Source of the DNA: Lentisphaerota bacterium | Lineage (GTDB): Bacteria > Verrucomicrobiota > Lentisphaeria > Oligosphaerales > JABHEG01 | Reading direction: 5' to 3' | Length of the DNA: 64,000 nt | NCBI GenBank assembly: GCA_018676675.1 | Contig: JABHEG010000296.1 | Location: 14,554-78,553 of the forward strand | The notes under the pieces: generated by a model | Told to the model about the DNA's origin: nothing | Databases searched by the model: none | What the model saw: only the letters and a program-made list of their open reading frames with translations | Program-made: the position numbers and the translations under genes | Part shown: positions 1-64,000 of the stretch, in pieces | Layout of the letters: each line of letters opens with the position of its first letter | How positions within the stretch are numbered: position 1 is the first letter of the stretch

Positions 1-261
1 GAGGGTCATGCCGCGGCCTGTTGCGTCCTCAGCCTGCTTAATGGCGTCTCTGAGCATGGGCACGGGCATGCCCATGCAGGCATCGACCCCGGCCTGCATG
101 AAAACGCCGATGATGTCTGCAAGATTCTCACGCGTCTGGTATGACTTGATGAATTTGTCCTTGGCCGCGCTGGTGTGGCTCCATCCCAGAAACCAGTTGG
201 TCCCGATGATCATCCGGGAAACGGACACCCCGCCGACGGTGGTTCGTGGAAAATCGGACAT
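1..261 (-). CDS. hypothetical protein, N-terminal part only (gene runs off the window start)
   Basis: Minus-strand ATG at 261-259 with AAGGAGGA about 7 nt upstream. Frame is open to position 1, so it is absent from the ORF track. N-terminus MSDFPRTTVGGVSVSRMIIGTNWFLGWSH. Family not recognised. Confidence 0.6.
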   Translation of the reverse strand, partial: MSDFPRTTVGGVSVSRMIIGTNWFLGWSHTSAAKDKFIKSYQTRENLADIIGVFMQAGVDACMGMPVPMLRDAIKQAEDATGRGMTL

Positions 262-408
262 CTGAGTTCCTCCTTCGTTCGGGACGGCAACGTCAACGGC
301 CCATGGCGTCTAAAGGCCTCGGGCCAACCGTGTGCTTCGCAGCGCCAATCTATGTGCCGGTGAACCAGGCAGACAGCAGGTGGCAGCGACCGGGACAGAG
401 CGGATGGG

Positions 409-2832
409 CTACCGAGCCCCTCGCCGCCCCAATAGCGGGTAGAACACCATTCGCGGGAACACGAACAGACAGACAAGGGCAATGATCAAGTTGATGCCCC
501 ACTTGCTCCCGGGAACCAAGCCCATGGGGCCGAACAGCACATAGGCCAACGCTCCCCCAAGGGCCATCCAGACCGTCAACAACAGACGCACACGAGGCTT
601 ACACCAGGTTGCGAGCATTTGCGGAACGTTGAACGCCAAATCGAAGATCCAGTGCTCAAAGAGGGCGCCCCGCTCACCGAAAACGGGCACGATATGCACT
701 GCGGATGTGGCCCAGCGACTGGCGAGAAACCGGGCCAGACGGGGATAGGTCGTGGTCATCTGTAGCGGGAAGGCAAGGTAACCAATGTACTTAACGAACG
801 ACAGAGGAGCAGCCACCAGATAGTCCCTGAGGTTCCGTTCCCGGATCATCAGATAGAGCACATACCCTCCGCGACAGAGGGAGCCCGGTGAAATCGGGGT
901 GACCTGAAACAACACGAGAATTGCAGCAAAGACGACGGTCGCATCCGCCCAAGTTCGACCTTGAGCCAGGAGAAAGGCAACCGCAACCGCACCACAAGCG
1001 ATACTGACAACCTGGGTCACAGGTATGGTCGCGAAGTGGACTGCCAGACACTTGAGATATTTCACGATGAACGGGTCTCGGACGCGACCGGCAATGGCGG
1101 CGTGTTCTTCCTCGGAGAGCATTCCCTCATCGCGTCCCTCCTTCAGCATATCCAGGAACCACTGCTCCCGGAAGGCAGCATCCCGGAAGAAGAGGAGGAT
1201 GAAGCCGACGACGAGCTTGATCCGCTCCAGCACGAATGCCGGGTTGGTGACAGCCCGATGGATGACCGGTAGAGCGGTAGCTAAACAAACGCCAAAAACG
1301 GCAACTGCACCGACCAGGAAGGTCGTGACCGAAAGTCCGTCCGGCAAACCACGGAAAGCGTACCAGATTGCGGAGAAGACCACGAGAAAGGCGAGAACCT
1401 TGCCTGCTATACCTGCTGCACGCAGCAACCCCCATTCCAGAAGAAAGCGCAAAGGACGGTCCGCCAGCCAACGCGCACGTGACTCACTGACTCGTCCGGC
1501 TCGGTGCCACTCAACGAGTACGGTCAGCGCCTTGGCTCGAGCAGCTTCGAGGAAGTAAGCGGGGGATGCAAGAAGGCTGAGCGCATGATGCCGGTAGGCA
1601 GCATTCCCCCAGAACCGGCGGATGAAGGCCCCCACAATGGGAAGAACACCGAGTAGATAGAAGAGCACAAAAGTGGGGAGACACGAGCGCAAGCGCTCCG
1701 CGAAAGCAGGACCAACAAGAGCTCCTCCCGCATAGCCTTCGATCAGACCATCGCGGACATCACGGCGCAGCTCGCCGTCGATCAGCAGTCCCCAGCCCTG
1801 GTGCGTAACGTCAGGCAAAGACCGTCGGTAGATTCGATCCTGATCCCGCAATTCCGCAATGGCGTTCTGCAAATCGGCAAACTCGGAGGCGTGTTCCGCG
1901 ACAAACGCGTCAAAGGTCGGGAAATCGCAGCGGTCAAACTGCACCAGCGCCCGGCGTCTGAAAAGGCCGCTTAGAATCAAACGGAAGTCGCCTGGGCTCA
2001 TAGGGAGAAACGGAAGGAGCGCTATCCCGGCCCGGAAGTCGATAGCACAGTGCGCCTGCTCCGGCGCCACGTCTCCCAGGTCAGTTCTGAGCAACACGTT
2101 GGGCTGGCTTTTCATCGTCCACCACTCGTACTGCCGGGCGAACTCGGGTGCCCCCATGTCATGCAGCAAACCGACCATCCGTGCCATAAACTGGTGCTTC
2201 GCCACATACTCCCGGCTGCTCGACTCGTGGGGATCTGTCCGTTCCCATCTGCGTCGCTGCCAGAGCGCTGCGTCAACTTCCAAGAGCCAAGTCCGTCCTT
2301 CCACCCATTCGGTAATTTCACCGAACGCGCTCAGTTCTGGGTCCCAAAAGGATGCATAGGCATCTTTGATGGCGGTTTCTCGACCAAAAGCGACCTGAGC
2401 CCCACGGCGGAACATCTTCTGCCAGAGGAGGCCTGCCCGGCAAGCGCCGGCGTTCACCTGGGAGCTGAACGGGCCCTGGTAAGCAAGCCAGAACATGGTG
2501 TTGCGGAAACGCGCGGCCGACGGACTGGGAGGAATCACGATCTTGACAGCATACTGGCCACCTTGAGACAACCCGGGAATCCGGCCGTCATCGTCCAAAG
2601 TGAGCTGCTCAAGGCGGGCTCTGTAGACCTGTCCCGCAAAGCCCCCTCCGAGGAACTTCTCCAGGCGCAGAACAGCATCTCCCGCGATGTCCGGAACCAC
2701 CCCTCTTATCGGGACGGTAAGAACGTGACCGGACTCATACCTCACTGGGGGAGAGCGGAAATGGACGGGAGCATTGCGCAGCCGTTCCGCAAACTGCGTG
2801 CAAAGCTCTGGTGAGTAGTTGCGTTTAGCCAT
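409..2832 (-). CDS. polytopic membrane protein with N-terminal protein-kinase-like (possibly pseudokinase) domain
   Basis: 807-aa ORF. Has a Gly-rich loop GGGFAGQVYRA, a Lys in YAVKIV and a DFG-like IDFRAG. No Asp at N-5 of the QPNVLL segment. The C-terminal ~480 aa are strongly hydrophobic with many TM-like stretches. Confidence 0.7.
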   Translation of the reverse strand: MAKRNYSPELCTQFAERLRNAPVHFRSPPVRYESGHVLTVPIRGVVPDIAGDAVLRLEKFLGGGFAGQVYRARLEQLTLDDDGRIPGLSQGGQYAVKIVIPPSPSAARFRNTMFWLAYQGPFSSQVNAGACRAGLLWQKMFRRGAQVAFGRETAIKDAYASFWDPELSAFGEITEWVEGRTWLLEVDAALWQRRRWERTDPHESSSREYVAKHQFMARMVGLLHDMGAPEFARQYEWWTMKSQPNVLLRTDLGDVAPEQAHCAIDFRAGIALLPFLPMSPGDFRLILSGLFRRRALVQFDRCDFPTFDAFVAEHASEFADLQNAIAELRDQDRIYRRSLPDVTHQGWGLLIDGELRRDVRDGLIEGYAGGALVGPAFAERLRSCLPTFVLFYLLGVLPIVGAFIRRFWGNAAYRHHALSLLASPAYFLEAARAKALTVLVEWHRAGRVSESRARWLADRPLRFLLEWGLLRAAGIAGKVLAFLVVFSAIWYAFRGLPDGLSVTTFLVGAVAVFGVCLATALPVIHRAVTNPAFVLERIKLVVGFILLFFRDAAFREQWFLDMLKEGRDEGMLSEEEHAAIAGRVRDPFIVKYLKCLAVHFATIPVTQVVSIACGAVAVAFLLAQGRTWADATVVFAAILVLFQVTPISPGSLCRGGYVLYLMIRERNLRDYLVAAPLSFVKYIGYLAFPLQMTTTYPRLARFLASRWATSAVHIVPVFGERGALFEHWIFDLAFNVPQMLATWCKPRVRLLLTVWMALGGALAYVLFGPMGLVPGSKWGINLIIALVCLFVFPRMVFYPLLGRRGAR

Positions 2833-3071
2833 AAAAAGGAGGAAGGTGGCGGTCGCAAACGTCTACACGCCTCTTTACCGCCGTCAGACGCGATCATCAG
2901 TGGTAAAAACGGCCACAAAAAGCCGCTAAGATGTAACTGCACACCATAAGAGCCGAAGCTGGTTTTGGAAAGCGCAACGACCGTGGTTCGCAGGAACGAA
3001 ATCGTTCAGTTGCAGTTGGCCCACACAGAGCTACCTTTCTTGATCCAGATTAGACCAAACACTCTTGAGAG

Positions 3072-4055
3072 GTGTCGACGATGATTCGTTTCCGGGGGAA
3101 CCGCTCGTACCTGTACCTCCTGATGGCTGCTACTTTGCTGCCGGGCGTTTTGGTGTATGGCGCCGACGCGAAGAGCGCCGCGGCTAAGAAGAAGGAGCTG
3201 GCAAAAGCCACCAAAGCGGCCCAGGCAGCCGCCAAGAAAGCTGAGGCCGCTGCGCTGAAAGAACTGAAGCACATCTGCACAGTTGCGGAGAGTGCGGGCG
3301 AACTGACCAAGGCGATCGAGTTTTCCACGAAACTCCGTGACCTGCAGCCCAAAGCGGTCGAGCACTATTCGCGGCTCCTTCGCCTGTACCGGCGAGCCGG
3401 AATGGCAGAGGATGTGGTCGCGACCTACCGGGGCATGTTGACCGTGAAGCCAGGTAACGTTGCCCACACGGTCGGTCTCGGAAAAGCACTGTATCACCTT
3501 GACCGCAAGAAGGAGGCCCGGGCCATCTGGGACGGCTTGCTGGCAGGGGAGAAGGTCCCAGCCGCAACCTACCGAACGGTGGGGAATGCCTACCGAGACG
3601 AGAAGCTGCTGGAACAGGCGTTGGTCATCTACCGGGAAGGGGAGAAACACCACCCTAAGGATGCCTACCTGGCCTCGGGACAAGGAGACGCCCTTGACCG
3701 ACTGGGGCGAACGGCGGAGGCGATAGAAGCCTATGAAAAGGCACGGGGTGCGATGCCGAACACCCGAAGCGTCGATCGTAAACTGGCACGTCTGTACGCG
3801 GTAGCTGGAGTTCAGGAAGATGTGCTGGTTCGGCGATGGGAACTCGCCGACAAGCGTATTGAGGAACTGGTGGCACTCCACGAACAGCTGGGCCAGAAGC
3901 TGACCGAGAGCAAACGTCATAAGGAGGCCGTTCTGGCCTATGAAAAGGCTCTTGGCTATACTCGCAGTGAGGACAGCAAGGCACGAATCGAGAAGAGCCT
4001 CGCGGCTTCTAGGGCTGCGTTGCTGCCTCCCAAAGGCGCCACCAAGAATGAGTGA
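3072..4055 (+). CDS. secreted TPR-repeat protein
   Basis: GAGAGGTG SD before the ATG. Signal-peptide-like N-terminus, a Lys/Ala-rich linker, then repeated TPR-like A..Y..G/A..EEA units. Confidence 0.8.
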   Translation: MSTMIRFRGNRSYLYLLMAATLLPGVLVYGADAKSAAAKKKELAKATKAAQAAAKKAEAAALKELKHICTVAESAGELTKAIEFSTKLRDLQPKAVEHYSRLLRLYRRAGMAEDVVATYRGMLTVKPGNVAHTVGLGKALYHLDRKKEARAIWDGLLAGEKVPAATYRTVGNAYRDEKLLEQALVIYREGEKHHPKDAYLASGQGDALDRLGRTAEAIEAYEKARGAMPNTRSVDRKLARLYAVAGVQEDVLVRRWELADKRIEELVALHEQLGQKLTESKRHKEAVLAYEKALGYTRSEDSKARIEKSLAASRAALLPPKGATKNE

Positions 4056-5577
4056 CGCCGCCCAGCAGGCACCGGGGACGCCGTTGGCGGCGGGCTCATC
4101 GTTCCGCGCACGACTGCCCTCTGCTGCCTGCGCCGCTGCGCTTGCCGTGACGGTGTCAGCTCTGGCACTCCCTTCCATTCTTGAGGCGAGCCCTGCTGGC
4201 CAGAAGGGGGATGCTCCATCGGCCTTCGCCGCCCAGATGACCATCGCGACACTTCAGGATCAGATACGGGCTGACCGGGTGGCTATCGCCAATGAACTCA
4301 GAGCCATGGCGACGGACTACTGGGAGCTCGACTGCCGGACCGAGGCCTTGAGGGCCCTAACCCGCCTTCTCGAAGTGGATGATTCGGGAGAGACAGACGT
4401 CCTCTTCGCTGCCCTCTGCTATGCAACGCAGGGGGCCCCGGAAACGGCGACTACGCTGCTCCTAGCCTGGGCGGAACGTCATGCGCAGCACCAGCCTTCG
4501 ATCCGCCTCTGTCGGGCGATAAGCGTCTTCGCTGATGCCGCGGGCCGTTCCTCAACCGCTGACGAGTGGCGTGGGCGAGCAGCGGAGGAGAGGAAGGACG
4601 CTGTGGGACAGCGTTGGTCCGCCGCGTCGTGGTTAAGTTGGGCAGGACTGACTGACGTCGCCGGCTCCGAACGGGAAGCGATACTGAGGGAGGCGCCGGC
4701 GAGCTCAACCGCAACCTATGTTCTGCAGGCAAGGGCCCGCAACGCACTGGCTACCAACCAATTCACGGAAGCGGCCGACGCTTACATTGAAGCCGGGAGG
4801 AGGCACGCTGACAGAAGCGGTTTCTCCGGGCGGGCCCGTATGGATGGCGCAACCGGGTTTGCTTGTAGAGCAATCGCGCTGGACCTCGAGGGAGATGATG
4901 AGGGAGCGCGCGCAGCGATGCTCTGCGCCGAGCGCTGGGCCGGTGGAGAGCCCGGCTCGCTTGGCCGCCTACTTTGGGTTCTGGAAAAGGCATCTCCGGC
5001 CCCATGGGTTGTTGCGCTCGTCCGGCGCGTTGCGGACCACGGGACCCAGGCCAAGGTTGATGCCGGCACCGCGGAAATCGCCCATGAGGCCAAGCGCTGG
5101 CTGGGGACCAAACTGCAGGGCGACGTCATCCTCAAGCAACGCCGACGTCCCGAACGCGCGGAACTGAACGCCTTGCTTGCCCCCCTGGACCGAGTGGTAT
5201 GGGTGGCTCAGGATACCGCCGCCACACACTTGCGATGGGTTGGGACGGCAAACCAGTTCGTCCTCTTGGACGATGCCCGGAAGTGGGAAGTGCGACGTTG
5301 GCCGGATGTTATGTTGGATATGGATCGTGGGGCTCTGAAAATTCGGGATGCGGCCTTCAATGAAGATGCTGTCTGGATTGGGACGACGTGCGGCCTCTTC
5401 CGTTACGACCGGCGAGCGGATGAGTGGACGCAGGAAGTGATAGACGACCTGCTTTTGGGAGCCGAAACCGATGCCGTCGTGATGGGGACTGAAACACTCA
5501 CCGTGCGCGTCATCCGCGATGGCGTCGCCGAGAGATGGAGATACTGGTGGAACGACGATACGTGGCAACAGGACTGA
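4048..5577 (+). CDS. hypothetical secreted protein
   Basis: The internal ATG at 4048 overlaps the upstream stop (ATGA-type coupling). An Ala-rich hydrophobic signal-like segment follows. C-terminus has a AVWIGTTCGLFRYD propeller-like motif. Family not recognised. Confidence 0.65.
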   Translation: MSDAAQQAPGTPLAAGSSFRARLPSAACAAALAVTVSALALPSILEASPAGQKGDAPSAFAAQMTIATLQDQIRADRVAIANELRAMATDYWELDCRTEALRALTRLLEVDDSGETDVLFAALCYATQGAPETATTLLLAWAERHAQHQPSIRLCRAISVFADAAGRSSTADEWRGRAAEERKDAVGQRWSAASWLSWAGLTDVAGSEREAILREAPASSTATYVLQARARNALATNQFTEAADAYIEAGRRHADRSGFSGRARMDGATGFACRAIALDLEGDDEGARAAMLCAERWAGGEPGSLGRLLWVLEKASPAPWVVALVRRVADHGTQAKVDAGTAEIAHEAKRWLGTKLQGDVILKQRRRPERAELNALLAPLDRVVWVAQDTAATHLRWVGTANQFVLLDDARKWEVRRWPDVMLDMDRGALKIRDAAFNEDAVWIGTTCGLFRYDRRADEWTQEVIDDLLLGAETDAVVMGTETLTVRVIRDGVAERWRYWWNDDTWQQD

Positions 5578-7019
5578 CGGTGCTCGCCGTTCTCATGGGG
5601 ACGGCTTTGGGTGCCCCCAGAACGGGTACAGTCGCCGTTTGCTTCGAGGCGGAACTGGCCAATCGCCTTGAACCTGTCATGGAGATCCATGAGGAGGGCC
5701 GTTGCAGCGGGGGCAGAGCGGTTGTTATCCGGCAGGGAGCGGGGGCGGGACAGTCAAGCACCGGAGCAAATGGAACGGCCCTCTACTCCGTCCCAATCCC
5801 CGCCAGTGGGCGGTACGACGTGTGGCTGCGGGCACGCTGGCTTGACGAATGCAGCAACTCCATTCTCCTGCTGCCTCCCGGCGGCACACTTTGCACGGTC
5901 ACAGACCACACGTTCGGCAATTGGCACTGGGTGCGTGGCTGCGCCCCTCATTTGGAGGCAGGGAACCACACGTTCATGTTGCGGAATCGGGAAGATGGAG
6001 TCGCTGTGGACCAGTTCCTCATCCTGTCAGCAGGCCAGAAGCCTCCGCGCGGAGTCGTTCGCCCAAACGTCGTTCCAGGCAATCCGTCAGGGCCCCAGAA
6101 GCACAACTCACTCGCTTTGGCGGTCACGGCGGTTCCTCGCAAGCTGCCGGGAAAGCCGCCTCGGCGCTATGACGTCCGCCACAGTCTGGGAGGAACGGGG
6201 GACGGGGCTGCTTACCCGGCCATGGTCTGCGCTCTCCCAGGAGTCGCGATTGACCTGGATCTCTGGCTGCGGAACAACACCAGCACTCCGGCTCACGGAG
6301 CCGTTCGCCTGCGGCAAATCGCAGGACTCCGGCTCAAGAAGTCGGAGTCCCAGGACGTGACGGCCGCAGAACACAGTCTGAGCCAAGTCTCCTTCACCGT
6401 CGTTCCTGAGGAAGAACTACCCATCGGAGAGCACCCAGTGCGTTTCCATATCCGGACCGGGCGAAAACTCCGTCGGGCGGGAACACGTCTGATCCGGCCA
6501 CTGGAGTGGCAGTTTGCGGGACCTTTTGATCACCCGGCCAAGAGCACCATTGATGTTGCTCACCCACCTGAGACGGACGGAGTCCGGAGGAAGACGTACA
6601 CGGCAGGAAAGAAGACCGTTGGCTGGAAGACATATCCACGGCACAAGACCTACAGCCCCTTCGGCTTTGTCGACTTGGTTCGCCTGTTCGGAGATGTCCG
6701 CTGGAAGGCCTGCTACGCCCGAACTCAGATTACGGTCCGAGAGAGTGGAGACTGCCAGCTCGTGTTGATGGGAGACGACATGGTCAGAGTGTGGATCGAC
6801 GGCGTCCGCACAGCTACCGCGGATGCCGCATTGCCGGCGACACTCAACCGTCGCATGGCACGAATCACGCTGACTGCGGGGAAGCATGATGTCCTGCTGA
6901 AGAGCTGCCAAGCCCGGAACTACTGGGAGTTCTTCGTCACCTTTGCGCCGCTGGCCGGGCGTCCTCCCGCAGTTTTTGGCGTGCCTTTAGCCAACCAGGA
7001 CTGGGGATCCCCGAAGTGA
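5535..7019 (+). CDS. secreted protein with CBM-like N-terminal domain and PA14-like C-terminal domain
   Basis: Signal peptide (TGLTVLAVLMGTALGAP). The segment ALYSVPIPASGRYDVWLRARW...NWHWV is typical of carbohydrate-binding beta-sandwiches. GDDMVRVWIDG is a PA14-like motif. The start is uncertain because of a 43-nt overlap with the upstream gene. Confidence 0.65.
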   Translation: MEILVERRYVATGLTVLAVLMGTALGAPRTGTVAVCFEAELANRLEPVMEIHEEGRCSGGRAVVIRQGAGAGQSSTGANGTALYSVPIPASGRYDVWLRARWLDECSNSILLLPPGGTLCTVTDHTFGNWHWVRGCAPHLEAGNHTFMLRNREDGVAVDQFLILSAGQKPPRGVVRPNVVPGNPSGPQKHNSLALAVTAVPRKLPGKPPRRYDVRHSLGGTGDGAAYPAMVCALPGVAIDLDLWLRNNTSTPAHGAVRLRQIAGLRLKKSESQDVTAAEHSLSQVSFTVVPEEELPIGEHPVRFHIRTGRKLRRAGTRLIRPLEWQFAGPFDHPAKSTIDVAHPPETDGVRRKTYTAGKKTVGWKTYPRHKTYSPFGFVDLVRLFGDVRWKACYARTQITVRESGDCQLVLMGDDMVRVWIDGVRTATADAALPATLNRRMARITLTAGKHDVLLKSCQARNYWEFFVTFAPLAGRPPAVFGVPLANQDWGSPK

Positions 7020-7056
7020 GCCTCTTCGTCCCAGCTGCCTAATGACAGTGGCCCAG

Positions 7057-7560
7057 TTACTCTGTCGGGATCTTCATGATGTAGTGAACCTGCCGGGCGA
7101 TCTCCTCAAACCCCAGCTTGGGATACAGGTCGATACAGGCTGTGTTCTGCTCAAGCGTCTCGATTCGGACATGTGACATCCCGTTCCCGCTGAGATGCTC
7201 GATCGCCGCCGCGATCAACCTGCGTCCCACTCCTCTCCTTCGCATGTCCTTACGCACGGCCAGATGCAGGATTCGCCCAATCCCTGCCTCGGCATCAGTG
7301 ATCGCGGTGACGAAGCCAACAAGAGTGTGGTCTTGATCCTCGAGGACCAGAACATCCGACGGGCTCCCATCCAGTTCGTTCAGTAGAGCCCGCGTCTTGC
7401 GCCACTCCCAGTCACGCCCATGGATAACTCCATGGAGCTGCTCAATGTTCTGGTCGATTGAGACGCCTCTGAAGCAAGCAAGCGTCAAGGCCACGACCGT
7501 TTCGCGGTCGCCACGCTCATAGGGCCGGTTTAGTGCATTCACTCCTGCAGTCCTTTCCAC
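7057..7560 (-). CDS. GNAT family N-acetyltransferase
   Basis: GTG start with a GAGGA SD. Acetyl-CoA motif RRRGVGRRLIAAAIEHL. Confidence 0.85.
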   Translation of the reverse strand: MERTAGVNALNRPYERGDRETVVALTLACFRGVSIDQNIEQLHGVIHGRDWEWRKTRALLNELDGSPSDVLVLEDQDHTLVGFVTAITDAEAGIGRILHLAVRKDMRRRGVGRRLIAAAIEHLSGNGMSHVRIETLEQNTACIDLYPKLGFEEIARQVHYIMKIPTE

Positions 7561-7918
7561 ACGTCCTCATTTGCAGAACCGCTCAAAATCTCACACACTC
7601 TGATGCTCTTTGCCGATTTGACCAGCTTGACCTGTGTGCTCGCGCACACTTCCTCGCGACAACCCAAGGCCGTGTTCCCAGAGAGAAGACGGACTGCCAC
7701 CCGTTCCTTCGGTCCGCGGAAACGTCACTTTCGGCGGCCTGGAGGACATTGCAGATCCTTCCTCCTTCCAGTATGGTAATAGAGCTTGTTTCGAGCTTTT
7801 GGGAGTGCCCGATTCCAAGCTGGTCTGCCCGAGTGCAGGCCGCATTTGTTATTGGGTAGTGAAGAGGGCTGACTGGACTGTCTAAGGACTGTTTCTTATA
7901 CTCGGAGATGCCCTGACG

Positions 7919-9445
7919 ATGGCACGTATTCTGGTCGTGGATGATGAACGGAGCATGCGAATCACGCTGCAGGAATTCCTCTGCGATGACGGACACTACG
8001 TTCAGGTGGCAGGAGATGCCGAGACGGCGCTTGAGACGCTGGGAAACGAGTCCTTCGATGTCGTCGTTTCTGACATCATCCTTCCTCGCACTTCGGGTGT
8101 TGAACTGCTTGAGCAGATCCGCGAAAAATCCCCTGACATACAAGTGATCATGATGACTGGAGAGCCGACGGTCGACACTGCCGCATCCGCGGTCCGTTCC
8201 GGCGCAGTAGACTACCTCCTTAAACCGATCGGGAAAAGGGAAATACTCCGTGCTGTCGCCAACGCTGCTCGAGTCAAAGAGCTCAGTGAAGAGAAACAGC
8301 GACTGGAACGGGCCAACCGACGCTATCAGGAGAACCTCGAGCAGCTTATTGATGATCGGACGCGAGCGTTGCGGGAAAGCGAATCGCGCCTGATGGAGGC
8401 CCAGCGAATTGGTCGAATCGGCAACTGGGAATGGGACAGCCGGCATGATGCCCTCTATTGGTCCGAACAGATGTGCAGGCTTTTCGGCCTGGCGACCGGG
8501 GAAGCCCCAACGTCCTGCGCGCAGCACCTCGAACTCGTCACCGAGGAAGATCGGCAGACATACCGGGAGGCAATCCAACACACGTTGCGCACCGGGGAAG
8601 ACTTCGAGTTGGAGCACAGCGCGGTTCGACCGAAGCAGAATGAACACGTCGTGATTTGGGTCCGGGGCAATGTACGGCTCAACGCCTCCGGTGAGGCGAT
8701 CGGGATTCATGGAACGGCGCAGGATATCACCGAGCGGAAGCAGGCCGAGGAGCAGATTCAGACCTCGTTGGAGGAAAAGGAGGTGCTCCTGCAGGAAGTT
8801 CATCACCGGGTGAAGAACAACCTGGCCGTCATTTCAGGGCTTCTGGACCTTCAGTCCCGGACGGAGAAAGCACCTTCCGTGCGGGAAGCGCTCCAGACAA
8901 GCCGCATGCGGATTCAGGCGATGTCCAGCATCCATGAGCAGCTCTATGGTTCCCTCAGCTTGGCTCAGGTGGACATGGCAGAATACATGAGCCAACTCGT
9001 TTCCACGATCCGGGCTTCATACGGCGCTGACAGACTTGAGCTTGAACTCCTCTTTGCGGGGGTCCACCTCGATCTGGACACGGCCATCCCTTGTGGCTTG
9101 ATCGTGAACGAGCTCTTCACGAATTCCCTCAAACACGCGTTCCCGGTTGCTCCTGGCGACATACCTTCTGAGAAAGCCCCCCAAAATAGAGTCTTTGTGA
9201 GCCTACAGCCGGTCGACACAAACTATGAACTCATAGTGCGAGACAACGGCAAGGGGTTGGGCGCTTCCTTCCAAGTTGAGGCAACCGGGTCTTTGGGCCT
9301 TAGAATTGTCCGAATGCTGGCGCAACAGCTCAAAGGGAACCTTGAGCACCGCTGTGTGGATGGTACGGAATTTCGTCTCCTTTTCCCCATCAGAAAGCTG
9401 ACGGGACGGGACGACGCTCCCTCTCCGCGGGACGCCGGGAAGTGA
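7919..9445 (+). CDS. hybrid sensor: N-terminal receiver (REC) - PAS - HisKA_2-type histidine kinase
   Basis: REC domain (ILVVDDE...VVVSDIILP...DYLLKP), a coiled coil, PAS (IGNWEWD...), H-box EVHHRVKNNLAVISGLLDLQ, N-box ELFTNSLKHAF, and VRDNGKGL / GSLGLRIV. Confidence 0.9.
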   Translation: MARILVVDDERSMRITLQEFLCDDGHYVQVAGDAETALETLGNESFDVVVSDIILPRTSGVELLEQIREKSPDIQVIMMTGEPTVDTAASAVRSGAVDYLLKPIGKREILRAVANAARVKELSEEKQRLERANRRYQENLEQLIDDRTRALRESESRLMEAQRIGRIGNWEWDSRHDALYWSEQMCRLFGLATGEAPTSCAQHLELVTEEDRQTYREAIQHTLRTGEDFELEHSAVRPKQNEHVVIWVRGNVRLNASGEAIGIHGTAQDITERKQAEEQIQTSLEEKEVLLQEVHHRVKNNLAVISGLLDLQSRTEKAPSVREALQTSRMRIQAMSSIHEQLYGSLSLAQVDMAEYMSQLVSTIRASYGADRLELELLFAGVHLDLDTAIPCGLIVNELFTNSLKHAFPVAPGDIPSEKAPQNRVFVSLQPVDTNYELIVRDNGKGLGASFQVEATGSLGLRIVRMLAQQLKGNLEHRCVDGTEFRLLFPIRKLTGRDDAPSPRDAGK

Positions 9446-9497
9446 AGAACCCAGGCACGAGGATAGGTCACTTGGGAAGGACGCGCGGAAAGCTCCT

Positions 9498-9890
9498 GTG
9501 AAAACACCCTCCATTCTGATCGTTGAAGATGAAGTGCTGGCAGCGGAGAGCCTGCGGTTCACGCTGGAGGATTTGGGGTACGACGTGGTTGGAGACATTT
9601 GCCTGGATGGCCGCGAGGCGGTCTCCCTGGCGAAGACGCTCATGCCTGACCTGATTCTGATGGATATGAGCCTGCAAGGCGACCTGAACGGGCTGTCTGC
9701 CACCAAAGAAATTCTCCGGGAAAGAGCCGTCCCGATCATATTCATGACAGGATACGGCGACAGTCAGACGCTGGATCGCATTCGCTCCTCGGGAGCCTGG
9801 GGATGCCTCCCCAAACCTGTTGAAGAGAAGAAACTTGCGGAGGTGATTGCACAAGCACTGGCGGCGACCAGTCAAGCGAATCGGGCCTGA
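9498..9890 (+). CDS. single-domain response regulator (CheY-like receiver)
   Basis: GTG start. Motifs ILIVEDE, DLILMDMSL and PKP. 130 aa with no output domain. Confidence 0.85.
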   Translation: MKTPSILIVEDEVLAAESLRFTLEDLGYDVVGDICLDGREAVSLAKTLMPDLILMDMSLQGDLNGLSATKEILRERAVPIIFMTGYGDSQTLDRIRSSGAWGCLPKPVEEKKLAEVIAQALAATSQANRA

Positions 9891-9942
9891 ACGCCCCCCC
9901 AACGGGGGACTGCGCGGCCCCGCTTGCGCCCCCACGCCCCAA

Positions 9943-10884
9943 TCAGTGGGTGTCCAGACCATGCAGCATCTGGACGGCGTGTTCCAGCGTGCTCAGAATC
10001 CCGTCAAGGTACTCGTCGACAGCCTTGACGCTTCCGGGGAGGGCGTAGATCAGCGTCTTGCCTTTCGTCCCAGCCACACTTCGACTCAACAGGGCATTGG
10101 GCGTCTTTGCCGCGCAGGTGAGACGAATATGCTCCATAACCCCGGGGATTGCTTTCTCGATGATGTCAGTCACAACATCCGGGGTCACGTCCCGCGGCCC
10201 AATCCCAGTTCCTCCGGTCGTGAAGATGACGTCCGCACCGTCAGATATGGCCTCCTCGATGGCTGTCTGGATCGCCGGGCGATCATCGGGTACGAGTCTT
10301 GGAGTGTTCACCAAGTGCCAGCGCGTCTCAGCAAAATGGGTCTCCAAACGGGTCCTGATGCGTGGGCCACTCCTATCCGCATACTCACCACGGCTGGCCC
10401 GGTCACTAACGGTGATGGTGCAGATTTTCAGTGGACGGGGACTGTGCACAAGGGGATCTCCAGGCCGCAGCGTTCCTCCCGAAAGGACTCGGGCGAAAAT
10501 GCCCGTTTTCGGCATGATGCAGGCCCCGACTTCCCGGAAGATGGCACAGGAATCGCCATGGCAGTGCTTGCCTATTTGGGTCACTTCGAGGACGACTGTG
10601 CCTGACTCCAGCCGGTCAAAGGGGGCCACATCTGCCAAGTCGATCCCCTGGGTGGTGATATTCTCGGCAAACTCGCCCGGATGAACGTTCCGTCCATGTT
10701 CAGCGGAAAATCCCTCGATGAGCTCATAGTCAAGTAAGCTCACCTGCCTGTGCCATGGGCCCGCATGGGCATCCCCGACGACTCCAGAAGCATCCAGCAC
10801 TATGGATGTCTCAGACGTTTTTGGTGTTCCGGTCTGCTCCGAGCGATTCACCGCCAGAACGTTGCCCTGCTGGCTGGTGATCAC
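9943..10884 (-). CDS. MOSC domain - MoaB/Mog molybdenum cofactor biosynthesis fusion protein
   Basis: MOSC-like N-terminal half (GDAHAGPWHRQVSLL...ENITTQGIDL...QIGKHCH). MoaB/Mog-like C-terminal half (TVSDRAS...DVIFTTGGTGIGPRDVTPD...LPGSVKA). Start reassigned to the GTG at 10884, which overlaps the upstream stop (GTGA). Confidence 0.8.
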   Translation of the reverse strand: MITSQQGNVLAVNRSEQTGTPKTSETSIVLDASGVVGDAHAGPWHRQVSLLDYELIEGFSAEHGRNVHPGEFAENITTQGIDLADVAPFDRLESGTVVLEVTQIGKHCHGDSCAIFREVGACIMPKTGIFARVLSGGTLRPGDPLVHSPRPLKICTITVSDRASRGEYADRSGPRIRTRLETHFAETRWHLVNTPRLVPDDRPAIQTAIEEAISDGADVIFTTGGTGIGPRDVTPDVVTDIIEKAIPGVMEHIRLTCAAKTPNALLSRSVAGTKGKTLIYALPGSVKAVDEYLDGILSTLEHAVQMLHGLDTH

Positions 10885-11495
10885 GCTTGAGGCTCCTCTT
10901 CCCTCCAGCGGAAACACACAAAAGCGCTGAGAAGACCTGCAACCAGCCCACAAATCAAATAGGTCACCATCGCCCGCGGAGCCCAAATCGCCATTCGCGC
11001 CGCGGGATGGTACCCGGGCTGGAGTCCCAGTTGCTTCGTGACAGCCCTGACAGCGAACGCAAGCGCGCTGCTGCCACAGGCCGCGACAATGCACGCGAAA
11101 TACACATGCGCGGGTCGTCGAGCCCAAGCGAGGGCGACATCGAGGAAAACGCCTGTTGCCGCCAGACTTGTCAGGGCACCGATCCCAATGGGCTTTACAG
11201 GACAGAAACAATTCAGGAAGGCACCAGTCCCCAGGGCCGACAAGCCGATCGCCGTCCCTGCGCCCTGTCGGCGGGAGATCGCTACTCCAGCCGCTGTGGG
11301 AAGCACTATGAAAAGGATGGAATGCCCTGGGAGATGCAGATGAGTCCGAACCAAACAGCGGACCAGTCCTGCACTGACCCCGAGACCACAGAGAAGCAAC
11401 ATCTCAGTCAGGCGAACTCGGTCAAGGCCATGGCCCAGCACACCGGTCAAACGGCTGGCAGAGCAAAGGGTCGCTTTTGTGGGAGAGAGAAACAT
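10881..11495 (-). CDS. hypothetical integral membrane protein
   Basis: 204 aa with about 5-6 hydrophobic helices. Its stop overlaps the start of the MOSC-MoaB gene. Family not recognised. Confidence 0.6.
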   Translation of the reverse strand: MFLSPTKATLCSASRLTGVLGHGLDRVRLTEMLLLCGLGVSAGLVRCLVRTHLHLPGHSILFIVLPTAAGVAISRRQGAGTAIGLSALGTGAFLNCFCPVKPIGIGALTSLAATGVFLDVALAWARRPAHVYFACIVAACGSSALAFAVRAVTKQLGLQPGYHPAARMAIWAPRAMVTYLICGLVAGLLSAFVCFRWREEEPQA

Positions 11496-11674
11496 GTTTA
11501 CATCTCACTTCCGTGGTGCATCAGGTGAAGACAGCGCCCCGGCTCATGGCGCCCTATCAATGCGGAAATATACGGGTTGGGAGGGATTCCGCAATGCTTC
11601 AGGGCACCCGCCGGAACGCGGACAGCCCGTGTCGCTCACGGGGGAAGGGCCAAGGAGGAAACGTGTCCCGTCGG

Positions 11675-12397
11675 CTATCTGCCTTTTCCACGCAACATGA
11701 CGAGCTCGGGAATGTCAACATTGCCAGATTGACGAGCCAGAAAGACAACAGATTCTGCCACATCTTCAGGCTCAAGCATGCGCTCCCCTACCAGCCGCTT
11801 TGCCAGATGCGTACCAGCGATCAGATCTGTTCGAACACCTCCCGGGCAGAGCGTATTCACACTCACTCCAAAGGGTTCCGCCTCAATGGCCAGGCAACGA
11901 GAGAGCCCCAGGAGAGCATGTTTGCTGACACAGTAGGCTGTCTGGTAGAGGTAGCCCTTCTTGCCGGCAGTGCTGCCGATGTTGATAATGCGCCCGCGTC
12001 CCCGCTTCGCCATGTGGGGAATAATCGCCTTGGCGAACAGGAAGGGGGCAGTTACATTTACTCTCAAAACATGTTCCCAGTCACTTACTTCCAGATCTTC
12101 CAGCTGGCTTTCAAGGAAGACTCCGGCATTATTGACGAGGAGGTCCACACCGCCAAGTTCCTGGACGCAGGCCTCGACAACTGTGCCAATGCGCTCTGGC
12201 TTGCAGATATCGCAGGGGAGGGGAACGGCGGCGCCTCCGGAGGCACTGATCTCGTCCGCTAGCGCGTCAAGCAGGTCGGTGGAACGGGCAACCAATCCGA
12301 CCCGCATACCGGCCGCCGAGAGAAGAAGAGCGATCGATCGCCCGATCCCACGACTGGCCCCGGTAACCAGCGCGCTCTGTCCTGCAAGCTCTTCCAT
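11675..12397 (-). CDS. short-chain dehydrogenase/reductase (SDR) family oxidoreductase
   Basis: TGASRGIGRSIA cofactor motif, NNAG, catalytic YCVSKHAL (YxxxK). GGAG SD. Confidence 0.9.
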   Translation of the reverse strand: MEELAGQSALVTGASRGIGRSIALLLSAAGMRVGLVARSTDLLDALADEISASGGAAVPLPCDICKPERIGTVVEACVQELGGVDLLVNNAGVFLESQLEDLEVSDWEHVLRVNVTAPFLFAKAIIPHMAKRGRGRIINIGSTAGKKGYLYQTAYCVSKHALLGLSRCLAIEAEPFGVSVNTLCPGGVRTDLIAGTHLAKRLVGERMLEPEDVAESVVFLARQSGNVDIPELVMLRGKGR

Positions 12398-12536
12398 CTG
12401 TGAACTCCGTTAGCGGTGGATCTGCTGCGCGCAAATGATCTGGGCAGGCGGTCTGTCTCAGGTGAATGGGGGGAGACCGGCGCCGAACAACACTCTCACA
12501 CGACGAACCAAGCGAGAGAAGCTACGCCATCAGGGG

Positions 12537-12593
12537 AAAAAAAGGCGCCCTGGCAAGTAGGGGAAGAGGGGGGGGGAGGAACTTGCCAGGGCG
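12537..12593 (-). terminator. intrinsic terminator-like hairpin (13-bp perfect stem, 21-nt C-rich loop, CC + T7) not downstream of any called gene
   Basis: Minus strand reads CGCCCTGGCAAGT-TCCTCCCCCCCCTCTTCCCCT-ACTTGCCAGGGCG-CC-TTTTTTT. The plus-strand orientation has no U-tail. Confidence 0.55.
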
Positions 12594-12628
12594 GGGAAAA
12601 CTAAAGCCGCCACACCCGTCTGGTGTGA

Positions 12629-12680
12629 TTGCATTCCTCTCTCATCTACCTTACTATAGGTCTGCTTTATAGCTTGTCTA
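12629..12680. promoter_or_regulatory. possible overlapping divergent sigma-70-type promoters (plus: uvrC; minus: leader or sRNA)
   Basis: Plus strand: TTGCAT (12629-34), 17-nt spacer, TACTAT (12652-57). Minus strand: TAGACA (12680-75), 16-nt spacer, TATAGT (12658-53). Pattern match only. Confidence 0.35.
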
Positions 12681-12729
12681 ACGAGGACAACAGCGTCTAC
12701 GGCGTTTTTTTTACCCACTCGCGTGCCCC

Positions 12730-14220
12730 ATGGTCCCATTCTCTCCTCAGGATGTTCCTTCTACCCCTGGAGTCTACGTTTTCAGGAACTCCAGCGGCGA
12801 TGTCATCTATGTGGGAAAGGCCAAGTCTCTACGGAAGCGGCTGTCGTCCTACTTCCAGCCGTCCCGGAAGCTCCGGGCGGATGCGAAACTACGCGCGTTG
12901 ATAAAGAGCATTGAAGCGTATGAGATTTTGCCGGTCAAATCTGAAGCCGAGGCACTGCTTCTCGAGTCTCGCCTGATCAAACAGTACCACCCGCGCTACA
13001 ACGTGGATTTGCGCGACGACAAACGTTTTCTCCACATCTGCCTTGACCTTGCCACAGCGTTTCCACGCCTCGAGTTGACCAGGCTCCGCAAAGAGGACGG
13101 GCGTCTCTACTTCGGGCCTTTCCCTCGGGCAGGCGCTCTGCGTGACACCGTCCACTTTCTGGCACACCATTTCGGCCTTCGTACGTGTCGACCGCGCGTT
13201 CCCGATGAAACGACCAAGGCCCACTGTCTGTCACGGGCAATAAAGGCGTGTTCGTGCCCCTGCTCGGGCGATGTAACCACGGACGAGTACAACTCACGGG
13301 TGCAGGCAACGATCGCTGTCCTTCAAGGAGAAACGGAAGGAGTGATAGAACACCTTGAGACCGAGATGATGCAGTTTGCCGCTCAGAAGCGTTTTGAGGA
13401 TGCGGCTCGCGTGAGGGACTCGATCGAGAATCTGAAGGGGGTTTGTGTACGCAATCAACGAACCTTCACCCGAACGGATCTGACCCAGCAACACCCCCCG
13501 CCACCTGATGGCATTGAGCCGCTGCGTGAAGCCCTCGGCTTGGCGGTTCCACCTGATGTCATTGAGTGTTTTGACATCTCAAACACTGGTGGACACCTCG
13601 CCGTAGGCAGTCTCGTGTGTTTCGAGGCCGGAAAACCGGCTCGCCGAAACTACCGCAGATACCGGATCAAATCACCGGAAGCGACTGACGACACCGCCAT
13701 GATGCGGGAAGTCGTGGCCAGGCACTTCACGCGTCGACGGGAAGAGGGCAGGGGACTCCCCGATCTGGTTGTGGTTGACGGAGGAAAGGGACAACTGTCA
13801 GCAGCGATCGAGGGGCTGGCCGCCGCCGAGATTGAGCCGATCCCCATCCTGGGCCTCGCAAAGAAGCAGGAAGAGATCTTCCTGCCCGGACAGTCAGTCC
13901 CGATCACGTTGCCCAGGCACCACCAGGGCCTTCACATTCTTCAGGCGATACGAGACGAAGCCCATCGCTTTGCGTTGGGATACCACCAGGCCCTGAGAAG
14001 GCGACGTATTGCCGATTCTGTGCTTGCCGAGATCCCTGGCGTCGGCCCCAATCGGCAGCGCGCGCTCCTCAAGCACTTCGGTTCTGTTCGCAGCCTCCGT
14101 CGAGCCTTGCCTCAGGCAATCGCCGACGCAGTGCCTGGCTTAGGACCAATCCTCGCCCAACAGATCTGCGACTTCCTGCACGACCGACGCCCCGGACATC
14201 CATCGCAAAAGTCCGTTTGA
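12730..14220 (+). CDS. uvrC: excinuclease ABC subunit C (compact form)
   Basis: GIY-YIG domain (PGVYVFRNSSGDVIYVGKAKSLRKRLSSYF), UVR motif (QKRFEDAARVRDSIENLK), endonuclease region (IECFDISNTGG...VDGGKGQL), HhH2 (IPGVGPNRQRALLKHFGS). Confidence 0.9.
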   Translation: MVPFSPQDVPSTPGVYVFRNSSGDVIYVGKAKSLRKRLSSYFQPSRKLRADAKLRALIKSIEAYEILPVKSEAEALLLESRLIKQYHPRYNVDLRDDKRFLHICLDLATAFPRLELTRLRKEDGRLYFGPFPRAGALRDTVHFLAHHFGLRTCRPRVPDETTKAHCLSRAIKACSCPCSGDVTTDEYNSRVQATIAVLQGETEGVIEHLETEMMQFAAQKRFEDAARVRDSIENLKGVCVRNQRTFTRTDLTQQHPPPPDGIEPLREALGLAVPPDVIECFDISNTGGHLAVGSLVCFEAGKPARRNYRRYRIKSPEATDDTAMMREVVARHFTRRREEGRGLPDLVVVDGGKGQLSAAIEGLAAAEIEPIPILGLAKKQEEIFLPGQSVPITLPRHHQGLHILQAIRDEAHRFALGYHQALRRRRIADSVLAEIPGVGPNRQRALLKHFGSVRSLRRALPQAIADAVPGLGPILAQQICDFLHDRRPGHPSQKSV

Positions 14221-14313
14221 TCTCCACGCTCGTCCTGCTATGTTACGGACTCGTTTTTTCTTGTTTTATACGGCCGAGGACAGTCGCCGATAGTACGGCA
14301 GGAGATCGCCTGA

Positions 14314-14733
14314 ATGAGTAAGAAAGCTGCTAAAAGTGTGTCGATTGAGAACGACCCACGCTACCAGACACTTGTGGACCTCCGGGAGCAGATGGCGGCC
14401 CAGATCAGGACCCTTTCGTCCACCTCTCTCAGCGCCAACAAGCAACCGGGAGAGGAGATGGCGGACGTCGGCAGTGACGACTTCCTTCGTGAAACCGAGT
14501 TGGCCGTGATGGACGGAGAAGCTCAGCGTCTGAATAAAATCGATGCTGCTCTGAAGCGCCTCAAAGAGGGCTCCTACGGCGTATGTACCGATTGTGGCAA
14601 AGATATCTCCGAAGGTCGTCTTGCGGCGAAACCTTATGCCGGGCTGTGCATCGACTGCAAGTCTGCCCAGGAAGCCGTCACAGGCGGGGCCATGCCCGAC
14701 CAATCACGGCGCCGGCGCCAATTTGTCCGATAG
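14314..14733 (+). CDS. DksA/TraR family C4-type zinc-finger protein
   Basis: AGGAGA SD. CTDCGKDISEGRLAAKPYAGLCIDC four-Cys finger preceded by a coiled-coil-like region. Confidence 0.85.
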   Translation: MSKKAAKSVSIENDPRYQTLVDLREQMAAQIRTLSSTSLSANKQPGEEMADVGSDDFLRETELAVMDGEAQRLNKIDAALKRLKEGSYGVCTDCGKDISEGRLAAKPYAGLCIDCKSAQEAVTGGAMPDQSRRRRQFVR

Positions 14734-14889
14734 CCATCGTTTTCGCCTAAAGTGTACGACGCGTCACTTGCCTGCTTTCCTCCTTCCCACACCGAAGGGA
14801 ATCCTCCGGGAGGAGTTAGCACATATTGCTCCGCACAGACTCACCATTCAGGTCGCCCAAAGAAGGCCATACTGGAAGTGTCCCATCGC

Positions 14890-15414
14890 ATGAGCAGCCT
14901 TCTACCGGGGAAACAGCGGCGTAATCTGCTGATCATCTGCGGAGTCATCTTTCTCCTGGATCAGCTCACCAAGCACCTCGTCATCTCAGCTTGGCCCATC
15001 GGCACACGCTATAGCCTTATTCCGGGATTTCTTGACCTTGTCCACTTCAGGAACTCAGGAGCCGCATGGGGCATTCTGCAAGGCCACTCACGCCTCCTTG
15101 GGGCGCTCTCCGTTGTCGTCCTCGGCCTTCTTGTCGTCTACTCAGACTATTTCACCGAGGGGCGCCGTGTTCGCGCCGTTGCTCTTGCATTGATCTGTGG
15201 TGGAATTGCCGGGAACCTGGTGGACCGCTTCCTCCGCGGCGAAGTCATCGACTTTATCTTCTTCTATTTCCGCCGATTCCAATGGCCCGCATTCAATGTC
15301 GCTGACAGCGGGATTACCTGTGGCGTGGTCATCTTCATTGCCTCATCTCTTCTTTTCCCCGGACCGCCTCCCGAGAGTACAACGCCTCAGGACGATGACA
15401 CGATCGCGACCTGA
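14890..15414 (+). CDS. lspA: lipoprotein signal peptidase II
   Basis: Internal ATG chosen. Motifs LDQLTK, NSGAAWG, GGIAGNLVDR and FNVADSGITCG. Confidence 0.9.
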   Translation: MSSLLPGKQRRNLLIICGVIFLLDQLTKHLVISAWPIGTRYSLIPGFLDLVHFRNSGAAWGILQGHSRLLGALSVVVLGLLVVYSDYFTEGRRVRAVALALICGGIAGNLVDRFLRGEVIDFIFFYFRRFQWPAFNVADSGITCGVVIFIASSLLFPGPPPESTTPQDDDTIAT

Positions 15415-15865
15415 CGCAGTGCTTCACTTCTGCTCACCTGCGCCGCGCTGCGAACTTCGACGCCGGCAAAGCTCCGGCCGCTCCTAGACTGCCGTTGCAG
15501 CCCGGAAGCTCACTGGTCAGGCGGATGCTGACGTTTCGACCCACACAGGCAACAGGTTATTAACACCTTCTTACCACGCATTCTATAACTACCTGAACTA
15601 CAGCGTCTTAACAAGTCAAAAGACATGCCAACAAGCAAGCATCGACTAGACATAACATATATTATGCGACGCTCGATATGAGCAGAGCGTCTCCGGGACG
15701 AGAGGATTGCCAATGCCCTCCTCGCAGGCTACCTTTCATAGGCTTTCGCAGTTTGGCCCTACATGGGGTCCTCCAACGAGATTCCTTGTGGGAATACCCC
15801 GCAAGAGAATTCGGAGGCAACGTCTGATACCGGGACTGACCGGAATCCAGGCAGCGGAAAGGTCT

Positions 15866-16303
15866 ATGCTGAAAATGTCTAACCATGACATGACCAATCT
15901 GCGTTCGGGTGCGGCTGCCGTATGTCCAGCATGTCGCGAGGAATCCCTCGCCAAGCGCACTAAGCGAATGGAGGGCTGGACCTGCGTGGGCGAGTACTTC
16001 GCCTGTGCCTTATGCGGCGCTCACTGGGCGGACGTAGAGCCCGACAAAGGAACATCGCATGAGAAGAGAGGCTCCGAACGCCTCGAGGCCCTGGCGGGGT
16101 TGCTTGGAGAGAGTGTGCCAGAAGCCCCGAAGCCCTTGACGCCCGGATGCGTGACCTTCTGCAAGGACTGCCTCCACTTCATGCGTCATCCTTTCCGGGA
16201 CCGCTGCCTCTTGCATGGGCGGGATACCGGCTCCATGGATGACTGCGCAAGCTTTGAGCGACGCCCCGTTGACCAGAACACTGGCGAGGAAGAGAAGAGT
16301 TGA
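15866..16303 (+). CDS. small Cys-rich (zinc-ribbon-like) hypothetical protein
   Basis: CPAC...CALC and CKDC...C...C clusters. GGAAAGG before the ATG at 15866. The stop overlaps the next start (ATGA). Start uncertain. Confidence 0.5.
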   Translation: MLKMSNHDMTNLRSGAAAVCPACREESLAKRTKRMEGWTCVGEYFACALCGAHWADVEPDKGTSHEKRGSERLEALAGLLGESVPEAPKPLTPGCVTFCKDCLHFMRHPFRDRCLLHGRDTGSMDDCASFERRPVDQNTGEEEKS

Positions 16304-17259
16304 TGATAATGAAGCAGCGTCTTCGACCTCTGTTGCGGAATCTGTGCGCTCTAGCGCTTCTTGCCGGCGGCGTAAGCTGCAAGACCATTGAGCCTGCACC
16401 TCTGATCCCACCGGAGCTGAGGTACCCAGTCGGCCCAAGCCCTGTCTTCCTGCTGACCTATTTTGCCTACGGCCCGTGCATGGAACGTGGTCTGGGTAAG
16501 CCGATACCGAATTACCGGAGTTGGACTGAGGAGCGAATGGAGCGAGACATCGACCGCTTTGGTTCCCTGGGGATTGATGTCATCCTGCTGTGCATGGACG
16601 TGGCAGATCTCACTGATGCCTTCAGACAGCAGCGAATCCAACGGTTCTTTACGTTGCTGGGGGAAACGCCTGAAAGCCCGAAAGCTGCTCTCCTCCTGCG
16701 TTCCGCGGCCGCGGAGAATTCCAAAATTCGAGATACGCTTTCGGAGGCCGTTCAGTGGCTTGTTACCTCAGGTGTCTGCGCGCAGCCCGGCTACTGGGCG
16801 AGAGGTGGCCGGGGAATCGTGGTCACAGGAGATGGCCTCGATGCAGGTACGGTCGGCCACCCTGCCCTGGCCTTGCTGGGGACGACCGGCCCGAGCGCGG
16901 CCTGGCATTGGCCACCGGCTTCAACAACGTTGCGAACTAGCTTGAGCCGCGACGGGACTCAAACGCGAATTACGGCTGGACTGCTGGGCTCCGGCAACAC
17001 AGGCGGTGGGGCAATTGGGGACCGAGGCTGGTCAGTCCCAAGGGCGGGGGGACGGTCGCTGCTTCAGGCCCTTTGGGGAGCCTTCGAACTCCAGGCACGT
17101 TGCGTATGTATCTCCAGCTGGAATGACTTCGCTAGAGGTGACTTCATTGAGCCGAACAGCCACGACCAAAGAGTGCTCTTTGACACGCTGCGCCGTGAAA
17201 TTGCGCGAGTACGCCTGCACTGTTCGGGGGCCAAGCCAACGGCCCTGCCCTTGCAGTAG
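16300..17259 (+). CDS. hypothetical secreted protein / possible lipoprotein
   Basis: Signal peptide ending LLAGGVSC (weak lipobox). Family not recognised. Confidence 0.6.
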   Translation: MMIMKQRLRPLLRNLCALALLAGGVSCKTIEPAPLIPPELRYPVGPSPVFLLTYFAYGPCMERGLGKPIPNYRSWTEERMERDIDRFGSLGIDVILLCMDVADLTDAFRQQRIQRFFTLLGETPESPKAALLLRSAAAENSKIRDTLSEAVQWLVTSGVCAQPGYWARGGRGIVVTGDGLDAGTVGHPALALLGTTGPSAAWHWPPASTTLRTSLSRDGTQTRITAGLLGSGNTGGGAIGDRGWSVPRAGGRSLLQALWGAFELQARCVCISSWNDFARGDFIEPNSHDQRVLFDTLRREIARVRLHCSGAKPTALPLQ

Positions 17260-17342
17260 CCCCGACTCGACCCCACAAGCTTGTGGCCCCCTGCCCTCTT
17301 CTTAGCACGTGCTGCCTGTTCTGATTCGCGTCGTGGAAGATA

Positions 17343-19364
17343 TCACGTCCCGACCACGCGCCCGTCGTTCCACGCGGCCCATGTCGTCTCGTACCAGCTG
17401 TCATCTTCCGGAAGCGGACGGACTGGAACGGCGGCAACCTGGAAGCGCGCGAGGCTTCCGGAAGTGAGGGTGACTTCCAGAATTTCCTCCCGCTTGGAGA
17501 GGTCTTCCGCTCGGTGACGCAGCTCGCTGCCGCGCTTGCTGTCTACCGTGAGCTCGCCTTCAGAATCCAGAACCATATACCCCCCGCGACTCCCACCGCC
17601 ATTCTCGATGTAGTAGACCAACGCCTCGAGGAATGCCACGCTCGTGAGGGCAAGCAGGCGATCTTCGGTGGCCCGGGTCAACTGCTTCGGCGAGGAACAC
17701 GAGATGCCGTTTTCCGCAATGGCTCTGCACAGATCACGGGCTTCCTGGAGCCCCTTTCGAGCTGACGCGAGGTCGCGCACGAAAGCGCCGCAGGCGCTCA
17801 TTCTGGCCTGGATTTGCGGACGTACAGCAGCCAGCTGAAGCGCGCCTTCTCCAGAGCTGAGCCAACCATCAAAGAGGCCGTACAGATCGGCAATCTGGGC
17901 TCCACAGGCACTGAGAAACGTCTGGGCGGTGCAGGGGACGTCGTTGTAGGCGTGCGCGATCATCTGAGCTGCTCGAACGGCCCCGACCTGCCCGCTGTTG
18001 AGGGCACTGCCACCAGGGCGAACGCCGTGCGAACCGTTGAGTTCCCCAACAGCAAACAAGTGAGGAACGCTCGTCTCCCACCAGGAATTGCCTCGCAGGC
18101 CACCGTTGCAGTGCTGGGCACAGACAGCGACCTCCAGAGGTTCGCGGAGGTCAATGCCGTGTTCCGAGTAGAGATCAATGCTCTGCTGGTTCATGTGCTG
18201 AAGTCGTTCGTATGGCGTCTGTTGTGTGGCGCCGGAACGTTCCAGATAAAGACGTGCTTCCTGCCCAAGTTCGGCAAACGAGAAGACACTCATTCCCTCC
18301 GCAGGGGTAGGGTTAGCCATGAAATCCATGAAAACACGCCGGCCTTCCGTGATCTCTCGGTGGACGGCAATGTCAACGAGGGAGGAGCCGCCGTCCTGCA
18401 GACGTTGCGCATGGAAAGGCCACTGATAGCCTTTGAGGAAGATATTGGTGGCCATCGCCCCCATGTCCGCGAAGTAGTCGTGCAGGAAGAAACGTCGGTT
18501 GCTGACACCATCGGGATCGGTACTGAAGTAATCGGGGACAACTTGCTGGTAGGTTCCGGAGAGGTTCCAGCGGAACGCCGTGGAAGCGAGACCGAACTGC
18601 AGTTCGGTGAGATTGTTTCCCGCGGCCCCGACCTCGAAAGCCAAACCGTGCGAACCGATTTGAGCATGTGGCCAAACGCTGATGGCGTACATTTCGCCTG
18701 GGCCGCCGGTAGCAAGCACAACGTTCTCTGCGTTGAAGAGAACGACACCAAGGTCATCGCGGTAGAACTCGTTTCGGTTCAGGCAAACAGCACCAGTAAC
18801 CCGAGTCTGCCCATCCACCTCCCTGGTGAGTAGACGCACGGCTTCATGGTGGTCGAATACAGGAGTCTGGTGGTGCTGGATCTCTTTGAGCAGGCACTCA
18901 TACATGAACTTGGAGGTCTTTGGCCCGGCGGATGTCGCCCTCTGGCGCGGATCATGGTCTGTTTTGTAGCCCACGTAGGCGCCGAACTTGTTATAGGGGA
19001 ACGGAACACCGATTTTGCACAGATCAAAAAAGGCGGGGGCAGATCCGAGGCCCTCTATGTAGGCCAGGTCACCGTGCATCATTCCGCCTTGGAAGAGCGT
19101 CCGCGCAAAGTCCATTGGGCTGTCCGGATCTTCCCCGAAGACACCGAGCTTGTAGTAAGTCTGCTTGTCCGAACCCGAGTTATTGCTCGTGCCGTTTCCT
19201 AAGCGGTCAACGACGATCGCCACATCCGAGACACCGGCGTAATGAAGAGCGTCCGCACATTTGAGGCCGGCAGCTCCCGCCCCAACAACCAGTGTGTTCA
19301 CTGAGACAACCGGTACGCGCACCGTGCGTCCGGCGAGTTCCAACGTCATTGCGTCTCTGCGCAT
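17343..19364 (-). CDS. FAD-binding oxidoreductase (succinate dehydrogenase/fumarate reductase/L-aspartate oxidase flavoprotein-like)
   Basis: Dinucleotide fold VVGAGAAGLKCA, ATGGPG, and FAVGELNGSHGVRPGGSALNSGQV. Start placed at the ATG at 19364, after a GGGAGAG SD. Confidence 0.8.
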   Translation of the reverse strand: MRRDAMTLELAGRTVRVPVVSVNTLVVGAGAAGLKCADALHYAGVSDVAIVVDRLGNGTSNNSGSDKQTYYKLGVFGEDPDSPMDFARTLFQGGMMHGDLAYIEGLGSAPAFFDLCKIGVPFPYNKFGAYVGYKTDHDPRQRATSAGPKTSKFMYECLLKEIQHHQTPVFDHHEAVRLLTREVDGQTRVTGAVCLNRNEFYRDDLGVVLFNAENVVLATGGPGEMYAISVWPHAQIGSHGLAFEVGAAGNNLTELQFGLASTAFRWNLSGTYQQVVPDYFSTDPDGVSNRRFFLHDYFADMGAMATNIFLKGYQWPFHAQRLQDGGSSLVDIAVHREITEGRRVFMDFMANPTPAEGMSVFSFAELGQEARLYLERSGATQQTPYERLQHMNQQSIDLYSEHGIDLREPLEVAVCAQHCNGGLRGNSWWETSVPHLFAVGELNGSHGVRPGGSALNSGQVGAVRAAQMIAHAYNDVPCTAQTFLSACGAQIADLYGLFDGWLSSGEGALQLAAVRPQIQARMSACGAFVRDLASARKGLQEARDLCRAIAENGISCSSPKQLTRATEDRLLALTSVAFLEALVYYIENGGGSRGGYMVLDSEGELTVDSKRGSELRHRAEDLSKREEILEVTLTSGSLARFQVAAVPVRPLPEDDSWYETTWAAWNDGRVVGT

Positions 19365-19708
19365 CAAAGCTCTCCCTTTTTGGCTCATAGCGGCTGAGGA
19401 AGCGCCAGAACTGGGGCGCGGCAACCGGTGAGAGATGTGGTCCGCAAATCTATACCAGATCCGGCTCTGATCAAGATCAGGGGAAGCCGTTGAGCGGCTC
19501 ACGGGGCGGCATCTGAGGTCCTCCATCGGGTCTGCCGGCGACCATGATCACCGCCCGGCCTCTTGCATTCCTTTACAAGAGTCGTTCAACGGCTATTATT
19601 GCGAATCGCGCACGGGGAGTCCCGCGCCCTGTCGTACAGTAGACCGCGTCTCACCGGATCCGTGAGAACGCAAATCGTGCCAGTTTGGCCTGAAGAGAGA
19701 TCAACTCC

Positions 19709-20104
19709 ATGGTCACCGAGATTGTTCTGCTGCTTGGTTTCCTGTGCTTCCTCTGCGTCCGCAACGATTTCATCCGACGCCGACTGGCTTTCGTGGCGGC
19801 AATGCTGTTCTGGGGAGTGGCAAGGCTGCTGACAGAACTCACCTTCAAGATGGAGGCGATGTCAGGGAGTATCACCTACGACTGGGGATCGGTGAGCGCC
19901 TGTATCGCGGCCGTTTGCCTTTTTGGTTGTTTGTTCTCGATGTTTGTCGCCTGTGTGGGGCCCGCTGCGTCCTCGCCGTCTCCTGCAGGCGTGGAGGGGA
20001 CCGAGGCAACTGCAGCCCCGGAGACAGTTCCTCTGCAGACAGCTTCAGAACGGATCCGTAAGTTGGTGGATGAGCCGGAAGATGTGCCCCCGGAGAATGA
20101 GTAA
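19709..20104 (+). CDS. small hypothetical membrane protein
   Basis: Three hydrophobic helices and an acidic tail. The stop overlaps the ATG of the next gene, which suggests translational coupling. Confidence 0.5.
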   Translation: MVTEIVLLLGFLCFLCVRNDFIRRRLAFVAAMLFWGVARLLTELTFKMEAMSGSITYDWGSVSACIAAVCLFGCLFSMFVACVGPAASSPSPAGVEGTEATAAPETVPLQTASERIRKLVDEPEDVPPENE

Positions 20105-21128
20105 CGAGAAGAGCGGAGAACGTGTTTCCATGCCACTGAGAATCTGTGTCATCGGTTGTGGTGGACTCTCTTCCCGAGCCCACGGTCCGTCACTGGCCAA
20201 GTATGCGGCTACCCATCCTGGTACGGAGTTGACCGCCTGCTGCGATCTGGATTCAGCCAAGGCAACCCGGTACCGCCAGGCGAACGGTTTCCTGAGGCAA
20301 TACAACGACTTCCGGGAGATGCTGAACGTGGAAACACCCGACGCAGTCTGTCTGTATGTTCCGGTCACCGAAACGGCCAGGATGTCGATCCAGTTGCTCG
20401 ACCTCGGCGTCCCTGTTCTGCTCGAAAAGCCGCCGGGAATGACCGTTGACGAATGTACGGCCATGATCAACGCTTCTGAGAGCACGGGGACGGCCAACCA
20501 GGTCGCCTTCAATCGCCGCTATACGCCGTTGGTAGCCAGATTGCGCGAGTCCCTGCGAAGCGGATTCGCTGAAAGCGACATTCAGAACATCAGATACGAC
20601 TTCTTCCGGATCAACCGCTGTGATGCCGACTTCTCGACAACCGCGATCCACGGCATCGACACAGTTCGCTTCCTGGCCGGTGTCGACTATGAGGAGATCC
20701 GCTTTACGTATCAGCCCTTCCCTGAGTTGGGACCAACGACGGCCAACATCTACCTCGAGTGCACGTTCCGTTCCGGAGCGACAGCTCAACTCAACTTCTG
20801 CCCCGTCTCGGGCGTGTTGATAGAGAGAGCCACAGTCAATCTCTTCAACCACACGTATTTCCTCGATGTCCCAATCTGGCAGGCTTTTGACTTTCCGGGG
20901 AGATTGCGCCACCTCCACAAGGGGGAAACGGTCGAGGATGTGGAGGGGAGTCAACTGGGTGACGGAACAGAGCTATTCGAACTGTCGGGCTTCTACCACG
21001 AAAATGCAGCATTCCTTGACGACATTCGTGAAGGGCGATCACCGGAAGGTAACATCCGTTCAGGGCTTCAGTCGGTCGCCATCGCAGAGGCGATTCGGAA
21101 CCGGGCGGCGGTGTATCGGCGCTCCTGA
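20097..21128 (+). CDS. Gfo/Idh/MocA family oxidoreductase
   Basis: N-terminal Rossmann motif RICVIGCGGLSSRAH and an EKPP motif (LLEKPPG). Confidence 0.85.
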   Translation: MSNEKSGERVSMPLRICVIGCGGLSSRAHGPSLAKYAATHPGTELTACCDLDSAKATRYRQANGFLRQYNDFREMLNVETPDAVCLYVPVTETARMSIQLLDLGVPVLLEKPPGMTVDECTAMINASESTGTANQVAFNRRYTPLVARLRESLRSGFAESDIQNIRYDFFRINRCDADFSTTAIHGIDTVRFLAGVDYEEIRFTYQPFPELGPTTANIYLECTFRSGATAQLNFCPVSGVLIERATVNLFNHTYFLDVPIWQAFDFPGRLRHLHKGETVEDVEGSQLGDGTELFELSGFYHENAAFLDDIREGRSPEGNIRSGLQSVAIAEAIRNRAAVYRRS

Positions 21129-21134
21129 GCCTTG

Positions 21135-22010
21135 TCAGAAAGGGGTGTCAACGACTGATGCGGCGGTGGCAACGGTTACTCGCCTTCCCAGGGGGTGCCA
21201 GATAGCCGGATCCGTGGCCTGAAAGATGGCCACCGTCGGGATGCCCAAAGCTGCGGCAAGGTGGGAAACGCCGCTGTCGTTCCCAATATAGATCTTCGCT
21301 TCCCGAAGAAGGTGCTCCTGCAGTTCCCGCAGCCCTCCCGGCTGGACGCAACGATACGGAAGCGAGCGCTCCCGCATCGCGGCAACGAAAGGCCCGATCA
21401 GGGCCTCGTCCGCCTCCCCGAACGACGCGATCACCCCACCACCGTTGGCTGCACACCACCGTTCTGCAACTGTGGCGAACGTATCCAGCGGGGCATTCTT
21501 CAATGGACTCCCACTCCCCGGATGCACCCAAAGCTGTTCGCCGCTGGGCCGCTCAGGCCAAAGCGACGCGACCCGCGCCGGATCAACTGGTTGAAGCCCT
21601 GCCTGGAGGAAGAACTGCTCGACCACGTGAGGTGGACTGCTCGGGCGGGGATCTAGCCAGTAGACCCGTTCGAAAGCGAACGCGTCCAACCCTGAAGCCC
21701 AGTGTGGATCATGTCGAGCGAACAGATACAGCGACGCGCCACTGCACAGGGCCTTCATGTCGGGCGTCGAGGCGCCGTCCTGCTGAGTTGGGGCGTAGAG
21801 TTGGGTTGCCGCAACGCTGTCACAATCCAGAAACATGTCATAGCGGCAGCTCGGCGGGACCAAGTCGAGATACCTCCGGCGTGTGACCAGGCAAATCCAT
21901 GAGTGGCGGGTCGAGAGGGCCCGGAGAACTGGCAAGCTGAGGATGAAATCGCCCAGCCCTCCCCGACGAACGAAAATAGCCCGCTCGGCACCATCTCCCG
22001 ATGAAAGCAT
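21135..22010 (-). CDS. glycosyltransferase family 9 (heptosyltransferase-like)
   Basis: RRGGLGDFILSLPVLRAL and GNDSGVSHLAAALGIPTVAIF motifs. Start moved to the ATG at 22010. Confidence 0.85.
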   Translation of the reverse strand: MLSSGDGAERAIFVRRGGLGDFILSLPVLRALSTRHSWICLVTRRRYLDLVPPSCRYDMFLDCDSVAATQLYAPTQQDGASTPDMKALCSGASLYLFARHDPHWASGLDAFAFERVYWLDPRPSSPPHVVEQFFLQAGLQPVDPARVASLWPERPSGEQLWVHPGSGSPLKNAPLDTFATVAERWCAANGGGVIASFGEADEALIGPFVAAMRERSLPYRCVQPGGLRELQEHLLREAKIYIGNDSGVSHLAAALGIPTVAIFQATDPAIWHPLGRRVTVATAASVVDTPF

Positions 22011-22127
22011 GCGGAAACTCCAGTGTTCATGTGTAGACCATCCTGCAAAGGCTGGAACTGGTTCTGTTCCTTGCCGTTGAAAATATGATGACCTCTCATA
22101 CGTTTTACAGGCCTCGGAGGCAGAGTT

Positions 22128-24905
22128 GTGCCGATGTCTCGGCAGCACTCGGTCTGCGGCCATACCAAGGGCACGACTCCTTTGAAGAAACGTTCACCTC
22201 AAGCGACTGGAAACGTCACGGAACGAGCGCTCCGAACTATCCCCTGTTTGTGTCTGTTTCTTGCCTATCCTCTAGCTCTCATCTGTCCCGCCCGGCTGGG
22301 GCAAGTGATCTCGGCGGTGCAGGCACGGGCTCCCATCCTTGCTCCCTTTCTGCCCAGGGACTTCGACTTCCCCGTCACATTCCATGTGGCCCTTCCGGTG
22401 GCCCTCTGGCTCTCGTGCTTCGCCACAGCTTACCTGGCAGTCACCCCAATTCGTGCCTTCGGGGGGCGCCACGGTGGCAGTCGGCAAAACACAATCCAAT
22501 TCTCAGTCCTCCTTGCCGCTTCGTTGACCGCGGTTAGTGCCTGGCTGGGACGGACGCAATCTCTTGCCGACATTCTCATTCTCCTGGGCTTTTTTACCAT
22601 CCCTGTTTTCTATGCCGTCTGCCCCCGGCAGTTGGTCCCGCGCCGTCTCGCTCTCTGCCTCGCTGTGCTGTGGTGTGTACACGTCTTTCATGCCTTGTGG
22701 CAATGGCAAGTTGGATTCGAAGTCGTTGGGCTCGCGGGAAACAGGAACTGGATGAGCACGACGATTGTGGCACTTTGCCCTTGGTGTTGGGTTGCACTGT
22801 CGGGGACAATGCGGCCCCAGCCTAATAGCCGACGGACAATCCAGAGACTTCTCGTGGCAATCCTGCCGTTGGCGCTGTCTCTGTGGGCCGTCGCTGCGGG
22901 GCGTTCTCGGGGAACGTGCCTGGCCCTCGCCGGGTACGCTGTCTTCTTTGCGATCACAAAGTGCTCTTCCCGGCAACGCCAGGGGGTGCTTGCAGCCATC
23001 CTGCTCGCCATGGGGGGGATGGCGGGATGGCTCGGCCGAGCTCAGCTCACCGCCGCGGCTCGGGATGACGTCCGGTTACCACTCTACAGCCAGACTGTCC
23101 GGCTCATCGCCGATTACCCGTTGCTTGGGATCGGTCCGGGCAACTTCACCCGGGAGTTTGTAACCTATCGCTCCCTGACACACAAGCGCCGCCGTCTCGC
23201 GGCTGTGGTAACAGCCCATCCACACAACGAAACTCTCCACCTGGCTGCTCAACTGGGCATCCCCTTGGCGGTGCTATGGTGCCTGGGCCTTGTCTGCCTT
23301 GGCAGACTCCCGAAGTTCCCCATGTTCCGAGCGGCCCATTTTTCCGTGTGGATGATCATGGCGCATGCCCAGTTTGATAAGGTCTTGGTACAACCACCAA
23401 CAGGGCTCATCGGCCTGATTCTGCTCGGCCTCCTGTGGCGGCGACGCGCTCGCTCCCGCGCTTGGAGCACCCGACGCAGCCCCACCTTGCGCCGTCTTGC
23501 CCCGGGTGTCGCACTGTCGGTCATATGCTATGCCCTCGGGGCTTCCGTGCTGTCTCTGCAGGTGGGATGGTCGCTCAGGAAGGCCTTCCTGGCCGAGGAT
23601 GTAGGCAATCGCTTCGCCGAGGAAGGCAAGCTGGACTATGCAGCAAAGCTCTATCACTATGCCTACACAGCTTTCCGACGAACGGCACAGTTGCAGCCCA
23701 GGGACGTCAGGACGCACACCTTCTCCGGCACAATCGCCAATCGCAGACTCCGAAACCGCGAGGTGGCTTTATCTCACCTTTGGCGTGCACATCAGATCGA
23801 CCCCAATTTTGCCCACCTTAACGGGGAGATCGGGATGGCTCTCGGGGCCTTGCGGCGTCATCATGAAGCGTACCCTTTCTTCCGCCGGGAAGTTGAGCTG
23901 TATCCGTTCGATGTAATGCCCAGTCAGAGACTGGTCATATGTGGGTTGATGACAGGGCACGAAGCAGAGATCGTCGAGGCGAACAGCCGCCTGGGGCAGC
24001 TTCGGGACCGGGAGCTTCGCCACGGCCATGGCGAGGAATGGCTTGTTCACACCACGCAAAGTGTTGGTGCGGCGTTAGCTGGGAGCGACTGGACCAAAGC
24101 AGCGGAAATGGCCGGGCAACTGACGGCTCCATTTGGAAAAGCCGCTCTGGAACCGGCGTTTTTCGCGTTGGCTTCGGACGCTGAACTGCCGCCCGGTGCC
24201 CTTCACCAGTCATTCAGCAGCGAGGATGCTGAAGTGTGGGCGTTCATGAACGCCTGTGGCCGCCTGGCAGAGGAAGCTGGAGGGCTCCCGGAGCTGATCG
24301 CAACCTTGGCAACAACACGCTCTCCCTCCGATCAACTGCCTGCCCCCCCCCTGCCCTTGCTGCCCAACACTTGGCCAAAGGAACAGGCAAAGCCTTTCTT
24401 CAGCCATCTTGTCCTGACCTTCGCAGCCCGTCAAGGGAACACCGGCGTGGTCTGGGTCAGGACTGCGTCGGGCGCACTCACCGGGGCAGTCGAGATCGTT
24501 GGTCCGCAACAGCGTTTTGTTGCCAACTTGAACTCCGGCGCTCTTCTACCTAACCTGTCACTAGCCGAGGTCTTACCAGATAATGACCTGAGAGACTCGG
24601 TAGGAGTGGCCCCAACTGACCGAGAAGCTGTGCTCCGCGTCACGCTTGCCGCCTTCCCGTGTCAGTTCTCCTTCCGAACTCAGGCACTGGGGCAACTCCT
24701 CGCTCGCCGTGGCGCTGCTCCGACACCCCGTCTGGGCTGGTCCCCATCCCTGGCTCTTTGGCATACCCGTCACCGACTCCAGGGGGTGGTGTCGCCATCC
24801 GCCCCAGCCGACGCAGTGAAGAACTGCACGTCACTGGCCACGATCGGTTTCGACCCCCTCCCTTTCGAACTGGCAGGCCCCCGTCTTTCGAACGCTTCCC
24901 GGTGA
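22128..24905 (+). CDS. O-antigen ligase (Wzy_C)-like polytopic membrane protein with C-terminal TPR-like region
   Basis: About 10 TM helices, HPHNETLHLAAQLGIPLAV ligase-family motif, and a TPR-like soluble C-terminus. Start could be GTG 22128 or ATG 22134. Confidence 0.8.
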   Translation: MPMSRQHSVCGHTKGTTPLKKRSPQATGNVTERALRTIPCLCLFLAYPLALICPARLGQVISAVQARAPILAPFLPRDFDFPVTFHVALPVALWLSCFATAYLAVTPIRAFGGRHGGSRQNTIQFSVLLAASLTAVSAWLGRTQSLADILILLGFFTIPVFYAVCPRQLVPRRLALCLAVLWCVHVFHALWQWQVGFEVVGLAGNRNWMSTTIVALCPWCWVALSGTMRPQPNSRRTIQRLLVAILPLALSLWAVAAGRSRGTCLALAGYAVFFAITKCSSRQRQGVLAAILLAMGGMAGWLGRAQLTAAARDDVRLPLYSQTVRLIADYPLLGIGPGNFTREFVTYRSLTHKRRRLAAVVTAHPHNETLHLAAQLGIPLAVLWCLGLVCLGRLPKFPMFRAAHFSVWMIMAHAQFDKVLVQPPTGLIGLILLGLLWRRRARSRAWSTRRSPTLRRLAPGVALSVICYALGASVLSLQVGWSLRKAFLAEDVGNRFAEEGKLDYAAKLYHYAYTAFRRTAQLQPRDVRTHTFSGTIANRRLRNREVALSHLWRAHQIDPNFAHLNGEIGMALGALRRHHEAYPFFRREVELYPFDVMPSQRLVICGLMTGHEAEIVEANSRLGQLRDRELRHGHGEEWLVHTTQSVGAALAGSDWTKAAEMAGQLTAPFGKAALEPAFFALASDAELPPGALHQSFSSEDAEVWAFMNACGRLAEEAGGLPELIATLATTRSPSDQLPAPPLPLLPNTWPKEQAKPFFSHLVLTFAARQGNTGVVWVRTASGALTGAVEIVGPQQRFVANLNSGALLPNLSLAEVLPDNDLRDSVGVAPTDREAVLRVTLAAFPCQFSFRTQALGQLLARRGAAPTPRLGWSPSLALWHTRHRLQGVVSPSAPADAVKNCTSLATIGFDPLPFELAGPRLSNASR

Positions 24906-25168
24906 TGTCACCTCCCCGGGCAGACTGGCGCATTCTCCTTCCTGATCCGGCTGCCCGGCGGAATGGTGGCACGCAGGGAATGAAGACCGGTCGGGGACAG
25001 TGAGGATGGCGATACGCAGATAGGTTTTGGGTCTTCCACAGCTTGAAATGGACGCCCTAACTGCTACTCTGATGGCGGTTCCTTCTGGACAACGCACAAT
25101 GCTCGCGTGGGGCTCTTCAAAGGCCATAAACCACGGTGTGCCAAATGGAAACGAGGAGAGAGTCTCAA

Positions 25169-26191
25169 ATGGACTGGTCCAAGTTCGTTGTTGTCGGCGA
25201 AAATCTACACTGCACGCGCATTGTCAAGCGCGGAGGAATAAAGACAACGGAACTCCCTGGTGGGGGTGAGGGCGTTGCGTTCCAGCGTGATGGCGAAAGC
25301 CGTGCACTTCCCGTGCCGGCCAACTGGGAAGAGGTCTCACCTGCGTTCGGTGACGGCAAGATCAAGCACATTGCCCTTGCCCTTTACCAATCACTGCACG
25401 GAGCCCCTGACGAGCAGGCGGCCGGTGCCGATTACCTCTGCTATCTGGCCGAACGTCAGATCGACAACGGCGCCACATTTCTGGATGTCAACGTCGACGA
25501 ATACTCCACGGAATCATCCGTCCAGGGCGAGATGATGGGATACATGGTTGGTTTCCTTTCAGAGCGTTACGACACCCCGCTGAGCATCGATTCGTCAAAG
25601 CCTGAAACACTGGAAATCGGGCTGGCAGCGTGCCGGACAGACATCGCATCCCCGATGATCAATTCAATCAGCCTTGAACGGCCGGATGTGATCGACTTGG
25701 CCAAACAGTACAATGCGGACGCGATCGTTAACGCAGCAGGCCGTGAAGGGATGCCGGCAGACGCCGACGAACGAACGGCGAATTTCCGTGAACTGATCGC
25801 AGCGATTGACGCGACCGGAATGGCGAGAGACAAACTCCATCTCGACCCCCTCGTTCTCCCCATCAGCACAGACCCGATGAATGGTATGCACTTCCTCAAT
25901 GCAACCAGCCAGGCCCGGAGCGAATTCGAAGGGGTTCATCTCAACGGCGGTCTGAGCAATGTCTCGTTCGGGATGCCCAGTCGGAAGCTTCTGAACGTGA
26001 CGTTCGCCTATCTCTGCGTTGAAGCCGGAACGGACGGGGGGATCATCGACCCGGCCGTGATGCCTGCAACGGCAATCGCCTCATTGGACACGGACTCGGA
26101 ACCATTCCGGTTGGCCAAGGCCGTCCTGGTTGGCGAAGATATGTTCGGCATGGAGTACATCACGGCCTTCCGTGACGGGAAGCTCTCCTGA
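25169..26191 (+). CDS. pterin-binding domain protein (methyltetrahydrofolate:corrinoid methyltransferase/AcsE-MetH-like)
   Basis: GAGGAGAG SD. Collinear with MeTr-type motifs: VVGENLH, FLDVNVD, PLSIDSS, PMINSISLE, LHLDPLVLPIS, GLSNVSFGMPSRKLLN. Confidence 0.8.
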   Translation: MDWSKFVVVGENLHCTRIVKRGGIKTTELPGGGEGVAFQRDGESRALPVPANWEEVSPAFGDGKIKHIALALYQSLHGAPDEQAAGADYLCYLAERQIDNGATFLDVNVDEYSTESSVQGEMMGYMVGFLSERYDTPLSIDSSKPETLEIGLAACRTDIASPMINSISLERPDVIDLAKQYNADAIVNAAGREGMPADADERTANFRELIAAIDATGMARDKLHLDPLVLPISTDPMNGMHFLNATSQARSEFEGVHLNGGLSNVSFGMPSRKLLNVTFAYLCVEAGTDGGIIDPAVMPATAIASLDTDSEPFRLAKAVLVGEDMFGMEYITAFRDGKLS

Positions 26192-26222
26192 CCCCCCGCC
26201 TCCCGTGCCATCGTAGATCGCG

Positions 26223-26263
26223 ATCCGCCCGAGCTGTGGTCCGGCTCGGGCGGATTTGTTTCT
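26223..26263 (+). terminator. intrinsic terminator after the pterin-binding gene
   Basis: 12-bp perfect stem ATCCGCCCGAGC / GCTCGGGCGGAT, 9-nt loop, followed by TTGTTTCT. Confidence 0.6.
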
Positions 26264-26348
26264 GATTCACTATGTCCTGGGGAAGACCGGCCCAACCCGG
26301 GGACGTCCCGAGGCACTACAACTCACGATGAAAGTGCGTAACTGAGAC

Positions 26349-27152
26349 ATGAGAGACATCCCCTCCCCAGCTGTTTACCTGGTCGCCAAAACGTCTCTCG
26401 TTCACGACGGCCTGAACGCCTACCTGCGAGACATAGGATCGCCTGACTGGACACCGGACGCCGCAGTCTCGGATGGAGAGAACCTGATCGAGGCGGCGGG
26501 CCGCATGTGCTACCGCAGTTGGCAGGCTTACGACCCTGAGAAGCCCGAAGCTACCAACCCCAATGTCCGGCGAGTCAGAGAGGGGAACGAGGCCTACATT
26601 GGAAACGTGCTCCGCCAAGCCCACGGCTCAATCCTCGAACACGTGAATCTCACCTTCATCTTTCGTGGCGTTTCTCGCGTCGTTACTCATGAACTGGTGC
26701 GACACCGGGTGGGAATGGCCTACAGCCAGGAGAGTCTCCGGTATGTTCGCCTGGACGATCTCCCATTTTGGCTGCCTGAAGCGGCACGGGACGACGACGC
26801 CGTTGAGCGGAAATTCCGCGATGTGGTCGCCTTCCTGGAGTCGGTCCAGACGGATCTGGGGACGCTCTTTGGCATCGAAGACCTCAAGGATTTTACCACC
26901 AAGAAGCATCTGACCTCGATGTTCAGGCGGTTGGCGCCCATGGGGATTGGGACAACGATTATGGTGACCGGCAACCTCCGGTCCTGGCGCCACATCATCG
27001 CGATCCGCACTGCGGGGGCGGCGGAAGAGGAGATCCGCATCGTCGGGAGCCAGGTAGCGGCCATCTGCAAGCGGGAATACCCCCACGCCTTCCAGGACAT
27101 GGAGCAGGACGACGAGACCGGGGAATGGACCTTCGCCAACATGAAGGTCTGA
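26349..27152 (+). CDS. thyX: FAD-dependent thymidylate synthase
   Basis: ThyX signature RHRVGMAYSQESLRYV (RHRxxSxxxxSxRY), plus the HELVRHR context and the LRSWRHIIAIR region. Confidence 0.9.
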   Translation: MRDIPSPAVYLVAKTSLVHDGLNAYLRDIGSPDWTPDAAVSDGENLIEAAGRMCYRSWQAYDPEKPEATNPNVRRVREGNEAYIGNVLRQAHGSILEHVNLTFIFRGVSRVVTHELVRHRVGMAYSQESLRYVRLDDLPFWLPEAARDDDAVERKFRDVVAFLESVQTDLGTLFGIEDLKDFTTKKHLTSMFRRLAPMGIGTTIMVTGNLRSWRHIIAIRTAGAAEEEIRIVGSQVAAICKREYPHAFQDMEQDDETGEWTFANMKV

Positions 27153-27179
27153 CCCGATGGTGTCGGGCGGGAGTCATCT

Positions 27180-27412
27180 ATGCAGAAGGACAATGTTGAC
27201 CTCATCTGCAGTATCGCCGAACTTGCGAGTTGCTTTGAACGCAGCCACAGCATCAAGGAATTCCTCTCCGAGGCGATTGCCACGTCGCCGAACACATGCA
27301 GGCGAGAGTCTGGTCTGTCTATCTCTACGACGAAGAGTTTGCCAACCTGGTTCTGACCGCCACTTCCGGCCTCGACCTCACCGCCATAGGGGCAGTGCGC
27401 TATGTGGGTTGA
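27180..27412 (+). pseudogene. frameshifted, 3'-truncated fragment of a PtsP (EI-Ntr)-type GAF-domain gene
   Basis: GGGAG SD + ATG. Frame 1 reads MQKDNVDLICSIAELASCFERSHSIKEFLSEAIAT. After a 1-nt shift near 27282 the text continues VAEHMQARVWSVYLYDEEFANLVLTATSGLDLTAIGAVRYVG and then stops. Collinear with the E. coli PtsP N-terminus (..EVCSVYLAD....LMATRGL..). Confidence 0.55.
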
Positions 27413-27432
27413 CTGAGAAACGAAACGGGCGG

Positions 27433-27774
27433 TCAGCCGATGGCGTCTCCGCCGCGTTCTCTGGTCCTGATTCGAACGCACTCGGCCAGAGCGATGACGA
27501 AGATCTTCCCATCCCCGATCTGATCCGTCCGAGCTCCGGCGATGATCGCCTCGATCGTCGGCTCAACGAAGGCCTCGTTCACCGCAATCTCGACTCGGAC
27601 CTTCTTGAGGAGGTTGACCTCGAAATCGACCCCGCGGTAGGATTCGTGGTAACCCTTCTGCTGACCGCATCCCAGGGCGTTTGTGACCGAGATCTTGTAG
27701 ATTTCCTTCTCATACAGCGCCTGCTTGACCTGGTTGAGGCGCTCCGGCTGGATGTACGCGATGACGAGCTTCAT
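27433..27774 (-). CDS. glnK: P-II nitrogen regulatory protein
   Basis: AAGGAG SD. 113 aa, collinear with GlnB/GlnK (T-loop [26 protein letters not shown]). Directly downstream of amtB. Confidence 0.95.
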
Positions 27775-27853
27775 GATTCACTCCTTCACTGGTTCTTACT
27801 GGAAGATCGGCCGGCCGCAGTTGAGAAGCCGCCGGCCGCCCTGCCCTTGGTTT

Positions 27854-29185
27854 CTACTGGTTGGTGAAAATCTGGAAGCCGCAGTAGGCTTCGTTCCCGT
27901 GCTCGGATATATCGAGGCCGCGGAGCTCTTCCTCTTTGCTGGCCCGCAGGCCGACAGTGACCTTGATCAGGGTGAAGAGTATCATTCCAAGGCCAAACGC
28001 CCAGGCAAAGATTGCCCCGACCCCCAGCAACTGGGTCCCGACGCTTCCGCCCTCGACGTATCCAGGCGTGTTCGGAGTGTTGAAGACACCGGCCATGATT
28101 GTGCCGAATGCCCCGCAAACCCCGTGCACGCTGACCGCACCAACGGGATCGTCGACCTTTAGAACCTTGTCGATGAACTCAACCGAGAGTACAACGATGA
28201 TGCCGGCTAGGAAGCCGATGATGATCGCGTGTACGGGAGTCACGTTTGCGCAGCCTGCGGTGATCGCGACGAGACCGGCCAGAACACCGTTCAAGCTCAT
28301 CGAGACATCAGGTTTCTTGTAGCGGAACCAAGAGACGATCATGGCCCCAATGGCACCAGCTGCAGCGGCCAGGTTCGTGGTCATCGCGATGAAACCGATG
28401 GAGCTGTCACCAGTCGTGGTACTGCCGGGGTTGAAGCCAAACCAGCCGAACCACAGAATGAACACACCTAGAGCCGCGATCGGGATGTTGTGTCCGGGAA
28501 TGGCCTTCACGCTGCCGTCGGGGTTGCGCTTGCCGATTCTGGGGCCGAGCACGATAGCCCCCGCCAACGCAAGCCAGGCACCGCAACTGTGCACCACGGT
28601 CGAGCCGGCAAAGTCAATGAACGACTTCTTCTCAAGCCAGCCTTCGCCAATGCCGAACAGGCTGCCCCAAGCCCAATGGCCGCTAATGGGGTAGATGAAG
28701 GCGCAGATGATGGCACTGTAGCAGAGGTAGCCCGTGAACTTTGTTCGGCCTGCCATGGCTCCGGAAACGATGGTCGCCGCCGTACCAGCGAAGACACACT
28801 GGAATAGCCAGAAGGTCCAGTTGAGTTCGGAAGCACTGAAATCGCTGGCTGCGAAGTGGCTGCCACCGCAAAGGCCGCTGGCGCCGCCGCCGAACATCAA
28901 CCCGAAGCCAACCAGGAACCACATGATTGAGCCGACAGAGAAATCCATCAGGTTTTTCATCATGATGTTGCAGGCGTTCTTGGCCCGGGTGAAACCAGCC
29001 TCGACCATGGCGAAACCGGCTTGCATGAAGAACACCAGGAACGCAGCAACACAGGTCCACACGATGTTCAGGTTCGTCTGCACCTGAGTAGCCGGCTCAA
29101 CTGCCGCTTCCTCGGCGAAACCCGTGGCGGCCGCAGTCAGGGCGACCGCCGATACTCCTAGAATTCGCAACCATCTCGTCGTCAT
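27854..29185 (-). CDS. amtB: ammonium transporter
   Basis: AAGGAG SD. Signal peptide, FFMQAGFAMVEAGF, and an 11-TM Amt pattern (GSTVVH, FGWFGFNPGS, VHGVCGAFG). Confidence 0.95.
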   Translation of the reverse strand: MTTRWLRILGVSAVALTAAATGFAEEAAVEPATQVQTNLNIVWTCVAAFLVFFMQAGFAMVEAGFTRAKNACNIMMKNLMDFSVGSIMWFLVGFGLMFGGGASGLCGGSHFAASDFSASELNWTFWLFQCVFAGTAATIVSGAMAGRTKFTGYLCYSAIICAFIYPISGHWAWGSLFGIGEGWLEKKSFIDFAGSTVVHSCGAWLALAGAIVLGPRIGKRNPDGSVKAIPGHNIPIAALGVFILWFGWFGFNPGSTTTGDSSIGFIAMTTNLAAAAGAIGAMIVSWFRYKKPDVSMSLNGVLAGLVAITAGCANVTPVHAIIIGFLAGIIVVLSVEFIDKVLKVDDPVGAVSVHGVCGAFGTIMAGVFNTPNTPGYVEGGSVGTQLLGVGAIFAWAFGLGMILFTLIKVTVGLRASKEEELRGLDISEHGNEAYCGFQIFTNQ

Positions 29186-29280
29186 TTTCCTAGCTCCTTA
29201 TTTCGTCATCATCTCGTATCTACGTGGGGCTCGTGTTCAGTTCTGCAATGCTCACTGTCCGACCTCATCATCCGGACGGG

Positions 29281-29524
29281 TCAGAAGGAGAAAGCAACTC
29301 CGACTCCGCCGAAGAACACGTCGGGATCCGACCATGTCTGTTCCATGTTGTCCGAGATATCGCTGTCCACGCCATACATAGCGGGACATGGTGTCGGCTC
29401 CGGCTTCAACGGACACCTTCTCCCCGGCTTGCACGTTGCTGGTCAACGCCATTCCCAATACCAGTCCTGCGACACTAACTGCACGTGTGATGGTCGTCAT
29501 CATCTCGATTGCTTCCTTCTGCAT
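29281..29524 (-). pseudogene. collapsed or frameshifted porin-like (TorF/Gcw_chp-like) gene remnant upstream of amtB
   Basis: Signal peptide MMTTITRAVSVAGLVLGMALTSNVQA, then first strand GADTMSRYVWRG in one frame. The +1 frame, which has higher GC3, continues DSDISDNMEQTWSDPDVFFGGVGVAFSF* with an OMP-type C-terminal Phe. Even if repaired, the mature part is only about 48 aa. Confidence 0.4.
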
Positions 29525-29640
29525 TCCGTCGTTCTGTCTCGTTCGTGCGCTCGGACGTTCTTGCCAGTCACAACCGGTGTTGCTTAGGCTGACGCCGTTT
29601 CTCTCACTACATACCGTGGCCATGGTATGGCGCCCTCCAG

Positions 29641-29656
29641 TGCAGGACTGATGCCA
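29641..29656 (-). promoter_or_regulatory. sigma-54 (-24/-12) promoter
   Basis: Minus strand TGGCATCAGTCCTGCA gives GG-N10-GC with exact consensus spacing (TGGCAC-N5-TTGCA). About 105 nt upstream of the porin-like/amtB/glnK transcription unit and downstream of a sigma-54 activator gene. Confidence 0.6.
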
Positions 29657-30140
29657 GACGCATCGAACCTACCTTATCCAACAGCGTCGCAATAGGTTAA
29701 CCTCACCCGGCGAGTGTTTTTCGTATCGCGCCATGTGATACATATATGAACCCGCAATGCACTCGCGATTCATTTATGTGCCCAATAGGGAAAAGGAGAT
29801 CAGAGGAGGAGTACATGGACGATCGAGCGTTACCGAGAGCAGGGAGATGAGCGGAGAGAGGCAGGTAAAGAGGATCGCATCAATATGTATAGTCGCTCAG
29901 GACGCCCCAACTGTGCCATCGGGAGCGCTTGAACTGCAACGCAAGAGCGCTCACGCGGACCACAGAGCAATGGAGTGAGTACGTGTCGACACACTCAGGG
30001 GATGGTTGAACACGCAGGCCAGGTGGCATTCGGAGGCGGGCGGATCAGCTGCGTCAACGGAACTCAGTGCCAACGTTCCGGAGAGGAGAAACTGTGTTGA
30101 CTGAGCTCAGCAAGGCCCTCAATAGGTGCGCTGCGGATGC

Positions 30141-31562
30141 TCAGCGGAACGCACGCGGATCCAGATCGGCGTCCCGGAGTATTTTGTAGAAAGCCTTGCG
30201 TGACATGGCCGCGTGGCGGGCCGCGTGGCTGACATTCCCTTCGTAAACAGTCAGGACCTGGGAGCAATACTCCCGTTTCCTCTCCTGGAGGTAAGATTGC
30301 CAGTCCTCAAGCTTCTCAACCACTGACGACGGGCTGCTCAGAACATATCCCATTCCCTCAGCAGCACGCACTCCCTCCGGCAGGTCGGCAAGCTGGATTG
30401 TTGTGTTCCCGGTCAAGCTGACCGCCCGCTCAATGGCGTTGCGGAGTTCCCGAACATTGCCCGGCCACGGATAGGCCTGCATACAGGCCATCGCTTGCTC
30501 TGATATTCCCGTCACATCCGGGAAGTCGGATGCCAGTTCGTCCAGGAAATGGAACGCCAACTCCGGAATGTCCTCGCCGCGTTCCCGCAAAGGTGGAAGC
30601 TCAATCGGGATCACATTCAGGCGGTAAAAAAGATCCTGTCGGAAGCGCCCTTCGCTGACCTCTCTGCTGAGATCGCAATTCGTCGCCGATATGATCCGTA
30701 TGTCGACCTCAACTTCTTTTCCGGCCCCGACCGGGATGAAGCTGCGTTCCTGGATCACCCGGAGCAATTTTGGCTGCAGATGCAAGGGCATCTCGCCAAT
30801 CTCGTCAAAGAACACCGTCCCGCCATCGGACGCCCCAATCAGGCCTTGGAAGTCGGACGTCGCTCCGGTGAAAGCGCCACGGCGATGCCCAAACAACACC
30901 GACTCGATCAGGGCCTCAGGAATGGCAGCGCAGTTCACCACATTCAGACGGTTTTCCTTGCGCGGGCTCAGGCTGTGGATCGCCCGGGCGACCTCTTCTT
31001 TCCCTGTTCCACTCTCCCCGGTCAACAGAATGCTCATCCCCGTTCCGGCCGCTTGAGCGATGACTCGATACACAGCCAGCATGGCGCGGCTCTGGCCCAC
31101 AAGATTGGCGAAGGTCGGAGGGCGCTCAACCTGGCGGGTCAGCTTCCTGGTCAGTGCCAGCAAGCGCCGCTGCTCAAGGGCCCGAGCGACAGAAAGCCGT
31201 AATTCCTGGCTGTCCACAGGCTTGCAGAGGAAGTCAAACGCTCCCCGGCGAGTGGCCTCTACGGCCAGGTTAACGTCTGAGTGCGCGGTCACCACGATGG
31301 TGGACAGATTGGGGAATCTCTCTCCCACGGCCGACAACAGCGTCAGACCATCGACGTTCGGCATGCGCACATCGCTCAGGAGAAGGTCGCAGGGGCCCTC
31401 GTCAAGAAGACGCAGTGCTTCGCCGCCGTCCGCTGCCCCTCGACACACGTACCCTTCCTCCTGCAGCATCTCAATATAGACGGCACGAACGAGCGGCTCG
31501 TCGTCGGCCACGAGAATCTGAACAGGCTTATTGGTACTTGTCGTTGTCGGCATCGTTGTCAC
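30141..31562 (-). CDS. sigma-54-dependent response regulator (NtrC family: REC-AAA+-Fis HTH)
   Basis: REC (ILVADDE...LLLSDVRMP), Walker A LLTGESGTGKE, GAFTGA loop (HRRGAFTGA), WPGNVRELRN, and C-terminal HTH GNVSHAARHAAMSRKAFYKIL. Confidence 0.9.
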   Translation of the reverse strand: MTTMPTTTSTNKPVQILVADDEPLVRAVYIEMLQEEGYVCRGAADGGEALRLLDEGPCDLLLSDVRMPNVDGLTLLSAVGERFPNLSTIVVTAHSDVNLAVEATRRGAFDFLCKPVDSQELRLSVARALEQRRLLALTRKLTRQVERPPTFANLVGQSRAMLAVYRVIAQAAGTGMSILLTGESGTGKEEVARAIHSLSPRKENRLNVVNCAAIPEALIESVLFGHRRGAFTGATSDFQGLIGASDGGTVFFDEIGEMPLHLQPKLLRVIQERSFIPVGAGKEVEVDIRIISATNCDLSREVSEGRFRQDLFYRLNVIPIELPPLRERGEDIPELAFHFLDELASDFPDVTGISEQAMACMQAYPWPGNVRELRNAIERAVSLTGNTTIQLADLPEGVRAAEGMGYVLSSPSSVVEKLEDWQSYLQERKREYCSQVLTVYEGNVSHAARHAAMSRKAFYKILRDADLDPRAFR

Positions 31563-31705
31563 AGCTTCAGGAACGCCCCTCCCGGCCGCGTCGGTGTCCC
31601 GGGCTCATCCGGCGCCTGCTGCCCACCCCCGCTTGAGAACACCGCCCCTCCTCCGTACCACGCTTCCACAATAGAGCGTGCTCCGCTCGGGATCAACCAG
31701 CTCTG

Positions 31706-33607
31706 TCACCATGTGCAGGACACCGCCAGGCTGCCTCTGCGTTCTGTCGGGGGCTGTCCGGGGAACGTCTCGAACGTGTCATCCCACAGATTGTCGAGGC
31801 TTGCGGTTACAAGGAGCGATGGCGTGCGAGGGGGGCGGAACTGAACGGCGATGGTGCCGTCTGTACCCGTTCGATCGCTTGTGCGAACCGGATTATCGGC
31901 ATACAGGTGGGCAGACTGGGTGGCGATGAGGCGGCACCACTGCGTCACGGCCCATTCGCCAGTCAGGCGAATCTCATGTTCGGGATAGTCAAGAACATAT
32001 CTGCTCGCAAACACGTCTGACCGCGAACGTTTGTGCAGGTATGTGTAGGCGAACGCCATCCGTAGCGTGGCACTCACGGGGAACTCCGCCCGTGCTCCAG
32101 CCCCCATGATACGTAGTCGGCGCAGGTTGACCGCCTGCCAGCGGCTGCTTGGGGTGTCTTTGATCCAGTCAACAGCATTGTGCTCCCGCCGACTGAACGC
32201 GCCAATGCGCCAGTTCCCTCCTTGTTCCCAACGCCCGTCCCAGGCCACGTCCCATTGAGCGCTTTCCTGTCTCTCCAGACCTGAATCGCCAAGACTCCCC
32301 GGGGAATCGTAGGCGAGCTCCGTGTAGGAAGGAAGTCGCACCCCACGGGTGTAGGCCAGCGAGAGCACATGTGCTCCGGCGGGAGTATACGTAACTCCGA
32401 AGGCTGGAAGAACCGCAGGGCGGTCTTCAGAAAAGAACAGGAATCGACTCCCTCCTGCAAAGGACCAGCGGCCCCATCTCAACTCGGGCAGGACCATTCC
32501 CCCTCCTCGCTGACGGTCGTGTTTCCCAAGGCCAGTGCTCGAAATCGTTCCGCGGTAAGCACTGTCCAGACGTTCATCTTCCGCTTCCAGTCGCCACGTG
32601 AGCGACAGTGGTTCAGCGTGGCCAAAACCCCCGCCAACGGCTGATGAAAGAACGTCTGATCGATGGCGATTTCGATACAATTCAGGGCGTTCTTCGTCCA
32701 GCAGATAGAGGTCGCGGAACTGCCTGTACAGAAGGCTGGCCCGTCGGATGGGAGCCCCCTCCTCCCCGTTCCTCCACGTGGCCAGAACCAGTGTGTCACG
32801 AATCGTCTCTTGAGCGGGAAGGCTGGCTGGCGCTCCATAGTAACCCCGGGCTCCAAAGTCGCGGTATTGGGTTCCGAAGACCAGATCAGCCTGGCTCTCC
32901 GACATCCGCAACTGTAGCTGTCCTCCTCCGGACCATCGTCGGAAGCTGTTGTCGGAGTAGTCAAAACCGTTTGCCGTCTCTCTTCCTCCGAACACCCCCA
33001 AGCCAAAACTCCGAATCCCCTCGCTCTCCCCGAACGTCTCCTGCCACAGCCCTTCTTGCCAGGAATGCCCACGCCCCCCCTGCCCCCAGTCCAGGCGCCC
33101 CCCTGAAGCAACTGGAGCCAAGGCGAGCTCCACACTCCCGACCAGATGTCCAGTGCCACCTCGAACCTGATTGAGCCCGGTCGACACGACCGGCTCCTCA
33201 AAGAGCTGCCAGGGAAGCGGAACGTCGGCATGGAAGTGCTCTGTCTGCGGATTCCGCAGCCCCAGGCCGGCCAACGACAGTCCTGCTCCGCTGAAGCTGC
33301 TCCCTTCGACCTGAAGATCGGCCTGTCCACCGACGCCCTGCCCCTGAAGTCGAAGCCCCGTTACCTGGCGCAACCAGGTCAGAGCAGCTTGCCTCGAGGT
33401 CGTGATCGTGCGTGCATCCCCAACGACGGGGGCCTCAACAAGCATGGAGGGGAGTTGACGCACAGGCCCGATCTCACCGCCTCCGACGGTCTGAAAGAAG
33501 GCCAGGTACAGAAGGCATCCCACCCCGGCGGCAGAGAGTCGTCGATCGAGGTTGTGATAGCGGGAAGTCGTCACGCGGGACGAATCAATAGTCGAGAATG
33601 TGGACAT
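31706..33607 (-). CDS. TonB-dependent outer-membrane receptor (BtuB-sized)
   Basis: TonB-box-like SMLVEAPVV, a plug-like region, repetitive beta-strand pattern, and C-terminal NLWDDTFETFPGQPPTERRGSLAVSCTW ending in an aromatic residue. The start (ATG 33607) overlaps the birA stop and is uncertain. Confidence 0.8.
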   Translation of the reverse strand: MSTFSTIDSSRVTTSRYHNLDRRLSAAGVGCLLYLAFFQTVGGGEIGPVRQLPSMLVEAPVVGDARTITTSRQAALTWLRQVTGLRLQGQGVGGQADLQVEGSSFSGAGLSLAGLGLRNPQTEHFHADVPLPWQLFEEPVVSTGLNQVRGGTGHLVGSVELALAPVASGGRLDWGQGGRGHSWQEGLWQETFGESEGIRSFGLGVFGGRETANGFDYSDNSFRRWSGGGQLQLRMSESQADLVFGTQYRDFGARGYYGAPASLPAQETIRDTLVLATWRNGEEGAPIRRASLLYRQFRDLYLLDEERPELYRNRHRSDVLSSAVGGGFGHAEPLSLTWRLEAEDERLDSAYRGTISSTGLGKHDRQRGGGMVLPELRWGRWSFAGGSRFLFFSEDRPAVLPAFGVTYTPAGAHVLSLAYTRGVRLPSYTELAYDSPGSLGDSGLERQESAQWDVAWDGRWEQGGNWRIGAFSRREHNAVDWIKDTPSSRWQAVNLRRLRIMGAGARAEFPVSATLRMAFAYTYLHKRSRSDVFASRYVLDYPEHEIRLTGEWAVTQWCRLIATQSAHLYADNPVRTSDRTGTDGTIAVQFRPPRTPSLLVTASLDNLWDDTFETFPGQPPTERRGSLAVSCTW

Positions 33608-34565
33608 CCCCACACAACACCTCACGCAATTGACCATCAGTCAGTCGGAGCAGAAGAGCCCCGTCGGGAGACAAGTCCTCAGCGATCCCCTCAAGTGTTT
33701 CGCTCAACTGAGTCAAGGCGACGTGCCGCCCCAGGAGCGTTGAGTAGTCTCTGAGTTCAGGCAGGAAAGGGGCAAGACCATCGCTGCGCCACACGTCGTA
33801 AGCCGACTCAAGATCGTTGAGAAAAGTGCCGAGAAGGCGACTCCGGCGGACCTCGTGACCGACGGCAGTGCAAAGAGAAGTGGCCTGATCGCCAATCTCG
33901 GGGGGGAAATCCTCCAGGGAAGTGTTGACGTTCACCCCCACACCGACCACCAAGTGCTTGACTCGGTCCATATCTGCCCCCATCTCACAGAGAATTCCCC
34001 CGACTTTCCGACCTGCGATCAGCACGTCGTTGGGCCACTTGATCGATATATCGGGGCAAGGAGCAGACGTCTGGATCGCCCTGCGGAGCACCACAGCTGT
34101 TACAAGAGCCATCTGGGGAGCCTGGCCCGGGGCGACTTCCGGCCGGAGGACGACAGACACGTGAAGGTTGGATGAAGGAGGGGAGAACCACACCCGACTC
34201 AAGCGTCCTCTCCCTCCAGATTGGGCATCCGCGACCACAACCGCCCCCTCTGGACACCCCTCATTCGCGAGCCGGGATGCAACGGCATTGGTGGACACCG
34301 TCTCCTCCAGAAAACGGTAGTCCCGCCCAAACCTGTCCGTCTGCAGCCTGGGTATGACTTCTTCAGGCACGAGAAGGTCTGGTGAGCTGTCCAGCCGATG
34401 TCCGCGATGGCGAACCGAGGTGATGCAATACCCACGTTCCCGGAGCTTATTGACGTGTTTCCAGACCGCGGTTCGAGAAACGCCAAGCTCCTCGCACAGA
34501 AGAGTCCCGGAGACGAAGTCGCCGGATTGTCGAAGGATGGTTAGAATCCGCTCGGTCTTGCCCAT
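33585..34565 (-). CDS. birA: bifunctional biotin-[acetyl-CoA-carboxylase] ligase / biotin operon repressor
   Basis: N-terminal wHTH (GTLLCEELGVSRTAVWKHVNKLRERGY), ligase motif GGRGRLSRVWFSPP, and KWPNDVL. Confidence 0.9.
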   Translation of the reverse strand: MGKTERILTILRQSGDFVSGTLLCEELGVSRTAVWKHVNKLRERGYCITSVRHRGHRLDSSPDLLVPEEVIPRLQTDRFGRDYRFLEETVSTNAVASRLANEGCPEGAVVVADAQSGGRGRLSRVWFSPPSSNLHVSVVLRPEVAPGQAPQMALVTAVVLRRAIQTSAPCPDISIKWPNDVLIAGRKVGGILCEMGADMDRVKHLVVGVGVNVNTSLEDFPPEIGDQATSLCTAVGHEVRRSRLLGTFLNDLESAYDVWRSDGLAPFLPELRDYSTLLGRHVALTQLSETLEGIAEDLSPDGALLLRLTDGQLREVLCGDVHILDY

Positions 34566-34662
34566 GCAACAACTCCAATGGGGGACTTTGATCCGCCGCC
34601 AGGAAGACGTGCAACCATTACGTCATGCCTCCGAGCCAGCTGAAACTAGCCGAGCAATCCGC

Positions 34663-34696
34663 ATTGTCAACCCGAGAGGAGGATATGGTTGACAAT
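34663..34696. promoter_or_regulatory. BirA operator (bioO-like inverted repeat)
   Basis: Perfect inverted repeat ATTGTCAACC-N14-GGTTGACAAT, about 100 nt upstream of birA. It differs by one base per half-site from E. coli bioO (TTGTAAACC...GGTTTACAA). The TTGACA within it can serve as a -35. Confidence 0.65.
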
Positions 34697-34883
34697 GGCC
34701 AATTCCCACTCCCTGCCGAGAAAGTGGGACGGACGGATTGGACTTGAGTCCGCAACGTCGCCTGCCCCCCCTTGGTCATGTATAGTTAGATCAGCTCGCC
34801 CTCCTTCCCCGGGAAGGGCCTCCCTTTGCCCAAGAGGCACCGCCGCAGCCGAGGGGGCGTGCAAGGTTCACAACCACAAGGCA

Positions 34884-35789
34884 ATGGGTATGGATAACGC
34901 AACCAATCCCGGATCATGGCGCGAACTCTATCCTTTCGAATCCCATTTCGCGGACATCGAGGGACACCGGATTCACTACGTCGATGAGGGCCGAGGAACA
35001 CCTGTCGTGATGGTCCATGGCAACCCAACGTGGTCCTTCTACTACCGGAATCTCGTGCGTGACCTCAGCGCGACACACCGGGCTATCGCCGTCGATCACA
35101 TGGGATGCGGGTTGTCAGATAAGCCTCAGGATTATCCCTACCGATTGCGGCGCCATATCGACAATCTGGAATGCCTCATGGATCACGTGCTCGGGGGCGA
35201 GAAACTGAGCCTGATTGTCCATGACTGGGGCGGGGCAATCGGTATGGGCTACGCAGTGAGACACCCGGAACGGATCGAGAGGATTGTGGTGCTGAATACC
35301 GCCGCTTTCCTAGTGGACAGGTGTCCGTTGAGGATCCGTCTCTGCCGTGCTCCCATCCTCGGTCCTCTTCTCCTGCGGGGGCTGAACGGATTTGCCCAGG
35401 CTGCCATTAAGATGGCAGTTGCCAAAGGGCGCCGCCTCGCCCCCCTTGTTCGTGCCGGGCTGCTCGCACCCTATGACAGCTACGCGAACCGGATCGCTCA
35501 ACTGCGCTTCGTGCAAGACATACCTCTGTCCCCAAAGCACCCGACTTGGGACACCATGGTGGAGATCGAGAAAGGCCTTCCTCAGTTGGCACGGAAACCG
35601 ATGCTGATCGGCTGGGGAACTCAGGATTTTTGCTTCAACGACAGGTTCCTCAAGGAGTGGCAGGCCCGTTTTCCCGAAGCAAGCGTCCATGCCTTTGAAG
35701 ATGCCGGTCACTACGTCCTGGAGGACGCATACGACCGAATCGGACCACTTGTCACTCAGTTCCTGAAACCGGACGCAATCGTTTCGTAG
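34884..35789 (+). CDS. alpha/beta hydrolase, haloalkane-dehalogenase-like subfamily (Asp nucleophile)
   Basis: IHYVDEGRGTPVVMVHGNPTWSFYYRN and nucleophile elbow LIVHDWGGAIGMGYA. Start moved to the ATG at 34884. Confidence 0.85.
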   Translation: MGMDNATNPGSWRELYPFESHFADIEGHRIHYVDEGRGTPVVMVHGNPTWSFYYRNLVRDLSATHRAIAVDHMGCGLSDKPQDYPYRLRRHIDNLECLMDHVLGGEKLSLIVHDWGGAIGMGYAVRHPERIERIVVLNTAAFLVDRCPLRIRLCRAPILGPLLLRGLNGFAQAAIKMAVAKGRRLAPLVRAGLLAPYDSYANRIAQLRFVQDIPLSPKHPTWDTMVEIEKGLPQLARKPMLIGWGTQDFCFNDRFLKEWQARFPEASVHAFEDAGHYVLEDAYDRIGPLVTQFLKPDAIVS

Positions 35790-35808
35790 CCAAATCGGGG
35801 ACGGCATC

Positions 35809-36450
35809 ATGCGAACTGGGAAAATTGCAGCTTGCGCGGTTGGACTATTCGTTCTCGCGTTCCTGGCTCTCAAGGGCCCTGGAATCAACGGTTGGACGAT
35901 TCATAATTTCCCCGTGACAGACGACCGGGTGTTCTGCTTCGGCGACAGCTTGGTTGTCGGCATTGGAGTAAACAGAGCAACGGGCAGCTACCCGAGCCAA
36001 CTGAAGAACCTGCTCCCGCGCGGGACCACGGTCGCTGCTCTCGGTGAGACAGGAAGAACCGCCGATCAAGCTCTCACTTACCTCGATCACGATCAGCTTA
36101 TGACAGGCGGCACGGCGATCGTCACCCTCGGGGGCAATGACATCCTCAAGAAAGTGCCCTGGTCCAGGACTGAAGCTGCTCTTGAGGAGCTCTTCCTGCG
36201 CCTGCAGGACCGTGGAATGATGGTGGTATTTACGGCCGTGCGCGGTCCTCTGGGGGCCGAACGAAGCCGCGAATGTGTGGCGCTCTGCCGCCGAACCGGG
36301 GTCGTCCTCGTTCCTGACATCCTCGACGGCATCATCAACAAGCCTGAGTTGATGTCTGACGCGGTACACCCGAACACCGATGGCTACCGCCTGATGGCAG
36401 AGAAGATCTTTGATGTGGCCGGCTTCTTCATCACCAACCGCCCTGAATAG
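35809..36450 (+). CDS. SGNH/GDSL hydrolase (arylesterase-like), membrane-anchored or secreted
   Basis: N-terminal hydrophobic segment. Block I FCFGDSLVVG, block III TLGGND, block V DAVHPNTDGY. Confidence 0.85.
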   Translation: MRTGKIAACAVGLFVLAFLALKGPGINGWTIHNFPVTDDRVFCFGDSLVVGIGVNRATGSYPSQLKNLLPRGTTVAALGETGRTADQALTYLDHDQLMTGGTAIVTLGGNDILKKVPWSRTEAALEELFLRLQDRGMMVVFTAVRGPLGAERSRECVALCRRTGVVLVPDILDGIINKPELMSDAVHPNTDGYRLMAEKIFDVAGFFITNRPE

Positions 36451-36598
36451 ACGATCCTTGCCCGATAGGCCCTGGTGTGGCATATTCTGACGTCGTCCAT
36501 GGGGATGTCTGAGGCATCAGGACAAGCCCGTCGTGCTCTGCCCTTCTGCTTCCAGGCCATCTCACAAATCAGCGTTCCCCAAGGCACGCCACAACAAC

Positions 36599-37582
36599 AT
36601 GCAGGGCTCCCCCCAAGAAAAACCAATCCGCACGGACGGCCGAGCTGCCGACGTGTCAGTCTTCAAAGGCCTGGCCGACGACACTCGATTGCGACTCCTC
36701 CGCCTCCTGTTCCGCGAAGAACTGAACGTCCAGGAGTTGGCCTCTATTCTGGAAATGGGACAACCACGCGTCAGTCGTCATCTCGGAGTGCTTCGGAACG
36801 CGCGACTTGTCCAGGACCGACGGGAAGGAACGCGCGTTTTCTACACCCTTGCCCCGTTGAGCGACGAAATGGGAGGGGTGAGTGCCTACATCGAGTCCCT
36901 GGGAAAGAGCGAACACCCTGATCTCGAAGGGCTGGGTGAAGCCCTCCGACGCCGGGTAAACGACGCTCAATCGTTCGCAGACTGCAAAGCCGAGCATTGG
37001 GACGAGATCGGGCGCCTACTTCACAATTCGTCTGCCAGTCTGCTGGCGATGGCCAGGCTTGCCCCAACCGGGATAAGGATCGCGGATCTGGGAACCGGGA
37101 CGGGGCTCATGCTCCCATTCCTTTCAGCGATGGCGGATCACGTCTACGCAATTGACCACTCCGCCCGAATGCTCGAACGAGCCAGAGAACGGTGCAGAGA
37201 ACTCGGCATCGACAACGTCACGTTCGTCCAGAGGCGCATCGAAGCGCTCTCCGACCACCTCCCCCCCTGCGATGCTTTGCTCCTCCACTTCGTTCTCCAC
37301 CAGGTAGCCCGACCACAGGCCTGCCTCAAACAGGCCGTTCAGTTTCTGGCCCCCGGAGGACGCCTAGTGGTCGTCGACCGCGTTCAACATGAGGACGAGA
37401 AAGTGACGACCACTTTCGGGTCGTTGTGGCTCGGATTCGCTGAGGAACAGCTGCAGAAGTGGCTCGGTCGAGCGGGGCTGATGGATTCGCGTTGGTACCC
37501 TCTCGCTGGAATTGACCGAAGTGTCGATCCCCATCTCGACATCTTCGTCGCCTGCGGCAGCAAGCCGTCCGCCACGGAGTGA
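36599..37582 (+). CDS. ArsR-family HTH fused to class I SAM-dependent methyltransferase
   Basis: LADDTRLRLLRLL...VQELASILEMGQPRVSRHLGVLRNARLV (ArsR), then MTase motif I IADLGTGTGLMLPFL. Confidence 0.85.
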   Translation: MQGSPQEKPIRTDGRAADVSVFKGLADDTRLRLLRLLFREELNVQELASILEMGQPRVSRHLGVLRNARLVQDRREGTRVFYTLAPLSDEMGGVSAYIESLGKSEHPDLEGLGEALRRRVNDAQSFADCKAEHWDEIGRLLHNSSASLLAMARLAPTGIRIADLGTGTGLMLPFLSAMADHVYAIDHSARMLERARERCRELGIDNVTFVQRRIEALSDHLPPCDALLLHFVLHQVARPQACLKQAVQFLAPGGRLVVVDRVQHEDEKVTTTFGSLWLGFAEEQLQKWLGRAGLMDSRWYPLAGIDRSVDPHLDIFVACGSKPSATE

Positions 37583-37612
37583 CCACTGTCTAACCGGAAG
37601 CTCCCTAGCGCT

Positions 37613-39592
37613 GTGGAACCATCGATTCGCGATAAGACAACTGAGTTTTTCGGGGAAGAGACGCCTTTGCTGCGAGCTGCCGAGGTCGGGGGACGACCTT
37701 ACGAGCCACGCCCCCAGCAGCAGCAGATGGCTGACGCCGTAGCTGAGCACTTGGATCAGGGCCTCCATCTCTGCGTGGAAGCGCCAACCGGCGTCGGCAA
37801 GACCTTTGCCTACCTCGTTCCTGCCATCCATTACGCATTGGACCGCGCGCTCCCGGTCATCGTCAGCACGCACACAATCAGCCTTCAGGAACAGATTGTC
37901 CGCAAAGACATTCCAGTTCTGCAAGAGCTTCTCGGCTTGGAGTTCAGGACCGCTCTGGCCAAGGGCCGCAGCAATTATCTCTGCCTGCGCAGGCTGACTG
38001 CCCTGGCGGATACCGACCAGCGACATCTGCCTGATCTGCACTGGCTTTCCGAAATCGACCAAATATGGGAGTGGCAGAAGCAAACGGAGGATGGGTCAAG
38101 AAGCGATCTTGGTTTTGAGCCCAGCCCTGCTTTGTGGGACGGGATCAACTGCGAGGCCGGAAACTGTCTTGGAGGCCGTTGCGCATTCTTTCGCCGGTGT
38201 TACCTCTTCCGGGCTAGGAAGGAATGTCTCGAGTCACACGTGATCGTGGCCAATCACGCCCTCTTCTTCGCGGACATGGCCATGAAGCAGGAAAGCGGGG
38301 AGGAGTCCGGGGGCGTGCTCCCGGATTACGGCGCCGTCGTCCTTGACGAGGCACATACCATCGAAGATTGCGCCGCGTCACACCTTGGCCTTCGCCTCAC
38401 GACATTCGAACTCCGGCGCACTCTCCGGCGCCTCTACCAACCTGAACGCAACCGCGGCATCCTCGCCAACTCCTCGTGTGTCGATGCACGGACCGCGGCC
38501 ATTGAAGCGACGGAGAAAGTCGATCGCTTTTTCAAGCGTATCGTGGAGTGGCTGGACAGCCAGAACCGGAACCCCCTTCGCTACACGAGTCCGGGACACA
38601 TCCCCGACCTGCTGGCCGATGCTCTGGCAAGTCTGGAGCAGAAGGTCAAGCACGCTGCAGAGACGGCTGACAGCGACGACGAGCAGACGGAGCTTACCAC
38701 CCTGTCGGAAGGCCTCCACGTGTACCGCCTGGGCCTCCGGTCCTTCCTGGGCATGGAGCGGGAAGAGCATGTCTATTGGTTTGAACGCTACGGGTCACGG
38801 CAGGATGAAGTGACCTTCAATGCCGTTCCCATTGAGGTAGCCCCGTTGCTGCGCGAACGCCTCTTTAACCGAAATTTCACCGCTATCCTGACCAGCGCCA
38901 CGCTTGCCGTCAAGGGAGATATCGAGTACTTCCAGAAGCGAGTCGGGGGCCATGACACGAGTGGACTGATCCTCTCCTCGCCGTTCGACTTTGAGCGGCA
39001 AGTAACGCTCTACCTCTCAGGGAGCATGCCCCCCCCCAAGGACACCACCAGTTTTGTCCCGGCCGCATGTGAACACATCCGGGAGTTCCTTCTCCAAAGC
39101 GAAGGAAGGGCCTTCGTCCTGTTCACCAGCTACAGCATGATGCACGAATCCGTCGACTGCCTCGCGGATTTCTTTGACGAATCAGGGTACCAGCTCTTCG
39201 TCCAGGGCGAAGGACTGCCCCGGTCACAGATGCTCGACGCTTTCCGCGAAGATGTGAGCTCTGTTATCTTCGGAACGGCAAGCTTCTGGACCGGTGTAGA
39301 TGTCCCCGGAGAAGCGTTGAGCAACGTGATCATTGTGCGTCTCCCGTTCGCGGTACCTGACCATCCGTTGGTAGCCGCTCGACAGGAAGCCATTGAGCAA
39401 CGAGGGGGCCGGGCGTTCGGGGACTACGCTTTGCCCGAGGCCATCCTCAAATTCCGCCAGGGATTCGGCCGGCTCGTCCGCAGCAAGGACGACCATGGTA
39501 TCGTCGTGGTCCTGGACAATCGGGTCATCCGAACGAACTACGGCAGAGCTTTCCTCGACTCAATTCCCCATTGTGAACGACACGTCTTCTGA
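37613..39592 (+). CDS. dinG: ATP-dependent DNA helicase, DinG/XPD (Rad3) family with Fe-S cluster cysteines
   Basis: Motif I VEAPTGVGKTFAYLVPA, a four-Cys cluster (C..C....C.....C near NCEAGNCLGGRCAFFRRC), DEAH box VVLDEAHTIED, and C-terminal motifs FGTASFWTGVDVPG and GRLVRS. GTG start uncertain. Confidence 0.85.
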   Translation: MEPSIRDKTTEFFGEETPLLRAAEVGGRPYEPRPQQQQMADAVAEHLDQGLHLCVEAPTGVGKTFAYLVPAIHYALDRALPVIVSTHTISLQEQIVRKDIPVLQELLGLEFRTALAKGRSNYLCLRRLTALADTDQRHLPDLHWLSEIDQIWEWQKQTEDGSRSDLGFEPSPALWDGINCEAGNCLGGRCAFFRRCYLFRARKECLESHVIVANHALFFADMAMKQESGEESGGVLPDYGAVVLDEAHTIEDCAASHLGLRLTTFELRRTLRRLYQPERNRGILANSSCVDARTAAIEATEKVDRFFKRIVEWLDSQNRNPLRYTSPGHIPDLLADALASLEQKVKHAAETADSDDEQTELTTLSEGLHVYRLGLRSFLGMEREEHVYWFERYGSRQDEVTFNAVPIEVAPLLRERLFNRNFTAILTSATLAVKGDIEYFQKRVGGHDTSGLILSSPFDFERQVTLYLSGSMPPPKDTTSFVPAACEHIREFLLQSEGRAFVLFTSYSMMHESVDCLADFFDESGYQLFVQGEGLPRSQMLDAFREDVSSVIFGTASFWTGVDVPGEALSNVIIVRLPFAVPDHPLVAARQEAIEQRGGRAFGDYALPEAILKFRQGFGRLVRSKDDHGIVVVLDNRVIRTNYGRAFLDSIPHCERHVF

Positions 39593-39627
39593 GCTGCACG
39601 CCCTGCCCTGAGCGGTGGGAAGCCGCC

Positions 39628-40935
39628 TCAGAGTGCCCAACCGGCCCGAGGCGTACGCGCCAGTAACCGGTCAGCCGTCGGGTTATCGACGAACGCTTCT
39701 GCTTCCGCGTTCCAGGTCAGCGACTTGGCAAGGCGTGCCGCAATCATCCCGACATGGCAGGCTGAGGCAGAGCGATGTCCGACTTCCGGGGGAGCCGCAG
39801 TTGCTTCCCGGGAGACAACACAGTCAATGAAGTTGCGGGCGTGGCTCGTGCTCTCGTAGAGATGAATCTCGTTGGGGCGAATGACCGATGTCAACAGCCC
39901 GGGATCGCTGGCTGCCACTGCGCCCACTCCGGGTTTCTCAACGTGAATCCAGCCTTCACTCCCCTCGAACTTGATCCCAAGCACCTCGCGCGTGGAACAG
40001 GCCAGCAGCACGTCGCCGGGATAGGCATACTCAATGTGAAACTCTGTAGGGGCGTCATAGAGCCCATCATCAGGGAAGATCGCGTCTGCTTCAACCGACC
40101 GGGGGCCTGTGGTGTCTGCACCCATTCCCCAGTGAGCGACATCGACATAATGCGCCCCCCAGTCGCTGATGTATCCCTCTCCATAGTCCAAAATCCAGCG
40201 GAAGTTGAAATGGCATCGGCCGGGGGTGTAGGGCGCATTCGGCGCTGGGCCAAGCCATTTGTCGTAGTCAAACCAGTCCGGAACGGGCTCCTCCGCCTGG
40301 TTCCCTGCGTGACTTCCATTGCGAATCTGAAACCCCTTTGGCAAGCCCACCCGGACAGCTTTCAGCGATCCGATCCGACCATTTCGGACCAGTTCGCAGG
40401 CATGTCTGATTCGCCCGTTGCTGCGGCGTTGTGTGCCCGTCTGCAGAACACGACCGTACGTCTCGGCCGTCTGCACGACAAGACGTCCTTCTGCCACCGA
40501 ATAGGCCAGCGGCTTCTCGCAGTACACATCTTTCCCTGAACGCATCGCCGACACCGAGATCAGGGCATGCGTATGGTCAGGCGTCCCTACCATCACGGCA
40601 TCCACATCCGGACGTGCCATGATCTCGCGGAAATCAGCCGTACAGATGCAGGGCGATGTAACCCCAGCCTTCGTTTGCTTCGCGTAGAAGGCGCTGACGG
40701 CGTCGGCCGCCGTCTTCGCACGCCTACGGTCGACATCGCAGACAGCAATGATCCGGACGCGTGGGTCGTTGAGGAAGGCGTTAAGATTCCCGCGGCCTCG
40801 GCCGCCAACGCCAATGCACGCCATCGTGATTTTCTCGCTGGGAGGCAGGTCCTGCCCCATGAGGGAGAGCCCGTGCCCGACATACACCCCAACGGCTCCC
40901 TGCACCGTTCGCTGCAGCAGTTCACGCCTTTTCAT
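39628..40935 (-). CDS. Gfo/Idh/MocA family oxidoreductase with Tat-like signal
   Basis: MKRRELLQRTVQGAVGV (RR motif), then the Rossmann motif CIGVGGRGRGNL and EKP. Confidence 0.85.
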   Translation of the reverse strand: MKRRELLQRTVQGAVGVYVGHGLSLMGQDLPPSEKITMACIGVGGRGRGNLNAFLNDPRVRIIAVCDVDRRRAKTAADAVSAFYAKQTKAGVTSPCICTADFREIMARPDVDAVMVGTPDHTHALISVSAMRSGKDVYCEKPLAYSVAEGRLVVQTAETYGRVLQTGTQRRSNGRIRHACELVRNGRIGSLKAVRVGLPKGFQIRNGSHAGNQAEEPVPDWFDYDKWLGPAPNAPYTPGRCHFNFRWILDYGEGYISDWGAHYVDVAHWGMGADTTGPRSVEADAIFPDDGLYDAPTEFHIEYAYPGDVLLACSTREVLGIKFEGSEGWIHVEKPGVGAVAASDPGLLTSVIRPNEIHLYESTSHARNFIDCVVSREATAAPPEVGHRSASACHVGMIAARLAKSLTWNAEAEAFVDNPTADRLLARTPRAGWAL

Positions 40936-40938
40936 CGC

Positions 40939-43900
40939 TCACCTCTCCTGTAAGGCCGACAACACTGGGCCCAGTATTTTCATCCGGATGCCACGGAACT
41001 CGATAGGGCCGTGCTCGTTCTGGAAACCAGGGAACCCCGACGCGCGCCTCAATCCCGGAATTTTCTCGACCTTGTCCATGTGTTCGTCCAGGTCAGCTCT
41101 GACGACCTGACTGCCATTCAGCCAGACGTTCACCAGGCGTCCCAGACACAGGACCCGCATCCGTTGCCACTTTCCCGCCGGACGGGTCACCTTTGGGGCG
41201 GCGCCAACGATTCCGTAAACACCGGCACAATACTGGTCGGCCTGAAGTCGGGCGTATTTCGGTGAAGCATCATCCAGGAGTTGCACCTCAATCCCCTCCC
41301 AGGCGGGATTCCCCGTCAAAGGAGGGCGCAGGAAAAGGCCACTGTTCCCGCCCGACACCAGACGGAAATCAAACTCGATCGCATAATCGCAAAGCTCCTC
41401 CTCCCGCGCGAGCCACCCTCCTCCCCCCTTGTGGGCCACCAGTACACCGTCATGAACGCCCCACGAATCCGGTTTTCCCTTCACGATTCTCCAGCCGGAT
41501 AGATCATGTCCGTTGAAAGCCGACGTCCATGGAACAGCATCCATCCGGGCAAGGACCGACGACTCCGGCAGCCGCTTAAGCAATTCTGTGGCCTTCTCCC
41601 TGCAATCATCCGGCCCGCTTGCCGCGAGGCGCCCCAACCCTTCACGAGTGGCGACGCCGGCATCCAACCATCCGTAGGGGGAAAGTCCGAGCAGTTCTGT
41701 CTCTGCAGCAGCGCGCAACGCCGGCTCGGCCAAACCTCCAAGGACGACCTGAGCGGATGCTGCACAGCGGACGGCCCCAGCCGTATGGATAACCATCACC
41801 CTCTCCTCGTTCCGCGATGCCATAGCTTGGGCAGATACCAGCATCTGAGCACAAGATGTAGCGGGCATTTCCGCCGCGTGGGTCCGTAACGCCGCAAGGC
41901 CACTTCGCAAAGCAAGTATCCTAACGCGATCGTCTTCCTCAGAACGGGCAAACCGAAGGAGTTCACCGACGGCTTGAGGGGCGGGCCAATTTGCGAGGGA
42001 ACGAACTGAGGCCGCGCGCACATCAGCCTCGGAGGATGTGAGGGCCTGAGTCAGAATAGGATAGCACCGGGGAGATGGCAACTCGCCAACCACCGCCAGG
42101 AGGAGGGCCGTGTGCCCCCCCGAGGGGCAGTTCGAAATGGCCAGCTGGAGGGCCTCGACCGCAGCGGCCTCCGAGAGCATTCTCCCTGCTGCCGTCAACG
42201 CCCTTCTCGCCTCCGAAACACTATCCGCGGGGAGATGGTAGAACGCATCGATGAGTTTACCGAAGTCTTCTGCATCAACCAACTTCCCGGCCGTTGCCCA
42301 ACACGTCCGCCGTTCCTGACGATCGGAGCCCACTCCCCACGCCATCAGCAGCGGCACAGCACCTGACGTCTGACGCTTGACGAACACCTTACAGAGCCTA
42401 TCCCTCGCGAGGCTTTCGGCGCTCTCGGCCACCCTCAACAGAGCAGCATCCACACGCGGCCCCCGAAGCCTGCACAAGGCATGGGAGGACGCCTGAACGA
42501 CGTCCCCATCGCCATTGCTCAATGCCGCGACCAGCACGCTGACATCCGATGCATCTCCGAGCTGTCCCAACGCTCGAAGCGCCGAGCACGCGACCACGCC
42601 ACGCAACTTCGGGAGAAGTGCTCTCAACCAGGAGGCCTCAGACGCCCGTCCGCTGCCTCCAACGGCCCGTATGACACCCGCCTGCAAATCCACCGGAAGC
42701 GCTGCGAAAGCCTCTGCGAGCCAGCCTGTACCGCGTTCCCTCACTGTATCCATCGTGAGCGACAGGCCCGCTCTGCGCACCCGTGGAACGTCGTGCTGAG
42801 CCAACGCGAGAAGTTCGGGCAGGAGTTCGTCTTTCCCTGAGCCAATGAGACCAGCAAGTGCTCCCAGGCGAGTCTCGAGTGAACACGTGCTCTTCCAGGC
42901 GCCTTCCAGTGCACGTTGCCCCTGCGCTTGTTCACCACGCTCAAGCAGATCAGTACCACACTCGGTAAGAGCCTGAACCATGGTATCTACCCGGTCAGTG
43001 TCCTGGTCTTCCAAGACGCCCAGCAGGACGCCAACCGCCTCAACCGTGCCCTGTTCCCGGAGTGCGGCGAGCGCCGCATCCCGGAACGTCTCCTTTTCGA
43101 GCATTTCCTGAGCAGCGGCAGCCGCTTCCGGTGCCCCTGTCGCCCCCAGGGCAACCAGCGCTTCAGGCGCGCCCGGTTCAGCATTCCGGACCATCTCAGC
43201 CAGTGCCTTCACAGCGCTCTGCCCACCAATTGAAGCCAGTGCCCGAACAGCATCAGAGCCCAATCCAGCGACATGAATCGCCGCAGACACGTGCTGGATG
43301 TCTCCCTCTCCTCCGAAAACGGCGAGCTGCTGCAACGCGAAGCGCCTGGCATCCACGGTCGCGTCGATATCGGCAAGCAATCCGCCTAACTCGTCACAGA
43401 GCGCCCGACGTTCCTCTTCCGAACCGTCCCTGAGGGCTTTCTCAAGGCTCGTCAACGCCCATCGTGTCTCCCCAAAACGATAGCTGTGGAGCAAGTCCAC
43501 GGCGGACCGTGGAGCGTCCCCGGGGTTGACCAGAATCTCACTGATGAAAATCCAGCGGAGCGCCTGTGGAGCACGATGCCACGGTGGAACACGCCCTCCA
43601 TTCGCCGCCCGCACGCGCACGGCTCGCGCAGAAGCGTGGACCCCGGAGAGCTCAAAGCGCTCAACAACCGGAGCCGAGTGCTTTTCCGAAATCTGCGGTA
43701 GGAGAGTAGCCAGAGTGGTGAAATTCGTGCCGTTCCGGGAGATGGCGAAGTCGACACTTATGGGGAGAAAAACTGCTGGAGAAGTGTGTTGGAGGAAGTC
43801 AACGGCGAGGGTCCGAATCGCCGTCTCGACGGGCAGATGGACGGTTATCTCGACATCAGGTCCCTCGAAGCCGAGGAACTGTCGTGATATCGAGGTATCG

Positions 43901-44070
43901 CCGCTCTCCCCATCCACCAGAGTTTGGGCTCCATCAGCACCGGGATACCTGGGATTGATGGGAAGGTGGAGTTCGACCCGACTCCCTAGTGCCGCGTGCG
44001 TCCCGGACCTCACAGAAGACGAGGACAGCAGAACAGTCCCGAAGATGGCCGGAAGCACCCACAACGTCAT
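40939..44070 (-). CDS. giant secreted protein: discoidin (F5/8 type C)-like - HEAT/PBS-lyase repeats - C-terminal DUF1080 (3-keto-disaccharide hydrolase-like)
   Basis: AGAGGAAG SD + ATG at 44070 gives the signal peptide MTLWVLPAIFGTVLL. Many Ala/Leu-rich HEAT-like repeats. The C-terminus FNGHDLSGWRIV...NSGLFLR...GIEVQLLDD...EFRGIRMKIL is typical of DUF1080. Confidence 0.8.
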   Translation of the reverse strand: MTLWVLPAIFGTVLLSSSSVRSGTHAALGSRVELHLPINPRYPGADGAQTLVDGESGDTSISRQFLGFEGPDVEITVHLPVETAIRTLAVDFLQHTSPAVFLPISVDFAISRNGTNFTTLATLLPQISEKHSAPVVERFELSGVHASARAVRVRAANGGRVPPWHRAPQALRWIFISEILVNPGDAPRSAVDLLHSYRFGETRWALTSLEKALRDGSEEERRALCDELGGLLADIDATVDARRFALQQLAVFGGEGDIQHVSAAIHVAGLGSDAVRALASIGGQSAVKALAEMVRNAEPGAPEALVALGATGAPEAAAAAQEMLEKETFRDAALAALREQGTVEAVGVLLGVLEDQDTDRVDTMVQALTECGTDLLERGEQAQGQRALEGAWKSTCSLETRLGALAGLIGSGKDELLPELLALAQHDVPRVRRAGLSLTMDTVRERGTGWLAEAFAALPVDLQAGVIRAVGGSGRASEASWLRALLPKLRGVVACSALRALGQLGDASDVSVLVAALSNGDGDVVQASSHALCRLRGPRVDAALLRVAESAESLARDRLCKVFVKRQTSGAVPLLMAWGVGSDRQERRTCWATAGKLVDAEDFGKLIDAFYHLPADSVSEARRALTAAGRMLSEAAAVEALQLAISNCPSGGHTALLLAVVGELPSPRCYPILTQALTSSEADVRAASVRSLANWPAPQAVGELLRFARSEEDDRVRILALRSGLAALRTHAAEMPATSCAQMLVSAQAMASRNEERVMVIHTAGAVRCAASAQVVLGGLAEPALRAAAETELLGLSPYGWLDAGVATREGLGRLAASGPDDCREKATELLKRLPESSVLARMDAVPWTSAFNGHDLSGWRIVKGKPDSWGVHDGVLVAHKGGGGWLAREEELCDYAIEFDFRLVSGGNSGLFLRPPLTGNPAWEGIEVQLLDDASPKYARLQADQYCAGVYGIVGAAPKVTRPAGKWQRMRVLCLGRLVNVWLNGSQVVRADLDEHMDKVEKIPGLRRASGFPGFQNEHGPIEFRGIRMKILGPVLSALQER

Positions 44071-44159
44071 GGCACTTCCTCTACTACCACGGATGTGACG
44101 CACAAGCTTCTTTCCGAGATGTCCCCAAAACGCGCGAACGTCACGAAGGCCATCCACAT

Positions 44160-44630
44160 CTATTGTTCCACGAGTGGACGTACGCGGACCGTTCCGTCCG
44201 GTCCTTTCACCATGCGCACCCGTTCGCCGCCCACGAAGACGACATCAGCTTCCTGAACCACGACAACCGTCCTGCCACTGTCCAGTTTTACGGTAATCTC
44301 AAGGGCCGCTTTTCGGGTCGTCTTCTCCTCAGCCAAAGCCCCGGTAGCAGCTCCGGCCAGGGCGCCGACGGCAGCCCCGATCGTGGCCCCACTCCCCTTC
44401 CCTACCGTGCTCCCGAGAACGCCTCCGGCAACCCCGCCGACAACAGTGCCAAAACCACTCTTTGTGCCCTCGATGGTGACTTCTGATACCGCTTCCACGG
44501 TACCTGTCTCAACCGTGTGCGGTTTGCGGGCCTGGTCGCGTGAATAGACTTTCCCTGATCGGCTTGACGCGCACCCACTTGTCACGGCAACGAAAATTCC
44601 ACTCAGCAGCAGTCGTCCCAGCGTCTTCAT
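44160..44630 (-). CDS. glycine-zipper outer-membrane lipoprotein (SlyB/17-kDa antigen-like)
   Basis: GGAGGTG SD. Lipobox-like VAVTSGC. Gly-zipper GTVVGGVAGGVLGSTVGKGSGATIGAAVGALAGAATGA. Confidence 0.75.
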   Translation of the reverse strand: MKTLGRLLLSGIFVAVTSGCASSRSGKVYSRDQARKPHTVETGTVEAVSEVTIEGTKSGFGTVVGGVAGGVLGSTVGKGSGATIGAAVGALAGAATGALAEEKTTRKAALEITVKLDSGRTVVVVQEADVVFVGGERVRMVKGPDGTVRVRPLVEQ

Positions 44631-44809
44631 TCGACACCTCCATACGTCTTGGCAAGGATCCAGATGCTCTGATTCAGTCGTACTTTAGACGTTCGTGCGG
44701 GCCAATCTATTCGCTCTGTTCGGTCGGCCGAGGCCGGCTGCCCGGTCCGCCCGTTGCTCCCGGGGGCCATTAGCCTCCATTACCGGTGTCCCGGTAGGAA
44801 CGCATCAGG

Positions 44810-45631
44810 CTACGGGAGAGCAATGTCAACACTGTCGACGTCCAACGCATCGTTTCCCATGACACTGTCGAAGTCAGATCGTATCTTCAAGCACCCTTGT
44901 TTCAGCATCCCATAGTCCCCGCCAAGGTTGAAGAAGCGAGCCCCGAGTTCGTAGTACTTGCTCACCCCTTCAGTATCTCCCACAGGAAGTCCCCACCACT
45001 TGCCGTTTGCCTGTGCGGCCGCCGCAATCTTCCTAACCGCAGCCTTGAAGTCGGGGTGGTCGAGCTGAAGCGGAATCCCCATGGAGAATGTGAGATCAGC
45101 GGGGCCAATCATGAACATGTCGATGCCCGGGACTTCAGCAATTTCCTCAACCGTGTCCAACGCCTCAACATCCTCAATCTGGATAATGACAAACGTCTCG
45201 CGATTGGCATGTTCGACGTACTCGAACGGGTCGACAAAACCCAGGTCTGCGTCAGGCATCATCGTTTCCATCCCGCGGCGCCCAAGTGGCGGAAACTTGG
45301 CGTTCCGGGAGACCCATTCGGCTTCTTCACGCGTGGCAACATGGGGGACGAGAATCCCCGTCGCACCATCCTCCAACGGCCGGAAGAAACTGGTGTATCC
45401 CTCGCCTTTCCGGATGCGAACATAGCAGTCGATATCAGCAATCCGACCGGCATTGATCATCGCCGCGACTTCACGCTGGGCAAAGGGGCGGTGCTCGGTG
45501 TCAATCCACACGCCGTCAATGCCGGCCCTCCCGGCAATCTCGATAGCCAATGGCTCCGGGGAAAGACTGAGGTTGACACTGACGACTGCGTCGCCACGCC
45601 GAAGTTTCTCGAGCATCTTGCTACGCCGCAT
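44810..45631 (-). CDS. HpcH/HpaI family aldolase (2-keto-3-deoxy-acid aldolase / citrate-lyase beta-like)
   Basis: GIDGVWIDTEHRPF, ILVPHVATREEA, PPLGRRG, and FMIGPADL motifs. Confidence 0.85.
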   Translation of the reverse strand: MRRSKMLEKLRRGDAVVSVNLSLSPEPLAIEIAGRAGIDGVWIDTEHRPFAQREVAAMINAGRIADIDCYVRIRKGEGYTSFFRPLEDGATGILVPHVATREEAEWVSRNAKFPPLGRRGMETMMPDADLGFVDPFEYVEHANRETFVIIQIEDVEALDTVEEIAEVPGIDMFMIGPADLTFSMGIPLQLDHPDFKAAVRKIAAAAQANGKWWGLPVGDTEGVSKYYELGARFFNLGGDYGMLKQGCLKIRSDFDSVMGNDALDVDSVDIALP

Positions 45632-45761
45632 TCCAGAGTAACCTTTCTGCTTTGATCGAACACATACCGGTTCCAACAGGTCTCAAACAAACCTAACCCT
45701 GGACAGTCAGCCAAAAGGGCCCGATGCCAAGATACTGCGGGCTCGCGATCTTTCACTCACT

Positions 45762-47354
45762 TCACCCATCGTTCTGCGGGCAGGATGCGTTGCGTATCCC
45801 TTCAGCCATGGCAGCCGCGGCAGCAGGATCAACGCTCGCATTCTGTTGGTGCAGTTCTGCATAACTCAGTGCATTCCCGGTGAGACATGTCTCCCAGTCC
45901 TCACGTCCGTTCCGATCCAGGCGAGTATGGAGCGTCAGGAATCGACCAGGTGGAAGGCAGACACCGGCCTGGACCTCTCCCTGCCCGGCCGATACGCTCT
46001 CCCTTTTACAGACGTTGTAGAGAAGGGCTCCCTCCGCACGGATGCTCGGAGCCCCGCAGGCAACAATGACAGAATCCTGAGCACAGACACTATCTGCGAT
46101 CACATCAACCAACACACTTCGCTGAATCGTTCCCGACGTGATCGTGCAGTTGACCAGAACGCTCTCAGAATCCAGTTGAAGAGCGGGGCCGCAGGCGTTG
46201 GTTTCTCGCGCCGCTGCCCCCAGGAAACGGCGCAGCCCTCGGGCTTCAGCGTGCCCTTCGAGCATGAGCCGGTTGTTTGCCACATAGCCCCCCAGAACGC
46301 CATAATCCCACCACCAGGCCGTTCGGCCAACGTCGACGGCACCGAACAGCCCAAGGCAACCATCGCTTCGGGGCAAGCCGTTTTTTACCCGCTCCATTCG
46401 ACCATAGTGAGCGACCGCTTTTGTCTCGGGCACCCCTTTCCCCGCCATCGTTGCGCAATACGTTCTCGCGTCCAGCGTCAGCGGCATCCAGAAGTGTGGA
46501 TCCGTATCCAGTTTGCCTGATTTGGCCCTGAGTTCGGGAGCGAACTCGGTGAGGAGCGCCTGAGTCAGGGCGGACGACATGCTGAAAGATCCGTAGCTGA
46601 CGCCAATTCCACCTTCGACACCAATCACCTCACTGCGGATCAGGCGCTCTGCCATGTCGTAGTCAATCTTCTCGACCTGACTCGCTTCCCCGTCAGCTCT
46701 GACAGCAATCAAGCCATACCTGTCCATACCCTCGGCGGCCCATTGGGCTCGAGTGGGCATCCCACGCAGTGAACAGAGAATGTCCACGTGGTGACTAGCC
46801 GCATAGGCCACGGGCAAGTCCGGAATAAAAATCTGATCTCCCCAGAAGACGGACAGCCGTCCGCGGCGACTGGGAGCGTATATGGCGGTCTGCCGAATGG
46901 CCGCCTCAAGGACGGTGATCGGCGTCAGTCGCCCCCCAATGTCCAGGGCACCGGGGAGCTTTACCGCGGGTTTGTTGTTGCTTTCGCTCCCGGGCAGCGG
47001 GGCGAGCCGCTGTCCTTTTCCGGCGGTGTGATAGAGAGCCACGGCCCGGTGGGTTCCAAGCTCGTCGAGAAGTCCCACGCCGTACAAGGCACGGGCTTTC
47101 GCGTCTGCTTTGCTCAATGCATACAGCGTTCCGAGTCCGTTCCCTGCTCCGCCGGGCCAATCTTCTTCGACGGCCAGCACCAGCGCGTCAGGCCCGCAGA
47201 TCTGACCACGTCCAGCCTCGAGGCGGGCCTGCCAAAAAGCCTCTTGAACGGCACTCCCTGTAACCACCACAACGGCATCCATGCCTCCGCCTTCAGCAGC
47301 CAGACTGAGCATGGAATCGATGTTTTTTTCCGTCCAGGGCCGTGTGTCTGTCAT
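45762..47354 (-). CDS. putative sugar-1-phosphate nucleotidylyltransferase (fucokinase/FKP N-terminal-like) with C-terminal left-handed beta-helix
   Basis: GGAGNGLGTLYAL and HTAGKGQRLAPLPG resemble NTP-transferase/GDP-fucose pyrophosphorylase motifs. Hexapeptide-like repeats lie near the C-terminus. The ATG at 47354 overlaps the upstream stop (ATGA). Confidence 0.6.
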   Translation of the reverse strand: MTDTRPWTEKNIDSMLSLAAEGGGMDAVVVVTGSAVQEAFWQARLEAGRGQICGPDALVLAVEEDWPGGAGNGLGTLYALSKADAKARALYGVGLLDELGTHRAVALYHTAGKGQRLAPLPGSESNNKPAVKLPGALDIGGRLTPITVLEAAIRQTAIYAPSRRGRLSVFWGDQIFIPDLPVAYAASHHVDILCSLRGMPTRAQWAAEGMDRYGLIAVRADGEASQVEKIDYDMAERLIRSEVIGVEGGIGVSYGSFSMSSALTQALLTEFAPELRAKSGKLDTDPHFWMPLTLDARTYCATMAGKGVPETKAVAHYGRMERVKNGLPRSDGCLGLFGAVDVGRTAWWWDYGVLGGYVANNRLMLEGHAEARGLRRFLGAAARETNACGPALQLDSESVLVNCTITSGTIQRSVLVDVIADSVCAQDSVIVACGAPSIRAEGALLYNVCKRESVSAGQGEVQAGVCLPPGRFLTLHTRLDRNGREDWETCLTGNALSYAELHQQNASVDPAAAAAMAEGIRNASCPQNDG

Positions 47355-48337
47355 GGGCTGGGTGAACACTCCTGTTCCGGTTGTTCCACGAGCCTGGCCA
47401 TATCATCAGGCAATGGAGCGGCAAACGTCAGTCGTCCGGCCCCGCTTGGGGCATCAAATGAAACTTCACTTGCGTGAAGGGCCTGCCGTTCCAGACGGAG
47501 CCGGCGGCGATCCTCCCTGGACAATTCTCCTGCTCGAAACCTCAAGAAGAAGGACTCGTCAACGCCGTAGAGCTTATCACCGACAACGGGGAAGCCCAAG
47601 CCATGTAAAGTGGCCCTTATCTGGTGCAGTCGCCCCGTGCGAGGAAGAACGCGGAGGTGCGACATCCCCCCGGAAATGTGGGCCAGGAGATGAAACTCGG
47701 TAAACGCACGTTTGGCCTTTGCAGGAACGTCCGTCAACGTGCCCTCCGGAGCAAACCGAATGCGCTTGGCGACCTGACTCTCCGGGTCTGGGAAAAGCCA
47801 TCCGTCTGCCGCGATCGACTCCGGGAATACCCCCTCAACGAGAACGTCATAGACTTTGCGGACGCTGCCGAGTTCGAACTGCCGCCGACATGCTTTGGCG
47901 ATTTTCTTCTCTTTTGCCACAAGCATCACCCCGGAGGTCTCACGGTCTAGACGATTCACGAAGTGGATCTCCTCACACCCCGCGTCTTTCAGCAGGGCCC
48001 ACAGCGTGTGTGCGAAGTAGCGACCGGCTGGGTGACATGGCAGATCCGGCGGCTTATCGATGACCATGAGGGATCCATCGTCGTGAATGGTCCGGTAATT
48101 CACATTGACGGGAGGCTCTGCAACCGGCTCAAAACGGTACTCAAGCACATCCCCCCCTCTGAGGATGCCCGACGCGTCGGCCGGAGCACCATTGAGCAGG
48201 AGCCGCCCCTGGGCAATCCGCTCCTCCCAGGCCGACTGGTTGTGGTAAGTGAAACGGGCCGTCACGTAATCAACCAGCGCAGTGCCGGCGTCCTCTCCGC
48301 GCAGGACGGTTTGGACGATACGTTTCAACATTTCCAC
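47351..48337 (-). CDS. RluA-family pseudouridine synthase with S4-like N-terminal domain
   Basis: Catalytic motif HRLDRETSGVMLVAK and the C-terminal GRLHQIRATL motif. Confidence 0.9.
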   Translation of the reverse strand: MEMLKRIVQTVLRGEDAGTALVDYVTARFTYHNQSAWEERIAQGRLLLNGAPADASGILRGGDVLEYRFEPVAEPPVNVNYRTIHDDGSLMVIDKPPDLPCHPAGRYFAHTLWALLKDAGCEEIHFVNRLDRETSGVMLVAKEKKIAKACRRQFELGSVRKVYDVLVEGVFPESIAADGWLFPDPESQVAKRIRFAPEGTLTDVPAKAKRAFTEFHLLAHISGGMSHLRVLPRTGRLHQIRATLHGLGFPVVGDKLYGVDESFFLRFRAGELSREDRRRLRLERQALHASEVSFDAPSGAGRLTFAAPLPDDMARLVEQPEQECSPSP

Positions 48338-48356
48338 CATTCGCAGGTCGCTTGGA

Positions 48357-50060
48357 TCACAGGTAGGCCTGCAGAAGTTCGAGCTTCTCACGCATGAGTT
48401 CGGGGGTTACCATGGAGCCCTGGGCCTCGATATGGAATCCTTGGCGCTCATCTGCTTCATACAGCGGAATCGCGTCCTCCACAACCTGGATCTCGTCCCT
48501 GACAATCTCCAGGAACGGCTGCAACATAGCGTCATTCCATTCGCGCTTCAGAAGATGCAGGCGGTAGTAATTTCTCACGCTTCTCATGCACACATCAATA
48601 CAACGGGCCACGGAGAGTTCCTCACGAGCAGCTTCACCTGTTGCACCCTCAAGCGCGGCCGCGTAGACCTTCAGCGCACGACTCCAGAGCTCGGCCAAGC
48701 GATCAAGACGCTCTGCGATCTGCTCGGGAGTGAATGGCCCGAAGCTTGACGAAGGATCGTCATTATCATCCCGGGGGTCCATCAGCCAACTGCGCTTGAT
48801 CCTCTGCCCCGGTGCGTAGGGACATGGATGCATCGGGAGCGCGACGCTGTAGTTGATCGGCGACATGTAGAGGAAAGGGATCGAGAACGGGTAGTAATCG
48901 AACGCCTCTCCAAACCCTTCCCAGGCGGCGAGTACGCCGGACAAATCTGCTCCCGGGAACTCGTTAGCAGCGAGCATTTGAAGCGCATCGTGTTCAGATT
49001 CGGGACACGTGTCGCTCAGAAAGAAGTTGAATGCCCGGGTATTCAAGGTGAGCATCGTGCCAAAATTCCAGCACCCCATGAAGCCGGCTAGACCGAGCTT
49101 CTTGAATTCACTGGTCTTGCCGAGCAATCGGGTGATCAAGGGCAGATTCGACACACTGGCGATTTCGTGGGTTGTCCCGATTTGCAGCTTGGCATAGACC
49201 GGCCGCTCCTGCTCCCGAGCCAACTCACGGACGTCGCGGAAGCGTTTCGAAGGACCAACATATGACAGAGAGTACTCATTGATCTCAACCTGCTGTCCAT
49301 AGGGATCCGTGATCCAGTCGCCGCGCTCGAAGTCTGCCTGAATACTGGTGTGAGGACGCAGCCGGTTGATGATATTGGGCTGGGGATCGTCCTCATAGAG
49401 AATCCAGGACCAGTTCCAGGCAACAAGCGGGACCGCAGGATCGACTCTGTCCATGCCGTCACGCATGCAGTTAAGAACATCAACGACCACATCCGCCGCC
49501 GTGCGTTCGGCACACCGTGGACAGGCCACCCTCCCTTGCGATGTGCGGCCATGGTGGCTGTAGCAGTGCGACATGAACTCCGATGCGCTGATCGTGATGA
49601 GCCCGGCAATCCCCGGAACCGACTCGAGAAGCTGAGCGGAGGAATCGCGGAGATAGTCCCGGACCGGCTCTGAGCTTACACACATGGCCCTCATATGGAA
49701 GTGATCGTCACCAACCCCGAAGTCATGATCCCAAACGGTCCCCCCCATCTCCGGGTGCTCATTCCAGAAAGGCGAGTCCGCTCTGAGCCCAAACGGCTCC
49801 TGGTTGTAGATGACCAGGCGAACACCGTGTTTTGCTCCTCGTTCGACAACCGTATTGAGGTTCCGGAGTAATCGCGCGGAGTCTTCCCCGAAACTCGGGT
49901 AGCGGGGATTGCGGAGTAGCTCCCGATAAATCGTCCGGATCCACACAGCGTTGAATCCCGCATCGGCAATACGGCGCAGCTCGTCGTCCGTATAGACGGT
50001 GTCTGCACGCTCAGCATCATGCTCGAAAGCCGCAGCGCTGCTTCGAAAGACGTTCAGCAT
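48357..50060 (-). CDS. hypothetical protein, TIM-barrel glycoside-hydrolase-like
   Basis: 567-aa ORF with consistent coding bias. N-terminus GFNAVWIRTIY...GVRLVIYNQEP resembles GH clan-A barrels. Family not recognised. Confidence 0.55.
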   Translation of the reverse strand: MLNVFRSSAAAFEHDAERADTVYTDDELRRIADAGFNAVWIRTIYRELLRNPRYPSFGEDSARLLRNLNTVVERGAKHGVRLVIYNQEPFGLRADSPFWNEHPEMGGTVWDHDFGVGDDHFHMRAMCVSSEPVRDYLRDSSAQLLESVPGIAGLITISASEFMSHCYSHHGRTSQGRVACPRCAERTAADVVVDVLNCMRDGMDRVDPAVPLVAWNWSWILYEDDPQPNIINRLRPHTSIQADFERGDWITDPYGQQVEINEYSLSYVGPSKRFRDVRELAREQERPVYAKLQIGTTHEIASVSNLPLITRLLGKTSEFKKLGLAGFMGCWNFGTMLTLNTRAFNFFLSDTCPESEHDALQMLAANEFPGADLSGVLAAWEGFGEAFDYYPFSIPFLYMSPINYSVALPMHPCPYAPGQRIKRSWLMDPRDDNDDPSSSFGPFTPEQIAERLDRLAELWSRALKVYAAALEGATGEAAREELSVARCIDVCMRSVRNYYRLHLLKREWNDAMLQPFLEIVRDEIQVVEDAIPLYEADERQGFHIEAQGSMVTPELMREKLELLQAYL

Positions 50061-50313
50061 ATCAAGAATGCTCCCCGATGGCAGCCGGAGCCTCTCAGGA
50101 AAAGCTGCCGGCTCAGTTCATCTCACGTACGTCAGTACGCCCCGTAGGGATGGCTGTGTCCTCAACAACGCCCCGCACTCCAGCCTGCAGAGCTGCTCGC
50201 ATACTAGAGGAGCATATGTCGCCAGTCCCTCAATGCAACCATGGTGGCGCCTGAAGACGAATGAACGACGACGTTGTATGGTGAGCCTGAAACTGACAGA
50301 TGGAGGTCCACGC

Positions 50314-51606
50314 ATGGGTACACTCAGAGCCGCGGCGGCAACAGCCGAATTCCTCGTTCACGATTTGCCTGCAGCAGCCGGCAAGCTTCAGGAAGGTCCC
50401 CTGCGCGCGTCTGTGCTCATGCTGGAGGCGGAACAACGCCTTTGTGTCGTTTCCTGTGACACACTTGGGCTCATGGGCGATACGTGTGATCGCATCGCCG
50501 CGACGATCCATGCCGCCTGTGGCGTAGCGAGAGACCAAATCACGGTCACAGCGACACACACGCACCATGCCCCCCGAGCAATGCCTGTCTACACAACTCC
50601 TCGAAATGACGTGCTCTGTGCGCGCATTACAGCGGCTGCCTGTTCAGCCGCCGCCACAGCCGCTACCGAACTGGATGCTGCTTCGGCATCCGGAGATCCG
50701 TGCCGCTGTGAAGTGAGTTTCGCCCTGGGGCAGGAACTGACCGTCGGGGCCAACAGCCGCTGGTTCATGGATGACGGCCAGATCTCGTGGTCTCAACACG
50801 ACGAAAGCAAGATGGTGCGTCCCAGCGGCCCCCATGATCCTGATATGCCCGTGATCGCCTTCAGGCGACCCTCTGGCGAACTCATCGCGTGCCTCTTCAT
50901 TCACGGAACCCACAATATCGGCACGCTGGCCTCAGATCCCGCCTCCGTTGTCTCGCCTGGTTTTTTCGGGCTCGCCGCTCAGGAACTCGAACGTCAGCAT
51001 CGGGCGCCCTTCCTGTTCCTGCCGGGGGCGTTCGGCTCAAGTCACCGCCGCAACAGCCATGTTGCCGGGAGTGAAGCCTTCACGCGCGTCGTTGCTGCAG
51101 TTAACGACGCTCTGAGCAGGACACATATCACCGATGGCGCCACCGTCCGCGCCCGCAGATGCCCTTACACGTTCCGCTACCGAAGATTCGACGAGTCGAG
51201 CGAAGCTGCAGCCGTCAGCGGCTGGTGTCGACGGTGGTTTGCCGAAAAGGCTGCCGAAGGACTGGAACGGACCTATGAGGAGATACGAGCCACAATGTCA
51301 CCGCACGCTGGGCTACCGTTCAACTCCGTGCTACAGGTGCTTCAGATCGGAGAGCTGGCCATCGTGGCCGTCCCTGGTGAGCTGTTCGCCGCCTTAGGGC
51401 TCAGGATTCGCCATCGGTCACCGTTCCGACACACGTTCATTGCGGGACTTGCCAACGATGAGATCGGGTACATCGCCGACCGGAAAGGCTATCAGGACGG
51501 GGGATATCAGACGTGGTTTTGCGGACACAGTCGCCTCGACCCAGGTGAGGGAGAGAGAATGGTTGACGCCGCTCTGAACATGCTTGCTGACCTCCACACG
51601 ACCTGA
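50314..51606 (+). CDS. neutral/alkaline ceramidase-like hydrolase
   Basis: GGAGG SD 8 nt before the ATG at 50314. L.A...VLMLE..QRLCVVSCDTLG and TATHTHHAPR resemble the ceramidase_alk N-terminal domain. Confidence 0.6.
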   Translation: MGTLRAAAATAEFLVHDLPAAAGKLQEGPLRASVLMLEAEQRLCVVSCDTLGLMGDTCDRIAATIHAACGVARDQITVTATHTHHAPRAMPVYTTPRNDVLCARITAAACSAAATAATELDAASASGDPCRCEVSFALGQELTVGANSRWFMDDGQISWSQHDESKMVRPSGPHDPDMPVIAFRRPSGELIACLFIHGTHNIGTLASDPASVVSPGFFGLAAQELERQHRAPFLFLPGAFGSSHRRNSHVAGSEAFTRVVAAVNDALSRTHITDGATVRARRCPYTFRYRRFDESSEAAAVSGWCRRWFAEKAAEGLERTYEEIRATMSPHAGLPFNSVLQVLQIGELAIVAVPGELFAALGLRIRHRSPFRHTFIAGLANDEIGYIADRKGYQDGGYQTWFCGHSRLDPGEGERMVDAALNMLADLHTT

Positions 51607-51700
51607 AACCCAATTCAACGCAAGACGAAAGGAGCAGCAGATTCAGCTGCATCCATCACCATTGCCCCAGGCAACAGGGGCAATTTGAGCAGGAAAGAAC

Positions 51701-53050
51701 ATGTCTATCAGACTTACCAAGGCCGTACCGTGGGCGCCGCACCCGAAAGCGGCAACGAAGGAACGTCGTGACGCAGAGTCGTTCGTATCCGAGACGAACG
51801 GGACCCGATCATGCTGCGGGGGCTGGCAGTTCGAGTTTACCGGTGTCGTCCCGGGACATGAATACCGCATTGCAGTCAATGCCACCGTTGAGGCGATCGC
51901 CAACCCGGCAGACGCCACCGCGTGCCTGGCCATCTGGGGCAGTGTTGCACCCGACTTCTCCCGCCTGGGAACAGCCTATGTCTGGGACTACATCTGCGCC
52001 CCTCCTTCCAGAGGCCCCGAACAGTGCTTCATGGGAACCTTCGTCGCTCCGGATGCCTGTGATACAGTGACCATCCGCACCGCGCTCAGATGGACACACC
52101 AGGGGACGGTAAACTGGTCAACTCCAGCGCTCAAAGACCTTGGAACAGCGGCAGTGCGTCCACCGGTCCGTGTTGCCGTTGTGACAGGAACCGAAACGAA
52201 CGCACGAGCTTCGCGCCCGACGCTTGCGGAAGGGCTGGAATTCTACGGGGAACTTGCCAGGGCGGCATGCCTGGAACATGGGGCGAAACTCATCGCTCTG
52301 CCCGAGATCGGCCCGCAGTGGCACATCCCGGAACACGCGTTGGAGAAGGCAACGCCCGTGCCCGGACCGGTAACCGACTTCTTCGCGGACATCGCTAAGA
52401 CCCACGGCGCCACGATCGTCGTCGGCCTCCACGAACGTGACGGAGATGCCGTGTTCAACAGCGCCGTCGTTATTGACAATGCGGGTGACATAGCCGGAGT
52501 CTACCATAAGGTGCATCTTGCATCCTTCGAGGCCTTCTCCGGCGTCCTGCCCGGCAACTCTTTCCCAGTCTGCGAAACCAGCGTCGGGCGTATTGGGTGC
52601 AATATCTGCATGGACAGCTCAGCAGCAGAGTCGTCTCGTATGGTGGGGCTCAATGGAGCCGATTTTCTGGTCCTGCCGATCATGGGCGACCACCGGGCCA
52701 GCGTCTGGCACAGAGGAAACCCCGTTCTCGACGAGGGGCGGTGGCAGGCAATCATGCGGACCCGAGCGATGGACAACCAGCTGGCGATGGTCGTGGCCCG
52801 GAACTGCGCGAAAGCCAGCTGTATCGTCGACCGGAGCGGAGAGATCCTCGCCTACAACGATGGCCAGACCGACATGATTGTAGCGGATATTGAGGTCGAC
52901 GATGGCTATCGGAAGTGGAACGGGGGGTGCTTCAGACAAGTCAACTGGCGTCAACGTCGGCCGCATCTTTACGATGCCTTCCTTTCCCCGAGCCCAAGCG
53001 CACTCCTGAGGCTGAGTGCGGGTTCCGTCGAGGAACTGGACATTGTCTGA
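51701..53050 (+). CDS. carbon-nitrogen hydrolase (nitrilase superfamily) with ~150-aa N-terminal beta-sandwich-like extension
   Basis: E-K-C triad context: ALPEIG, YHKVHL, and RIGCNICMD. Confidence 0.85.
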   Translation: MSIRLTKAVPWAPHPKAATKERRDAESFVSETNGTRSCCGGWQFEFTGVVPGHEYRIAVNATVEAIANPADATACLAIWGSVAPDFSRLGTAYVWDYICAPPSRGPEQCFMGTFVAPDACDTVTIRTALRWTHQGTVNWSTPALKDLGTAAVRPPVRVAVVTGTETNARASRPTLAEGLEFYGELARAACLEHGAKLIALPEIGPQWHIPEHALEKATPVPGPVTDFFADIAKTHGATIVVGLHERDGDAVFNSAVVIDNAGDIAGVYHKVHLASFEAFSGVLPGNSFPVCETSVGRIGCNICMDSSAAESSRMVGLNGADFLVLPIMGDHRASVWHRGNPVLDEGRWQAIMRTRAMDNQLAMVVARNCAKASCIVDRSGEILAYNDGQTDMIVADIEVDDGYRKWNGGCFRQVNWRQRRPHLYDAFLSPSPSALLRLSAGSVEELDIV

Positions 53051-53209
53051 GCCCGCCCTATTTTAGAACCCGAAGCATATGGTATCGCGGGTGGGCGACT
53101 GCCGTTTTTGGGGTCCCGCGCATCCGGATCGACTCGTCACCATGGGAGAGATGGACTTGGTCTCGTTGCAGAGTCCTTGCCCCTCCCAGCAAAACCGAGT
53201 TTGGGAAGC

Positions 53210-54469
53210 ATGTGTACCTATCGAGCTGGACTCTCCGTGGTGCTAGCCCTTGTTGTGGCCGCCATTCCATCGGTCTACGCAAGGCCATCTGTGCCTGAAA
53301 ACATGGCCAATGGCGCCACGATTCTTGCCGGCATGAAGCTGGCTGATAGTGCGGAAAGTGGGGCAGGTCACGACCTCCTCCGCTTTGCCTTGGCCGTGGA
53401 CCCGGAGAACCGCCAGGCGCTTCTCCTGCAGGCGAAAGTAGAGCGGGGGCTCAAACTGGATCCTGTCTCACTCGCAGATGGCGGAGCGAAGTACTGCCAG
53501 TTCCTCGCCAAGATTGCCGCGAGGACGAAATCCAAAGGACGCAAGCTTCTTCTTTACAAAATCATCGAGATCATTCAGCCGGACAACGAGGACGTTCTCC
53601 TGGCTCTCACCAAAGCGGCGAACGCCGGCGTCGACATCAGCCTCGATGCACTTCTCAGTCCGCTGGAAAAGAGCAAGAAGTCAGCGGGGAATGGCGACAG
53701 TGCTCCCAAAAAGCGGAAGAAAGAGGCCGACGGAGGGGAAGCCAAGAAGATCCTTGAGCGCGTAAGGCTTGCCCGTGTGTATGTCCGTCCAACGTCGCCC
53801 TGGAACACGATCAACGATCTGAATCGGGCCACCTGCCCCGAAGGAGTCGCGATCAAGCTCCGGGCTAGCAAGCTGACCTACCAGACATCAACCACATCCT
53901 ACAACGGCATACAGATGCCCTACTACTACGGCAACGCCGTCGCCCGGGCCGGAGCCGTACGACAGGAAGACCTGATTCTCAGCGACCGCAGTGCCCATGA
54001 TGTCCTGCGGGCGTTGTGCTGGATGTGTAACCTCGGCTACACCTATGAAGGGCAAAACGTTGTCATCACCAACCCTGACGATGAGTCAGCGGTTGAGAGC
54101 GGGGGCACGTCGGTGGCGGCATCCAGTCTGGTTGCTGAATTCGAAGCGGAGCGAGCCAAGAGCATCCGCAAGTACAGAGGGAAACGGATCGCCATCACCG
54201 GACCTTTCTCGGGCATTGGGAAAGAGATGCGGAACAGCTATGTCCACATTGCCGGCGACAAGGTCAAACTCGTGATGGGGAGCGATGCCCCACAGGCAGA
54301 AATCACGAAACTGGAAGAAGCCGGGCGCCGCACAATGTCAGATAGCGACTTCTACAGCTATACGCTCTGGTTCGGGACGGTTGGTATTTGCGATGGACTC
54401 AGCCGGGGGAAAGTCGTCTTCAAGAACTGCGAAGACGTCTGGTGGTGGCACGTCAGGAAACGGCGCTGA
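53210..54469 (+). CDS. hypothetical secreted protein (TPR-like N-terminus, Lys-rich linker, STN-like segment, C-terminal OB/tRNA_anti-like fold)
   Basis: Signal peptide MCTYRAGLSVVLALVVAAIPSVYA. SAHDVLRALCWMCNLGYTYEGQNVVIT resembles secretin/TonB short N-domains. The C-terminus AEFEAERAKSIRKYRGKRIAITG resembles small OB-fold lipoproteins. All assignments tentative. Confidence 0.6.
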   Translation: MCTYRAGLSVVLALVVAAIPSVYARPSVPENMANGATILAGMKLADSAESGAGHDLLRFALAVDPENRQALLLQAKVERGLKLDPVSLADGGAKYCQFLAKIAARTKSKGRKLLLYKIIEIIQPDNEDVLLALTKAANAGVDISLDALLSPLEKSKKSAGNGDSAPKKRKKEADGGEAKKILERVRLARVYVRPTSPWNTINDLNRATCPEGVAIKLRASKLTYQTSTTSYNGIQMPYYYGNAVARAGAVRQEDLILSDRSAHDVLRALCWMCNLGYTYEGQNVVITNPDDESAVESGGTSVAASSLVAEFEAERAKSIRKYRGKRIAITGPFSGIGKEMRNSYVHIAGDKVKLVMGSDAPQAEITKLEEAGRRTMSDSDFYSYTLWFGTVGICDGLSRGKVVFKNCEDVWWWHVRKRR

Positions 54470-54554
54470 CCTAGCCCGCCAAGAACGCACAGTTGCCGTT
54501 CCCTCTTTCCCTTCCGTGCGTCGTCCCGCACGCAGCCTCTACCTTCCAGCGCCA

Positions 54555-55628
54555 CTAGACGTCGAAGCCCGCCGCTCGCAGCCGGGGCTCCAAACTCTCC
54601 TTGTCCACGGCCTTCAGGTAGGCTTCCCGGGGCTCGATGATGTCGTCCTCAACCAGCCGCAGCAGGGCATCGTTGAGCAACTGCATCCCGAACTTCTGTC
54701 CCGTCTGCATGATTGACGGAATCTGATGGAGCTTACCTTCGCGAATCAGGTTTGAGATGGCGGACGTCCCCACGAGAATCTCCATCGCGGCCGCCCGCCC
54801 CCCCCCGATCCGCTTGCACAGAACCTGAGCAACGACGCCCTTCAGTGACTCAGACAGCATCGTCCGGATCTGAGCCTGCCTCTGCCCGGGGAACTGATCG
54901 ATGATGCGATCGACCGTGCTGGCAGCGGTGGTGGTATGAAGCGTCCCGAACACCAGATGCCCGGTCTCTGCTGTCTCAATGGCAATTTCGACCGTCTCCA
55001 AATCGCGCATTTCGCCAACGAGCACAATGTCAGGATCCTCCCGCAGAGCGGCTCTAAGAGCACGCCTGAAGCTCATCGTGTGCCGGTGAACTTCACGGTG
55101 GTTGACCAGGCAGCTCTTGTTGGGATGAACGAACTCCACGGGGTCCTCGATCGTGATGATGTGGTCCGCTCGGGTTTCGTTGATCAAGTCGATCATGGCG
55201 GCCAGCGTGGTCGACTTACCACTGCCTGTGGGACCGGTCACGACCACCAAACCCTTTGTCAGTTCACAGAATTTACGTACGGATTCCGGCAATCCGAGGT
55301 CATCGGCCGACAGGATCTTCGCCGGTATCTGTCGAATGACCGCCCCCATCCCGCGTTGGTCCATGAATACGTTAACGCGGAAACGAGCCAGGCCCGAAAT
55401 CTCGTAAGCAAAGTCGGTGTCAAAGCACTCCCCAAACTCAGCCTTGTTCTCCTCAGGCATAATCTCTTCGATCAAGGCCTGAACCTGTTCCGGCTCGATG
55501 ACGACCTTCCCTTCCAGGTGAACGATGTCCCCGTCGAGACGGAAAATGGGGTCAACGCCACTGCATAGATGGAAGTCCGAGGCATTCTCCTCAATCATGA
55601 ATGTGAGGTACTGATCAATAGCTGGCAT
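54555..55628 (-). CDS. pilT: type IV pilus retraction ATPase
   Basis: Walker A VVVTGPTGSGKSTT, ITIEDPVEF, DIVLVGEMRD, and PilT signature AISNLIREGK. Confidence 0.9.
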   Translation of the reverse strand: MPAIDQYLTFMIEENASDFHLCSGVDPIFRLDGDIVHLEGKVVIEPEQVQALIEEIMPEENKAEFGECFDTDFAYEISGLARFRVNVFMDQRGMGAVIRQIPAKILSADDLGLPESVRKFCELTKGLVVVTGPTGSGKSTTLAAMIDLINETRADHIITIEDPVEFVHPNKSCLVNHREVHRHTMSFRRALRAALREDPDIVLVGEMRDLETVEIAIETAETGHLVFGTLHTTTAASTVDRIIDQFPGQRQAQIRTMLSESLKGVVAQVLCKRIGGGRAAAMEILVGTSAISNLIREGKLHQIPSIMQTGQKFGMQLLNDALLRLVEDDIIEPREAYLKAVDKESLEPRLRAAGFDV

Positions 55629-55679
55629 TGTCGCATCCTAACTGCCGACTCGGAGACACCGGCCTGTGATTCCGAGACG

Positions 55680-56375
55680 TCACTCGCTGGCGCTCACGGC
55701 CTCCACTTTCGGGAAAGAAACCGAGACCACGGCCTGATATGGGATGATCACGAAGTCGTCATCGACGTCCTGCAGCAGCAGCTCGTGGCCCACCGCGCTT
55801 TGCTCGACCTTGAGGATTGTTCCCACGATGGTACGGCCTGAGGTAACCTCGATCGCGACTTGAGCGTGGTCTGCAATGAGCTGGTCGAAGCTGAGCTGGA
55901 CGACATTGCTGATGTTCAGCCCCCAGGCCACAGCCTGACGGTAGAGTTCCGTGGTGATATTGAGCCGCTTGGCTACCACACTGACCAAGTGGCTCAGCAA
56001 CGTCTGCCCCATCGCCCCGTGCTCCTCGCAGAGCGCCGAGAAGGCATCCCGGGTCAGGGACAGGAGCACGCAGTCTGACTTTGTCGTTGCGGTTGCTGAA
56101 CGTGGATCGCCGGTCAACAGAGCAAGTTCGCCGAACACCCCTCCCGTACGCAACGTCAGGAGATTCTTCTCTACATCTCCGGCAATTCGCGTCGACACAT
56201 CGACCAACCCCGAGGCAACGATGTAGACCGCGTCCCCGAGTTCTCCTTCTCGGAATACGGTGTACCCGGCCTTGTGCTCTCTCCGAGCCATACCGGCTGA
56301 AACGATGGCCAGTTCCTCGTCGGAGAGTCCGGCGAAGATCTTCAGTTCTTTAAGCAATTGGCTGTCGCCATCCAT
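55680..56375 (-). CDS. cyclic-nucleotide-binding domain protein with uncharacterised C-terminal beta-rich domain
   Basis: GGAGG SD + ATG at 56375. The cNMP domain reads FAGLSDEEL...FREGELGDAVYIVASG...GGVFGELALLTGDPRSATA. Confidence 0.85.
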   Translation of the reverse strand: MDGDSQLLKELKIFAGLSDEELAIVSAGMARREHKAGYTVFREGELGDAVYIVASGLVDVSTRIAGDVEKNLLTLRTGGVFGELALLTGDPRSATATTKSDCVLLSLTRDAFSALCEEHGAMGQTLLSHLVSVVAKRLNITTELYRQAVAWGLNISNVVQLSFDQLIADHAQVAIEVTSGRTIVGTILKVEQSAVGHELLLQDVDDDFVIIPYQAVVSVSFPKVEAVSASE

Positions 56376-56633
56376 GCGGGGCCTCCGGCGATAGGGTGTT
56401 GACAGAGGTAAAGAGGGCAATGCGCAAACACGTCAGCCCCAATATCACACACAGGGGGTGCCCCCGCAAATGAAAGCCTTCGGTCCCGGCAATGGCTGCG
56501 CCCTCTCTGGCTCGAACGTGCCAGAGCTCGCCACAGTGCGTTGCCCAAGCCCAATTGAGGCGTTATCCTCCATGGCCGCAGGAATGAACTCATTTCGACA
56601 GCTCGAGACGATGTCTGCCTCAGGAGAGCCCGC

Positions 56634-59600
56634 GTGACATCCCCACACATTCTGTGCTGTGCTTTGTCAGTGGCCGCCGTGCTGCTCGCCAGAGCCGGTG
56701 CCCAGCCCACGGCAGCCCCCGTCCTCGAGGATGGTTTCGAGTCCGATCTGAGTCACTGGATCGTGGACCGCGGGAAGCAGCCGCTGGTCCTGTCTTCAGA
56801 TCGAGCTTTCGAAGGAAAGAAGTGCGCCTACTCCGGCCCCCCTGGGACAACGAGAGCGGGGAAGCGGGAATTCGGCCTGCACCTTATTGGCCGGGTCGAG
56901 CTTCGTTTCTATGACGATATGGCTCCGCGGAAACAACAGATGGCTGGAGTCTCAGCGGAAGGAGGTCTCCTTGGGATCGCCTGCCGGGGCGGGAAAACCT
57001 ATCAGTACCGGATTAGGCGCAACTACCTCCCAACCGACGTCGCCCGCTCGGAAGGCTGGCACCTCTTTGCCTGGGAAGCCAACGGAAGCGTGACTGAAGC
57101 CTTCATCGACGGGACCAAAGTCGCCGAAAACGCCGAACTGCCGCGTTTGGAGCGTGTCTTTGTGGGCAGTTTCTGGGACAATAGTACGGGCTGGTATGAC
57201 AGCATTCGAGTCTGGCGCAAGGCACCCGACAAGGCACCCCCTTTCACGGAAGCAGAACGCCTCTTCGCCGAAAACGCGCCGGAAGGCCGCGGAATTCGGG
57301 TTGTCAACAAACAGGGGGCATCAGAGAAAGCGATCAACCACTGGGACACCCCGGGACACGTCCTGGAGTGGGTCGTTGGCGTGCCGCAGCCAGGTCCCGG
57401 CATGCTGCTGGTCAAGTACGCAACCGCCAGTGCGTCCGCCATTCGCCTCTTGGGAGTCGGTGAGAAAGCGGTACGCGTCCGTTTCCCTGGAACAGGTGGC
57501 TGGGACAAGTGGGCATTCCAGGGAATCCCGCTGGAAACATCAGAACAGGTTGCCGTCGTTCGCATGAAGGCATCCGAGGGCAGCCTCAATGTGGATTGGC
57601 TGGCCGTTGCTCCAGCGCCATGTGAGCCATCCATCTATGGTCGAGCCCTCGACCTGTTTGTCCGCGAACGTCAACGCCTTGGCACCGTCTCCCGGATGCT
57701 CTCTCGAGCGGCCCAGGGAAGTGGCGTTCCCATTCCCGCACCCGTCGCAGTGCCTGAATTGCGGGAGAAACTCCCAGGACTCGAAGAACTCCAGCATCTT
57801 CCTGAGGCCATTCGACGGGCCGGAGATGCTCTGCGAGAGAGCATTGTAGTGGCAGAGCGCCCCAAGCTTGACAGCATTTTTCGCGTGCCTGAGTGGACGC
57901 TCCCCAAGCGTGAAACCGAGCTCTCTCAGGAGTATTTGAACAGGCTGGCAGCGTACCTCAATCTGACAGCACCGAGATTCCGTGACTGGCCGCATGCGCC
58001 TGGGTGCCGGTACCACAAACGCGAAGGTTCTCGGGAGTGGGATGTGCGCCAAAACGCAACGGTAGCGCTGGGGTACGCTGCCCTCCTACGTGGTCCCACC
58101 TCATCCGAGGCAGGAGGAGTGCCCGTGGCCCAACTGAATGCTGACCTAGCCGGCCTCCTACGCACCATCAGCATCACCCACAAGGTCAACTTCCTCCCCA
58201 CGCGCGACGGCGTCCCTTGGGGAGACCAGTGGCAGTCGGCGTTCTGGGCCGGGATCGCGGGACAAGCTGCCTGGTTGGTTTGGGCACGACTGCCTGACGA
58301 TGTGCGCCTGATGATCGCCCGCATGGTAGAACATGAGGCGAACCGCTTCAACGAACGGCGTCCGGACTCGGGCGTGGAACGGGACACCAAAGCAGAGGAA
58401 AATGCATGGAATTCCGAAGTCATCGCCCTGGCCGCCTGCATGTTTCCCGGTCACCCGAGCGCAGACAAGTGGCACGAGCGGGCCATCGTCTACATGCTCA
58501 ACTCTTTCAGTCGCCAGTCGGATCTGACGTCAGATCAAGTGGTAGATGGTCGGCCTCTGAAAGAGCGTCTCACGGCCGTGACAATCCACCCGGACTTCTC
58601 CCTGGAGAACCACAATCGAGTGCACCCCGACTATCTAACCACAGGGTCCCTGATGCTCCGTAATGCCCTGCTCTATCGCGCCGCGGGCCGACCCATTCCC
58701 GAAAGCACATTCTTCAACGTTCCCGAGACCTATGCTCTAGTGAAGGGAATCACGGCGACCAACGGGTCGTGTTTCTACGTTAATGGGCAGGACTGGTGGC
58801 CACACCGACACGATGTTCCATTGCTCATCTCGGGGCTGATGAGCGTCCTCAGGAACGACCCCGAGGCCGCTTTCATCGAACGCGCCACCCTCGCCTTCAC
58901 CGGCCGAATGCATGCCCGCTTCAAGGACGGAAGCATGTGGGACCGCCGTGAGTACAACTACGCCAATGCCGAAGAGGAGATGATCGCACGGTACGCCGAG
59001 CTCTACCTTTTCCATCGTACGTTCGGCGATGGTCCACCCCCAACACCAAAAGCCACCTTCCTCGCTGAACAGAGCGGAGTTCGAGTGTATGATCGAGGAG
59101 GCTTTGTTACTCATCGAACACCGACCAAATTCGTTTCTCTTGCCTGGAAGAACGGAGCGATGGGGCTCGTTTTTCCACGGGATGACACATGGTTCACCGC
59201 TCCATACGAACGCGGCCTGGTGGGAACGATCACCTGCAGAGGGAAAAATGACAGTCGCCCCGTCCTGATCGCCAGGAAGGTCGTTCCACAGCCGGATAGC
59301 TTTGCCGCCGCGGTCCGCCTCTCCCGCTGCGATGGCGCCGTCGAACAGCAACTGGCCGTCGTCTCCTTCCCCGAGGATCGCGTGGTCATCCTGGAGCAAC
59401 TCGTAGCTCTGGAGCCCATCGTCCTCGACCGGGTTGCCACCGGGGCGTTTGGCATCCTCAACGAAGATGCCCCCGGGATCTCTCCCAACCGACGCGTACT
59501 GCATCATGCCGGCGGCAGGACCAGTGTGGACGGCGCATGTGCTGCGAAGCGGACCCACATCCCGATCCCGTCCACCTGGATCAACATCGATGACCGGTTT

Positions 59601-59945
59601 GGCGTCGTAGCATCGGCGTCAAGACTGGCATATCTTGACCACAATGCCTATCAGAAATCCCGCCTGAGGGAGATACTCCATGCCAACGCCATCTCCGGCC
59701 CACAGCAGGTCAGCAAAGGCGATATCTTCAGCCAGTCGACATGGCTGGTCCTTCCGAATGCGACCGCCGAAACAACTCAAGGACAAACCATCGCCTTGCG
59801 CATCACCGGCGAGTTACCCGTTGCCTGCCTCTCGGACGGAACCGAAATCACGGCGAACTTCGCAGCAGAAACGAAGGAGGTCGTCGAGGTCGACGGCCAG
59901 GTCCATTCGCTTCGCCCTCTCGATGTTCTGATCACGGGACGGTGA
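56634..59945 (+). CDS. large secreted protein: LamG/ConA-like - CBM-like - (alpha/alpha)-toroid/heparinase-II/III-like region
   Basis: AGGAGAG SD + GTG. Signal peptide. LamG-like N-terminus (..GWHLFAWEANG..), a CBM-like segment (HWDTPGHVLEWVV...GGWDKWAF...LNVDWLAV), and ENHNRVHPDY in the central helical region. Confidence 0.7.
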   Translation: MTSPHILCCALSVAAVLLARAGAQPTAAPVLEDGFESDLSHWIVDRGKQPLVLSSDRAFEGKKCAYSGPPGTTRAGKREFGLHLIGRVELRFYDDMAPRKQQMAGVSAEGGLLGIACRGGKTYQYRIRRNYLPTDVARSEGWHLFAWEANGSVTEAFIDGTKVAENAELPRLERVFVGSFWDNSTGWYDSIRVWRKAPDKAPPFTEAERLFAENAPEGRGIRVVNKQGASEKAINHWDTPGHVLEWVVGVPQPGPGMLLVKYATASASAIRLLGVGEKAVRVRFPGTGGWDKWAFQGIPLETSEQVAVVRMKASEGSLNVDWLAVAPAPCEPSIYGRALDLFVRERQRLGTVSRMLSRAAQGSGVPIPAPVAVPELREKLPGLEELQHLPEAIRRAGDALRESIVVAERPKLDSIFRVPEWTLPKRETELSQEYLNRLAAYLNLTAPRFRDWPHAPGCRYHKREGSREWDVRQNATVALGYAALLRGPTSSEAGGVPVAQLNADLAGLLRTISITHKVNFLPTRDGVPWGDQWQSAFWAGIAGQAAWLVWARLPDDVRLMIARMVEHEANRFNERRPDSGVERDTKAEENAWNSEVIALAACMFPGHPSADKWHERAIVYMLNSFSRQSDLTSDQVVDGRPLKERLTAVTIHPDFSLENHNRVHPDYLTTGSLMLRNALLYRAAGRPIPESTFFNVPETYALVKGITATNGSCFYVNGQDWWPHRHDVPLLISGLMSVLRNDPEAAFIERATLAFTGRMHARFKDGSMWDRREYNYANAEEEMIARYAELYLFHRTFGDGPPPTPKATFLAEQSGVRVYDRGGFVTHRTPTKFVSLAWKNGAMGLVFPRDDTWFTAPYERGLVGTITCRGKNDSRPVLIARKVVPQPDSFAAAVRLSRCDGAVEQQLAVVSFPEDRVVILEQLVALEPIVLDRVATGAFGILNEDAPGISPNRRVLHHAGGRTSVDGACAAKRTHIPIPSTWINIDDRFGVVASASRLAYLDHNAYQKSRLREILHANAISGPQQVSKGDIFSQSTWLVLPNATAETTQGQTIALRITGELPVACLSDGTEITANFAAETKEVVEVDGQVHSLRPLDVLITGR

Positions 59946-59993
59946 CCCCGGCCCAAGTATGGCGGAACGCATCGCCAAACAGGATATTCCCCC

Positions 59994-60791
59994 ATGTCGG
60001 AGCCCTTGAAGACCGCCCAGTTCCAACGTCCCGACTGCACCAACCGTTACGCGCTGATCGCGTGTGAAGTCCTCTACCGCGAGTGTTGCCATTTAACGGC
60101 GACCGGGCGTCACACGATCGATCACTTCTGGCTGAGCCAGGGCCTTCATGACCTGGGACCGGAGAGGATGAGTGCCAGAATCCAGGAACAGATCGACTCC
60201 CTGCCCGGCGGCGTACACGATGCCGTCCTTCTCGGCTTCGGCTTGTGCAACAACGGCATCGCCGGGCTCAGAGCCGGAGAGGTCCCGCTGGTGGTGCCAA
60301 AAGCTCATGACTGTATCACGCTCTTCCTCGGTTCAAGGTGCCGGTACCGTGAGCTTTTTGATGGAGCTCCAGGCACCTACTACCTCACCACAGGGTGGCT
60401 GGAACGCGATGACAGTGTCGCCGAAGACGACGAGGGAGCAACGATACAGGATCAGCTTGGCCTGGGAATGTCCTGGGAAGAGCTCTGCGAGAAATATGGC
60501 GAAGAGAACGCAGCGTTTGTTGCCGAAACCATGGGCGACCTGACCCAGAACTACTCACGCTTGGTCTATATCCGGATGCCATTTGAGCAGGACTCACATT
60601 TTGAGGACACCGCCCGTGCCGGGGCTCAGGCCAAAGGGTGGGAATTCGCAAGCGTGCCGGGCGATCTTCGCCTCCTCAGCAACCTGCTGGCCGGACATTG
60701 GGATGAAGATTTTGTCGTCGCTCAGCCGGGCGAAACGCTCGCCCCATCCTACGATGAGCATGTCGTATGCCCCTGCTCCTGTGGAAACTGA
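59994..60791 (+). CDS. DUF1638 domain protein
   Basis: ALIACEVLYRE...GLHDLGPERM...DAVLLGFGLCNNG...PLVVPKAHDCITLFLGS...GTYYLTTGWLE matches my recollection of the DUF1638 pattern. Confidence 0.7.
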   Translation: MSEPLKTAQFQRPDCTNRYALIACEVLYRECCHLTATGRHTIDHFWLSQGLHDLGPERMSARIQEQIDSLPGGVHDAVLLGFGLCNNGIAGLRAGEVPLVVPKAHDCITLFLGSRCRYRELFDGAPGTYYLTTGWLERDDSVAEDDEGATIQDQLGLGMSWEELCEKYGEENAAFVAETMGDLTQNYSRLVYIRMPFEQDSHFEDTARAGAQAKGWEFASVPGDLRLLSNLLAGHWDEDFVVAQPGETLAPSYDEHVVCPCSCGN

Positions 60792-60934
60792 CTATCTCCT
60801 CTCTGCGTCGCGGTCAGTGCCCACGTCAACTGGGCGTGTCCGCTTCAGCACAACGGGGCCCACGTTCAACTCCCGAAGCCCCGCTAAGCGAAGCAACGCA
60901 TCCGAAAACGCCCCCACCGGCCCGCAGATTCCTC

Positions 60935-60963
60935 TTGCTTTGAGAGGCGTCGTTAGCTATAAT
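60935..60963 (+). promoter_or_regulatory. sigma-70-type promoter for the DUF1559 gene
   Basis: TTGCTT, 17-nt spacer, TATAAT (perfect -10), about 110 nt upstream of the start codon. Pattern match only. Confidence 0.45.
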
Positions 60964-61072
60964 GTCTATCCGTGTCTTTAAGGTGGCTGGACACGGCGCA
61001 GGTTCTATTCTCTCTGCCACCACTAGTTCGACGCGTTGAGCGCCCCGCTGTACCGGAGGTAGAGCAACGCCT

Positions 61073-61828
61073 ATGGAGCAGTGCATGCGACTCCCGAAAA
61101 ACACTGGATTGAGAGACATTGTTCGATTTACGTTGATCGAGCTGCTTGTGGTCATAGCGATCATCGCTATTCTGGCCGCGATGCTGCTGCCGGCACTGCA
61201 ACAGGCCAAGGCACGCGCCAACCGAGCCAGTTGTGTCTCGAACCTTAAGCAGTTGACCCTCGGACAGAACATGTACCTTGAAGACTACAACGGATACTTC
61301 ATCCTCGGCGGAGGCGGCAGCTCCATGGGGAATCCCCGTTGGTGGAAACTGATGAAGGATTATGTCCCGTGGGAGAAGAACGGCGGGTACGGAGCCTATC
61401 AGTGCCCTGCCGATAACGATCGTAGGGCACGCAGCTACGCGGGTAACTACAACATTTCTCGCTGGCAGTTCTCGCGCACGATTAATGATATAGCCACATC
61501 CTCCGGCACATGCATCATGGTTGATGCATCTCAGTGTAGCACTGGCGTAACCAGCAACCACGACCCTCTGGCTTGGGAAGGAATGAGTACGGGCTCTTCA
61601 GACTGGCAGTTCACCCCGCCTTCCGACTGGACCGGCGGCGGAGCCGGCTCGTGGTACCTCAACACGAACGGCAATTACACACGTCGACCGATTGCCCGGC
61701 ATGACCGTGGCATGAACGTTTCGTTCGTTGACGGTCACGTGGACTGGATGACGGCCAAGGCGTTCCTCGGGCCGCTGCCCAATGGCTGGGCGTACGGATC
61801 CGGCGAGAACACATGGGATAACAAGTAG
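61073..61828 (+). CDS. DUF1559 / prepilin-type N-terminal cleavage-methylation domain protein (H-X9-DG)
   Basis: [24 protein letters not shown] class-III signal. C-terminal [19 protein letters not shown] (H-X9-DG). Confidence 0.9.
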
Positions 61829-61857
61829 CCCAAAGCCCCCCCTCCTTGACCTACAGA

Positions 61858-61889
61858 GGCTCCCGAGAAATCGGGGGCCTTTTTTTTTT
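61858..61889 (+). terminator. intrinsic terminator
   Basis: GGCTCCCGA-GAAA-TCGGGGGCC forms a 9-bp stem (one G-U pair) with a GNRA-like tetraloop, followed by T10. Confidence 0.8.
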
Positions 61890-62007
61890 GTGCGTCAGGA
61901 CCGGCGACCAACCCACCGGGAATGGAGGGACCAGGGATGACCGCCGCTCACGAAGGGGGCAGCTCGGCCTGTCTCCCGCTACTTCAATGCCGCGTGCCGT
62001 GCCCTGG

Positions 62008-62511
62008 TCAGTCGTTTTCCCAGTACGTGAGCAGCTTGCTGTGACAGCTGATCGGTCCGTCTGCGTAATCACTCCGGTAGGCCAGATACTCCTCCACGGT
62101 GCTGCATCCCGCCCAGCAGGCAAACTCGTCGGCCGCCAGCGCGGCTTCAGCGAGACAGGCAAACTCGACATAGTCCTGCGACCGCGCCAGGTCAATAGGA
62201 GCCATGGTCTGCGTGTCCCACGCTCTGACATTCATGCAGATCTCGTTCTCAGGCCCAAACCTGAACACTTTCGTGATGTGGGGAAAGGCTGTGATGAAGC
62301 CGATGCCCTCAACACCTTTAGCTTCTCCGAGGGCCTCAAGAAATGCCTCCTGCGTCAAGCCGCATGCTGCCCACACCGTACGACTCGGATCCGGGCGGCC
62401 GACAATGTCGACAAAATAGACCTTCAACGCCGTCTTCCCGTCCTTCCCTCGGAACAGGTCACGACCGGAGATCTTGGCGTGGTACGTATTGCAGGGCTTG
62501 ATCGGTTGCAT
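62008..62511 (-). CDS. hypothetical protein (167 aa)
   Basis: GGAGGAA SD + ATG at 62511. Good GC3 bias. Family not recognised. Divergent from the TGT-like gene. Confidence 0.6.
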   Translation of the reverse strand: MQPIKPCNTYHAKISGRDLFRGKDGKTALKVYFVDIVGRPDPSRTVWAACGLTQEAFLEALGEAKGVEGIGFITAFPHITKVFRFGPENEICMNVRAWDTQTMAPIDLARSQDYVEFACLAEAALAADEFACWAGCSTVEEYLAYRSDYADGPISCHSKLLTYWEND

Positions 62512-62765
62512 CAAGAATTCCTCCAGAAGGGAGCGACGGTTCGCAGTCGGGGTTCGGTCACAAAGAAGATACGATAGTGACCTTGCACGCAGTATCAAAG
62601 GCCCGGGTAGCACGTATTGGCCGACGCATATCGACACGGCCTGCGAAGCTCCTTACCCATGGCCCGGTGCAGATGCTCAGTGTCGGTGAAGAGTTTCGGG
62701 GAGTATGGTACCGCTCGGACCTGAACGCCAAATCCAGAAGCCCCCAAATCCTGAACCGCAACCCC

Positions 62766-63821
62766 ATGCCTACCACATCGTCCAGAGTACTCAAGACGCG
62801 CCGGCACACCATCCAACTGCCGGTCTTTCTGCCGGTGTACCAGCCCCACAAAGAGACGGCGACGCTACGTGAATGGCAGCGCGACTTCGGGATCGAGGGG
62901 TGCATTGTCAATGCCTACTTCCTCTACAAAGACCGAGAGATGCGCCAACGCTTCAAGGACGGTCTCGAGCTCCACGACTACATTGACTTCGATGGCCTGA
63001 TCATGACAGACTCGGGGGCCTTCCAGGGATTCAATCGGCCACTGCTTCTCGCAAACAAGAAGATCGTGGCGTTCCAGGACGCGATCGGAGCGGATGTCCT
63101 TTCTCCCCTCGACCTCGTGACTCCACCCGGTGACAAACGGACCGTCGCCGAACGGAAGCTCAATGCCACACAGAAGCGAATTCGGGAGGCAAAGCGCTAC
63201 TGCCACCAGGGAATGCTCGCCGGAGTGCAACAGGGCGGGCGCTTCCGGGACCTTCGACGCCGCAGCGTCGAGGAGATTATGGAAATCGGGGTCGACTACT
63301 TGGCGATTGGGAGCCTGGTACCGTTCTTCAACCGCAACCACAACCTGCAGTTTGTGGCGGACATCGTGCGAGAAGCCCGGACCATCGCCGGCCCTGAGAT
63401 GCCAATGCATATCTTCGGAGCGGGCGATCCCGTTGAGCTTCCTTTCTTCGCGGCGCTGGGAGCAGACATCTTCGATTCCTCATCATACGGGCACTATGCC
63501 GCTGGCGGTTGGTACATGACGCCCTACGGGGCTGTCAAGGACCACGCCACGCTCCAGTTGAGTGGGTTCAACTGTTCGTGTGCGATATGCGTCAACCGGG
63601 AGAGTTCCACCATTCCCGAGGCCCTCCCCGAAGCTGATTTGCGCCTCCACAACCTCTGCACCATTCTGAAGACCTTGGAACGAATCAGAACAGCCCAGGC
63701 GACCGGTGAGATTGAAGGCATGCTCACGGACATTCTGGAACGGCACGCAGTCTGTTTCCCCGGAAGCGATCTGCCGGAGTCGTGGGCGACGTGCAACACA
63801 CCCGACGTCGAGCGAACATAG
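62766..63821 (+). CDS. archaeal-type tRNA-guanine transglycosylase catalytic-domain homolog (DpdA/TgtA5-like), no PUA domain
   Basis: Collinear with the archaeosine TGT core: LPVFLPVY, FLYKD, DFDGLIMTDSGAFQ, FQDAIGADVLSPLDLVTPPGD, YLAIGSLVPF, MHIFGAGDP, GADIFDSSSY, and Zn site CSCAIC...LHNL. Confidence 0.8.
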   Translation: MPTTSSRVLKTRRHTIQLPVFLPVYQPHKETATLREWQRDFGIEGCIVNAYFLYKDREMRQRFKDGLELHDYIDFDGLIMTDSGAFQGFNRPLLLANKKIVAFQDAIGADVLSPLDLVTPPGDKRTVAERKLNATQKRIREAKRYCHQGMLAGVQQGGRFRDLRRRSVEEIMEIGVDYLAIGSLVPFFNRNHNLQFVADIVREARTIAGPEMPMHIFGAGDPVELPFFAALGADIFDSSSYGHYAAGGWYMTPYGAVKDHATLQLSGFNCSCAICVNRESSTIPEALPEADLRLHNLCTILKTLERIRTAQATGEIEGMLTDILERHAVCFPGSDLPESWATCNTPDVERT

Positions 63822-63836
63822 GCAGAAAGTCCGTCC

Positions 63837-64000
63837 ATGCCGGAACCGGATACATTGGCTACGATACGGGAGGCGCTGGCGCAGGGCGTCAGTGTGAACT
63901 ACCGCACGTCACCAGATGATGCCCTTCTCCTGGTCGATGAGATCCTGGCTCACTCCCCTGCCCTGCGGGAAGCAGCGAAACAGGAGCCCGATCCCCAGGC
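63837..64000 (+). CDS. hypothetical protein, N-terminal part only (runs off the window end)
   Basis: ATG 16 nt after the TGT-like stop. Frame is open to the window end. MPEPDTLATIREALAQGVSVNYRTSPDDALLLVDEIL. Family not recognised. Confidence 0.45.
   Translation, partial: MPEPDTLATIREALAQGVSVNYRTSPDDALLLVDEILAHSPALREAAKQEPDPQ

Follow-up and report, generated by a model that had tools for sequence, protein, structure and literature searches.

Genes and features of the locus

The window, i.e. the whole stretch of 64,000 nucleotides that was analysed, contains a two-gene unit on the reverse strand, made up of birA and the gene of a TonB-dependent outer-membrane receptor, with a perfect inverted repeat upstream of birA. 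The positions of the features and the evidence for each are collected in Table 1.

Table 1. Features of the birA-receptor locus; positions are those of the window.
Feature	Position	Strand	Evidence
birA, bifunctional biotin-protein ligase/repressor, group II, 326 aa	33585..34565	-	Pfam, TIGR00121, motifs
TonB-dependent outer-membrane receptor, 633 aa, candidate biotin importer	31706..33607	-	Pfam barrel, AlphaFold2 model, Foldseek
TonB-box-like segment SMLVEAPVV	33422..33448	-	translation; alignment to family consensus
BirA operator, perfect inverted repeat	34663..34696		sequence, uniqueness, same motif at bioB/bioF/bioDA and at orthologous receptors in relatives
Putative operon promoter	34643..34670	-	inferred; -35 TTGACA 34670-34665, 16-nt spacer, -10 TAGTTT 34648-34643

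The product of birA carries the Pfam domains HTH_11, BPL_LplA_LipB and BPL_C (the last with an E-value of 2.1e-9). HTH_11 matches residues 5-57 with an E-value of 1.8e-14, as expected of an N-terminal winged helix-turn-helix, and the catalytic domain is marked by both ligase motifs, GRGRLSRVW and KWPNDV. The helix-turn-helix and the GRGRxxRxW motif had both been named in the original prediction, and both were recovered here. The protein scores 183.8 bits with TIGR00121 (cut-off 83.1) and 47.3 bits with TIGR00122, which is under the cut-off of 70. Because the full-length PRK11886 equivalogs also fall short of their cut-offs (211 against 362), we regard it as a divergent member of group II. A single birA match was found in the whole genome, and this protein is therefore the only BirA.

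The open reading frame of the receptor spans positions 31706-33637, with alternative starts at 33613 and 33637. Translation from the ATG at 33607 gives 633 amino acids and a 23-nt overlap with birA, the stop of birA lying within the start of the receptor gene, while the in-frame ATG at 33637 gives 643 amino acids and an overlap of 53 nt; the database gene call is 635 amino acids long. The length of 633 amino acids and the 23-nt overlap had been described before and stand, except that this start had been taken for the first in-frame ATG and is in fact the second.

Pfam TonB_dep_Rec_b-barrel matches the receptor with an E-value of 1.7e-16. Pfam Plug gave no match to it at 1e-3, and is recorded for four of its homologues. 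The AlphaFold2 model (pLDDT 81.6) has 22 barrel strands, and the best Foldseek match to this model is BtuB of E. coli, over approximately 600 columns with an E-value of 2e-24 and a TM-score of 0.75-0.78 by target length. Sequence and comparison together establish that the receptor folds like a TonB-dependent transporter, with a plug and a barrel of 22 strands. The segment SMLVEAPVV and the aromatic C-terminus pointed out earlier are both present, the C-terminal residue being W. Immediately ahead of the plug domain, the segment lines up with xxxVTA, the consensus of the family; as this region is modelled at low confidence, we call it no more than a resemblance to a TonB box. In one of the related loci, the receptor orthologue is immediately preceded by ExbB/ExbD-like genes.

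In a public marine metatranscriptome, which stems from the study that also yielded the probable source sample, some contigs match parts of the receptor gene and parts of birA identically, and none of them spans the junction. Carry-over of DNA can not be excluded for these contigs, and they give no evidence either way on co-transcription of the two genes.

The operator and its putative promoter

The inverted repeat reads ATTGTCAACC-N14-GGTTGACAAT, with arms of 10 nt. It thereby has the form of a bioO-type site, i.e. inverted half-sites of the TGTnAACC type approximately 14-16 nt apart. Its proximal end is 97 nt upstream of the birA ATG, in agreement with the distance of about 100 nt given in the original prediction.

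A genome-wide scan with the palindrome, as had been suggested, returned this single site: the exact sequence is unique in the 14.1-Mb genome, and no other site is found when one mismatch is allowed. In a genome scan with a weight matrix built from the sites of relatives only, the operator scored 36.5 bits and the next best match 22.0 bits. That second match (C44:33735) lies upstream of an integrase-like open reading frame, and a site with two mismatches (C318:55993) lies within an open reading frame of 842 amino acids; both were taken as chance occurrences.

A -35 hexamer and, 16 nt later, TAGTTT had been proposed on the birA strand, and both are present; the putative -35 hexamer TTGACA is supplied by the proximal half-site of the operator. 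A TAnnnT hexamer likewise follows the half-site GGTTGACA after 16-18 nt in approximately 25 related loci. A generic sigma-70 promoter scan called no promoter at the birA operator, which we ascribe to TAGTTT matching TATAAT at only 3 of 6 positions.

Orthologous loci

We compared 80 orthologous receptor loci (990 kb). In 33 of them the operator is placed at the promoter of the receptor gene or at that of an operon of birA and receptor, and 33 of the 35 strict palindromes in this set are on receptor promoters or birA-receptor units. Lack of conservation at orthologous loci had been named as an outcome that would refute the prediction, and it did not occur. The gene order differs among the loci (birA followed by the receptor, divergent pairs, or the receptor followed by birA), and the position of the operator is kept across families. 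No birA is nearby in 21 of the 33 operator-bearing loci, where the operator is directly on the receptor promoter. Relatives that have bioB carry the same motif just upstream of bioB (four genomes) or upstream of bioF and bioD-bioA (one further genome).

The operator is absent from about half of the orthologous loci. Five operator-less genomes were tested, and in all five BirA is without the HTH domain, which explains the missing operators in these genomes.

A sister receptor family occurs in Opitutaceae and a second family, where a palindrome TTGTTAAG-N13-CTTAACAA is common to the receptor and bioB. The Opitutaceae with operators have a full-length BirA. Cultured Opitutaceae are included, e.g. 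with a protein labelled Oleiharenicola lentus, and the prediction is thus directly testable.

It might be argued that the palindrome is not a BirA site at all and has arisen by chance or serves a different regulator, given that there is no binding experiment and that the half-site TTGTCAACC is one base off the E. coli-type TTGTAAACC. Its uniqueness in 14.1 Mb with a gap of 14 bits to the next match, its position kept across families, the same motif at bioB, bioF and bioDA, and the absence of the palindrome where BirA has no HTH domain all speak against this. We give this explanation hardly any credence. The identity of the palindrome as the BirA operator of this lineage, its uniqueness and its conservation are regarded as demonstrated by sequence and comparison, in the absence of binding data.

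A further candidate was rejected. The divergently oriented alpha/beta hydrolase gene (approximately 34884-35789) was considered as a BioH-like member of the regulon, and scored 22.8 bits with the BioH model against a cut-off of 207; its best matches are haloalkane dehalogenases, and it is not kept beside birA in relatives. An inner-membrane partner was sought among conserved neighbours by clustering the open reading frames of the 80 loci, which gave no candidate: apart from ilvD, birA and an epimerase, the clusters were all of lineage-specific genes.

Biotin synthesis and distribution of the receptor

A whole-genome profile search found no bioB, bioD, bioA or BioY above cut-off in the genome of the source organism, a marine Victivallales bacterium. 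These absences are not proven, since the genome is a metagenome bin of 93.9% completeness and 8% contamination. The organism nevertheless appears to be unable to make biotin, and it encodes two biotinyl-domain proteins with the motif E[AS]MKM. BioY was also not found in 40 of 41 relatives.

Among 41 Victivallales genomes the receptor is present in 15, bioB in 20, both in none and neither in 6. Both states, receptor and bioB, occur within four families and within one genus. The complementary distribution of the two genes in this order is thus evident from the sequences and their comparison. In a sample of the phylum, 34 of 44 receptor genomes have no bioB, as compared with 240 of 401 genomes overall that have it; the remaining 10 receptor genomes also carry bioB, and the receptor is therefore not strictly a substitute for biotin synthesis.

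These 10 genomes bear on the nature of the substrate. It is conceivable that the receptor is controlled by BirA and imports a vitamer or conjugate of biotin, e.g. dethiobiotin, biocytin or biotinylated peptides, biotin sulfoxide, pimelate or another precursor, and a precursor or salvage substrate would be sensible in organisms that can make biotin. The start of the receptor gene overlaps bioA in two loci, where the two genes are taken to be co-transcribed, and the receptor faces bioB in one genome; furthermore, the specificity for a substrate can not be read from sequence. For the source organism the choice is narrower, as no bioB was found in its genome or in the other 14 receptor-positive Victivallales, and bioD and bioA were not found in its genome either. 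Without these genes dethiobiotin and earlier precursors would be useless, and only biotin or a compound releasing biotin fits. We consider import of a vitamer unlikely, though not to be dismissed.

Relation to cobalamin receptors

The remaining explanation is that BirA autoregulates birA only, and that the receptor, as a mere passenger, transports something unrelated, e.g. cobalamin, a metal or a siderophore. Members of the family bear the label 'vitamin B12 transporter' or 'iron complex receptor' in some database entries, the closest structure is that of BtuB, and co-transcription with birA has not been shown.

The relationship to BtuB is distant. A PDB sequence search with the receptor found BtuB at an E-value of 1e-9, in the C-terminal half only, and the identity to BtuB, its best solved relative, is 16-17%. 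The BtuB equivalog models score far below their cut-offs (27.0 bits against 599.7 for TIGR01779 and 21.6 against 836 for PRK10641). Clustering of the receptor with receptors of known, unrelated specificity would have contradicted the original prediction, and none was seen. Rfam gave no match at positions 29000 to 37000 of the window at E-values up to 1, and hence no riboswitch at the receptor, nor did it give a match at 17 operator-less orthologous loci. Four cobalamin riboswitches are present elsewhere in the genome, one of which precedes another receptor; this separate, riboswitch-controlled receptor likely serves for B12. A passenger would also leave unexplained the 21 loci without a neighbouring birA, whose operator is on the receptor promoter itself, as well as the mutual exclusion of receptor and bioB in Victivallales. 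An unrelated substrate is accordingly quite improbable in our judgement.

Proposed regulation and transport

The reading that we prefer, with a probability of roughly 70%, is that the single BirA operator controls the birA-receptor operon and that the receptor is a biotin importer. Binding, repression, co-transcription, the substrate and the inner-membrane step are all inferred. This interpretation in terms of biotin uptake is strongly supported by comparative genomics, with no experimental data on binding, regulation or transport. As relatives keep the link between the BirA site and the receptor, the latter probably represents a hitherto undescribed importer that takes up biotin actively, transport itself being an inference.

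The gene-proximal half-site of the operator would at the same time serve the birA promoter as its -35 hexamer. With ample biotin, BirA loaded with biotinyl-5'-AMP is expected to dimerise on the operator and switch off the two-gene operon of birA and receptor. When biotin is scarce, the adenylate would be spent on apo-carboxylases, the operator freed, and both ligase and receptor made. The receptor would most likely bind biotin even where it is very dilute outside the cell and carry it across the outer membrane with energy from TonB, supplying an organism that presumably can not make biotin and yet has biotin-dependent enzymes. A further step across the inner membrane, by a partner that has not been identified, is inferred.

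We are somewhat inclined to go further and to see in the receptor, together with its Opitutaceae sister clade, the first family of TonB-dependent transporters for biotin in the outer membrane. Such a family would be widespread in PVC bacteria (Victivallales, Kiritimatiellia, Opitutaceae), would replace synthesis in auxotrophs, and would be linked to BirA in every case where BirA is capable of DNA binding. As BioY is lacking in these genomes, an inner-membrane biotin transporter yet to be discovered would then be implied as well.

Biotin is present in seawater at picomolar levels, and many bacteria are unable to make it. The bacterial biotin transporters known to us are all in the inner membrane, and biotin is assumed to cross the outer membrane passively. 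If the proposal is true, biotin represents a new class of substrate for TonB-dependent transporters, the competition of auxotrophic PVC bacteria for biotin is explained, and biotin scavenging can be traced in metagenomes by a sequence marker.

Comparison with known systems

BirA regulons have reportedly been reconstructed by comparative genomics by Rodionov and colleagues in 2002. A full-text literature search turned up neither a description of a TonB-dependent biotin transporter nor a BirA regulon that includes a receptor; one paper mentions both terms without connecting them (PMC9123166). Among the Proteobacteria studied, autoregulation of BirA was described for Desulfovibrionales only, and none of the BirA regulons listed contains a TonB-dependent receptor (PMC5343134).

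The closest regulatory parallel is bioO of E. coli, where BirA represses bioA and bioBFCD. Both systems have a group II BirA with an N-terminal winged helix-turn-helix, and inverted TGTnAACC half-sites separated by a 14-nt spacer and overlapping the promoter, an overlap that is predicted here. Unlike in E. coli, the sole predicted target is birA together with an outer-membrane receptor, and biosynthesis genes are not included.

BtuB (PDB 2gsk, 1nqg) resembles the receptor in being small, approximately 600 amino acids, with a 22-strand barrel and a plug, and in that the vitamin which it imports represses it, as is proposed for the receptor. BtuB is, however, controlled by a cobalamin riboswitch, whereas the control proposed for the receptor is by a protein repressor.

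TonB-dependent thiamine receptors have been predicted from TPP riboswitches, and Bacteroides thetaiotaomicron has an outer-membrane thiamine transporter. They set a precedent for a small water-soluble vitamin of approximately 250 Da having a dedicated TonB-dependent outer-membrane transporter, found via a vitamin-specific regulatory element, although they concern another vitamin, another regulatory element and another protein family than those described here. Acquisition of biotin is also the role of BioY, the S-component of an ECF transporter and a common member of BirA regulons, and of YigM/BioP. These are inner-membrane proteins of unrelated folds, and the place of action of the receptor would be the outer membrane.

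Operator, birA and receptor gene

Contig C100, which carries the window, belongs to a 14.1-Mb metagenome bin (61% G+C, 93.9% complete, 8% contaminated). The bin comprises 390 contigs and is bigger than all 40 relatives searched (1.7 to 10.6 Mb); because of the contamination estimate, part of this size may be artefact.

The features of the locus are collected in the table. The original prediction placed a perfect inverted repeat in front of birA, with a TTGACA and, 16 nt later, a TAGTTT on the birA strand, and all three were found where predicted. The predicted winged helix-turn-helix and GRGRxxRxW ligase motif were likewise borne out: Pfam assigned HTH_11 together with the catalytic domain of biotin ligase and BPL_C, GRGRLSRVW and KWPNDV both occur in the protein, and TIGR00121 reached 183.8 bits (cut-off 83.1). 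This is the sole BirA of the genome. The birA stop was predicted to overlap the first ATG of the receptor by 23 nt; the overlap holds for the ATG at 33607, which is not the first, as an in-frame ATG at 33637 extends it to 53 nt.

Features of the birA-receptor locus and of related loci (window coordinates unless a contig or fetched locus is named)
Feature	Position	Strand	Remark
Operator, ATTGTCAACC-N14-GGTTGACAAT	34663-34696	minus	perfect inverted repeat, read directly from sequence
TTGACA	34670-34665	minus	within proximal half-site
TAGTTT	34648-34643	minus	16 nt past TTGACA
birA	33585-34565	minus	ATG at 34565; 326 aa
Receptor	31706-33607	minus	ORF overlapping birA stop
Divergent alpha/beta hydrolase, haloalkane-dehalogenase-like	34884-35789	plus	~187 nt from operator
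Sigma-54-dependent response regulator (NtrC/AtoC-like, 473 aa) and ammonium transporter	27854-31562	minus	143-nt gap downstream of receptor
ArsR-type HTH fused to SAM-dependent methyltransferase (349 aa), then DinG/Rad3-like helicase (659 aa)	36533-39592	plus	
Two BirA-type palindromes, related locus L012 (genome G021)	L012:112-141; L012:1283-1312		upstream of birA; between birA and receptor
Operator, receptor, overlapping birA (related locus L072)	L072:7735-10780		reversed order, birA downstream
Only E[AS]MKM biotinyl domains, own genome	C225:24465-24839; C307:46139-46453		155-aa carrier and OadA/PycB-like protein
Cobalamin riboswitch, then Plug-plus-barrel TonB-dependent receptor, own genome (G000)	G000:C102:1087-3407		riboswitch 91.5 bits; receptor 669 aa

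Among the neighbours, the regulator and ammonium transporter appear to form a unit for nitrogen regulation with no link to the receptor locus. The divergent hydrolase is not conserved at that position in relatives and was rejected as BioH-like, having only a weak generic match to the BioH model.

The original prediction also proposed scanning the genome with the palindrome, and the scan returned a single site: neither the exact palindrome nor any one-mismatch version occurs a second time. A weight matrix made from sites of other genomes only gave the window operator 36.5 bits and the runner-up 22.0 bits; the latter, upstream of an integrase-like ORF, was rejected. In relatives with biotin synthase (G002, G003, G004 and G030) the motif TGTnAACC-N14-GGTTnACA stands directly 5' of bioB, and in G008 it stands 5' of bioF and of bioD-bioA. 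Judged from these sequences, the window palindrome bears the signature expected for a BirA operator of this lineage, and we regard the reading of the locus as BirA-regulated as very probable.

Conservation of the operator-receptor link

Within the order of this genome, 15 of 41 genomes encode a receptor orthologue (36-44% identity); matches of some of these loci to named records identify the order as Victivallales. Another 80 orthologous loci (990 kb) were taken from metagenome bins of Kiritimatiellia, Lentisphaeria and 'Verrucomicrobia', and a strict search of them gave 35 palindromes, 33 of which (one per locus) lie at the promoter of the receptor itself or on a birA-receptor unit. Conservation at orthologous loci, a check proposed with the prediction, is thus found in 33 of the 80. 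No birA is nearby in 21 of these 33; in the other 12 birA either precedes the receptor on the same strand, 13-24 nt away or overlapping it, or is divergent from it, leaving the operator between the pair, or, in L072, follows it. As the position of birA varies, the link survives rearrangement. The two palindromes of L012 suggest separate BirA-controlled promoters there.

Roughly 25 loci show a TAnnnT hexamer 16-18 nt past the proximal half-site GGTTGACA, with the start codon shortly beyond, and from this spacing the half-site evidently doubles as a putative -35 box. The TAGTTT of the window fits the pattern, although a generic promoter scan does not call it.

Loci without operator are mostly from Pontiellaceae-like genomes. 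The BirA of five such genomes aligns from residue 86-96 on only (ORFs of 243-272 aa) and is by prediction a ligase without DNA-binding domain; the lack of a repressor domain would explain the lack of operators there. Opitutaceae and a second family, both with operators, have full-length BirA.

Biotin genes and distribution of the receptor

In the genome under study bioB (best 79 bits, cut-off 225), bioD (48, cut-off 83), bioA (310, cut-off 405) and BioY were not found. It has two biotinyl-domain proteins with E[AS]MKM, one like oxaloacetate decarboxylase alpha/pyruvate carboxylase B; the second match has one in-frame TAG inside a 628-aa open frame. No canonical BCCP/AccB scored above cut-off in this genome (best 36 bits, cut-off 115). 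From the gene absences, the biotinyl-domain proteins and the operator scan, the organism requires biotin, can apparently neither synthesise it nor convert precursors, and has its single BirA site in front of birA and the receptor.

Other loci place the receptor beside biotin genes. Its start overlaps the end of bioA in L029 and L033 (TIGR00508, 455 and 440 bits, cut-off 405), L029 having a BioC-like gene further upstream, and in G337 receptor and bioB are divergent neighbours. ExbB/ExbD-like genes are directly 5' of the receptor in L038.

The 41 Victivallales genomes carry the receptor (15), bioB above cut-off (20) or neither (6), never both; BioY was detected in one. No P-value is given, as these genomes are related; the pattern is not one split in the tree, since four families, and even a single genus, include both states. 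A sample drawn evenly from the phylum, 401 genomes with completeness of 90% or more, has close orthologues (E <= 1e-100) in 44 genomes, and bioB is missing from 34 of these; overall, 240 of the 401 carry bioB. Gene content shows a complementary distribution of receptor and bioB. Eight of the ten genomes with both come from one genus. Genus g117 of family f50 (L153-L155) has a divergent receptor copy (~28% identity), two bioB copies and no palindrome; it is an exception to the pattern, and the function of its receptor may be a different one.

Receptor fold and probable substrate

Pfam recognises only the barrel of the receptor. The AlphaFold2 model (19 homologues; pLDDT 81.6, pTM 0.81) has 22 barrel strands behind a plug, and the structure it resembles most is E. 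coli BtuB (target-length TM-score 0.75-0.78, 16-17% identity). Some family members are automatically annotated as vitamin B12 transporters, but the BtuB equivalog model gives the receptor 27 bits where 599.7 are required, and a PDB profile search finds BtuB at E 1e-9 only, in the C-terminal half. A B12 function is further opposed by the absence of a riboswitch at the receptor gene and at 17 orthologous loci, while the four cobalamin riboswitches of the genome all lie at other places, one directly 5' of a different receptor on C102, which is likely the true BtuB of the organism. The three others are on C20 and C363.

Sequence and comparison show that the locus combines a BirA-type operator, unique in the genome and conserved in relatives, with a BirA of the repressor type and a receptor gene that overlaps birA and encodes a TonB-dependent transporter fold. 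By analogy with known BirA systems, holo-BirA would repress the operon at sufficient biotin, and derepression would raise ligase and receptor together. The receptor is inferred to carry biotin inward. We put biotin uptake at a probability of roughly 0.7, import being inferred without transport data. Vitamers needing BioB or BioD are excluded as useful cargo for this genome; biotin conjugates are not.

Metagenomes from the sea contain the locus DNA. The study behind the probable source sample also yielded a metatranscriptome in which some contigs are identical to parts of receptor and birA; none in it spans their junction, which allows no conclusion on co-transcription.

Sister receptor family and known systems

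The family profile also matches a more distant clade (22-27% identity, 213-285 bits), present in 34 of 35 Opitutaceae genomes (a family identified from the protein names Nibricoccus and Oleiharenicola lentus) and in 17 of 26 of a second (Verrucomicrobiia) family. Only one of the 35 Opitutaceae genomes has bioB. These receptor genes have a different palindrome, TTGTTAAG-N13-CTTAACAA, 60-200 nt upstream (L122-L141 and L162-L170; G206, G215, G340 and others); it recurs ~30 nt 5' of bioB in seven of nine bioB loci of the two families, whose BirA has the HTH domain. Since receptor and bioB loci share the palindrome, the operator-receptor-biotin logic appears to be repeated with a different operator variant. 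The clade brings cultured organisms within reach, for example Oleiharenicola lentus (protein P0203).

To our knowledge, no TonB-dependent biotin transporter has been characterised, and our full-text literature search found no paper on one or on any receptor in a BirA regulon. A large regulon study has no TonB-dependent receptor in any BirA regulon (PMC5343134). The locus joins two known kinds of system, the BirA regulon and the TonB-dependent vitamin receptor.

What the first reader, a model, noticed from the sequence alone, without database searches (positions are those of the whole stretch)
62008..64000. Archaeal-type, catalytic-core-only guanine transglycosylase (DpdA/TgtA5-like) with unknown partners, cut by the window edge
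Seen: the 351-aa product of 62766-63821 aligns block by block with archaeosine TGT rather than with bacterial queuine Tgt. The blocks are DFDGLIMTDSGAFQ, LDLVTPPGD, HIFGAGDP, DIFDSSSY (both catalytic Asp positions kept) and the Zn motif CSCAIC...H. It ends right after the catalytic core, with no C1/C2/PUA tRNA-binding domains. Established: bacterial arcTGT-like paralogs lacking PUA (TgtA5/DpdA) insert preQ0 into DNA in the Dpd 7-deazaguanine modification/restriction islands (Thiaville et al. 2016; Hutinet et al. 2019). Inference: this may be the first gene of a nucleic-acid base-exchange or modification system. Its visible neighbours are an unrecognised divergent 167-aa protein and an unrecognised ORF starting 16 nt downstream. 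No queC/D/E, folE, dpdB/C or helicases are visible in the window, so the context differs from what I know of Dpd islands or lies beyond the edge.
Basis: partly seen in the sequence, partly recalled or inferred. Interest (0 to 1): 0.7.

Follow-up and report, generated by a model that had tools for sequence, protein, structure and literature searches.

The report
Guanine-swapping enzyme paired with rRNA-type methyltransferase
The gene is a stripped-down archaeal-type guanine-exchange enzyme that, across many bacterial phyla, sits next to (and is twice fused to) a relative of the 16S rRNA methyltransferases that cause aminoglycoside resistance, which points to an undescribed RNA (probably ribosomal) 7-deazaguanine modification system and not to the DNA-modifying Dpd system.

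Summary
Window 62766-63821(+) encodes a 351-aa TGT-family protein. It is closest to the catalytic half of archaeosine TGT, keeps both catalytic Asp and the Zn site, and has no C-terminal tRNA-binding domains.

The DpdA/Dpd reading is not supported. The DpdA HMM gives 26 bits against a cutoff of 200, and no dpdB/C or helicase genes occur in the extended contig or in the related loci.

The "unrecognised ORF" starting at 63837 is the 5' end of a 286-292-aa FmrO/Rmt-family SAM methyltransferase, the family of 16S rRNA G1405-N7 methylases.

- Pairing: 57 of 66 related loci from at least 10 phyla carry both genes. In 47 loci the order is TGT then MTase on the same strand.
- Fusion and co-inheritance: two MAGs fuse the two genes into one ORF, and their pairwise divergences co-vary (r = 0.89).
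- preQ0 link: queC/D/E lie beside the pair in about 20 loci.
- Actinomycetes: the pair lies inside a PKS/NRPS gene cluster.
- Parallel case: a second TGT lineage (bacterial-Tgt-like, altered pocket) is likewise coupled to Rmt-like genes, usually with rsmI.

I found no paper describing this pairing. Best reading: a two-enzyme RNA base-exchange module, most likely acting on 16S rRNA helix 44. The target and the mechanism are inferred, not shown.

The parts
62766..63821 (+). Gene for a 351-aa TGT-family guanine transglycosylase. It has the arcTGT-like catalytic (beta/alpha)8 core plus the Zn subdomain only.
   Evidence: - ORF and sequence.
- Pfam TGT 175 bits.
- NCBIfam TgtA 243 bits over model positions 15-331/441; Tgt 91.5; DpdA 26.2.
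- PDB 1iq8 170 bits.
- AF2 pLDDT 90.8, and Foldseek to 1iq8 with TMq 0.83.
- Invariant in 32 homologues: D82, D116, D237, C270, C272, C275, H295.
63837..64000 (+). First 54 codons of the partner gene, cut by the window edge. It is an FmrO/Rmt-family class-I SAM methyltransferase. The full gene is 286-292 aa, at L001 11072/11090-11950.
   Evidence: - The same contig in GCA_018664235.1 (L001) continues the ORF.
- Pfam FmrO PF07091: 69 bits, E 4.7e-19.
- NCBIfam Rmt_gen: 84 bits, below the 250 cutoff.
- A profile of the family hits only G1405 m7G methyltransferases in the PDB: Sgm 82.7, ArmA 76, RmtC 74.5 bits.
- AF2 pLDDT 93.5; the top 15 Foldseek hits are all RmtC/Sgm/RmtB/RmtF/ArmA.
63822..63836 (+). 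15-nt spacer between the TGT stop codon and the methyltransferase start codon. The two genes are presumably co-transcribed.
   Evidence: - Sequence.
- No terminator-like site between the genes in L001.
- The same TGT-then-MTase order on one strand occurs in 47 related loci. The median spacing of the tblastn hits is 35 nt.
62512..62765 (.). Upstream intergenic region shared with the divergent 167-aa ORF. It presumably holds the promoter of the TGT-MTase operon and contains the alternative in-frame GTG start at 62577.
   Evidence: - ORF list.
- Only one weak sigma-70-like match, on the minus strand, which is no more than chance.
- A function for this region is inferred, not shown.

Best explanation
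The ORF is the transglycosylase half of a conserved two-gene module that is sometimes fused into one gene. The two halves are a catalytic-core-only, arcTGT-like TGT and an Rmt/FmrO-like SAM methyltransferase.

Proposed mechanism:
- The methyltransferase half is homologous over its whole length to the enzymes that dock on the 30S subunit, flip G1405 out of 16S rRNA helix 44 and methylate its N7. I propose it supplies substrate recognition and base flipping, and methylates N7 of the target guanine.
- The TGT half has no RNA-binding domains of its own. I propose it replaces a guanine in that substrate with a 7-deazaguanine, most likely preQ0.
- The two steps may act on the same nucleotide. In that case the cationic m7G would be the marked, activated leaving group (G -> m7G -> preQ0).
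- The product would be a chemically stable 7-substituted base in the decoding centre. That would protect the ribosome from small molecules that bind there, as antibiotic resistance or as producer self-resistance.

Shown: the two genes, their conserved catalytic residues, their pairing, fusion and co-inheritance, and their linkage to queC/D/E.

Inferred, with my own probabilities: preQ0 as the inserted base (about 0.7), RNA as substrate (about 0.75), 16S h44/G1405 as the site (about 0.45), and m7G-activated exchange (about 0.25).
For: 1. Pairing.
- An HMM of the partner family finds it in 57 of 66 loci that carry this TGT family, from at least 10 phyla. Two more loci are cut by contig ends.
- Gene order: TGT->MTase on the same strand in 47 loci, MTase->TGT in 3, divergent in 3, convergent in 2.
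- Where the genes are not adjacent they can still co-occur. L020 and L169 lie on the same contig 9.4 kb apart; L036 and L083 come from the same MAG.

2. Fusion. L061 (684 aa) and L062 (729 aa) encode TgtA-like residues about 13-331 plus Rmt-like residues about 450-683 in one ORF.

3. Co-inheritance. Pairwise distances of TGT and MTase over 53 loci give Pearson r = 0.89, permutation p = 0.001.

4. Both enzymes look active.
- TGT: D82, D116, D237 and the Zn ligands are invariant.
- MTase: it keeps the equivalents of RmtC S107, D160 (SAM binding), Y60, K204 (positioning of G1405), R211 and R241 (h44 distortion). The mapping uses; the residue roles come from PMC10288597.

5. preQ0 supply. queC+queE+queD lie beside the pair in 8 actinomycete loci, and single que genes lie beside it in about 12 more. 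queF appears in only 3 loci.

6. Ribosome link.
- In Micromonospora, Krasilnikovia, Actinokineospora and Nocardia the pair sits inside a PKS/NRPS cluster. That is the classic position of FmrO-type self-resistance genes.
- THUMP-like RNA methyltransferases adjoin the TGT in Bacteroidota loci.

7. Independent parallel.
- 45 of 63 bacterial Rmt-like genes (Rmt_gen 224-226 bits in the two I scored) abut a different TGT lineage. That lineage is bacterial-Tgt-like, with pocket motif GGWPLD.
- 28 of these blocks also carry rsmI, the 16S C1402 (h44) methyltransferase.
Against: - No experiment and no direct computational test identifies the substrate. tRNA or DNA is not excluded.
- The partner scores below the NCBIfam Rmt cutoff (84 against 250). 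It differs from Rmt enzymes at H54 (Tyr here) and in the h44-inserting loop (RmtC M245 is Arg here, within an IERRE motif). It may therefore bind a different RNA site.
- The global fold match to Rmt structures is only moderate (TMq 0.50-0.57).
- No 7-deazaguanine has ever been reported in rRNA (my knowledge; all ten literature searches in the held library found nothing).
- Exchange of m7G by a TGT has no precedent.
- Seven loci with room lack an adjacent partner, and a Pyrinomonadaceae sub-clade has MazG in that position.
- Two partner-family genes with room on both sides have no TGT within their 8-kb block.
- No que genes lie in the 64-kb window or in L001.
- The tier-2 rsmI-rmt-tgt clustering could merely reflect co-regulated translation-apparatus genes.
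Confidence: 0.4

Rival explanations
1. tRNA-directed module. The TGT inserts preQ0 at a tRNA position (as arcTGT does at G15), and the Rmt-like enzyme methylates a guanine in the same tRNA. The pair would be a bacterial tRNA-stabilising or decoding modification pathway.
For: - The closest characterised relative of the TGT is a tRNA enzyme.
- Database names call it a tRNA-ribosyltransferase.
- THUMP-like methyltransferases, frequent in tRNA modification, are neighbours in Bacteroidota loci.
- queF lies directly upstream in three loci.
Against: - All tRNA-binding domains of arcTGT (C1, C2, PUA) are missing.
- No characterised FmrO/Rmt member acts on tRNA. In the PDB the partner family hits only 16S G1405 methyltransferases.
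- Placement inside an antibiotic-type gene cluster and the sparse, patchy distribution (65 loci found in a pattern-limited scan of 185,579 species genomes) are unusual for a tRNA housekeeping function.
Confidence: 0.2
2. DNA modification of the Dpd/DpdA kind. The TGT would insert preQ0 into genomic DNA as a restriction-modification or anti-restriction mark, with the methyltransferase as a DNA-acting accessory.
For: - Core-only arcTGT-like architecture, as in DpdA (review PMC5699537).
- que genes lie beside the TGT, as in about a quarter of dpd islands (PMC12235509).
- Some loci lie near transposases or PD-(D/E)XK genes.
Against: - DpdA HMMs score 26 and 22 bits, far below the cutoff.
- No dpdB, dpdC or dpdD-K genes recur in 66 loci.
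- Phage DpdA structures are poor matches.
- No PADLOC defence family matches the partner fragment or the 167-aa ORF.
- The partner belongs to an rRNA methyltransferase family.
Confidence: 0.07
3. Writer-eraser pair. The methyltransferase writes m7G on rRNA, and the TGT removes it by exchanging m7G back to guanine. This would allow a costly resistance mark to be reversed or proofread.
For: - Both enzymes address the same base.
- m7G is a good leaving group (chemistry, my knowledge).
- m7G1405 is known to carry fitness costs (PMC3923132, title and abstract listed).
- The window genome has no que genes near the pair.
Against: - queC/D/E are linked to the pair in about 20 loci. That includes actinomycetes, which generally lack queuosine, and argues that a 7-deazaguanine is the incoming base.
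- Co-transcription and fusion of a writer with its eraser would be a futile cycle.
Confidence: 0.08
4. Secondary-metabolite enzyme. In the actinomycete clusters, the TGT-like protein and the methyltransferase would build a 7-deazapurine-containing natural product and would not modify a nucleic acid.
For: - The pair, and in Actinokineospora also queCDE, lies inside a PKS/NRPS cluster.
- preQ0 is a known precursor of 7-deazapurine antibiotics (PMC5699537 abstract; PMC12235509).
Against: - Most loci, including the window, have no biosynthetic genes nearby.
- Known TGT-family enzymes act on polynucleotides or, for Cap10, on a protein (10.1101/2025.04.06.647259 abstract).
- The partner keeps the RNA-helix-distorting residues of Rmt enzymes.
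Confidence: 0.05

Closest known systems
Archaeosine tRNA-guanine transglycosylase (ArcTGT/TgtA; P. horikoshii 1iq8)
   Same: - Best sequence match (243 bits on TIGR00432; 170 bits to 1iq8) and best structural match (TMq 0.83, 30% identity).
- The same catalytic Asp pair, the same Zn site and a similar guanine/preQ0 pocket.
- preQ0 is the likely base.
   Different: - It lacks the C1, C2 and PUA tRNA-binding domains and falls below the family cutoff (243 against 350).
- It is bacterial.
- Pocket motifs are changed: GSLVPFF for GGVVPLL, and GAGDP for GAGHP.
- It is obligatorily paired with an Rmt-like methyltransferase.
DpdA (TgtA5) of the bacterial Dpd 7-deazaguanine DNA modification/restriction islands, and phage DpdA1-4
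   Same: - TGT-superfamily core without a PUA domain.
- It depends on a partner protein.
- It is often linked to preQ0 biosynthesis genes (PMC5699537).
   Different: - Only 26 bits on the DpdA model (cutoff 200).
- No DpdB or DpdC.
- Viral DpdA-like structures reach TMq <= 0.61.
- The partner is an rRNA-type methyltransferase, not a ParB-like ATPase.
Rmt/Arm/Sgm/FmrO 16S rRNA (guanine1405-N7) methyltransferases (aminoglycoside resistance). This is the family of the partner gene.
   Same: - Pfam FmrO above threshold.
- These are the only PDB relatives, by sequence profile and by fold.
- Shared motifs H-x-S-T-x-E-R, D-x-G-C-G-x-x-P and LLLK...RQ.
- Equivalents of RmtC Y60, S107, D160, K204, R211 and R241 are kept.
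- It occurs inside antibiotic gene clusters.
   Different: - 84 bits against the 250 cutoff of the Rmt equivalog model.
- RmtC H54 is Tyr here, and M245 is Arg within a different loop (IERRE).
- The N-terminal domain is longer.
- It nearly always comes with a TGT, which no described Rmt enzyme does.
Cap9-Cap10 of type IV CBASS (QueC-like plus TGT-like; protein deazaguanylation)
   Same: A TGT-fold enzyme repurposed away from tRNA and working with 7-deazaguanine chemistry (10.1101/2025.04.06.647259 abstract).
   Different: - Only 21 bits to Cap10 (9ntn).
- No CD-NTase or effector genes nearby.
- Where QueC is linked, it comes with QueD and QueE, which is a true preQ0 pathway.
Parallel 'tier-2' module found here: rsmI + Rmt-like + bacterial-Tgt-like paralogue (Chloroflexota, Bacillota, Binatia and others)
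   Same: - The same pairing logic: an Rmt-family methyltransferase abutting a TGT-family enzyme on the same strand, often with overlapping stop and start codons.
- The TGT pocket motif is altered relative to the canonical enzyme.
   Different: - The TGT comes from the bacterial Tgt lineage (TIGR00430 310-322 bits).
- The methyltransferase is much closer to true Rmt enzymes (224-226 bits).
- rsmI is usually present.
- No que genes lie in the blocks.

Membership tests
TGT superfamily (PF01702 / TIGR00449) | HMM score above the curated threshold, and a (beta/alpha)8 barrel fold | tested here: met
   - Pfam 175.2 bits (cutoff 26.3).
- tgt_general 162.6 bits (cutoff 47.6).
- AF2 pLDDT 90.8; Foldseek to TGT structures with E down to 7.5e-26.
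TGT superfamily (PF01702 / TIGR00449) | Catalytic aspartates and the CxCxxC...H zinc site | tested here: met
   D82, D116, D237, C270, C272, C275 and H295 are invariant in 32 family members. D82 and D237 align with P. horikoshii D95 and D249 (residue roles from PMC5699537).
Archaeosine TGT (TgtA, TIGR00432) | Equivalog HMM score above the cutoff | tested here: not met
   243.2 bits against a cutoff of 350. The match covers model positions 15-331 of 441.
Archaeosine TGT (TgtA, TIGR00432) | C-terminal C1/C2/C3(PUA) tRNA-binding domains | tested here: not met
   The protein ends at residue 351. Foldseek covers only about half of 1iq8 (TMt 0.52; 352 aligned columns of 577 residues).
Archaeosine TGT (TgtA, TIGR00432) | Exchanges G15 of tRNA for preQ0 | not testable with these tools
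   This needs biochemistry. Only the linkage to queC/D/E in related loci bears on the base.
Bacterial queuine/preQ1 Tgt (TIGR00430) | Equivalog HMM score above the cutoff | tested here: not met
   91.5 bits against a cutoff of 306.75. PDB bacterial Tgt chains score 52-62 bits.
DpdA (NF041059; PADLOC DpdA) | HMM score above the cutoff | tested here: not met
   26.2 bits against a cutoff of 200. PADLOC DpdA gives 21.8 bits over about 100 residues.
DpdA (NF041059; PADLOC DpdA) | Genomic association with dpdB/dpdC (and dpdD-K) | tested here: not met
   - The extended contig L001 shows FmrO-like, a 449-aa unknown, and melibiase.
- Clustering of all ORFs in 66 loci finds only the FmrO-like gene and que genes recurring.
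DpdA (NF041059; PADLOC DpdA) | Inserts preQ0 into DNA | not testable with these tools
   This needs LC-MS of genomic DNA.
Cap10 (type IV CBASS TGT-like) | Sequence similarity to Cap10 and a CBASS gene context | tested here: not met
   - 21.3 bits to 9ntn over about 65 residues.
- PADLOC 'TGT' gives 32 bits over 45 residues.
- No CD-NTase context.
FmrO/Rmt 16S rRNA m7G1405 methyltransferases (partner gene) | Pfam PF07091 above the gathering score, and an Rmt-like fold | tested here: met
   - 69.2 bits against a cutoff of 27.
- All 28 database homologues carry PF07091.
- The top 15 Foldseek PDB hits are RmtC, Sgm, RmtB, RmtF and ArmA, with E about 1e-11 to 8e-9.
FmrO/Rmt 16S rRNA m7G1405 methyltransferases (partner gene) | NCBIfam Rmt equivalog cutoff (NF000466) | tested here: not met
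   84 bits against a cutoff of 250.
FmrO/Rmt 16S rRNA m7G1405 methyltransferases (partner gene) | SAM-binding and G1405-positioning residues (RmtC Y60, S107, D160, K204, R211, R241) | tested here: met
   The equivalents are Y80, S119, D171, K220, R227 and R256. All are invariant or nearly so in 25 partners, except R256, which is Arg only in the consensus. Residue roles come from PMC10288597.
FmrO/Rmt 16S rRNA m7G1405 methyltransferases (partner gene) | Near-universal His54 and the hydrophobic Met245 of the h44-inserting loop | tested here: not met
   His54 aligns with the invariant Tyr74. Met245 aligns with Arg261 within a family-specific I-E-R-R-E motif.
FmrO/Rmt 16S rRNA m7G1405 methyltransferases (partner gene) | Methylates N7 of G1405 in 30S subunits and confers aminoglycoside resistance | not testable with these tools
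   This needs MIC assays and rRNA mapping.

The most novel reading that the evidence does not exclude
Bacteria from many phyla would install a 7-deazaguanine (preQ0) in 16S rRNA helix 44 with a two-enzyme machine. An Rmt-like methyltransferase first makes m7G, and a core-only TGT then uses that cationic base as the leaving group for base exchange. This would be the first 7-deazaguanine found in ribosomal RNA, the first methylation-activated transglycosylation, and a new, transferable mechanism of ribosome-targeted antibiotic resistance or producer self-resistance.
Probability: 0.2. Interest if true: 0.92.

Novelty: new variant of a known kind. Interest (0 to 1): 0.8.

Why it matters
TGT enzymes are known to put 7-deazaguanines into tRNA (queuosine, archaeosine), into DNA (Dpd, phages) and onto a protein (CBASS Cap10). 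Rmt/Arm methyltransferases are among the most worrying aminoglycoside-resistance determinants, and their environmental origin and relatives are poorly understood.

An obligatory, sometimes fused, pairing of the two families was not described in any paper I could search. The pairing is found in two independent TGT lineages, with preQ0 genes alongside, and inside antibiotic gene clusters.

If the target is the ribosome, this would add a fourth substrate class for TGT chemistry and a new kind of rRNA modification and resistance mechanism. It would also explain what a large group of "16S rRNA methyltransferase" and "tRNA-guanine transglycosylase" annotations in metagenomes really are.

It is directly testable, because two genes (with or without queCDE) can be expressed in E. 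coli.

Tried and rejected
- **DpdA/Dpd island.** Rejected on HMM scores, on context and on structure comparison with viral DpdA-like proteins.
- **Known defence system.** PADLOC gave only fragmentary TGT/DpdA hits and nothing for the neighbours.
- **167-aa divergent ORF and 449-aa downstream ORF as partners.** Neither has a Pfam, NCBIfam or PDB relative. Neither is found in any of the 65 other loci. I treat them as unrelated neighbours, although the 449-aa gene may be co-transcribed in this genome.
- **Phage dPreQ1 methyltransferase DpdM as a precedent for the partner.** DpdM is DUF3109, which is unrelated.
- **Horizontal-transfer island signal in this genome.** GC is flat at 0.57-0.63.
- **Locus search with the partner alignment.** The search for related loci failed because the alignment is too divergent. 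I replaced it with a degenerate DNA motif scan.
- **Apparent rsmI-Rmt-Tgt fusion ORF in L101.** Dismissed as unreliable, because an Arg-rich stretch between the domains looks out of frame.
- **First ORF clustering.** I redid it without the overlap filter.
- **Literature.** Ten full-text searches found nothing on TGT with FmrO/Rmt, on preQ0 with G1405, or on 7-deazaguanine in rRNA. Subscription-only papers were not searchable.


Full report
**1.

- It is a TGT-superfamily protein: Pfam PF01702, 175 bits.
- Among NCBI's curated models it is closest to archaeosine TGT. TgtA scores 243 bits but matches only model positions 15-331 of 441, and it stays below the 350-bit cutoff. Bacterial Tgt scores 91.5 bits and DpdA scores 26 bits against a cutoff of 200.
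- The best solved structure by sequence is P. horikoshii ArcTGT at 170 bits.
- An AlphaFold2 model built on 32 homologues is confident (pLDDT 90.8). It superposes on the catalytic half of ArcTGT (TMq 0.83, TMt 0.52). Bacterial Tgt gives TMq 0.73-0.76. Viral DpdA-like models give TMq of 0.61 or less.
- D82, D116, D237 and the Zn ligands C270, C272, C275 and H295 are invariant in the family.

So "archaeal-type, catalytic-core-only" is correct. "DpdA/TgtA5-like" is not.

**2. What lies beyond the window edge.**

The identical gene is on NCBI contig JABJOW010000297.1 of GCA_018664235.1, which I fetched as L001. That contig extends 7.3 kb further.
- The ORF that starts at window 63837, after a 15-nt spacer, continues to 286-292 aa.
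- It is an FmrO/Rmt-family methyltransferase: Pfam PF07091 at 69 bits, and NCBIfam Rmt_gen at 84 bits against a cutoff of 250.
- Next come a 449-aa protein with no relatives and a convergent melibiase gene.
- There are no dpd genes, no helicases and no que genes.
- No terminator-like site separates the TGT, methyltransferase and 449-aa genes.

**3. The pair is a conserved module.**

A protein search found 541 relatives. The top 120 are all roughly 310-415 aa (typically about 350), TGT-only, and 53-86% identical although they come from unrelated phyla.

A scan of one genome per species returned 65 loci. The taxa are:
- Lentisphaerota, Bacteroidota, Acidobacteriota, Omnitrophota, Planctomycetota and Sumerlaeota;
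- Actinomycetota, Alpha-, Gamma- and "Delta"-proteobacteria;
- Myxococcota and Chloroflexaceae.

The partner is present in most of them.
- An HMM of the partner finds it in 57 of the 66 loci. Two more loci are truncated.
- Gene order is TGT->MTase on one strand in 47 loci, MTase->TGT in 3, divergent in 3 and convergent in 2.
- Clustering all ORFs shows that nothing else is core. The 167-aa and 449-aa neighbours of the window gene occur nowhere else.
- Two apparent exceptions are resolved at genome level. L020 and L169 are the same contig, with the genes 9.4 kb apart. L036 and L083 come from the same MAG.

Three further lines tie the genes together.
- In two MAGs the genes are fused. L061 is 684 aa and L062 is 729 aa, each with a TgtA-like N-half, a Ser/Pro-rich linker (most evident in L062) and an Rmt-like C-half.
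- The pairwise divergences of the two proteins are tightly correlated (r = 0.89, permutation p = 0.001).
- The distribution is sparse and patchy, and identity across phyla is high. I read this as a module that moves as a unit.

**4. Both halves look catalytically competent.**

For the TGT, see section 1.

For the partner, a 25-sequence profile hits only the G1405-N7 methyltransferases in the PDB: Sgm, ArmA, RmtC, RmtF and RmtB. A confident AF2 model (pLDDT 93.5) has the same enzymes as its top 15 structural matches, although the global TM is moderate at 0.46-0.57.

I mapped the profile alignment onto the RmtC-30S cryo-EM study (PMC10288597).
- Kept: the SAM ligands (S107->S119, D160->D171), the two residues that position flipped G1405 (Y60->Y80, K204->K220), and two Arg that stabilise the distorted helix 44 (R211->R227, R241->R256).
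- Changed: H54 is Tyr74, and the loop residue M245 is Arg within a family-specific IERRE motif.

I infer that the partner is an active guanine-N7-type methyltransferase that flips a base out of structured RNA. Whether it docks exactly as RmtC does is open.

**5. Link to 7-deazaguanine.**

- queC, queE and queD lie together next to the pair in eight actinomycete loci.
- Single que genes lie next to it in about twelve more loci.
- queF (preQ0 -> preQ1) is present in only three loci.

Actinomycetes generally lack queuosine (my knowledge). A private queCDE set without queF therefore points to preQ0 as the base that is inserted. It also argues against the idea that the methyltransferase methylates a preQ1 amine, as phage DpdM does. 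DpdM is in any case an unrelated DUF3109 protein.

**6. Hints at the substrate.**

- (a) The only characterised relatives of the partner act on 16S rRNA helix 44.
- (b) In Micromonospora, Krasilnikovia, Actinokineospora and Nocardia the pair sits inside a PKS/NRPS cluster. The cluster encodes an amino-acid-ACP ligase, an acyl-CoA dehydrogenase, a 3-hydroxyacyl-CoA dehydrogenase, an amidinotransferase-like protein, a carbamoyltransferase and 2OG oxygenases. That is where FmrO-type genes serve as producer self-resistance (established knowledge).
- (c) THUMP-like RNA methyltransferases adjoin the TGT in Bacteroidota loci.
- (d) A degenerate DNA motif scan for the partner's H-x-S-T-x-E-R ... This uncovered a parallel system.
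  - 63 bacterial Rmt-like genes were found. The two I scored are much closer to real Rmt enzymes than the tier-1 partner is (224-226 bits against a cutoff of 250).
  - 45 of the 63 abut a TGT-family gene on the same strand, often with 3-10-nt overlaps. This TGT is of a different lineage: bacterial-Tgt-like, TIGR00430 310-322 bits, with pocket motif GGWPLD where canonical Tgt has GGL(A/S)VGE (my knowledge for the canonical motif).
  - 28 of these blocks also carry rsmI, the 16S rRNA C1402 2'-O-methyltransferase that acts on the same helix. It is confirmed by TIGR00096 at 194 bits against a cutoff of 168.
  - Archaeal Rmt-like genes (43 blocks) show no such neighbour.

Two independent TGT lineages coupled to the same methyltransferase family make a chance association very unlikely. 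The rsmI link points at helix 44.

**7. Mechanism.**

What is shown is a genetically and physically coupled pair: a base-exchange enzyme and a guanine-N7-type methyltransferase, plus a preQ0 supply.

My preferred model is as follows.
- The methyltransferase half docks on the RNA and flips the target guanine.
- The TGT half, which has no RNA-binding domains of its own, exchanges a guanine there for preQ0.
- Canonical TGT chemistry needs N7 to make guanine leave, and 7-deazaguanine insertion is irreversible for that reason (my knowledge). N7-methylation would therefore be a permanent activation and an address label.
- In that case the sequence is G -> m7G -> preQ0.

The family-specific aromatic and acidic changes around the 7-substituent pocket are compatible with binding a cationic m7G, but I did not test this. 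The changes are GSLVPFF and GAGDP here, and Trp in the tier-2 motif.

Alternatives:
- The two enzymes mark neighbouring guanines.
- They form a writer-eraser pair.
- The substrate is tRNA or DNA.

None of these can be excluded computationally. I give them about 0.2 (tRNA), 0.08 (writer-eraser), 0.07 (DNA) and 0.05 (metabolite biosynthesis).

**8. Exceptions and limits.**

- Seven loci with room lack an adjacent partner. Two of these have other class-I methyltransferases next to the TGT. A Pyrinomonadaceae sub-clade has a 96-aa MazG gene overlapping the TGT start.
- Two partner-family genes with room on both sides have no TGT within their 8-kb block.
- The window genome shows no que genes within 64 kb, and its GC content gives no island signal.

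**9. Novelty.**

Ten full-text searches found no paper that links TGT with FmrO/Rmt enzymes, preQ0 with G1405, or 7-deazaguanine with rRNA. The reviews of the TGT/Dpd field that I read do not mention such a clade. Public annotations call the two proteins "tRNA-guanine transglycosylase" or "7-cyano-7-deazaguanine tRNA-ribosyltransferase", and "16S rRNA (guanine(1405)-N(7))-methyltransferase".

I rate this a new variant of known kinds: TGT base exchange and Rmt-type methylation. It has a realistic chance of being a new class of rRNA modification and resistance.

Noticed in passing
L095 653-3391; L162 5009-7690; L180 1-2586; about 45 blocks among L071-L189: There is a second, apparently undescribed conserved operon in Chloroflexota, Limnocylindria, Bacillota, Binatia, Gemmatimonadota and others. 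It contains rsmI (16S C1402 methyltransferase), an Rmt-like methyltransferase (Rmt_gen 224-226 bits) and a bacterial-Tgt paralogue with pocket motif GGWPLD. Stop and start codons often overlap.
   Followed up: partly
L071, L077, L094 1384-2178, L122 6664-7539 and about 40 further blocks: Rmt/FmrO-like methyltransferase genes (Rmt_gen 127-138 bits in the two I scored) are common in DPANN archaea (Woesearchaeota, Nanoarchaeota) and in Methanosarcinales. No TGT gene lies in the same 8-kb block.
   Followed up: partly
L067 1-21026 (Micromonospora rifamycinica); also L015, L016, L022, L025, L026, L038, L055: An actinomycete PKS/NRPS gene cluster carries the TGT + FmrO-like pair, and in Actinokineospora also queD-queE-queC. 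The cluster has aminomalonyl/hydroxymalonyl-ACP-type genes, an amidinotransferase-like gene, a carbamoyltransferase and two 2OG oxygenases. Its product is unknown to me.
   Followed up: partly
L004 5663-6115 and L190 9714-10004: A sub-clade variant exists in Pyrinomonadaceae-type Acidobacteriota. A small MazG-family NTP pyrophosphohydrolase gene overlaps the TGT start by 4 nt, and no FmrO-like gene is adjacent.
   Followed up: partly
L005 2392-3609; L039 9922-11112: A THUMP-like/PG_1098 class-I methyltransferase lies next to the TGT (or TGT-FmrO) genes in Bacteroidota. In L039 and L059, queF lies directly upstream of the TGT gene (overlapping its start in L039).
   Followed up: partly
window 61855-61882: A strong bidirectional intrinsic-terminator-like hairpin (12-bp stem, then a T-run) lies between the DUF1559 gene and the convergent 167-aa ORF.
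   Followed up: partly
window 61073-61828, 59994-60791, 56634-59945: Three upstream genes are worth noting. One is a prepilin-type DUF1559 protein with a sub-threshold H-X9-DG hit, typical of Planctomycetota/Verrucomicrobiota/Lentisphaerota. One is a DUF1638 protein. One is a 1103-aa ORF with no Pfam hit. The closest TGT relative with a taxon label is from Victivallales (66% identity).
   Followed up: partly
window 62008-62511 (-); L001 11976-13325 (+): The 167-aa divergent ORF and the 449-aa ORF downstream of the methyltransferase have no Pfam or NCBIfam relatives (the 449-aa ORF also has no meaningful PDB relative). Neither is conserved next to the TGT in any other locus. The 449-aa gene may still be co-transcribed with the pair in this genome.
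   Followed up: partly
L069 1-9000: In one metagenomic contig, the module (queC, a class-III aminotransferase, TGT, FmrO-like and a cytidylyltransferase-like gene) is preceded by five transposase/integrase genes. This suggests mobility.
   Followed up: no
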